Shown here piece by piece: positions 1 through 32,608 of a stretch of 32,608 nucleotides of DNA; position 1 is the first letter of the stretch; each line of letters starts with the position of its first letter. The position numbers and the translations under genes were made by a program. Source of the DNA: Clostridia bacterium (GTDB lineage Bacteria; Bacillota; Bacilli; Brevibacillales; Brevibacillaceae); NCBI GenBank assembly GCA_050262535.1, contig JBLNEJ010000042.1, forward strand, positions 1 to 32,608, written 5' to 3'. Under the pieces are notes generated by a model. The model saw only the letters and a list, made by a program, of their open reading frames with translations. It did no database searches and was not told where the DNA came from.

Positions 1-926
1 ATTTCGGCCCCGTGCGACACATCCTGCACCGCGGCCGCAATCTGGTTGGATGCCTCCGCTGATTGTTCCGTGCTTGCGGCCAGTTCAGCCGAATGGGCAG
101 ACAGCCTTCCTGCGTTATCATTGATCCCGCTGACCAGCCTGCGAATGCCTTCGATCATGCCGTTAAAATCTGTCATTACACGACCTACCTCGTCGGTTGA
201 GACGTAATGCCCCTGAACCCGCAAATCCCCTGTCTGGGCTTGTCCCATCAGTCCCTGCAGCATCCGTAGCGGCTTGGTGATGCTTCGGCTGACCATTGCG
301 CCAAACAGTAAAAACAGCACGATAGCCGCGATTGTGGCGACGATCATGATCAGACGGGCATTTTCGGCATCCTGGAGATTTTGATGGGTAAGCTCGTCTG
401 CCGCTTTCTGCTTGTAGGTAACCAAGCCATCCAAAAGCTTCGCGTTCATCTCTTCGTTCGTCTGCTTCACATAATCCAGATAGTGGGTATACGCCTCCAG
501 CTTCCGATTATCCCCGGCCATCTTCACGACTTTTTCACGTGATTCAAGAAAGGTCGGAAGCAGCTCCTTGTAGCGGTCAAGCAGCTTTTTTTCCGCTGGG
601 TCCAGTCCCGTTTGCTCATATTGAGCCATCAGCCTTTCGTTTTCAGCTGTCTTCTCACGAATTTTGTCCCCCAGCTCTTTGTGCGTCGATACCTTGATCG
701 TCAGCATCAGCTCGAGCGTATACGTCTCGAGCAGCCGGTTGTTGTTGCGCATCTCGTTGAGCAGCTTGACCGGCAGCAACCGTTCCCGGTACATCAGCTC
801 GGAGCTTTCCTTTAGCCGTTCGATGTACACGTAGCTGGTGAGTCCGACCATGCCAAGAAAACAAGCCGATACCAGCAGCAATACGGAAATTTTTGCCGAA
901 ATATTTACATTGCGCAGGAAAATCAT
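1..926 (-). CDS. Methyl-accepting chemotaxis protein (four-helix-bundle sensor, HAMP, start of signalling domain); 3' part lies outside the window
   Basis: Not in ORF track. Manual translation from ATG 926 (GGAGG at 934-938): MIFLRNVNISAKISVLLLVSACFLGMVGLTSYVYIERLKESSELMYRERLLPV...; second TM helix; HAMP ITKPLRMLQGLMGQAQTGDLRV...STDEVG; MCP-type ELAASTEQSAEASNQIAAAVQDVARGA. Confidence 0.9.
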   Translation of the reverse strand, partial: MIFLRNVNISAKISVLLLVSACFLGMVGLTSYVYIERLKESSELMYRERLLPVKLLNEMRNNNRLLETYTLELMLTIKVSTHKELGDKIREKTAENERLMAQYEQTGLDPAEKKLLDRYKELLPTFLESREKVVKMAGDNRKLEAYTHYLDYVKQTNEEMNAKLLDGLVTYKQKAADELTHQNLQDAENARLIMIVATIAAIVLFLLFGAMVSRSITKPLRMLQGLMGQAQTGDLRVQGHYVSTDEVGRVMTDFNGMIEGIRRLVSGINDNAGRLSAHSAELAASTEQSAEASNQIAAAVQDVSHGAE

Positions 927-973
927 TCTTCATCCTCCGTACCTTATAAAGTAGGAAAAAAGGTCCAGAATTT

Positions 974-1002
974 AAAATACCACTTCCCTGATAGAAGTGG
1001 TA
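974..1002 (-). terminator. Probable intrinsic terminator of the EamA gene
   Basis: Stem taccacttc/gaagtggta (978-1002), followed by TTTT on the minus strand. Confidence 0.55.
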
Positions 1003-1030
1003 CTAAAGTTCAGATTTTTCTTGGAAAAAT

Positions 1031-1933
1031 TTATTTTTCCATGACTTGTTGCGCATTTCGTTTGATTGACGTCTTACGTCCTTTGGCGACAACCAGCACG
1101 ATCAGCAAGGCAGCTGACACTGCTGCAGGGGTCAATGCCTCGTTCAGGAGCAAGGCAGCCCACAGGATGGAGAAAAAGGGCTGCAGGTATTGAATCTGAC
1201 TGACGCGGGCCACTCCGGCAAGCGCCATTCCACCGTACCACCAGAGGAATCCGACAAATTGGCTGATGATGCTGACATACCCGAAGGCAAGCCATGCCGA
1301 TAACGGCGCATGGATGATCTCCTCGGAAAATGTCAGCCCGACGGGTATAAGCAGAAACGGCGCTGCGATCACCAGTGCCCAGCTGATCACCTGCCAGCTG
1401 CCCATATCAGCAGCCAGCCGCCCGCCCTCTGCATAGCCGATTGCCGCCAAAAGCACCGCTCCTACCAGCGCAAGGTCTGCCCATTGCAAGCTTCCCATCC
1501 CTGCGTACCATGCATAAGCAAGCACGATGAGACTCCCGGTGACACTGGCCGCCCAGAACCGCATGGAAGGGTTCTCCCCAGCACGAAAAACGGCTGCGCC
1601 TGCCGTCGCAAGCGGAAGCAACGCGATCACCAGCGCACCATGAATCGCCGGCAGCTGATTCATCGCCCATGAGGTTAGCAAGGGAAAGCCGACCACTACC
1701 CCAAGCGCCACAATCAACAGGCTTCGTACCTGTGACCAGGAATGAAGCCGTTCCCGTTTTACATAAAGAAGAATCCCTGCAAGCACTGCAGCAACAAGCG
1801 CACGGCCCAAGCCGACCAACGTCGGGTTGATCCATTCCACTGCCATGCGCGTCAGTGGCAAGGTAAAGCTGAAAGCAAGCACGCCTAAAAACCCGTATAA
1901 CATTCCTTTGGAATCCCGGTTTATCGTCCCCAT
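1031..1933 (-). CDS. EamA/DMT family transporter (about 10 TM)
   Basis: AFSFTLPLTR, VGLGRALVAA, VARVSQIQYLQPFF motifs and two hydrophobic repeats. Start moved from 1957 to ATG 1933, which has GGGAGG upstream. Confidence 0.9.
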   Translation of the reverse strand: MGTINRDSKGMLYGFLGVLAFSFTLPLTRMAVEWINPTLVGLGRALVAAVLAGILLYVKRERLHSWSQVRSLLIVALGVVVGFPLLTSWAMNQLPAIHGALVIALLPLATAGAAVFRAGENPSMRFWAASVTGSLIVLAYAWYAGMGSLQWADLALVGAVLLAAIGYAEGGRLAADMGSWQVISWALVIAAPFLLIPVGLTFSEEIIHAPLSAWLAFGYVSIISQFVGFLWWYGGMALAGVARVSQIQYLQPFFSILWAALLLNEALTPAAVSAALLIVLVVAKGRKTSIKRNAQQVMEK

Positions 1934-1940
1934 CAAAATC

Positions 1941-1983
1941 AAATCCTCCCTTTCCATTTATTATAGAAAGGGAGGATTTTTTT
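1941..1983. terminator. Perfect 14-bp hairpin (terminator and/or RBS sequestrator)
   Basis: aaatcctccctttc (1941-1954) / gaaagggaggattt (1966-1979); the 11-nt loop contains minus-strand TATAAT (1960-1965). Confidence 0.7.
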
Positions 1984-2025
1984 ACCTCAGCCAATTGGCT
2001 GTCAGATTGATCATCCAATTATGTG

Positions 2026-3729
2026 CTACATCCCGCCTGGCGGTGATGTGGTCGAAAGGATTCCTGCTGTCACCAGCACAGCAAGCGCGAGCAGCAGCTC
2101 AACACGAATTCCCCATGCGAGCGCATCAATGGAGGAATGTCTGGAGGATCCCTCTGTTGCAGGCAGTTTGTCAATTTCGGGCAGCAGGATAAACCGATGA
2201 TAAGCAGCCAGGCACAGCGCAGCGCCGAACAAACCAATTTTCCACATCCAGACAATTCCGTAGCCTGTCTGGATCAGCTCGTTCGGGGAACGGAAGCGCA
2301 GCAGGCTCAATATGACTCCGGACAACACAACAACCGCGACCGAAACAATGGCGATACGCGAAAATTGCTTCATGAGATCCCGCAGCTCCAGCAGCATGGC
2401 CTTTGACGGCTTGGTAGCAAATGAAAGCAGCGTCAACCCGACCAAGCCCCCGACCCATACCGCCGCGAACGCAACGTGCAAGACATCCGTCCGTAGCGCG
2501 GTTCCGCTCGCCGCTCCCCCGCTCATGGCGTGCCCGGTAATTGGCAATGTAATCAACAAGCCTAGAGCAAGCAGCGCCTGACTGGTCGTGATCAGCCCGG
2601 AGCTCCGTTTTGGCCAAAATGCCGTCGCAGCCAAAACCGCTGCCAGCAAAGGTCTCACCCAGCTAACGGTTCCCGTAGCTGTCGATGTGAATATGGTCAG
2701 GACATGGTCCCAATACATCGTAACGTCGTTCGTCAGCTTGGAGGCACGCAACAGCACCTCACTCGCTCCCGTCAGGATCAGGATTGGGAGGGCGATCAGA
2801 AAGGCTGCTTTTTGCATACGGACAATCGTCAGCGCAGGTGCAATCGTCTGACGACCGAAGGCAGGCCATGCACGCAAAAAGACAACCCCGCCGGCAAGCG
2901 ACGCAGCCAGTATTTCCGCTGCGCGCAGCACAGCACTCCAGCTACCGCTTCCGCCATTTCCTTGCATATGATTCATATGGCTCATATGATCCATGTGGTC
3001 GTGCGACTGGGTGGATGCCTCTTGCACCAACTGCTCTGCATTGAATTTGGGCACCTGCTTTTCCTGTTGCGGTCCTCCTGCCGATTGTGCAGGCACCTGA
3101 TCCGGCTGGCCCGTTTGCGATCCAGGCATTGTCACGACAGCTGTCTTCACTGCAGGAGCGGCCTGTTTTTGCATTTCCGACTTTGGCTGCTGCTCTTTAT
3201 TACCCGGTTTCACCGGTTGAGCGGTTCGTTGTACGGTCTTGCCGGCAGGCATTGAAGGGGGCTGCTGTCCGGCAGAAGGCGCTGGAGCCGACTGAACCGG
3301 CTGGACGGGTGCGGAATCGACAGCGTCGTCAAGCGACTTCGTTTCCGCTGGCCGGACCTGTGGCAAGGCGACACCGACCGCAAACCGGAATGATCCTTCT
3401 GTTACATGAGTATCCTCAGATAAAATCTGCCATTCGACATGATAAACGCCGTTCGCCAGATTTGGCACCGACAAAATAATCGATTCGTCATTCTCCGTCC
3501 GCTTTGTGGTGGGAATGACCTTTCCTGCGTCATTTCTCAGCGTTGCCTGGCTTACCTCACCATTGATTTTCTCCGTGAATGTCATCCGTATTTCTTGTGG
3601 CGCGGTTTTCAGCTCCGCTTCCTGTGCCGGTGAGGATGCTCCCATGTAGGCATGTGCCCAGATGGTGGCAGGGAACAGCAACAGCGCAGCCAAACCAACA
3701 CTCCACAGACTGAGCAAAATCCGTCTCAT
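2026..3729 (-). CDS. CopC-CopD fusion metal (copper) uptake protein, YcnJ/CutJ-like, with Pro/Gln-rich linker and His/Met tract
   Basis: Signal peptide ends IWA|HAY (His1); CopC SSPA...F.E...YHVEWQILSEDTH; CopD LPITGHA, DVLHVAFAAVWVGG, FSRIA, TGYG...K. Likely start ATG 3729 (AGGTG RBS); 3753 is possible. Confidence 0.88.
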   Translation of the reverse strand: MRRILLSLWSVGLAALLLFPATIWAHAYMGASSPAQEAELKTAPQEIRMTFTEKINGEVSQATLRNDAGKVIPTTKRTENDESIILSVPNLANGVYHVEWQILSEDTHVTEGSFRFAVGVALPQVRPAETKSLDDAVDSAPVQPVQSAPAPSAGQQPPSMPAGKTVQRTAQPVKPGNKEQQPKSEMQKQAAPAVKTAVVTMPGSQTGQPDQVPAQSAGGPQQEKQVPKFNAEQLVQEASTQSHDHMDHMSHMNHMQGNGGSGSWSAVLRAAEILAASLAGGVVFLRAWPAFGRQTIAPALTIVRMQKAAFLIALPILILTGASEVLLRASKLTNDVTMYWDHVLTIFTSTATGTVSWVRPLLAAVLAATAFWPKRSSGLITTSQALLALGLLITLPITGHAMSGGAASGTALRTDVLHVAFAAVWVGGLVGLTLLSFATKPSKAMLLELRDLMKQFSRIAIVSVAVVVLSGVILSLLRFRSPNELIQTGYGIVWMWKIGLFGAALCLAAYHRFILLPEIDKLPATEGSSRHSSIDALAWGIRVELLLALAVLVTAGILSTTSPPGGM

Positions 3730-3754
3730 CTTGCACTTCACCTGACGTTTCATC

Positions 3755-4816
3755 TTATTTCTTTGCCGTGTACACCAGCAAAGCAGGCTCCACTGCTCCT
3801 ACAGGCGCAAGGTACTCAACCGTTCCACCCAATCCTTCCACCGCCGAGCGCAATTCCACATTGCCTGTTCCGGCAAAATTCGGGTTCACATATGTTTTCA
3901 CGAAAGCAGCGGATACGGTCAGCTTGCCGTTCTTGTTCTCGGTCTTGACATCTGTGATCGGCTTTCCGTTTACATAAAGGACCGGACTTTTTGTTTGAAC
4001 CGCTTTGGGCAGCAGACTTTTTCCATTTTGCACCGTAAATGTCATGGTTGCTTCATAATTGGTCGTATCGTATTTGCCTGCTTCTTTTTCATCTGTTGCC
4101 GGCTTGGCGCGAAGCAGGTAGTAATCGGCAGGACCTGTTGTAAAGCTGATGACTCCGTTTGCATCTGTCTTCACGATTTGGGAATCGGACGTACTGCGGC
4201 GGATGATCGTCACTTCTGTATTCGCCAAAGGCTTGCCTTTGAGCAGTAACTGAACGGCCACCTGTTGATCCGGTGTAATTGCAGCCGGATTAAACTGCGG
4301 AACCAGTTCGGCGCGATCCGTACTGATCGCTTTACCAAAGCCTTTCAATGGCTTTACCCGTTCAACCGTCGGAATATCGCTTACGGCAACAAACGATTTG
4401 GCACTGCGCAACGTACGGCTTGCCACCTCTGCGCCTTTGAAAATGCTGTCGCCTTCCACCGAAACGATATAGGCTCCCGGATTGGATGCAGAGAAAGAAG
4501 CGACGAAAAAGTTGTCATTGCTCGGCTGCTCAACTTCTTTTACTTCTCCCGAATAAAACAGTGTATCAGTGATGTCTGCCTTCACTCCGCTCGGTGATAC
4601 GACATAAACCTTCGAAGACTCCGGGCTCCATTTGCCTGCAATGCGGTAGCTTGCATGATGGTTGGAGTGGTTTCCCAGCATGAGCTCCACATAGGAAACC
4701 TCCCCTTGGGAAATGATCGGCGCATTCGTTTGGGACCAGCCGTCATGGGCCAAAGCCGGTGCCGTCAAGGTAAAGATCAATGCCGCTACTGTTAAAAGTG
4801 AAGCCAGTTTTTTCAT
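3755..4816 (-). CDS. Secreted DUF4198 (NikM-like metal-uptake-associated) protein with C-terminal copper-amine-oxidase-N-like domain
   Basis: Signal peptide MKKLASLL...ALA|HDGW; ELMLGNH..H; RSAKSFV; ELVP; VQLLLKGKPLANTEV; KTDANG; ATMTF; C-terminal VLYVNGK...VELRSAVEGLGGTVEY. Start ATG 4816 (GGGGG RBS). Confidence 0.75.
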   Translation of the reverse strand: MKKLASLLTVAALIFTLTAPALAHDGWSQTNAPIISQGEVSYVELMLGNHSNHHASYRIAGKWSPESSKVYVVSPSGVKADITDTLFYSGEVKEVEQPSNDNFFVASFSASNPGAYIVSVEGDSIFKGAEVASRTLRSAKSFVAVSDIPTVERVKPLKGFGKAISTDRAELVPQFNPAAITPDQQVAVQLLLKGKPLANTEVTIIRRSTSDSQIVKTDANGVISFTTGPADYYLLRAKPATDEKEAGKYDTTNYEATMTFTVQNGKSLLPKAVQTKSPVLYVNGKPITDVKTENKNGKLTVSAAFVKTYVNPNFAGTGNVELRSAVEGLGGTVEYLAPVGAVEPALLVYTAKK

Positions 4817-4842
4817 GGACACAATTCCCCCTAGGACAGAAC

Positions 4843-4861
4843 GATTATGATTCTCAGTATC
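4843..4861 (-). promoter_or_regulatory. Fur box
   Basis: GATACTGAGAATCATAATC matches 16/19 of consensus GATAATGATAATCATTATC; lies between a TATACT -10-like hexamer (4869-4874) and the RBS. Confidence 0.75.
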
Positions 4862-4936
4862 GCTCCCCAGTATACAAGGGAACCAAGCCCATTGAATATG
4901 ACCCGGTTGGGCCATTCCATCCGGTGAATGTGTCGT

Positions 4937-6640
4937 CTACACGTTGAATTTGCTTAACTCCTTATCCAGCGTGCCGGCCATTTCCTCCAATTGGCCAGCC
5001 CTTTGGGCCAACTGTTCTACGGTCGCCGATTGTTCCTTAGCAAAAGTCGAAACCTCTTCTGATGATGCTTTCGTTCGCTCGATGATCTCAACAATTCCAC
5101 CCGTTTCGGAGACGATGCCCTGCATCATGGTATCAACCTGCGAAAGCGAGGTTTGCAGTTCCTTCACATTGCTCTCGGTCAATTCGACCTGCTTGACAAT
5201 GACCGAAAGCGAGTCGCCGCCCTCCCGAATAATATCGAGCTGACGTTTTACCGAAGCCAGATTCCCTTCCATCGTCTCGACTGTTTCAGTGGTCTCCTTC
5301 TGGATGGAGGAAATGAGGCCTGTAATCTGCTGGGCCGCCTGATTCGATTGTTCCGCCAGCACCCGCACCTCATTGGCAACAACCGCAAAGCCTTTTCCTT
5401 GCTCACCAGCACGCGCTGCTTCAATGGCGGCGTTTAGCGCCAGCAGGTTGGTTTGGCTGGAGATTTGGGAAATGGCCGTGATGATTCCGCCAATTTCGTC
5501 CGAGCGATTGCCCAGCCGCTGAATGGAATCTGTCGCAAACTGGACGGTTTCCGTGACATCCCCCAAGTGGGCAATCGCTTCGTTGATGGCAATCTCTCCA
5601 CGTCGGGCCTCCTCCGTGGAGTGCATGGCGGTTTGGACAATCGTCTGAGCCTTTTCGTCCCCCCGATGAATCTGGGTCTTTGCTTTTTCCAGGTAGTCGA
5701 GCACAGTGCTGGCCCGCTCGGCCTGTCGATTCGCTCCACCCGCTACCTCCGCAATCGCTGCCGCGATCTCATGAGCTGCTATTCCCGTCTGATGGGCAAC
5801 CCGATTGACATCCGTGCCGCTCTCCACCAATCGTGTGGAAACCTGCATCAGCTGTTTGACCAAGTTGGACAGGCTACTGACCATTCGATTGAAGTTCTGG
5901 GAAAGCTGTCCGATCTCATCGTTACTGTTCACTTCAAGCGGCGGCAAGGTGAAATCTCCGTTTGTGACACAGTTTAGATGATGGTTTATACGGCTCAACG
6001 GCTTGATATGCTTTTTCACCAGAATGAACGTGACAAGTGCGGCGGCAACCGGCAAGATACAGCCGGCAATGATCGTAAACTTCACCATTTCCCATGTCCG
6101 TTCCGCGACAATACTCGCATCAAAATCGATGGCATTGAGGGCGATGATTTCCTGTGCGGGGTCGTTATGCAAAAAAATGGGCGCGTAGCCTGTGATTCTT
6201 GTCAGATTGGCAAATTCATACGTATCAGTGTAATCTGGGTGCTTCATCTGCTTGATCATGTCCACAGCCTGCTGATCCAGATAAAATCGGTCACCTGCAT
6301 GAAAGCCTTGCTTTTTCATTGACTCGTCCACGGCGAGCAAGGTGCCATCCAGACTGATCACATATTGGTTTTGAAAGATTGGCTTTTGTGCGATCGTCCA
6401 GCTGATTTGCTTTTCTACCTGTTCCAGGCGAGATTGATCTCCTTTCAACAGAGCGTATATATCCTCGGACGCGACCAACCCTGTTGTGATGTTGGCACAT
6501 CCAATCAACTCGATCCCTGCCGCCTTCTTTACTTGCTCATAGCTTGTTTGATAGCTGATGAGCGTAACGAGTCCGATGCTGACCAACACAATCGTCAAGA
6601 CGACAATGGAAATTTTCGCGGTAATACCAAGCTTGTTCAC
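4937..6640 (-). CDS. Methyl-accepting chemotaxis protein (Cache-like sensor, HAMP, signalling domain)
   Basis: [37 protein letters not shown] signature; two TMs; [16 protein letters not shown]. Start GTG 6640 with GGAAGG RBS. Confidence 0.95.
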
Positions 6641-6774
6641 ACGACCACCCTTCCCTCTTTCATGATTCGTTCTTTCCCCTGTGTTCCAAAAGATAAACCT
6701 AATAGGAAACATTGTTTGGTCGTGGAGATTTTGTCTCCCTGTACGAGAAGAATGTGAAGAGGTCCGTTCCACGT

Positions 6775-6829
6775 AAAAAAGAAGGGGTGTCTCTCAAGCC
6801 ATCGATCTGCTTGAGAGACCTCCCTTCTT
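6775..6829 (-). terminator. Strong intrinsic terminator ending the transcript antisense to the helD leader
   Basis: Perfect stem gtctctcaagc/gcttgagagac (6789-6819), extended by aagaaggg/cccttctt, with U6 tail (6775-6780) on the minus strand. Confidence 0.85.
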
Positions 6830-6833
6830 CGTA

Positions 6834-6862
6834 TTGAATTCACTCAAAGTCTATGGTAAAAT
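6834..6862 (+). promoter_or_regulatory. sigmaA promoter of helD
   Basis: TTGAAT (6834-6839) - 17 bp - TAAAAT (6857-6862) with extended -10 TG (6854-6855). Confidence 0.7.
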
Positions 6863-6915
6863 GAAGAGTGGTTTTCCATATTTTCGTTAAAATAATAATA
6901 TTTTCCCACACTATT

Positions 6916-6944
6916 ATTTTAACAAAAAACGATCGCTTTGTCAA
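6916..6944 (-). promoter_or_regulatory. Near-consensus sigmaA promoter convergent with the helD promoter
   Basis: TTGACA (6944-6939) - 17 bp - TAAAAT (6921-6916) with extended -10 TG. Confidence 0.85.
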
Positions 6945-6987
6945 ACCATGAAAGCAACAAAAAATGATCGAAAGAGGGTGCCCGCAT

Positions 6988-9330
6988 ATGAGTGCAACAC
7001 GCGACGAGGAACAGCAACAGGTTGAACGAGTGATTGCCGAAACCGATCGCCGCATCGCATCTCTTGAGCAGCAGGTAAGTGACGTGGCCGCAGATATCGT
7101 GGACATTCGCACACATTTTTGGGATGATGTGACCGTCAATTTTGACGCGCCTGAGGAAGCAATGGAAACCTATGCCAGCATGAAGCAGCAGGCTGAGGTT
7201 CTATCGGAGCGGGAACGTACCCACCAGCATGCGAGCAAACAGCTCAAGACGTTAAAGCGTCTGCGTCGTTCCCCGTATTTCGGCCGGATTGATTTTCAGG
7301 AGGAAGACCAATCCCACGCAGAAACGCTTTATGTCGGCATCGCCTCGCTTTTGGATGAACACGAGGATCATTTTTTGATTTACGATTGGCGCGCCCCGGT
7401 TTCCAGTCTGTATTACGACTTTTCCCCCGGGCCGGCTCACTATGAAACACCAGGCGGCACCATCTCGGGCGTAATGGAGCTCAAGCGCCAGTTTATGATT
7501 GCGGATGGCGTGATCCAGAGCATGTTCGACACCGATGTGACGATTGGCGACGAGCTGCTGCAGGATGTTCTCGGAAAACAAGCCAGCACCCAAATGAAAA
7601 GCATCGTGGCGACGATCCAGAAGGAGCAAAATCGTTTGATCCGCAATGAACGGGGACGCGTACTTGTGGTCCAAGGGGCAGCGGGAAGCGGCAAAACGTC
7701 CGCTGCTTTGCAGCGGGTCGCCTACCTGCTGTATCGCTTTCGCACCACGCTGCGCGCCGATCAGATCGTGCTCTTTTCGCCTAATCCGCTGTTTAACAGC
7801 TATGTTTCTACGGTGCTTCCCGAACTTGGTGAAGAGAATATGCAGCAGGCCACCTATCAGGAATATTTGGAGCATCGACTCGGCGGCCGCTTTTTGCTGG
7901 AAGATCCTTTTTCCCAGCTGGAATATGTCCATACGGCCATGCGCGAATCCGGCTATGAGGCGCGGATGGCAGGGATTCGATTCAAGTCGTCTTTCCCCTT
8001 TATTCATATGATTGAACGTTATGTGGAGCGCTTGCGAACATCCGGGATGCACTTTAGCGACATTCGCTTTCGCGGGCGCGTCTTGATCTCCGGCGAGCAG
8101 ATCAAGGAGCGCTTTTACGCGCTTGATTCATCTCTGGCCATCCCGAACCGGATTGGTCTTCTCACCGACATGCTGCTTGCCGACTTGAAAGCATGTGCGG
8201 CTCGTGAGCGCAAAAAGCCGTGGGTGGAAGAAGAGGTGCAGTTGCTCGACAAAGATGCTTTCGCGAAGGTGTATCAGCAGCTTCGCCGGAAAAAGCGACT
8301 CTCCGGGGATACGTTCGATGACTTTGACATGGAGCAAAAACTGCTTGCCAACATGGTTGTTGCCGATGCGTTCAAGCCGTTGCGGCAGCAAGTGAAGCAG
8401 GCCAGCTTCGTGGATGTGCAGGCTATCTACCGCCAATTGTTTGATGATTCCGGCCTTGTGAGCGAGCTGGGCCATGCCATCGAGCTTCCCGATCAATGGG
8501 AAGAGATGTGCCAGCAGACCGTGATGAAGCTGGATCAAGGCGAGCTTTCCTACGAGGATGCGACGCCCTATCTGTACCTGCAGGAGCAGCTGGAAGGCTT
8601 CCAGACCAACACTGCCGTGCGCCATGTCCTGATCGATGAGGCGCAGGATTATTCCGCGTTCCAGTTTGCGTTTATCAAGCGTCTTTTTCCCTATAGCAAG
8701 CTGACTGTGCTTGGTGATCTGAATCAGGCTATTTACGCACACGCTGATGCCGCCGATTTTGGCCCGTTAGCGGTCCTCTATGGAGAAGCACAGACCGAGA
8801 CGATCATGCTGACGCGCAGCTATCGGTCGACCCGACAGATTGTCGAATTCACACGCCATCTCTTGGCGGGGGCACCCCTAATCGTGCCTTTCAACAGAAA
8901 CGGTCCGCTTCCCACGATAACAAAAACCGCAAGCCCCGTGGAGCTTGCGGTGTTGATCAAAGAACGCATCCGTTCCCTGGAGGCAGTCGGTCACCGATCG
9001 ATTGCCGTCATTTGCAAAACAGCAAAGGAATGCGAGGATGCATACACGGCATTGAAGGAAGAGCTTCCCTTGCGCCTGATTGACAAGGAAACCGTTTCCT
9101 TTGAACCGGGCACGCTGGTTATCCCTGCTTATTTGGCCAAAGGGGTGGAGTTCGATGCGGTCGTGCTCTATAACAGTTCCTCTGCGCAATATGGGCGAGA
9201 AAGCGAGCGAAAGCTTCTTTATACGGCCTGCACGCGTGCCATGCACGAGCTTCATGTTTACAGTCTGGGTGATTTCAGCCCCTTCTTCGCCTCTGCCCCT
9301 CCCGAGACGTATGTCGCGGAAAACATGTGA
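6988..9330 (+). CDS. helD: RNA polymerase recycling motor ATPase HelD (SF1 helicase-like)
   Basis: SPYFGRIDF, LIYDWRAPVSSLYY, MKSIVATIQKEQN, Walker A GAAGSGKT, DEAQD, GDLNQ, SYRST, AKGVEFD, YTACTRAMHEL; about 780 aa. Start ATG 6988 with GAGGGTG RBS. Confidence 0.95.
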   Translation: MSATRDEEQQQVERVIAETDRRIASLEQQVSDVAADIVDIRTHFWDDVTVNFDAPEEAMETYASMKQQAEVLSERERTHQHASKQLKTLKRLRRSPYFGRIDFQEEDQSHAETLYVGIASLLDEHEDHFLIYDWRAPVSSLYYDFSPGPAHYETPGGTISGVMELKRQFMIADGVIQSMFDTDVTIGDELLQDVLGKQASTQMKSIVATIQKEQNRLIRNERGRVLVVQGAAGSGKTSAALQRVAYLLYRFRTTLRADQIVLFSPNPLFNSYVSTVLPELGEENMQQATYQEYLEHRLGGRFLLEDPFSQLEYVHTAMRESGYEARMAGIRFKSSFPFIHMIERYVERLRTSGMHFSDIRFRGRVLISGEQIKERFYALDSSLAIPNRIGLLTDMLLADLKACAARERKKPWVEEEVQLLDKDAFAKVYQQLRRKKRLSGDTFDDFDMEQKLLANMVVADAFKPLRQQVKQASFVDVQAIYRQLFDDSGLVSELGHAIELPDQWEEMCQQTVMKLDQGELSYEDATPYLYLQEQLEGFQTNTAVRHVLIDEAQDYSAFQFAFIKRLFPYSKLTVLGDLNQAIYAHADAADFGPLAVLYGEAQTETIMLTRSYRSTRQIVEFTRHLLAGAPLIVPFNRNGPLPTITKTASPVELAVLIKERIRSLEAVGHRSIAVICKTAKECEDAYTALKEELPLRLIDKETVSFEPGTLVIPAYLAKGVEFDAVVLYNSSSAQYGRESERKLLYTACTRAMHELHVYSLGDFSPFFASAPPETYVAENM

Positions 9331-9333
9331 TCG

Positions 9334-10722
9334 CTACACCATTCTCTCCGGACGCAACGCTTCTTCCATCCGCCCGTCCATTATGCCCTGCTCGACAATA
9401 ACGTCGCGCAGGGTTTTGTTTTCTGCATAGGCTTGTTTGGCAATTTGAGCGGCTCGGTCATAGCCGATCAACGGATTGAGCGCCGTCACCAGCGACAGGC
9501 TCGATTCCACCCAGTGACGGCATTGCGCTTCGTCGGCTTCCATTCCGATGATACACCTGTTCGTTAACACTTCACTTGCATTGGCAAGGATCGTGATCGA
9601 TTGAAGCAGATTGTATGCGATGACCGGCATCATTACGTTGATTTCCAGCTGGCTCCCGTTGGCTGCTGTCGTGATCGTCGCATCGTTGCCAATCACCTGG
9701 CTGGCCACCATATAGACCATTTCCAGTATGACCGGATTGACCTTGCCGGGCATGATCGACGAACCTGGCTGAACAGCCGGCAGCCTGAGCTCTGCCAACC
9801 CGGTTCGCGGGCCAGAGCTGAGCAAACGGAGATCACTTGTTATTTTGATCAAATGCACGGCTATTTCACGAAGCAGTCCGCTGATACGCAGGGCTGCCGA
9901 TGTATTTTGCATGAAGGCAAACCGGTTTTGGGGTGCACGAAACGGCAATCCGGTACGCCGCCCAATTTCGGCTATCGATTGCGAGGCATAATCGGGATGC
10001 GCATTGATGCCGGTTCCAACCGCGTTTCCACCCAAGCCGATTTCGAACAAAACCTCCAGTCCTGCCTTTATATCGCGTGTCATTGCCGTGATCGTCTGGG
10101 CGTAGCCGGAGAACTCCTGCCCCAAGCGGATCGGAACAGCGTCCTGCAAATGGGTTCGCCCCGATTTGATGATCGGCATCCATTGCTCAGCCTTTTGCCA
10201 CAAGCTTTTTTCAAGCGTGTTCAAGGCTGGCAGCAGATGATGCACGATTTGCTCGGCAGCGGCAATATTGATGGCAACATGAATCGTATCATTGGTGGAC
10301 TGGGCCATGTTGACATGATCATTCGGATGCACCTGCTGCTGCTCGCGATCACCCAACAGTTCGTTGGCCCGGTTGGCGATCACTTCGTTTGCGTTCATGT
10401 TTTGCGACGTTCCTGCCCCCGCCTGAAAGGCATCGACAACGAAATGAGAATCCCATCTGCCAGCAATCACTTCCTCGGCCGCTTGCAAAATAGCAGCCCC
10501 CAACTTGGGATCAAGCTGATTCAACCGCATATTGGCTGCTGCCGCAGAGGCCTTGATGATCGCTTGCGCCCGAATAAAGGCACGGGGCAGTCTGAGTCCG
10601 CTGATCGGAAAATTCTCGACCGCCCGTTGTGTTTGAGCACCGTACATCGCCTCCCGCGGTACCTTCACCTCACCAAGCGAGTCTTTCATGATGCGATACG
10701 TCTGTTCTACTGTCGTTGTCAT
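9334..10722 (-). CDS. Class II fumarate hydratase / aspartate ammonia-lyase family protein
   Basis: YGAQTQRAVENF, GTSQNMNANEV, HPNDHVN.AQSTND, GRTHLQDA, GSSIMPGKVNP. FumC versus AspA cannot be resolved by eye. Confidence 0.92.
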   Translation of the reverse strand: MTTTVEQTYRIMKDSLGEVKVPREAMYGAQTQRAVENFPISGLRLPRAFIRAQAIIKASAAAANMRLNQLDPKLGAAILQAAEEVIAGRWDSHFVVDAFQAGAGTSQNMNANEVIANRANELLGDREQQQVHPNDHVNMAQSTNDTIHVAINIAAAEQIVHHLLPALNTLEKSLWQKAEQWMPIIKSGRTHLQDAVPIRLGQEFSGYAQTITAMTRDIKAGLEVLFEIGLGGNAVGTGINAHPDYASQSIAEIGRRTGLPFRAPQNRFAFMQNTSAALRISGLLREIAVHLIKITSDLRLLSSGPRTGLAELRLPAVQPGSSIMPGKVNPVILEMVYMVASQVIGNDATITTAANGSQLEINVMMPVIAYNLLQSITILANASEVLTNRCIIGMEADEAQCRHWVESSLSLVTALNPLIGYDRAAQIAKQAYAENKTLRDVIVEQGIMDGRMEEALRPERMV

Positions 10723-10756
10723 CGAGTACGCTCCTTTGTTCTGGCTGTCTCCTCAT

Positions 10757-10786
10757 TAGGGTGTCAACGTAGCGAGGGGTTCATGC
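10757..10786 (-). promoter_or_regulatory. Possible sigmaG/sigmaF forespore promoter of the fumarase/aspartase gene
   Basis: GCATG-N18-CACCCTA versus sigmaG consensus GHATR-N18-CATNNTA. Confidence 0.4.
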
Positions 10787-10886
10787 TAAAAAATTGCAAA
10801 GCCAGCAAAGTGCGGCAGAAGGAAGACGGAGAAAACGCTACAGGTCGGTGGATCACTCGCTTGGAGGCAACGCTGCCCACCCTATC

Positions 10887-10944
10887 AAAAAAGCGGCTGC
10901 CACTGCTTGTTTTGAAAAACCAAGCAGATAACAGCCACTTTTTT
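10887..10944. terminator. Bidirectional-type intrinsic terminator after the Lgt-like gene
   Basis: aaaaaagcggctgccactgcttg / caagcagataacagccactttttt imperfect inverted repeat with T/A tails. Confidence 0.75.
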
Positions 10945-11548
10945 AAAATACGATCCCCGCACAGATCCCGGCTACTACAACGACGAATCGCTCCAGGGAC
11001 TGCTGGGGCCTGCGCCTGCGATGCCATTCATACAGTCCAAACAGCAAAAGCGATGCGGCCGCTTCGAGCAGATTGGCAGGCAAATAGGTTGTTCCATCCT
11101 GCGACCAGCCCCACCCGGATGTCGGAGGACCGTATTTCTTGACCACGAGCGCATAGCCTGCCTGAAACAGCACATATGCAGCCAGCAGCCGTTCGACTGC
11201 CGCCCAATGCAGCCATTTTCCCTTGTATGCACCATATATGAACCAGAGCCCGGCCAGTACAATCCCGCCTTCCACTGCATAGGCTCCCCCTACATAAAGC
11301 AGGAGGCTCAACGGATTTTCAAGCAGCTTCGGCCATTGCTCCACCAGCGGCCACAGCTTGTAGACGAGCACATACACAACGACCGCCGAAAACAATCGAT
11401 CCGCAAATGCTTTTCCCCATTCCTCATCAGCATGCTTGGCGACATAGGTCAAATAGAGGTACACAGCCAGTCCGCCAATGAGATAACCAATCATCGGAAC
11501 GCCTACAGACAGTCCCCCGACGGTAAGCGCAGCACCAGACTCAAACAT
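10943..11548 (-). CDS. Membrane protein distantly related to prolipoprotein diacylglyceryl transferase (Lgt-like, catalytic motifs degenerate)
   Basis: Six or seven TMs; Lgt-like layout NPLSLL...GG...GG, YGPPT..WG, LPANLLE. Start ATG 11548 with GGAGGGAG RBS. Confidence 0.6.
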   Translation of the reverse strand: MFESGAALTVGGLSVGVPMIGYLIGGLAVYLYLTYVAKHADEEWGKAFADRLFSAVVVYVLVYKLWPLVEQWPKLLENPLSLLLYVGGAYAVEGGIVLAGLWFIYGAYKGKWLHWAAVERLLAAYVLFQAGYALVVKKYGPPTSGWGWSQDGTTYLPANLLEAAASLLLFGLYEWHRRRRPQQSLERFVVVVAGICAGIVF

Positions 11549-11564
11549 GTTGCTCCCTCCCTTT

Positions 11565-12086
11565 TCAGCGCAAGTAAGGCGCCAGCACGCGTTCCATTTC
11601 GGCAGGGGTGACGGCTCCGATTTTTTTGAACACAATCGTTCCCTGTGGATCAAGAATAAAGCTGGTCGGCATCGCACTTACCTGATAAAGCTTGCTCACC
11701 GTTCCCGATTCATCCAGTACGACCGGATAGTTGACCGAATATTCACGGACAAACGCGCGCGCATCGTCCGCACTGTCCAGATTGGTTACGTTGACGGCGA
11801 TCATCCCAACTCGATCTTTCTGTACTTCATAAAATGCAACCAGATCCGGTGTCTCGACCTTGCACGGACCACACCATGACGCCCAAAAATTCACCACCAC
11901 CGGCTTGCCCGCCATGCTTGCCAGTGAAAGCTCCTTTCCATCAAGGTTCGGCAATGCAAATGGCGCGGCCTTGTAGCCGACCTCAGGGAGCGTGGGAACA
12001 TCCGTCGCTCCCTGTCTTCCGTTGTTCCAGAATGTAAACCCGACAATCGCAACCAGTGCGATCAGCAACAATATCTGCTTTTTCAT
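11565..12086 (-). CDS. TlpA/ResA-family membrane-anchored thiol-disulfide oxidoreductase
   Basis: N-terminal TM, G..AAPFAL, GKPVVVNFWASWCGPC..E.P, cis-Pro motif MPTSFILD..G. Confidence 0.93.
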   Translation of the reverse strand: MKKQILLLIALVAIVGFTFWNNGRQGATDVPTLPEVGYKAAPFALPNLDGKELSLASMAGKPVVVNFWASWCGPCKVETPDLVAFYEVQKDRVGMIAVNVTNLDSADDARAFVREYSVNYPVVLDESGTVSKLYQVSAMPTSFILDPQGTIVFKKIGAVTPAEMERVLAPYLR

Positions 12087-12091
12087 ATTTG

Positions 12092-12262
12092 TTAGGCTCC
12101 TTCAGCGGCCGATTCGTATTCCGCACGGACAAGCTCCTGGTAAATCGGCCCGTTTTGCAGCAGCACGTCATGTGTTCCTGCTTCTTTCACTCTACCGTCC
12201 TGCATCACATAAATCAAATCGGCATTGCGGATCGTTGACAATCGGTGGGCAATGCCAATGTA
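12092..12262 (-). pseudogene. 3' remnant of an ABC exporter (MsbA/Sav1866-type) ATP-binding domain
   Basis: Manual translation: [56 protein letters not shown] (stop 12092-12094). H-loop IAHRLSTI is present; Walker A/B and TMD are absent. Confidence 0.85.
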
Positions 12263-12285
12263 CAAAAACAGGGAATGTCTTACAA

Positions 12286-12329
12286 AATTTTCAGTATATA
12301 TTCACTACAATTTTCCATTTTGTTATAAT
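12286..12329 (+). promoter_or_regulatory. sigmaA promoter of oppA-like gene with adjacent CodY-like box
   Basis: TTCACT (12301-12306) - 17 bp - TATAAT (12324-12329) with TG; AATTTTCAGTATATA (12286-12300) matches 12/15 of AATTTTCWGAAAATT. Confidence 0.6.
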
Positions 12330-12363
12330 GGCACAAAACACAATGGAAAGAAGTGGTGGCTGC

Positions 12364-13959
12364 TTGTTCTTTAAACATCTCGTCGTAGCAGTATCTCTAT
12401 TGCTGTCGGCTACCCCGGCCGTACCTGCTCATGAACCTCCCGCACCGATCGAATCACGGGTGAAGGAGCCTGGGACGCTTTATCTGAATCTCGCGAGCGA
12501 GCCGATCACCCTTGACCCAGGACTTGCGTCTGACTCCTCATCCGGCAACATGATTCGCGCCCTGTTTGACGGCTTGACCCGGAAGGAATCAACCGAGAAG
12601 CCGGTTCCATCTGTTGCGGAAAAGATCGACATCTCTGCCGACAAGCTTGCCTATACTTTCACGCTGCGGAAAACAAAATGGAGCAATGGTGAGCCTTTGA
12701 CAGCCCATGACTTTGAATATGCCTGGAAGCGTGTGCTCGCCAAAGAAACCAAGTCTGAGTACGCGTTTCTGCTGTACCCGATCAAAAATGCGGAAAAGGC
12801 CAACAAGGGCGAGGTCCCGATGGACCAGGTCGGCGTGAAAGCGTTGAACAATGACACGCTGCAGGTTGAACTGGAGCATCCGACCCCGTACTTTTTGGAG
12901 CTAACCTCCTTTTATACATACTATCCCGTTCCGAAAAAACTGGTTGCATCCAACCCGAAATGGGCCAAAGATCCAAAAGCGATTGTGGGCAACGGACCGT
13001 TTCTCATTAAAAATTGGGAGCGCAGAAGCAAGCTTGTCCTGGAAAAAAACAATCAATACTGGGATGAGAAGAACGTTTCTGTGAAGAGAGTCGATTTTTC
13101 CATGTTCCAAGACTCCGAAATGGAGTGGAGCATGTTCGACAATGGAGACCTGGATTGGGCCGGTTCACCATTTGGCAGCTTACCCACAGAGGCTGTTTAT
13201 GTCCTTAACGGAATGGATAATTTCACGAACAGTGCGGTCGATGGCGTGTACTGGTACAAATTCAACACCGAACGTCCACCGTTCCAAAACGAAAAAATTC
13301 GCAAAGCATTCGCCTATGCCGTAAACCGCGAGGAAATCTCCTCTTATTACGGATCTCCCGCAACAAGCGTGCTTCCACCGCGAATGGCCGTTCAGCAAGG
13401 CGGTTATTTCAAGGACTACGATGTGGACAAAGCCAAACAATTGCTTCAGGAGGGCATGAAGGAATTGGGATTGAAACAATTGCCCCCCATTACCTTGACG
13501 TACAACTCAGGGTCCGGGCATCTGTTTGTCGCGGAAATAGTTGCCGACCAGTGGAAAGAAGCGTTGGGCGTTGACGTAAAACTGCAAGAGCTTCCTTGGG
13601 TCAAACATCAGGAAAACCAGAGCAAAGGCAACTTCCAGATCGCACGCATGGGGTGGCTGGCTGACTATAACGACCCGAAGACGTTTTTGGAGATTTTCAA
13701 GGAGAAGAATGGGGCGAACAACGACACGCGTTGGGAAAACAAGAAATATGCTGAACTGCTCACCCAATCCGACTATGAATCAGACCCGGAAAAACGCCGC
13801 AAGCTGCTGGGGCAAGCCGAACAAATCCTGATGGATGAAATGCCGGTCATTCCCATCTATCACTATTTGCAAGGACATTTGAAAAGCGACCGGGTATCCG
13901 GCATCCTGGTGGACGGATTCGGAATGGGCGACTTGAAGTGGGCGAAGATTAACCAATAG
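12364..13959 (+). CDS. Peptide ABC transporter substrate-binding protein (OppA/DppE, family 5), orphan
   Basis: EPITLDP, LFDGL, YTFTLR..KWSNGEPLTAHDFEYAWKR, VGNGPF, GWLADYNDP, MPVIPIYHY. Likely start TTG 12364, not 11992. Confidence 0.93.
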   Translation: MFFKHLVVAVSLLLSATPAVPAHEPPAPIESRVKEPGTLYLNLASEPITLDPGLASDSSSGNMIRALFDGLTRKESTEKPVPSVAEKIDISADKLAYTFTLRKTKWSNGEPLTAHDFEYAWKRVLAKETKSEYAFLLYPIKNAEKANKGEVPMDQVGVKALNNDTLQVELEHPTPYFLELTSFYTYYPVPKKLVASNPKWAKDPKAIVGNGPFLIKNWERRSKLVLEKNNQYWDEKNVSVKRVDFSMFQDSEMEWSMFDNGDLDWAGSPFGSLPTEAVYVLNGMDNFTNSAVDGVYWYKFNTERPPFQNEKIRKAFAYAVNREEISSYYGSPATSVLPPRMAVQQGGYFKDYDVDKAKQLLQEGMKELGLKQLPPITLTYNSGSGHLFVAEIVADQWKEALGVDVKLQELPWVKHQENQSKGNFQIARMGWLADYNDPKTFLEIFKEKNGANNDTRWENKKYAELLTQSDYESDPEKRRKLLGQAEQILMDEMPVIPIYHYLQGHLKSDRVSGILVDGFGMGDLKWAKINQ

Positions 13960-13976
13960 CTTCGCACAAACCGAAG

Positions 13977-14015
13977 AAAAAAGCCGTAGCTCGCCGCTAC
14001 GGCTTTTGTTTTTTT
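13977..14015. terminator. Bidirectional intrinsic terminator (oppA / cupin)
   Basis: aaaagccgtagc (13979-13990) / gctacggctttt (13996-14007), flanked by A and T runs. Confidence 0.8.
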
Positions 14016-14317
14016 GCCAAGATAATGGAAACGACCGCTTGTTCACGCGACTCGTTGCGAATGCCTACCGATTCTTCTCCATTGATCTGAAGCAAATGCT
14101 CGCTTGTATGCACACATGTTGTATGGTCAGTCTTGACAGTGACTTTCCCTGACAACACATGCACGTAAACGGAGCAGCCCGGGTGCTGATGCGGGGGAAG
14201 AAATTGTCCCGGCTGGAGGGTGAGCAGCACCGCTTTGGAACCATCGGTTTGAAAAAGCATTTTGCGATGAAAGGGTTCCTTCGCTTCTACGTGCTCCGTC
14301 CATTTGATCAATTCCAT
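13997..14317 (-). CDS. Cupin domain protein
   Basis: LQPGQFLPPHQHPG..VYVHVLSGK cupin motif 1; GGAGG RBS; overlaps globin 3' end by 10 bp. Confidence 0.85.
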   Translation of the reverse strand: MELIKWTEHVEAKEPFHRKMLFQTDGSKAVLLTLQPGQFLPPHQHPGCSVYVHVLSGKVTVKTDHTTCVHTSEHLLQINGEESVGIRNESREQAVVSIILAKKQKP

Positions 14318-14778
14318 GCTGGACCCCTCCCATCGGCAGGCTCCCGCAAATCTTCTCTCTTAGGTTCGTCCGGCGTGTTGACCATAATGTGCGCAACCTG
14401 CGTCAGTCGATCATAAAAGAACTGGCGAGCCGGACCGGCCATACCAACCTCGTCCATCGCCTCCTTCATGCAAGAAAGCCATGCACATGCGCGCCGCGGA
14501 GTAATTTCGAACGGCAGATGGCGCATTCGCATCGCCGGTGGTCCGAATTGTTCACTATAAAGCGGCGGCCCGCCGAGAAACTGGGTTAAAAACAGCTTTT
14601 GCTTACGAGCGATCTCCTCGATCCCGTCCTGAAACAATGGACGCAGATCGCGGTTTCGCACAACCCGCGGATAAAAGGCGTCCACCAGCCTGCTGACGGT
14701 TTCCTCGCCCCCGAGCATGTCATAAGGCGTATGGTACTCAGGCTGCTCGTGTGTGGTTCGATCTGTCATCAACATCAT
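14308..14778 (-). CDS. Group II truncated hemoglobin (trHbO, YjbI-like)
   Basis: YDMLGG...LVDAFYPRV, LRPLF, KQKLFLTQFLGGPPLY, MRMRH (proximal His), AWLSCM, AHIMVN. Start may be 14769. Confidence 0.92.
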   Translation of the reverse strand: MMLMTDRTTHEQPEYHTPYDMLGGEETVSRLVDAFYPRVVRNRDLRPLFQDGIEEIARKQKLFLTQFLGGPPLYSEQFGPPAMRMRHLPFEITPRRACAWLSCMKEAMDEVGMAGPARQFFYDRLTQVAHIMVNTPDEPKREDLREPADGRGPAWN

Positions 14779-14806
14779 TCACCATCCCTTCAGCGCTGTT
14801 GTCTTC

Positions 14807-14849
14807 ATTATAGAAGCATGTGCACCGAAGCGATGTGATTTGAATCACC
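14807..14849 (-). promoter_or_regulatory. Fnr/Crp-type class II promoter for globin-cupin
   Basis: TGTGA-TTTGAA-TCACC (14834-14849; 9/10 of TGTGA-N6-TCACA), centred about 41.5 bp upstream of the +1 predicted from TATAAT (14812-14807); no consensus -35. Confidence 0.75.
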
Positions 14850-15807
14850 CTTTCGCCGTAACAGGCGCGCTTCCCCAGTCCAGCATCGCATTCCCTTCCA
14901 AAAACCGTTCGCAATCAAGCGCTGCCATACAGCCGGAACCAGCCGCCGTAATGGCCTGGCGGTATTTGCTGTCCTTCACATCCCCGCAGGCGAAGACACC
15001 TTCGACAGAGGCTTCCGACGTTCCCGGCTTTACCTTCAAATAACCGTGATCATCTGTCTCCAGCTGACCTGCCAAAAACGCTGTATTGGGGCGGTGACCG
15101 ACCGCAACGAAAATACCGTCCGTTTCAATCACTTCCTCCGCGCCGGTCTCATTGTTTTTCACCTTCAACGCCGTCACACCCGTAGCTCCCGCAACAACCT
15201 CTACCGGTGCCCGATTCAGCTGCCAGCTGATTTTGGGATTGTTGCGGCAGCGATCCTGCATGATTTTGGAGGCACGCAGCTCGTCGCGTCGATGCACGAT
15301 CTGCACCTCTGACGCGAATTTGGTCAAAAAGTTGGCCTCCTCCATCGCCGAGTCGCCGCCGCCGACCACAATGATTTTTTTGCCGCGGAAAAAAAAGCCG
15401 TCACATGTCGCGCACGTGCTGACCCCACGCCCGATGTTCTCCTTCTCACCCGGTATCTCCAGCATTTTGGCAGAAGCGCCTGTAGAGATAATAAGTGCCT
15501 CTGCCTGAATATCTTCGGCCCCTTCCACCTTTAAGGTGAAGGGACGTTTGGACAAGTCCACCTGCGTCACCCACCCGGTCTGAAAAACCGCACCAAACCG
15601 TTCCGCCTGCTTGCGCATGTTGGCCATCAGCTCCGGGCCCATGATTCCTTCTGGAAAGCCGGGGAAATTCTCCACCTCCGTAGTCAGCGTCAATTGCCCT
15701 CCAGGCTCCGTCCCTTCAATCACCAACGGCTTCATCTCGGCTCTCGCCAAATAAATGGCTGCGGTCAAACCGGCGGGACCTGTTCCCAACACGACGATTT
15801 TGTGCAT
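14845..15807 (-). CDS. trxB: Thioredoxin-disulfide reductase
   Basis: GTGPAGLTAAIY, VENFPGFP, CATCDG, GGGDSAMEEA, HRRD, FACGDV...YRQAITAAGSG. Confidence 0.96.
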   Translation of the reverse strand: MHKIVVLGTGPAGLTAAIYLARAEMKPLVIEGTEPGGQLTLTTEVENFPGFPEGIMGPELMANMRKQAERFGAVFQTGWVTQVDLSKRPFTLKVEGAEDIQAEALIISTGASAKMLEIPGEKENIGRGVSTCATCDGFFFRGKKIIVVGGGDSAMEEANFLTKFASEVQIVHRRDELRASKIMQDRCRNNPKISWQLNRAPVEVVAGATGVTALKVKNNETGAEEVIETDGIFVAVGHRPNTAFLAGQLETDDHGYLKVKPGTSEASVEGVFACGDVKDSKYRQAITAAGSGCMAALDCERFLEGNAMLDWGSAPVTAKG

Positions 15808-15846
15808 ATTGTTCCTCCCTTGCGATGAGCTGGACTTGCTTGTTTT

Positions 15847-16485
15847 TCACATGATGCACTTCAACAGGCCGATGCCAATCAGCAGCAGCGGTGGCAGCCA
15901 GGCCAGCTGTGGTGCCCAGCCAATGCCCTGCACACGCTGTCCGATGCCAATTCCCAGAGCGAGCAGTGACACGCTGCATACGGCCACCGATAACGCCACC
16001 AGCAGTGCGGAATACCCGAGCAACGACAAGCTGATGCCAGCGCCGAAGGCGTCAAGCGACAGCGCCATTCCGAGCATCACCGCTTCCCAGCCGCGTATGT
16101 CCCCCGAATGGTCCGCATCCGCCTGCTCCGGGTCCCGCAAAATCTGGATGATCAACCCAAAAATCCGAAATTGCCCAATCGGCTCATCGCTCACCTGCTT
16201 TGCAGCTTCTTCCTCCTGTCCGCGCCAAATGCGCCACAGTGTCAACAGACCGATGGCAATCAGCACACCCGCCCCGAGCTGTTTGCTTACCGCTGGGCTC
16301 AACCAGCTCGTTACTGTACTACCAAACAGCATAACGCCATATACAACGGCGAACGAACACGCCGCGATCACGAGCAATGACAACAACGGAATCCGCATTT
16401 TTCGCAGACCGTACGTCATGCCTACACCCAATCCGTCCAAACTGATCGCGATGGAGACAAGGATCAGTGATACCATCCCATTCAT
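15847..16485 (-). CDS. ytaF: Sporulation membrane protein YtaF (MntP family)
   Basis: AISLDGLGVGMTYGLRKMRIP; IQILRDPEQADADHSGDI..WEA..LG.ALSLDAFGAGI. Confidence 0.88.
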   Translation of the reverse strand: MNGMVSLILVSIAISLDGLGVGMTYGLRKMRIPLLSLLVIAACSFAVVYGVMLFGSTVTSWLSPAVSKQLGAGVLIAIGLLTLWRIWRGQEEEAAKQVSDEPIGQFRIFGLIIQILRDPEQADADHSGDIRGWEAVMLGMALSLDAFGAGISLSLLGYSALLVALSVAVCSVSLLALGIGIGQRVQGIGWAPQLAWLPPLLLIGIGLLKCIM

Positions 16486-16517
16486 GGCTGACTCACCTCT
16501 ACGATGACATTCGCCTT

Positions 16518-16544
16518 AGCGTATGCGTGGGACAAAAAAAATGA
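16518..16544 (-). promoter_or_regulatory. Possible sigmaE promoter of ytaF
   Basis: TCAT-N15-CATACGCT with TTGTCC in the spacer; spacing is slightly short. Confidence 0.5.
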
Positions 16545-16586
16545 TTCCGCCCAAGCTCGGCCCTTTTGCGAAAATCGGGTTGGCCT

Positions 16587-16615
16587 TCTAGCGGAAAGCC
16601 CGTCTGCATACATAT
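16587..16615 (+). promoter_or_regulatory. Possible sigmaE promoter of the Ca2+-ATPase gene
   Basis: TCTA-N16-CATACATAT upstream of GGAGGAG RBS. Confidence 0.5.
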
Positions 16616-16647
16616 GAATGTGAGATGAAATTTGGAGGAGATCGCCC

Positions 16648-19398
16648 GTGTCCATGCACTCTACTCGCCAATGGCCCAAGCTGGCCGCAGTGGAAACTAC
16701 AGCACTGCTAGGCAGTGACCTTGCGCAAGGGTTGCCGCAGAAGGAAGCAGACAGCCGCCTCAAACAATATGGTCCAAACCAGTTGAAGGAAGCCAAGCAA
16801 GCCTCGCTGGTTCTAGTATTCCTCTCCCAATTCAAAGATATTATGGTAGGAATACTGATCGTGGCCACGATCATTTCATTTGTGCTCGGCGAATATCTCG
16901 ATGCCATTGCCATCCTTGCCATCATGCTGATCAACGGCATTCTTGGCTTTATCCAGGAGGTTCGCGCGGAGCGCTCGCTGCAAGCACTGAAGAACCTCGC
17001 CTCCCCGATGGCGAAGGTTGTGCGCGAGGGTCGTCAGATCATCCTTCCCGCTTCACAGTTGGTTCCAGGGGATCTTGTTTTGCTTGATGCCGGGGATCGT
17101 GTTCCCGCTGACCTCCGGCTCGTTCAGGCAAATCGACTCGAAATTGAGGAATCCGCGCTGACGGGCGAGTCTGTGCCTGTCAACAAAACGGACAAGAGTC
17201 TCGTCACAAGCCTTGCTGCCGACACGATTCCATTAGGTGACCAGACCAATATGGCGTTCATGGGTACGCTTGTTACAGGCGGAACCGGGAAAGGAATCGT
17301 GGTCAAAACAGGTATGGGCACCGAAATCGGCAAGATCGCCCATCTGATCAATGAAGCGGAGCAAAGTATCACCCCGCTGCAGCACCGCCTTGAACAAATG
17401 GGCAAAATTCTGATCGTCGTCGCCATCGCCCTGACCGCCGTTGTCATATGGGCAGGGGTCATCCACGGACACGACCTGCTGACCATGTTTCTCGCTGGAG
17501 TAAGCCTGGCCGTTGCCGCTATACCCGAAGGACTTCCCGCAATCGTCACCATCGCGCTCGCCCTTGGCGTGCAGCGAATGATCAAACGCAACGCGCTCGT
17601 GCGCAAGCTGCCATCTGTCGAAACGCTCGGTTGTGCTTCCGTCATCTGCTCCGACAAAACCGGAACGCTTACCCAAAACAAAATGACCGTAACCCAAGCG
17701 AGCATCAGCGGGATTCGCTACGACATTACCGGCAACGGCTATGAACCGGTCGGTCACATCATGGTGGATAACAAAACGGTTGACACGCTGCGGGATGACG
17801 CGCTCCATCTTCTGCTTCACATCGCCCAGCGCTGCAACAATGCCCAACTGGTACGCGAAGATCAGAAAGCCCGCAAGCTGCTCGTCCTTGCCGTTTCCAA
17901 GGAAACCTGGAGCATCATCGGCGACCCAACGGAAGGGGCGTTACTCGCTTTTGCCGCCAAGGGCGCTGGCGCTGAACGATCCAAGCTGCACGCTGCCGGA
18001 CAATGGGCGCGCATTGACGAGCTGCCCTTCGACTCCGATCGAAAAATGATGTCGGTCGTTGATTGTGCCCCCGACAAGAAGCTGATGTTCTATTCCAAGG
18101 GGGCGGTCGAGGCGCTGCTCGCCCGCAGCTCCCGCATTCATTGGCAGGGCAAGGTCGTACAGCTCACGAGCCAGCTCCGCCAGCAGGTCCTTCAACAAGC
18201 GGAAAAGATGGCTACGCAAGCATTGCGCGTGCTTGGCTTTGCGTATAAGTCGCTTCCCAGCTATCGTCAGGGCATGTCATCCTTGCAGTTGGAAAATGAC
18301 CTGATTTTCGTCGGCATGGTCGGGATGATTGATCCGCCACGCGCAGAAGTAACCGAAGCGATTCATTTGTGCCGCCAGGCTGGCATCAAGACCGTCATGA
18401 TTACCGGCGACCACAAGATCACGGCAGAAGCGATCGGTCGCCAAATCGGCTTGCTCACCCAATCGGGGGGGGTGGTGGAAGGACTTGAGCTCAATTCGTT
18501 AAGCGATGAGGAACTGGCGCGAACCGTTGAAAAAACCTCCGTCTATGCCCGTGTCTCCCCGGAGCACAAGCTGCGCATCGTTCGTGCTCTGCAACGCAAC
18601 GGCCATGTGGTGGCTATGACCGGAGATGGCGTGAATGATGCCCCGGCCATCAAGCTGGCTGATATCGGCATCTCGATGGGCATTACCGGCACCGATGTCA
18701 CCAAAGAAGCATCCGATCTGATTCTGCGTGATGACAATTTCTCGACGATCGTCTCTGCCGTTGAAGAAGGACGCAATATTTATGACAACATACGTAAATT
18801 CATTCGGTACCTGCTCGCCTCGAATGTAGGGGAAATTCTCGTCATGTTTTTCGCGATGCTGATGGGGCTGCCGCTTCCGTTAGTGCCGATCCAGATTTTG
18901 TGGGTCAATCTCGTCACCGACGGCCTACCCGCCATGGCGTTGGGTGTCGACAAAGCGGAGTCCAACATCATGCATCAGAAGCCGCGAAACCGTTCCGAGA
19001 ATATTTTCGGTCGGGGATTGGGCTGGAAAATCATCAGCCGCGGCTTTCTGATCGGAGCGATGACGCTGGGAGCCTTCTGGCTGACGCTCAAGGAATACCC
19101 GAACGATCTGGTTCACGCCCAAACCGTGTCCTTCGCCACACTGGTCATGGCACAGCTGATTCATGTGTTTGACTGCCGCAGTGACCGGTCCGTGTTCCAT
19201 CGCAATCCGTTTGGCAATATGTATTTGATCTGGGCCGTCGTCTCCTCCATCCTCCTGATGCTGTGCGTCATTTATATGGATGTGTTTCAGCCGATTTTCA
19301 CCACAACCGACTTGTCTTTTCGCGATTGGGCTCTGGTGCTTGTGGCGGCTGGTGTTCCCACCTTTGTTGCCGGCATCGGCGGAGCTCTGCGAAAATAA
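16648..19398 (+). CDS. yloB: Calcium-translocating P2A-type ATPase (YloB-like)
   Basis: TGES, IPEGLP, DKTGTLT, DPTE, KGA, TGDH, GDGVNDAPA, SNVGE, ILWVNLVTDG. Confidence 0.93.
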   Translation: MSMHSTRQWPKLAAVETTALLGSDLAQGLPQKEADSRLKQYGPNQLKEAKQASLVLVFLSQFKDIMVGILIVATIISFVLGEYLDAIAILAIMLINGILGFIQEVRAERSLQALKNLASPMAKVVREGRQIILPASQLVPGDLVLLDAGDRVPADLRLVQANRLEIEESALTGESVPVNKTDKSLVTSLAADTIPLGDQTNMAFMGTLVTGGTGKGIVVKTGMGTEIGKIAHLINEAEQSITPLQHRLEQMGKILIVVAIALTAVVIWAGVIHGHDLLTMFLAGVSLAVAAIPEGLPAIVTIALALGVQRMIKRNALVRKLPSVETLGCASVICSDKTGTLTQNKMTVTQASISGIRYDITGNGYEPVGHIMVDNKTVDTLRDDALHLLLHIAQRCNNAQLVREDQKARKLLVLAVSKETWSIIGDPTEGALLAFAAKGAGAERSKLHAAGQWARIDELPFDSDRKMMSVVDCAPDKKLMFYSKGAVEALLARSSRIHWQGKVVQLTSQLRQQVLQQAEKMATQALRVLGFAYKSLPSYRQGMSSLQLENDLIFVGMVGMIDPPRAEVTEAIHLCRQAGIKTVMITGDHKITAEAIGRQIGLLTQSGGVVEGLELNSLSDEELARTVEKTSVYARVSPEHKLRIVRALQRNGHVVAMTGDGVNDAPAIKLADIGISMGITGTDVTKEASDLILRDDNFSTIVSAVEEGRNIYDNIRKFIRYLLASNVGEILVMFFAMLMGLPLPLVPIQILWVNLVTDGLPAMALGVDKAESNIMHQKPRNRSENIFGRGLGWKIISRGFLIGAMTLGAFWLTLKEYPNDLVHAQTVSFATLVMAQLIHVFDCRSDRSVFHRNPFGNMYLIWAVVSSILLMLCVIYMDVFQPIFTTTDLSFRDWALVLVAAGVPTFVAGIGGALRK

Positions 19399-19412
19399 TT
19401 TGCGATCAAACC

Positions 19413-19462
19413 AAAAAACCGCAGGAAGCTGCTATTTCGCTTCCTGCGGTTTTCCGTTTTTT
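19413..19462. terminator. Bidirectional intrinsic terminator
   Basis: aaaaccgcaggaagc (19415-19429) / gcttcctgcggtttt (19439-19453), perfect 15-bp stem. Confidence 0.88.
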
Positions 19463-19488
19463 ACCCTATGCAGTATGAACTTATGTCC

Positions 19489-20010
19489 CTAGTCAATCAC
19501 TCGGACGCCAGCATAGAAATGATCTTTCCACCAACCACTTGTCATGTTGCTGAACTTAACCCCACCGGCGCCGTAGGTATGCAGCACCTTGCCGTTGCCT
19601 GCATAAATACCTACATGACCAATTCGATTAATTGAACTGGCTGAATATTTCATCGTTGCCTTTGTCGAAAAGAAGACCAAATCGCCTTTTTTCAGCGAAG
19701 AGAATTTTACCTTCGTTCCATTTTGGAGGGCACGCTTGTACTGGGAGCGGGCGCCACCTGTGCCAACGTTCATGTGTGCACCTTCCTTGAAAGCCCACAT
19801 GACAAATTCTGAACAATCCATGGTCGATTTGCTTGAACGGCTAGAACCATATACATACGGTGTCCCGAGATATTTTTCGCCAGCCTTGATGACTTTGGAA
19901 GCAGTCGCACTTGAGTAGGCAAATGCTTGTCCACCGCCTAAAAGAGAACTACACACAAGAACAGCCATAGCTGTACTCATTAACCAGTTCCGCTTATTCA
20001 TGTTTCTCAT
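19489..20010 (-). CDS. Secreted NlpC/P60 (C40) cell-wall peptidase
   Basis: Signal peptide ending AFA; YLGTPYVYG, MDCSEF (catalytic Cys), GDLVFF, GHVGIY, VLH. Confidence 0.93.
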   Translation of the reverse strand: MRNMNKRNWLMSTAMAVLVCSSLLGGGQAFAYSSATASKVIKAGEKYLGTPYVYGSSRSSKSTMDCSEFVMWAFKEGAHMNVGTGGARSQYKRALQNGTKVKFSSLKKGDLVFFSTKATMKYSASSINRIGHVGIYAGNGKVLHTYGAGGVKFSNMTSGWWKDHFYAGVRVID

Positions 20011-20060
20011 CCCCCTTAGATGTTGGTGTGCCGTATAAATGACATGGTACAGCCCAAAAC

Positions 20061-20102
20061 TAAGATTCTAGCGAGAATTTCATGAGAATTTGATGAGAAT
20101 TT
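20061..20102. promoter_or_regulatory. Tandem direct repeats, probable OmpR-family response regulator binding site
   Basis: GAGAATTT at 20073, 20084 and 20095, plus degenerate AAGATTCT at 20062; exact 11-bp period. Confidence 0.7.
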
Positions 20103-20128
20103 ACATTGGATGGATGAGGTGTAAAGAG

Positions 20129-20815
20129 ATGTCATCCCTTGAAGGAAAAGGGCGGCTGCTTCTGATTGAGGACGAGCAGAACTTTGCCCGCTATCTGCAG
20201 CTGGAGCTGATGAATGAAGGCTATGAAATCGATTTGTCCCATAGCGGCACTGCCGGTTTGCAGCAAGCGCTGGATGAAGCCTTCGACCTGATCCTGCTTG
20301 ATGTGATGCTCCCCGGACTATCCGGCACAGAGGTTTGCCGCCGGATTCGCGAAGTGAAGGATGTACCCATCATTATGCTTACGGCGCGAAGCGAGGTTCC
20401 CGACAAGGTGGCGGGACTTGACAGCGGGGCAAACGATTACTTGACCAAGCCGTTTGCCATCGAGGAGCTGTTTGCCCGCATCCGCGTACATATGCGCAAG
20501 TCACAGTCAGACGAGACGGAAACCATTGCAATCGACACGTTGACGATTGAGCCGCATTCACGCCGTGTGTATCGTGCTGATGAAGAAATCTCACTGACTC
20601 CGCGAGAATTCGAGCTGCTTTACTATCTTGCCACCCACCAGGATCAGGCACTGTCCCGCGAGCAGCTGCTCTCCGCCGTTTGGGGCTTTGATTTTATGGG
20701 CAACACCAACGTCGTGGACGTTTACATACGCTATTTGCGCAACAAGATTGATGCCGATCATCCGGTCAAACTGATCCACACCATTCGCGGTGTCGGCTAT
20801 ACCTTGCGCGTATAA
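20129..20815 (+). CDS. OmpR/PhoB-family response regulator (YkoG/ArlR-like)
   Basis: LLIEDE, DLILLDVMLP, PIIMLTAR, DYLTKPF, LTPREFELL, VVDVYIRYLRNKID, IHTIRGVGY. Start ATG 20129 with GAGGTG RBS. Confidence 0.96.
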   Translation: MSSLEGKGRLLLIEDEQNFARYLQLELMNEGYEIDLSHSGTAGLQQALDEAFDLILLDVMLPGLSGTEVCRRIREVKDVPIIMLTARSEVPDKVAGLDSGANDYLTKPFAIEELFARIRVHMRKSQSDETETIAIDTLTIEPHSRRVYRADEEISLTPREFELLYYLATHQDQALSREQLLSAVWGFDFMGNTNVVDVYIRYLRNKIDADHPVKLIHTIRGVGYTLRV

Positions 20816-20855
20816 CCGATACTCGGGAATTCGGCAAAAAGAAAGGGACCTCTCG

Positions 20856-22241
20856 ATGCAAACACCCCATTCCCTGACACAGAGAATTCGTCGCCTCTCT
20901 CTCAAATGGCGCTTGACCCTTTTGTTTGGAGCCGGAATGGTCGGCTTGCTGTTTATTTTGACCGTGTTTATTTACTGGAGCACCGCTAGGCTCGTCATGA
21001 TCAACGAAATGCATCTGCTTGAGCAGAAAGCAAATGCAATCGCCGCTGATCTGAAAACCCAGTTAAGCGAAAACAAGTATTTGGACGCGGATTATGTGAA
21101 GCAGCTGTTAACCAATTACGCCACGAAGCAGCATGCACTGATCCTGCTGGATAATCAAAACAATCGTCTCGCCTCGGTGGAAGGACCTGAGTGGACGAGT
21201 GATCCGCTCGTTGTCAATCCCGATCATCTCGTTGTCGAAGCGCCGATCTTTCTGAACGGCTCCCACCCCCCGCTTACGATACAGGTAAAAGAAGACAGTC
21301 AGCTACTGCAGCCTTTTTACCACATCCTGCTCTTGATTCTGGTCATTGCATCGGTTGCGACATTGATCATCTCGAGCTTCAGCGGCTATTTCCTGGCGAT
21401 GCTCGGGCTGGCGCCGCTAAGCCGCCTGATTACCCATATCAGGACCATCCATCCGTCAAAGCTTTCCGCCCGAATGCCTTTTTACGGTGGAGCCGAGGAA
21501 ATCCATGATTTGGTCAACGCATTCAATGTCCTGCTGGATCGGGTGGAAGAAGCAATGAAACGGCAGCAGCAATTCATTGCAGACGCCTCCCATGAATTCC
21601 GCACGCCGCTTGCGATCATTGAAGGGTATGTCCGCCTGCTGCGTCGCTGGGGCAAGCAGCACGAATCCATACGCGATGAAGCCTTGATGGCCATGGAGGT
21701 GGAATGCTCGCGCCTGTTTCATTTGATTGAGGACATGTTGTCCCTGGCCAAAATGCAGCATGAAGAACGGACGATCGATAATCCGCTGCTGGTCCAATCG
21801 CTGATTCCCTTGCTCAAGGAAGTTGAGAAGGTGTGGACCGCTACGTTTCCGAAGCATTTGTCACTTTCCTTCAACTGGACGGAACCATTGGAAATGGCGA
21901 TGGACAAGGCAAAAATTCGCCGCTTGCTGGACATCTTGCTGGATAACGCACGCAAATATACCGAACAGGGGCATGTTCACCTGGAAGCATGCCGGAAAGG
22001 CGAATGGATTGAGATTACGGTAGAAGATACGGGGATTGGCATTCCTGAAGAGGATTTGGCCAATGTGTTCGAACGGTTTTATCGTGTGGACAAATCGCGG
22101 AATCGCCACCGGGGTGGAAGCGGACTTGGCCTTCCGATTGCAAAATCGATCGTACAAGAGCATGGCGGGGAAATTGTCATTCGCCGATCCGCTGGCGGGG
22201 GCACCATTGTACAGGTGAAAATACCAGCCATTACCCTTTAG
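20856..22241 (+). CDS. Sensor histidine kinase (YkoH/ArlS-like)
   Basis: Two TMs, HAMP, H-box FIADASHEFRTPL, N-box LLDNARKY, DTGIGI, FERFYRVD, GGSGLGL. Confidence 0.95.
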   Translation: MQTPHSLTQRIRRLSLKWRLTLLFGAGMVGLLFILTVFIYWSTARLVMINEMHLLEQKANAIAADLKTQLSENKYLDADYVKQLLTNYATKQHALILLDNQNNRLASVEGPEWTSDPLVVNPDHLVVEAPIFLNGSHPPLTIQVKEDSQLLQPFYHILLLILVIASVATLIISSFSGYFLAMLGLAPLSRLITHIRTIHPSKLSARMPFYGGAEEIHDLVNAFNVLLDRVEEAMKRQQQFIADASHEFRTPLAIIEGYVRLLRRWGKQHESIRDEALMAMEVECSRLFHLIEDMLSLAKMQHEERTIDNPLLVQSLIPLLKEVEKVWTATFPKHLSLSFNWTEPLEMAMDKAKIRRLLDILLDNARKYTEQGHVHLEACRKGEWIEITVEDTGIGIPEEDLANVFERFYRVDKSRNRHRGGSGLGLPIAKSIVQEHGGEIVIRRSAGGGTIVQVKIPAITL

Positions 22242-22265
22242 AAACCAGCCACAACGAAAAAATCC

Positions 22266-22964
22266 TCACGGGAAATACCCTGTGAGGATTACATAATCTT
22301 TGACTGCTTCTCCAATTGCACGGGCTAATTGCTCCTGTCCTTTTGGAGTCGTCAGCTTCGCCCGGTCATGCGGGTTGCTCAAGAAACCCATTTCCACAAT
22401 GACCGTCGGCATCGATGTTTTATTCAACAGGTAGAACGTTTTGCCCTTGCGCGGGCTCTCCTTTGATCCATAAAGGTGATTCAACCGCTGCTGAATCACA
22501 GTAGCCAGCAAATAGCTTAAGCCACTCTTTTGATACAAAACGACCGGCCCGCTTTGCGTTGGATTCGAAGACCAGTTTACATGCAGACTGATGAGAAGCT
22601 GGGGGTCTACCTCTGCAGCCAGCTGCTTACGTTGAGCCAGATCACGAATATGACGGGATGGATGACGCAGCCATTCATTTTCGTCACTGAGCGCATAATC
22701 TCCGGTTCGATTGAGAATGACTTGATAGCCATCCTCGTTCAGCAGCTTGTACAGCTTGAGGGCTACCTCCAAATTGATCGTTTTTTCGAGTGTATCGCCG
22801 TAGCTTGTTCCGCCGTCGATTCCGCCGTGCCCGGCATCGATCATGATTTCAATCGGGAGGTGGATCTGATCGGCACGCGCACTCAACGGTTCAAGCACGG
22901 AAACGGTCAGGACAACGATCAGGAGGATTGCTCTGTTGAAAACCCAATGTATCCACTTGTTCAC
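22266..22964 (-). CDS. N-acetylmuramoyl-L-alanine amidase (Amidase_3, CwlD-like)
   Basis: IDAGHGGIDGG, EKTINL, SLHVN, VIVEMGFLSN (H, E, H, E all present); N-terminal signal/TM. Confidence 0.9.
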   Translation of the reverse strand: MNKWIHWVFNRAILLIVVLTVSVLEPLSARADQIHLPIEIMIDAGHGGIDGGTSYGDTLEKTINLEVALKLYKLLNEDGYQVILNRTGDYALSDENEWLRHPSRHIRDLAQRKQLAAEVDPQLLISLHVNWSSNPTQSGPVVLYQKSGLSYLLATVIQQRLNHLYGSKESPRKGKTFYLLNKTSMPTVIVEMGFLSNPHDRAKLTTPKGQEQLARAIGEAVKDYVILTGYFP

Positions 22965-22997
22965 GGGACTCCCATCCTAACTTGAATCTGTCCTCCC

Positions 22998-23087
22998 TAG
23001 TGTCATTCACTTTCGTGCTGCTCATTCAGAAGCAGCCATCCAGTTTTTGTTTTCATCCGATTGCAGCCTCGATCGTTGTGCATACTA
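22998..23087. promoter_or_regulatory. Possible divergent sigmaG/sigmaF promoters
   Basis: Minus strand: GAATG-N18-GACACTA (23027-22998). Plus strand: CATACTA (23081-23087) before GGAGGTG, with a weak -35. Confidence 0.45.
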
Positions 23088-23103
23088 ATCGGGAGGTGAT
23101 CAC

Positions 23104-24207
23104 ATGGCTGCTTTTTTCCGGTATTCTCTGTTGCTGTTCCTGTTGCATCTGCTGCTCATACCTGATGTTGCCCAAGCCCAATCAGCTCGAACCGCCATCA
23201 TAACCGTTTCCACTTCACCAGAATCCCCGTTTCATACACGGCTGGAAATACGTGAACCAAAGTCGCTAGCCCGACAAATCATTAACAGCCCCGCGATGCA
23301 GACAAGCTTGCAACCGGAGCTGCCCCGCGCTCTGATTCAGATCGGGACGCGGACGTGTGTGTTTGATTCGTACTCCCAACTGTTTGAACCAGCCAAAAAA
23401 ACGAAGGTGTTTCTTTTACTTAACGTCCGCAAGCAGCTGGAAAAGTGGGTTGCTCTCGCAGAACGAGCCCATTTTGGGAAGCCGCTTGATTGGAATGAGG
23501 TGAAAAAAACGTTTCACCGCATGAGCTATGCTCGAGTCATTGACATGGAAACCGGAGAATCGTTTCGGGTACAACGCCGGGCGGGCAGCCGTCATGCTGA
23601 TGTACAGCCGTTGACCCGGGAAGATACCGCGACGATGAAACGGGTGTACGCGGGCAAATGGAGCTGGAAACGAAGAGCGATCCTGGTGGAAATCGACGGC
23701 CGGAAATATGCAGCGTCCATGCACGGGATGCCGCATGGAGCCGGAGCAATCGTCGGCAATAACTTTCCTGGTCATTTTTGCATTCATTTTCAAGGCAGCT
23801 CCACCCACAAGCGCAAGGAACCGGATCCTTCGCACAATCTGATGATTCTCAAAGCGTCGGGCAAGCTGAAGCAGACATTGCTGCGAGCCGATCCGATGCA
23901 AGTCGTTGACATGTTTCTGCTGTCCCTGCATGAGCAGGATGAATCAACATTACACATGACGACGGACGGATTCCCCCTGCCCTTTGAACCATCAGAAATC
24001 TCCGAGCTCAATCCGCTGAACGAAGATTGGCAAAACCACATTCCGGATTTGTTGGCAGCCGAAATCCCGGTTCAGCTTCGCTATCATGAAAAAAATGGCG
24101 GGAAACAGAAGGCAACGTGGATTTTTCATCTGGAGCGCCCCTCACCGATCAGCAGATGGAAAATCACGAGCATTGATATTGATCCAATGAAAACGAAACG
24201 GAGATGA
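23104..24207 (+). CDS. Secreted conserved hypothetical protein with MPHG...GHFCIHF motif
   Basis: Signal peptide (AQA), GGAGGTG RBS, motifs HADVQPLT, WKRRAILV, AASMHGMPHG, NNFPGHFCIHF. Confidence 0.8.
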   Translation: MAAFFRYSLLLFLLHLLLIPDVAQAQSARTAIITVSTSPESPFHTRLEIREPKSLARQIINSPAMQTSLQPELPRALIQIGTRTCVFDSYSQLFEPAKKTKVFLLLNVRKQLEKWVALAERAHFGKPLDWNEVKKTFHRMSYARVIDMETGESFRVQRRAGSRHADVQPLTREDTATMKRVYAGKWSWKRRAILVEIDGRKYAASMHGMPHGAGAIVGNNFPGHFCIHFQGSSTHKRKEPDPSHNLMILKASGKLKQTLLRADPMQVVDMFLLSLHEQDESTLHMTTDGFPLPFEPSEISELNPLNEDWQNHIPDLLAAEIPVQLRYHEKNGGKQKATWIFHLERPSPISRWKITSIDIDPMKTKRR

Positions 24208-24213
24208 TGGAGG

Positions 24214-25050
24214 TTGCTGAAAAAGACACGATCGTTGGTATGGTTCGTTCTCGGTACAGCAATCGCGCTGATGGTCATGCGGCCATCTGGAACTGCGACG
24301 CTTGGCGCATGGCAGCAGCAGGACAACGTAAGCCTGCAAAAGTTAGCCATCGTGATCGACGATTTCGGCAACAACATGGAGGGAACAGCAGAAATGCTGG
24401 CCCTGCCCATCCCGTTGACCGTCGCCGTCATGCCATTCATGCCCAGCACCAAAAAGGATGCCGAAGCGGCTCATCAGAGGGGACACCAGGTTTTTGTCCA
24501 TCTGCCCATGGAGCCGGTCAAGGGAAAGCACAGCTGGCTTGGACCGGGCGCCATTACTACCGACCTGTCTGATGCAGAAATTCGGAAACGGGTTGAAGCT
24601 GCCATTGACGATGTTCCCCATGCGATTGGCCTTAACAATCATATGGGTTCCAAAGCCACGGCGGACATGCGCGTCATGCGCGTCGTACTGACCGTCTGCC
24701 GCGAGCGGGGACTGATGTTCCTTGACAGCCGCACGACTCCCAAAAGCGTAATACCCGCTTTGGCTCAGGAACTGGGTGTCCCCTTCATGATGAATCGCCT
24801 GTTCTTTGATGATGTGTACACGACAAAGCACATCACGAAACAGATGGAGCTGTTATGCAAGTTCCTGGACAAAAGCGAGGAAAACTACATCGCCATTGGG
24901 CACGTTGGGCCTTCAGGAAAAAAAACAGCGGACGTTTTGCGCCGCTATTTGCCAAAGCTGCGCCAGTCCGCTGAGCTTGTGTTTGCCAGCCAGCTTAGTA
25001 GGAAAAATGATACAGTCCCCCGCACACTTCTTCCTGCTGGTCACCCGTAA
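24214..25050 (+). CDS. Divergent polysaccharide deacetylase (Polysacc_deac_2, YibQ-like)
   Basis: AIVIDDFG, HLPMEP, NNHMGS, FLDSRT, FFDD, IAIGH; N-terminal TM. Confidence 0.9.
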   Translation: MLKKTRSLVWFVLGTAIALMVMRPSGTATLGAWQQQDNVSLQKLAIVIDDFGNNMEGTAEMLALPIPLTVAVMPFMPSTKKDAEAAHQRGHQVFVHLPMEPVKGKHSWLGPGAITTDLSDAEIRKRVEAAIDDVPHAIGLNNHMGSKATADMRVMRVVLTVCRERGLMFLDSRTTPKSVIPALAQELGVPFMMNRLFFDDVYTTKHITKQMELLCKFLDKSEENYIAIGHVGPSGKKTADVLRRYLPKLRQSAELVFASQLSRKNDTVPRTLLPAGHP

Positions 25051-25834
25051 AGCCAGTGAAACGTATCAGAAAAGGACGCTCCTGACGTTTTTGCAGTACG
25101 GTCGTGAGCACGCTTGCGCTTCGCTGTTCTGCCTGCTCTTGCTGCAAGGGGCTGCACAGGCGCAAGCCCCCGCCCGCAAGAGGGAATTCGAGACATTGCG
25201 CCCGCAGCCCCTCATCTACATACATTTCCTTTGGCTGGAAGCCGTACCAGCGCTGCCAAAGCGCCGCTGTTTTTTCAAGGTCATGGACAGCATAGGAGAC
25301 ATCCCGAACACGCAAATCCCCTCGTGGATGAGGCAGCAGCAATCCTCGCTCACGGTTTTCTATCCGTCTGACTTCGTCAGACTGTTCCCACTGAATGAGA
25401 AACGGCATTGGAACCTTGCTTTCGCCACTTTCGGGCAGGAGCATTTTCCAACGCAAAACACTTCCGTCCGGACGTGTTCGCTGTCCGTCAAACGGTCCGG
25501 TAACCCGTACGCCTTGCGATTGCAGATGGCGAGCAGCTTCGTCAATTCGATCTGTTCGCAGAGCAACCGTACCAAAGCCTTCTCCCCGGGGCAAATCCTC
25601 CATGAGCTGCCCGAGAAAACGGTTGTCGTGCGCCAGCGAGCGGCACAAGTCCGCATCCTCCACGCCCAGATACTCGATATAGCTCAGATCGAAGTAGCAC
25701 AAGCTGTTGTACGTGCCAAACCGATCATGCCGACCGCCCGGCACTCCGGCCAGCCCCGCTTGTTGAAGCCGCCTTACCGTTTCTCGCATGTCGCTGTTCA
25801 CATAGTGAACAAGATGGTCAAACTGAAGCTGCAT
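24995..25834 (-). CDS. VOC/glyoxalase-like (Glyoxalase_3) protein
   Basis: FDHLVHYV, GGRH..FGTYNSL..F..YIEYL, G.RTRPDG..LRW, PFLIQW. Start ATG 25834 with GGAGG RBS. Confidence 0.88.
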   Translation of the reverse strand: MQLQFDHLVHYVNSDMRETVRRLQQAGLAGVPGGRHDRFGTYNSLCYFDLSYIEYLGVEDADLCRSLAHDNRFLGQLMEDLPRGEGFGTVALRTDRIDEAARHLQSQGVRVTGPFDGQRTRPDGSVLRWKMLLPESGESKVPMPFLIQWEQSDEVRRIENRERGLLLPHPRGDLRVRDVSYAVHDLEKTAALWQRWYGFQPKEMYVDEGLRAQCLEFPLAGGGLRLCSPLQQEQAEQRSASVLTTVLQKRQERPFLIRFTGFTGDQQEEVCGGLYHFSY

Positions 25835-25862
25835 ATCGTTCCCTCCTGCCCGGAAAAATCGA

Positions 25863-26534
25863 TTAATTCCCCTGCAACCGCTCCCTGGTGTCCACCTCAA
25901 ACCCTTCTAAACGATTGTTTAATGTTTTGCGCCAGCTGGCGGAAAGCTCAGCTACCGACAGCATCCGCTCAATGCCTGCCCGATTGGCTTTGTCATGGTG
26001 CATGATTTGGTTGGCAAATGTGACGCTTACCTGTGCAGGGTGACGGTCCAGCAGCTTGGGAGCATCGTTTTTGGCCACATTCCCCTCCTGCAGCACACGG
26101 AAGTAATACCCGGTGAATCCACTGTTTTGCACCTGCACCGGCAGCTCCGGCACGTTGTAGCGCTTCGCCAGCTTATGGCAGGGCTGGCGCGGCTGTGTCA
26201 CCTGAACCACCGCTTCGCCGATTTGAAAAATATCGCCGATATGAACCTGATCCTCCAGCATGCCCTGCACCGTCAGATTTTCGCCGAACGCCCCGAATGA
26301 TAGCTCGCGTTGCAGCTGCTTTTGCCAATAATCGTAATGCTCGAAGCAATAGACACAGACGGCCTTGTCCACTCCGCCATGGTATTTGAGATCAGCCTGT
26401 CCATCCCCGTTAAAATTCAGCTTGGATAAAAAAAGAGGCCCCTCAACCGGCTGTTTGAAAATGCCGGTTGCCAGTTCCTTCCCCTCGTACGTCATCAGCA
26501 CCGGTTTTCCTACATTTATTGAAATGATCTCCAT
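25863..26534 (-). CDS. MOSC domain protein (YiiM-like) with 3-alpha domain
   Basis: TGIFK, GDGQADLKYHGG.DKAV, GAFGEN, QPRQPCHKL, TGYYFRVL. Confidence 0.92.
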   Translation of the reverse strand: MEIISINVGKPVLMTYEGKELATGIFKQPVEGPLFLSKLNFNGDGQADLKYHGGVDKAVCVYCFEHYDYWQKQLQRELSFGAFGENLTVQGMLEDQVHIGDIFQIGEAVVQVTQPRQPCHKLAKRYNVPELPVQVQNSGFTGYYFRVLQEGNVAKNDAPKLLDRHPAQVSVTFANQIMHHDKANRAGIERMLSVAELSASWRKTLNNRLEGFEVDTRERLQGN

Positions 26535-26569
26535 CGGAACTCCCTCCAAATCAGACAGTTTTTTGCTTC

Positions 26570-26598
26570 AGTATACTGGGAAAACTTGGGGCAGCCAA
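26570..26598 (-). promoter_or_regulatory. sigmaA-like promoter of the MOSC-VOC unit
   Basis: TTGGCT - 17 bp - TATACT. Confidence 0.5.
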
Positions 26599-26619
26599 GC
26601 TGCAGCAGCACTTGGCTAC

Positions 26620-26651
26620 AAAAAAACCTCTCCACGTGTGAAGTGGAGAGG
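26620..26651 (-). terminator. Intrinsic terminator of the ABC-IclR operon
   Basis: cctctccac/gtggagagg stem followed by U7 on the minus strand. Confidence 0.85.
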
Positions 26652-26663
26652 GGAACCGCCCGA

Positions 26664-27398
26664 TTATGCTCTTCCGATTTTCATGGAAATCTCAGCGGCC
26701 GCAGCCTTTACTTTTTCACTCAGCAAGGGCAGCCGATCGTCCGGCACCCGAAAGCTTGGCGCATTGATGAAAACGACAGCCACCACCGTATTTCCGTACC
26801 CGATGATCGGGGAGGCAATTGCAACTGTACCCTCTGTTTTTTCACCATAACTAATCGCATACCCAGCTTTTTTAATCTCAACCAACTGATCAAGGAACGC
26901 TTGTTGCTGATCAGGAGGCAGCTGCTTCCTGACCACCCGCTCCGCGTCAGAATATTTCCAATTTGCCAGAATCGCTTTATTAGGCGCACCGATTGTCAGT
27001 GGTACGCGTGAGCCGAGATTCTCCGCAATGATGACTTTTAACGGGCCGTCTACTTTTTCAATTGGGAATGAATCGTCCCCGGCCGGAATGCTTATAAAGA
27101 TGCTTTCCTCCACCTCGGCGGCAAGCCGTTCCATCACCGGCCTTGCGACATGGCGAAGATCGATTTTGTCATGCAGACGAAATCCGATTTCCATCCATGT
27201 ATAGCCAGCCCGGTATTGCTTCGTGATCGGTTCTTGCGACACCAGCCCATGGGAAATAAGCGTTTCCAAAATGCGATGGAGCGTGCTAATCGGAAGCCCT
27301 GTAGCCGTAGCAAGTTCAGAGATTTGCCAATCCATTTTGTTTTCATCTGAAATGAGAACCTTGACAATTCGCATGGCTCTATCAATCGATTGGATCAT
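26664..27398 (-). CDS. IclR family transcriptional regulator
   Basis: MIQSIDRAMRI; HTH ISELATATGLPISTLHRILETL; C-terminal GYAIS..E...G..AIASPI. Confidence 0.94.
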   Translation of the reverse strand: MIQSIDRAMRIVKVLISDENKMDWQISELATATGLPISTLHRILETLISHGLVSQEPITKQYRAGYTWMEIGFRLHDKIDLRHVARPVMERLAAEVEESIFISIPAGDDSFPIEKVDGPLKVIIAENLGSRVPLTIGAPNKAILANWKYSDAERVVRKQLPPDQQQAFLDQLVEIKKAGYAISYGEKTEGTVAIASPIIGYGNTVVAVVFINAPSFRVPDDRLPLLSEKVKAAAAEISMKIGRA

Positions 27399-27411
27399 TT
27401 GTAAACTCCTA

Positions 27412-28116
27412 TTATTTTACTTTAGCAGCTTTCAATGCTCCACCCTCATTGCTCTTTTTGGACGCGCGTCCTGTCGAAAGCTTATTTTCAATTTTATTCA
27501 CAAAAAACGTAAATAGCAAGATCATTGCGAGATAATATAACCCAACCACAATATAAGTTTCAAGCTGTCTGTAGTTGGAGGCAGCTTCACTTAAGCCTGT
27601 CCCCCACAAATCCTGCATCCCTACATAAGCGACCAGGGAAGAGTCCTTCAACCCGATGATAAACTGGTTGCCAAGCGCCGGAATCGATCGTCTGAAAGCT
27701 TGCGGCAAAACAATGCGCCTCATGGCAAGCGAATACGACATCCCAAGGGATCGGGACGCTTCCATCTGTCCGCGGTCGATGGACTGGATGCCGCCACGGA
27801 AAATTTCCGCAATATACGCACCGTTGTGAACAGCAAGGGCAATCGCTCCTGCCCAAAATTGCGATAACGTGACAACACTGGAAACACCGAAATACAGAAT
27901 GGCGATTTGGACGATTAAAGGGGTACCGCGGATAAGCGTGATATACGTGTGGGCAAAATAGTTCAACGCCTTGGAATCGGAAATGCGGAAGAACGCGATG
28001 ATTAAACCGACGCCGCATCCCAGAAGCAAGGCAACGAGTGTCAATTTGAGCGTGAGAAAGGTTGCCGTGATAAACAGCGGGTAACTCGATAGAAGAATAT
28101 CAATAATCATATTCAA
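27412..28116 (-). CDS. Polar amino acid ABC transporter permease
   Basis: IRGTPLIVQ, AYIAEIFRGGIQSIDRGQMEASRSLG (EAA loop), LKDSSL. Start may be ATG 28110. Confidence 0.95.
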   Translation of the reverse strand: MNMIIDILLSSYPLFITATFLTLKLTLVALLLGCGVGLIIAFFRISDSKALNYFAHTYITLIRGTPLIVQIAILYFGVSSVVTLSQFWAGAIALAVHNGAYIAEIFRGGIQSIDRGQMEASRSLGMSYSLAMRRIVLPQAFRRSIPALGNQFIIGLKDSSLVAYVGMQDLWGTGLSEAASNYRQLETYIVVGLYYLAMILLFTFFVNKIENKLSTGRASKKSNEGGALKAAKVK

Positions 28117-28134
28117 TCACTCCCAGCACGGTAT

Positions 28135-28163
28135 AAAAAAAGGGGCATCGTAAGGACACCCCT
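28135..28163 (-). terminator. Intra-operon hairpin with U-tract between binding-protein and permease genes
   Basis: aggggtgtc-cttac-gatgcccct-tttttt on the minus strand. Confidence 0.6.
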
Positions 28164-28174
28164 ATTAAAACGAA

Positions 28175-28978
28175 TTACTTTTTCCCTAAAATGTTGCGGC
28201 CAAACCATTTTTCGCTGATTTTGTCATAGGTGCCGTCTTTAATAATTTCGTCCAATGCTTTGTTGAGTTTTTCGCGCAGCTCGTTGTCTTCTTTGCGGAC
28301 AGCAATCGCTTGTTCGTCATAGCTCAGCGGCTCGCCAACGTCTTTGATTTTGCCAGCGCCTTCTTTAATGAAACGGAAGCCTACCATCTGATCAGTAATG
28401 ACCGCATCCAGACGGCCTGTCGGCAGGTCAAGCAGTGCCGTAACATCGCTGTCATAGGTAGTGATCTTGTCTGCATCGGTCAGCTTTTTCGCCCAGTCCA
28501 AATAGTTAGAGCCTTTTTGCGCGCCGATTTTCTTTCCTTTTACATCGTCGGCGGATTTGATGTCGGTATTACCCTCCGCCACAAACACCTGCGAACCGGA
28601 ACGATAGTAAGGCTCGGTGAACGCTACGGTTTTCTTCCGTTCTTCTGTGACGGTCAAGCTGCCGATGATTGCGTCGTATTTTTTCGCCAGAAGCCCTTGA
28701 ATGATCGTTTCAAACGGATTGGTAACCGGAACCGGATTCATCCCCATTTTTTCTGCCAGAGCTTGTCCAATCTCAACGTCGAAGCCGGTGAGCTGGCCGT
28801 TTTCCTTGAAGTTAAACGGTTTGTACAAGCCGCTCATTGCGAACGTAAAGTCTTTCTTCCCGGAAGATTGGGCGCTATCGGCAGGCGCTGCATTGTTGGA
28901 ACCACAGGCAGACAGAACGAGTGAACTGAACAATACGGTAGACAACAACGCAACCATCCATTTTGCTTTCTTTTTCAT
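28175..28978 (-). CDS. Amino acid ABC transporter substrate-binding lipoprotein (family 3)
   Basis: Lipobox LSAC; YKPFNF, GFDVEI, YDAII, TEERKK..FTEPYY, DGTYDKISEKWFG. Confidence 0.95.
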   Translation of the reverse strand: MKKKAKWMVALLSTVLFSSLVLSACGSNNAAPADSAQSSGKKDFTFAMSGLYKPFNFKENGQLTGFDVEIGQALAEKMGMNPVPVTNPFETIIQGLLAKKYDAIIGSLTVTEERKKTVAFTEPYYRSGSQVFVAEGNTDIKSADDVKGKKIGAQKGSNYLDWAKKLTDADKITTYDSDVTALLDLPTGRLDAVITDQMVGFRFIKEGAGKIKDVGEPLSYDEQAIAVRKEDNELREKLNKALDEIIKDGTYDKISEKWFGRNILGKK

Positions 28979-29001
28979 AACAGAATCCCCCTCGATTTAT
29001 G

Positions 29002-29736
29002 TTAGAGAATGCTCTTCAAAAACTGTCTGGTCCGTTCATTTTGCGGATTCTCAAAAAACGTGCTCGGCGGACCTTGCTCCAAAATTTGGCCATTGTCCAT
29101 AAACACGGCCCGATCAGCCACTTCGCGGGCAAAGCCCATTTCGTGCGTCACGACGATCATCGTCATGCCTTCCTTAGCCAATTGCTTCATGACCTGCAGC
29201 ACTTCCCCGACCAATTCCGGGTCAAGCGCCGATGTCGGTTCGTCAAACAGCATGATGTTCGGTCTCATGGCCAGCGCTCTCGCGATAGCAACCCTCTGCT
29301 TTTGACCGCCGGATAGCATGTCCGGGTATACATCCGCTTTCTCTTTCATATTCACTTTTGCCAGTAATTCGTAAGCGAGGCTTTTTGCTTCAGCCGGATT
29401 CATCTTCTTGACGTGTATGGGTGCCTCAATGACGTTTTCCAAAACCGTTTTATGCGGGAACAAATTAAAATGCTGAAACACCATTCCAACTTCCGAACGA
29501 TACTGATTGAGATTGGTATTGTGTGGATCAATCTGTTTGCCACCGACCCATATTTCACCCTGGTCGTACATCTCCAGAAAATTCACACAACGCAAGAGTG
29601 TACTTTTTCCAGAGCCGCTCGCACCCAGCAGAACGACGACTTCTTTCTCATGAACCGTCAAATTCACACCTTTGAGTACCGTTAAAGAACCAAACGATTT
29701 GACTAGATTTTTGACCTCAATCATGCTGGTAGTCAT
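29002..29736 (-). CDS. Polar amino acid ABC transporter ATP-binding protein (GlnQ-like)
   Basis: [48 protein letters not shown]. Confidence 0.96.
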
Positions 29737-29772
29737 TCCCCCCTAACACCAATACTGAACCCGATGAAAGTT

Positions 29773-29834
29773 TTTCTGCATACTGGAAACGCTTTCTGTT
29801 TTTATTATATTGATAAATTTCTGATATGCAACAA
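29773..29834 (-). promoter_or_regulatory. sigmaA promoter of the ABC operon with two IclR-like operators
   Basis: TTGCAT (29831-29826) - 16 bp - TATAAT (29809-29804); imperfect palindromes at 29773-29789 and 29818-29834. Confidence 0.65.
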
Positions 29835-30043
29835 AAATTTAACGTGGAAATAATACCCAAAACCCTCGTTGAAATTTCTCTATTTACAATTTGAACAAAT
29901 TTCTGTTAAATATGAATCGTACCGTCTCTCAGTGATTTGCTCCGGCACTGCCGGAATTGCGAACCACAGACGGACAGCTCTTATTGGAAATCAGCAGAAT
30001 CGGCCGAGGTGCCGTCATTTTTTTCTGCTAGTAATGGAAATCG

Positions 30044-30060
30044 TTTTCACGATACGGAAA
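30044..30060. promoter_or_regulatory. Third IclR-like operator upstream of rocB
   Basis: TTTTCACGATACGGAAA, 12/17 identical to the reverse complement of 29773-29789. Confidence 0.55.
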
Positions 30061-30085
30061 AATATAATCAATGAGGTGTAGCGTC

Positions 30086-31711
30086 ATGCCGAAATGGACC
30101 ACAAAAGAGCAATTGGTCGATCTGCTTTGCAATCTGGTTGAAATCCCCAGCGTAACTGGCTCCGCTGCAGAGGTTGCCTTGCCTGCCTATGTTGTGGAAC
30201 AGCTTCAAGCCTTGCCGTACTTTCAGGAGCATCCCGAGCATCTGGCCGCACATCCGACGGGAGATGGGCGTTATTTCGTCACTGCGCTTGTAAAGAAGAG
30301 CGAGGATGTCAAGGATACCGTTATTCTTGTCAGCCATTTTGATGTTGTCGATGTGGAAGACTACGGCAATTGGAAGGAGTTTGCTTTTGATCCGAAACGG
30401 CTGACGCCGATGTTCTACGAGAACAAGGAGGCGATGTCCAGTGACGTGCAAAGCGACCTTGCCAGAAGCAATTGGCTGTTTGGACGCGGCACGATGGATA
30501 TGAAATGCGGTCTTACCCTGCACATGTCGCTGATCGAGCAAGCGTGTGCAGGCGAGTTCGACGGCAATTTGCTGCTTCTCACCGTTCCCGATGAGGAAGT
30601 GAACTCCGTCGGCATGAGAGCGGCGGTCCCTGTCCTGCTGGAATGGGCCAAACAATTTCAGCTCCACTACAAAACCGTGCTCAACTCCGAGCCGATGTTT
30701 ACCCGTTACCCAGGCGACCGCAATTCCTACATCTATAATGGGTCGATCGGCAAGGTCCTGCCCGGCTTCCTCTGTTATGGAAAGGAAACACATGTGGGTG
30801 AACCGCTTGCAGGCTTGAACGGCAACTACATGGCATCCCAGATCACCACAATGATGGAGTTGAACACCGCTTTCTGCGAAACGGTCGAAGGGGAAGTCAC
30901 GCCTCCGCCTACGAACCTGATTTTGAAGAGCTTGAAGAAGGATTACTCTGTTCAAATCCCGCATCGTGCCGTTACCCTTTTTAACCTGTTCCTGTACGAA
31001 TGGAAAATGGATGAGCTGGTCGCCGGGTTGCGCCGGATTGCCAATATGGCAGCCGAGCAGATCAAGGTTTCGTACGCTGCCCATGCCGAGCGTTACGCCC
31101 AGCTGGACCGGTTCACTCCAGGCGAAATCGATGTAAATGTTTATACGTATGAAGAATTGGAAGCATATGCGGTGAAAACGTATGGGATCGAAGAGGTGGA
31201 ACGCATTCGTCAGTCCGTACTGGACAATCGGGGGACTCTGGATGATCGCGGCATTTCCATCAATCTGGTGGACGAACTGGCGATTCGCTGCAAGGAGCTG
31301 TCGCCGATGATCGTGCTGTTCTTTGCTCCGCCGTATTATCCCGCTGTCTGTTCGCGCCACAATGCGCTGATTTCATCGGTCGTACCGAATATGATCGATT
31401 ACGCCGCCGAAAAGCATGGCGTCACGTTGAAGAAGCAGAACTATTTCGGCGGAATCTCCGACTTGAGTTACGTGGGCTTGCAGCATCCGCTCTCGACGCT
31501 TGTTCCATGGACAAGCAATATGCCGCTTTGGAACAGAGGCTATTCACTGCCACTTGAAGAACTGGAGCAATTCGATGTACCCGTTCTGAATCTGGGCCCG
31601 ATCGGTCGCGATGCCCACAAATGGACGGAACGATTGGATACGTCTTTTGCCTTTGAAACGCTGCCTGATTTGCTGCGTGAATGCCTTCGCCAGTTGTTTG
31701 CCGGAAAATAG
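30086..31711 (+). CDS. rocB: M20/M25/M40 metallo-hydrolase, arginine utilisation protein RocB-like
   Basis: SHFDVV, GRGTMDMKCG, PDEEVNS.G, NSEP, GSIGK, ETHVG, FFAPPYYP, GISDLSY, GRDAHKWTERL. Start ATG 30086 with GAGGTG RBS. Confidence 0.9.
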   Translation: MPKWTTKEQLVDLLCNLVEIPSVTGSAAEVALPAYVVEQLQALPYFQEHPEHLAAHPTGDGRYFVTALVKKSEDVKDTVILVSHFDVVDVEDYGNWKEFAFDPKRLTPMFYENKEAMSSDVQSDLARSNWLFGRGTMDMKCGLTLHMSLIEQACAGEFDGNLLLLTVPDEEVNSVGMRAAVPVLLEWAKQFQLHYKTVLNSEPMFTRYPGDRNSYIYNGSIGKVLPGFLCYGKETHVGEPLAGLNGNYMASQITTMMELNTAFCETVEGEVTPPPTNLILKSLKKDYSVQIPHRAVTLFNLFLYEWKMDELVAGLRRIANMAAEQIKVSYAAHAERYAQLDRFTPGEIDVNVYTYEELEAYAVKTYGIEEVERIRQSVLDNRGTLDDRGISINLVDELAIRCKELSPMIVLFFAPPYYPAVCSRHNALISSVVPNMIDYAAEKHGVTLKKQNYFGGISDLSYVGLQHPLSTLVPWTSNMPLWNRGYSLPLEELEQFDVPVLNLGPIGRDAHKWTERLDTSFAFETLPDLLRECLRQLFAGK

Positions 31712-31722
31712 ACGAAAGCAGC

Positions 31723-31745
31723 GGGAGTGGCACCATTCCCTTTTT
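31723..31745 (+). terminator. Intrinsic terminator of rocB
   Basis: gggagtg-gcac-cattccc-ttttt. Confidence 0.65.
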
Positions 31746-31820
31746 ATCGCAGTGGCTCTACTGCTACTCTTGCCCCCATGGTATCGTTCTTCCAGAACCT
31801 ATCAGAGGGGGCGTTTTTCA

Positions 31821-32608
31821 TTGAAGCAACAAGGGTTGGCCTATGCATCGCTTACATTGGCGATGGTCATTGTCGGAAGCTCGGTGGTCGCCGGCAAACT
31901 GCTCGTCGAGACCGTGCCGGTTTTTATCGCGTCCGCACTTCGTTTTGGTATTGCATCCGTCTTGTTTCTCTTGATCTGGTGGATGACAGACAGAGAAAAA
32001 CCCGCTTTTGCGAAAAGCGAGCTTCGGTTGCTGCTGCTTATGTCGTTCACTGGGACCTTTCTGTTTTCCACCTGCATGCTGTTTGGGCTGCAATATACCG
32101 GAGCGACTGAAGCAGGCGTCATGACAAGCACGACCCCCGTGCTGACAGCGCTACTGGCAGCACTGCTTCTGAAGGAACGGTTGGCTTGGCCGATCGTGTT
32201 TGGCGTGCTCGCCGCCTTCATCGGGGTGGCACTGATCCAGACCAGTCAGCCCCCGGTCGGTGTGGCTGGCGGCTCTACGCTTTGGGGCAGCCTGCTGATT
32301 TTTGTTGCCGTGGTAGGGGAAGCGCTGTTTTCCGTCATTGGAAAAGGGCTCACCGCGAAGTACCGCCCTTTTACCATTTCCGCCATGGTTTCCATTCTGG
32401 GCTTTCTGATGTTTGTGCCGCTGGCGGTCCTGCAAATGATTCAATTGGACTTTACGTTGGACCTGCTGACGTTGGCTGACTGGTCCTACCTGGTTTACTA
32501 CGCCCTAGTGGTTACACTGCTCGGCTATTATTTCTGGTATGTGGGAGTCAAGCGAGTGCCTGGCCATGTTTCCGGCCTCTTCACCGCCGTTCTCCCCGTT
32601 TCAGCGGT
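31821..32608 (+). CDS. EamA/DMT family transporter; runs off the window end
   Basis: Not in ORF track. TTG 31821 with GAGGGGG RBS: MKQQGLAYASLTLAMVIVGSSVVAGKLLVETVPVFIASALRFGIA...GLQYTGATEAGVMTSTTP...LLLKERL. Confidence 0.9.
   Translation, partial: MKQQGLAYASLTLAMVIVGSSVVAGKLLVETVPVFIASALRFGIASVLFLLIWWMTDREKPAFAKSELRLLLLMSFTGTFLFSTCMLFGLQYTGATEAGVMTSTTPVLTALLAALLLKERLAWPIVFGVLAAFIGVALIQTSQPPVGVAGGSTLWGSLLIFVAVVGEALFSVIGKGLTAKYRPFTISAMVSILGFLMFVPLAVLQMIQLDFTLDLLTLADWSYLVYYALVVTLLGYYFWYVGVKRVPGHVSGLFTAVLPVSA

What the first reader, a model, noticed from the sequence alone, without database searches (positions are those of the whole stretch)
6775..6990. Face-to-face promoters and a terminated antisense RNA upstream of helD: candidate rifamycin/RNAP-stall sensor working by transcriptional interference
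Seen: sense promoter TTGAAT-17-TAAAAT (+1 about 6869) faces a closer-to-consensus antisense promoter TTGACA-17-TAAAAT (+1 about 6909), both with extended -10 TG. The antisense transcript crosses the sense promoter and ends at its own terminator (6775-6829), which also shields the MCP gene. Known: HelD/HelR remove stalled or rifampicin-bound RNAP. I recall a convergent dual-promoter rifampicin-sensing arrangement reported for B. subtilis helD; this should be verified, and would make it a new instance rather than a new mechanism. Inference: the antisense promoter silences helD until drug-bound RNAP is trapped there.
Basis: partly seen in the sequence, partly recalled or inferred. Interest (0 to 1): 0.8.

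Follow-up and report, generated by a model that had tools for sequence, protein, structure and literature searches.

The report
Dual-promoter rifampicin alarm upstream of helD
Upstream of helD, two promoter-like sequences face each other about 40 bases apart with a terminator hairpin behind them, the same layout as a published rifampicin alarm in Bacillus subtilis, so this is likely an ordinary further copy that would switch helD on when the drug jams RNA polymerase.

Summary
A sense promoter (TTGAAT-17-TG-TAAAAT, 6834-6862) faces an antisense promoter (TTGACA-17-TG-TAAAAT, 6944-6916). A strong minus-strand terminator (6830-6775, -34.5 kcal/mol, z -7.35) lies behind them, and the downstream gene is a class I helD.

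It is not chance. It is the better of only two such pairs in the assembly. It recurs before 72 of 110 helD loci (strict rule; shuffles 2 of 2200). A pattern of sigma-A consensus letters gave 32 matches in 41 genomes: 24 before helD, 8 before rph/pps-like genes, none elsewhere.

The mechanism is published for B. subtilis helD and pps (PMC12802891, 2026), whose Table S3 already lists helD copies in many genomes. Start-to-start distance (about 40 bp versus 39) and antisense RNA length (about 135 nt versus the 138-nt long form) match. No RNA data exist here, so rifampicin induction is inferred.

Two small additions: the antisense -10 box reads best at 17-18 bp, not the paper's 19. The minus-strand terminator often persists when the neighbouring gene points away.

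Verdict: a new member of a known system, low interest.

The parts
6775..6830 (-). Intrinsic terminator of the antisense RNA (hairpin with 9-nt loop, U6 at 6780-6775)
   Evidence: RNAfold -34.5 kcal/mol, z -7.35; no long match elsewhere in the assembly; minus-strand terminator at the same place in 49 of 89 homologous loci versus 16 of 89 on the plus strand
6834..6862 (+). Sense promoter PhelD: -35 TTGAAT, 17-bp spacer, extended -10 TG, -10 TAAAAT
   Evidence: boxes 77-81% identical to 25 relatives, spacer 34%
6870..6870 (+). Predicted helD transcription start (G)
   Evidence: inferred: purine at position 8 after the -10 box in 76 of 91 loci, pyrimidine at position 7 in 65 of 91
6909..6909 (-). 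Predicted antisense transcription start (G); about 40 bp from the sense start, both included
   Evidence: inferred: T at position 6 in 86 of 91 and purine at position 7 in 82 of 91 loci
6916..6944 (-). Antisense promoter Panti-helD: -35 TTGACA, 17-bp spacer, extended -10 TG, -10 TAAAAT
   Evidence: TGTCAA invariant in a 13-sequence alignment
6773..6909 (-). Predicted antisense RNA of about 135-137 nt, crossing the whole sense promoter
   Evidence: inferred from promoter and terminator; median 135 nt (113-178) over the 49 loci with a called terminator; no Rfam match at gathering threshold (one search gave only weak matches far below it)
6971..6979 (+). Ribosome binding site of helD
   Evidence: sequence
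6988..9330 (+). helD, class I RNA polymerase recycling motor, 780 aa
   Evidence: HelD_BACSU 1263 bits; B. subtilis HelD chain 6wvk_H E 2.4e-256 over residues 6-775
4937..6640 (-). Divergent neighbour: methyl-accepting chemotaxis protein (context, not part of the conserved element)
   Evidence: Pfam MCPsignal and HAMP; N-terminus aligns with orthologues from GTG 6640

Best explanation
This is a pair of face-to-face sigma-A promoter sequences with a minus-strand terminator upstream of a class I helD gene, and it likely works as the rifampicin alarm described in B. subtilis. Inferred by homology: without drug, frequent firing of the near-consensus antisense promoter would run polymerases across the sense promoter and displace the slower-escaping sense complex, keeping helD low. 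The antisense RNA would end at the hairpin after about 135 nt. At sub-inhibitory rifamycin, a drug-bound polymerase would stall mostly at the busier antisense promoter. A drug-free polymerase could then escape the sense promoter, dislodge it and transcribe helD, and HelD would protect and recycle RNA polymerase. Shown here: the anatomy, its conservation and its restriction to helD and rph/pps-like genes. Not shown here: transcription, relative strengths, escape rates and drug response.
For: (1) Exact anatomy. (2) Conservation: strict pair before 72 of 110 helD loci, own locus included, versus 2 of 2200 shuffles; relaxed pair 91 of 110; distance between the -10 boxes median 53, 48-56 bp in 72 of 91. 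(3) Only the boxes are conserved: identity to 25 relatives 77-99% in boxes, 34-39% in spacers and between promoters, as expected if the act of transcription matters rather than the RNA. (4) A pattern of sigma-A consensus letters gave 32 matches in 25 of 41 genomes and 0 for the reversed control. 24 lie directly before helD (coordinates) and 8 before rph/pps-like genes, the two genes validated in the paper. (5) Paper geometry: 39 bp between starts, a 17-bp deletion abolishes induction, antisense RNAs of about 94 and 138 nt, both starts on G. (6) The RpoB rifampicin-binding region reads like the drug-sensitive type (the comparison residues are recalled, apart from H482, which the paper names). 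(7) Two of three acidic HelD tip residues are kept (D56 to D53, E60 to E57; D57 to A54, with an extra E56).
Against: No transcript, start-site or drug-response data for this organism. Slow escape from the sense promoter, essential in the paper, cannot be read from sequence. No counterpart of the proximal terminator that gives the ~90-nt in-vivo RNA of B. subtilis was found. One of the three tip acids is alanine. 19 of 110 helD loci lacked a pair under the relaxed rule, so the element is not obligatory. Four of these scored 44.6-48.2 bits with the trained matrix and two had under 110 nt of flank. The helD matches are partly circular because the spacing came from helD loci, and kin are not independent. 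'Antisense closer to consensus' in 70 of 91 loci is biased by the selection rule.
Confidence: 0.85

Rival explanations
1. The minus-strand promoter is really the promoter of the divergent MCP gene, the hairpin is an attenuator, and any effect on helD is incidental.
For: No convincing sigma-A or sigma-D promoter between the hairpin and the MCP start: two 8-of-12 sigma-A matches, one lacking the required bases, and no sigma-D match. Orthologous MCPs sit behind a c-di-GMP-II riboswitch (L148) or, by eye, directly behind another gene (L151, L152).
Against: The same promoter pair stands before helD with many different neighbours in both orientations and before rph/pps-like genes. This MCP was found in only 4 of 60 other genomes of the order, on contigs other than the one with their best helD match. 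The hairpin is very stable and has a U6 tail.
Confidence: 0.04
2. Repression comes from the antisense RNA as a molecule (pairing with the helD leader) or from a repressor bound at the 12-bp inverted repeat 6887-6898/6913-6924, not from polymerase collision.
For: The two RNAs would overlap by about 40 nt. A perfect 12-bp inverted repeat overlaps the antisense -10 box.
Against: The sequence between the promoters is not conserved (36% identity). Inverted repeats of 9 bp or more occur in only 12 of 91 loci. The leader fold is not significant (z -1.08). In B. subtilis the effect appears in a minimal in vitro system and depends on promoter order and distance.
Confidence: 0.04
3. The same interference operates, but the main natural signal is any drop in initiation at the antisense promoter (low GTP, sporulation, other initiation inhibitors), with rifamycins only one trigger.
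For: The paper notes the higher GTP requirement of the antisense promoter and higher helD expression in sporulation. The antisense start is predicted to be G or A in 82 of 91 loci. No rph above cut-off was found in this 77%-complete assembly.
Against: The only other gene class under the strict pattern is the rifamycin phosphotransferase family. In B. subtilis, rpoB H482Y abolishes induction.
Confidence: 0.06
4. Chance consensus matches in an AT-rich intergenic stretch.
For: The region is AT-rich, and the local scan excess is modest (5 versus 1.9 +/- 1.3).
Against: 72 of 110 versus 2 of 2200 shuffles; top pair in the assembly with 0 in the reversed control; 32 versus 0.
Confidence: 0.01

Closest known systems
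PhelD / Panti-helD dual-promoter rifampicin sensor of Bacillus subtilis (Sudzinova et al., NAR 2026, PMC12802891)
   Same: Same gene (class I helD); same order (weaker-looking sense promoter, TTGACA antisense promoter in the 5' leader); about 40 versus 39 bp between starts; predicted G starts; terminated antisense RNA crossing the sense promoter, about 135-137 nt versus the 138-nt long form.
   Different: Antisense spacer 17 bp with a correctly placed TG (the paper assigns 19 bp, noting an 18-bp alternative). One terminator found instead of two, so no ~90-nt form is predicted. The neighbour is a divergent MCP gene, so the terminator is not shared with a co-directional gene as with yvgT. HelD tip has D-A-x-E-E instead of D-D-x-x-E.
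Ppps / Panti-pps of B. subtilis (rifamycin phosphotransferase pps/rph; same paper)
   Same: Same architecture; 8 relatives' rph/pps-like genes match the same strict pattern.
   Different: Different downstream gene; no rph above cut-off found in this incomplete assembly.
Rifamycin-associated element (RAE) of Actinobacteria, before helR/class II helD (as described in the paper's Discussion)
   Same: Rifamycin-linked control of a HelD-family gene from its upstream region.
   Different: RAE is a 19-bp palindrome. The protein here is class I (HelR models 122-144 bits against cut-offs 750-1100), and the local inverted repeat is not conserved.

Membership tests
B. subtilis-type dual-promoter rifampicin sensor | Convergent sigma-A promoters within 300 bp upstream of the gene, antisense promoter inside the 5' leader | tested here: met
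   antisense -35 ends 43 bp before the ATG
B. subtilis-type dual-promoter rifampicin sensor | Distance that lets both polymerases sit (39 bp start to start; 45-100 bp between -10 boxes in the paper's search) | tested here: met
   53 bp between -10 boxes, about 40 bp between predicted starts; paper rows 18==50==19 for helD and 17==52==19 for pps
B. subtilis-type dual-promoter rifampicin sensor | Downstream gene is helD or pps/rph | tested here: met
   HelD_BACSU 1263 bits, cut-off 419
B. subtilis-type dual-promoter rifampicin sensor | Short antisense RNA ended by an intrinsic terminator upstream of the sense promoter | tested here: met
   Met at sequence level only: hairpin plus U6; the RNA itself was not observed
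B. subtilis-type dual-promoter rifampicin sensor | Antisense promoter stronger, sense promoter slow to escape | not testable with these tools
   Consensus match 11 versus 9 of 12 is only suggestive; escape kinetics need in vitro assays
B. subtilis-type dual-promoter rifampicin sensor | Induction by sub-MIC rifampicin, lost on antisense -10 mutation or with rifampicin-resistant RNAP | not testable with these tools
   Needs a reporter or RNA-seq with and without drug
B. subtilis-type dual-promoter rifampicin sensor | 19-bp antisense spacer (the paper's speculation, not a tested requirement) | tested here: not met
   17 bp here. Over 91 loci a valid -10 with TG occurs at 17 bp in 37, 18 bp in 13 and 19 bp in 0; mean match is lowest at 19 (loci were pre-selected with 17/18 spacers, but, which allowed 16-19, also chose 19 in 0 of 72). 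I do not treat this as defining.
Class I HelD | Full-length match with the long N-terminal secondary-channel arm | tested here: met
   residues 5-775 match profile positions 8-779; 6wvk_H aligned over 6-775
Class I HelD | Acidic tip D56/D57/E60 needed for rifampicin protection | tested here: inconclusive
   D53, A54, E57 plus E56; tips of homologues are variable but acid-rich
Actinobacterial RAE element | Conserved 19-bp palindrome before a class II helD/helR | tested here: not met
   Protein is class I; no conserved palindrome. The RAE sequence itself was not searched.

The most novel reading that the evidence does not exclude
In this genome the alarm has captured a chemoreceptor. The divergent MCP gene has no recognisable promoter of its own and would be fed only by read-through of the antisense terminator, so a rifamycin that jams the antisense promoter would switch helD on and the chemoreceptor off with one stalled polymerase.
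Probability: 0.06. Interest if true: 0.45.

Novelty: new member of a known kind. Interest (0 to 1): 0.14.

Why it matters
It extends a 2026 mechanism, antibiotic sensing without a sensor protein, to another lineage of Bacilli. The mechanism and its spread are already in print, so a specialist would not be surprised. Two refinements could be useful. First, a strict pattern picks only helD and rph/pps-like genes (32 of 32 matches in 41 genomes), so in these genomes the regulon looks much narrower than the 18,798 genes of the paper's looser search. Second, the comparative register of the antisense -10 box is 17-18 bp, which questions the paper's suggestion that an unusual 19-bp spacer matters.

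Tried and rejected
Sequencing runs: no RNA holder listed; four DNA soil-metagenome runs with small shares. Laid contigs did not cover 6810-7013, so they give no evidence either way.

Hairpin as a dispersed repeat: no match longer than 18 nt elsewhere in the assembly.

Known RNA family in the region: none at gathering threshold.

MCP leader as a decayed c-di-GMP-II riboswitch: it looked similar by eye to the leader of the G011 orthologue, but 191 of 500 shuffles scored as well. Rejected.

12-bp inverted repeat as an operator: not conserved.

Other copies of the element in G000: none before a recognisable rifamycin gene. The only other convergent pair (C384) lies before a predicted small regulator-like ORF. 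rph was not found above cut-off; C29 holds a PEP-utiliser-like gene cut by the contig start.

My first upstream-gene orientation heuristic miscalled the own locus and was replaced. Only the 29 loci called divergent were scanned with Pfam, and 21 were verified. The 56 called co-directional were not verified.

Literature: searches found only PMC12802891 on this mechanism. Earlier scan findings: none. Whether this species is in the paper's Table S3 could not be told: the file was cut at 11,038 rows and lists accessions, not names.

Full report
Observation. The sequence and the consensus scan show a plus-strand promoter TTGAAT-17-TAAAAT at 6834-6862 and a minus-strand promoter TTGACA-17-TAAAAT at 6944-6916. 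Both have TG at the extended -10 position, and 53 bp lie between the -10 boxes. The minus strand of 6830-6775 folds into a long hairpin with a 9-nt loop followed by U6 (-34.5 kcal/mol, z -7.35, 0 of 200 shuffles). One search's terminator list missed it, consistent with that tool's loop limit of 8. There is no U-run on the plus side, and the hairpin is not a dispersed repeat. The downstream ORF 6988-9330 is a class I HelD (HelD_BACSU 1263 bits, cut-off 419; B. subtilis HelD E 2.4e-256). The divergent neighbour is an MCP starting at about 6640. I did not establish its family name.

Chance. A generic scan of the assembly (4.13 Mb, 77% complete) gave 2 convergent pairs 44-72 bp apart, this one best, and 0 in the reversed assembly. 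Matrices trained on homologues with this locus left out gave it as the only hit. Among 110 helD loci (80; 30, the own locus included; four with under 200 nt of flank), a strict generic rule found a convergent pair in 72, against 2 of 2200 dinucleotide shuffles. A relaxed rule found 91. Of the 19 misses, four (including two same-genus genomes) scored 44.6-48.2 bits with the matrix and two had too little flank. The rest appear to lack the element. Kin are not independent, so these counts show conservation rather than a probability.

What is conserved. The boxes are conserved and the sequence between them is not: identity to 25 relatives is 77-99% in boxes and 34-39% in spacers and the middle (alignment). 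The -10 to -10 distance has median 53, with 72 of 91 at 48-56 and 16 at 61-69. Base preferences after the -10 boxes point to starts at G6870 and G6909, 40 bp apart inclusive. A minus-strand terminator was called within 100 nt upstream of the sense -35 in 49 of 89 loci (2 of 91 dropped for short flank). A plus-strand one was called in 16 of 89, and a minus-strand one in 14 of 86 control windows further up. The implied RNA has median length 135 nt. Of 29 loci called as having a divergent neighbour, 21 were verified by Pfam, and 11 of these 21 have the terminator. There it cannot be the end of an upstream gene and so belongs to the antisense unit. The strict caller missed short hairpins seen (for example L005, L012, L013, L080), so this may be an undercount.

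Which genes carry it. A pattern of sigma-A consensus letters with this spacing gave 32 matches in 25 of 41 genomes and 0 for the reversed control. By coordinates, 24 lie directly before helD. The other 8 lie before rph/pps-like genes. Seven were scanned as 487-residue N-terminal pieces cut by the locus, with 735-777 bits on RIF_Ptrans_rph and higher scores on two PRK06241 models, all below the full-length cut-offs. One was scanned full length at 1500 bits, cut-off 999. By eye these rph elements also carry the minus-strand hairpin and U-run. The helD part is partly circular; the rph part is independent. No rph above cut-off was found in G000. RpoB in G000 shows a rifampicin-binding region of the sensitive type (the comparison residues are recalled, apart from H482 named in the paper). 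The HelD tip keeps two of the three acids shown to matter.

What is known. PMC12802891 (NAR 2026) describes this system for B. subtilis helD and pps. I read the abstract, introduction, part of the methods, section 37, section 42, parts 2-4 of 4 of the results, the discussion, supplement parts 1-2, and searched rows of the supplement. Figures S8, S11 and S13 are images I could not see, and Table S3 was cut at 11,038 rows. The paper shows a stronger, fast-escaping antisense promoter, a slow sense promoter and 39 bp between starts. It reports antisense RNAs of about 90-94 nt (in vivo) and 138 nt (in vitro). Induction is lost on antisense -10 mutation, promoter swap, a 17-bp deletion or rpoB H482Y. 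Its Table S3 already lists helD copies in many other genomes. Searches found no other paper on the mechanism in this library.

Differences from the published case. (a) One terminator, matching the long form; no proximal one was found. (b) The neighbour is divergent. (c) The antisense spacer is 17 bp, whereas the paper assigns 19 bp and speculates that this matters. Over 91 loci a valid -10 with TG occurs at 17 bp in 37, 18 bp in 13 and 19 bp in none, and the mean match is lowest at 19. Those loci were pre-selected at 17/18, but, which allowed 16-19 with a half-point penalty for spacers other than 17, picked 19 in 0 of 72. Read by eye from the paper's primer rows, the B. subtilis antisense promoters also fit TAAAAT at 18 bp (helD, an alternative the paper mentions) and TATAAT at 17 bp (pps). 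This is a comparative inference, not an experiment.

Mechanism. I commit, at 0.85, to transcriptional interference relieved by rifamycin-arrested polymerase at the antisense promoter. The anatomy, conservation and gene specificity are shown here. Transcription, kinetics and drug response are inferred from B. subtilis. The rivals are an MCP promoter with an attenuator (0.04), an RNA- or repressor-mediated effect (0.04), a broader initiation or GTP signal (0.06) and chance (0.01). No convincing promoter was found in the 134 bp before the MCP start. The gene is rare in the order (4 of 60 other genomes). An apparent likeness of its leader to a c-di-GMP-II riboswitch leader was not significant. That leaves a small chance (0.06) that the MCP depends on read-through.

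Verdict. The feature is real and correctly read, and it is a new member of a recently published, widespread system. Interest 0.14.

Noticed in passing
window 6887-6898 and 6913-6924: Perfect 12-bp inverted repeat that mirrors the antisense -10 box onto the plus strand (a second TAAAAT at 6889-6894 with no -35). Repeats of 9 bp or more occur in only 12 of 91 homologues.
   Followed up: yes
window 6641-6775, minus strand: No convincing sigma-A or sigma-D promoter in the 134 bp between the terminator and the MCP start; how the MCP gene is transcribed is unexplained.
   Followed up: partly
L148 2384-2467 (G011): The orthologous MCP gene is preceded by a c-di-GMP-II riboswitch (71.2 bits). L151 and L152 have none and by eye follow directly on another gene.
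   Followed up: partly
window 9330-9334: helD and a convergent fumarase/aspartase-family gene (9334-10722, minus) end 3 bp apart, leaving no intergenic space for a terminator.
   Followed up: no
G000 C20 3928-5388, minus strand: A second, distant HelD-like gene (26-29% identity), cut by the contig end, so its upstream region cannot be read.
   Followed up: partly
G000 C384 1269-1389: The only other convergent sigma-A pair in the assembly, before a 149-aa ORF that looks like a helix-turn-helix regulator by eye.
   Followed up: no
G000 C29 1-1760: A PEP-utiliser-like system in two ORFs, cut by the contig start; weak match to Rph (119.5 bits, cut-off 999).
   Followed up: partly
L010, L015, L016, L018, L021, L023, L029, L033, L039, L046, L047, L070, L077: helD loci without the promoter pair, suggesting loss or replacement of the sensor in some Mesobacillus, Paenibacillus and Ectobacillus lineages.
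   Followed up: no
L056-L058, L061, L063-L065, L067-L069, L072-L074: A Paenibacillus/Cohnella-type subgroup has a longer distance between the -10 boxes (62-69 bp), about one helical turn more than the main group.
   Followed up: no
window 1031-4915, minus strand: EamA transporter, fused CopC-CopD and DUF4198 genes downstream of the MCP gene, a likely copper-related cluster.
   Followed up: no
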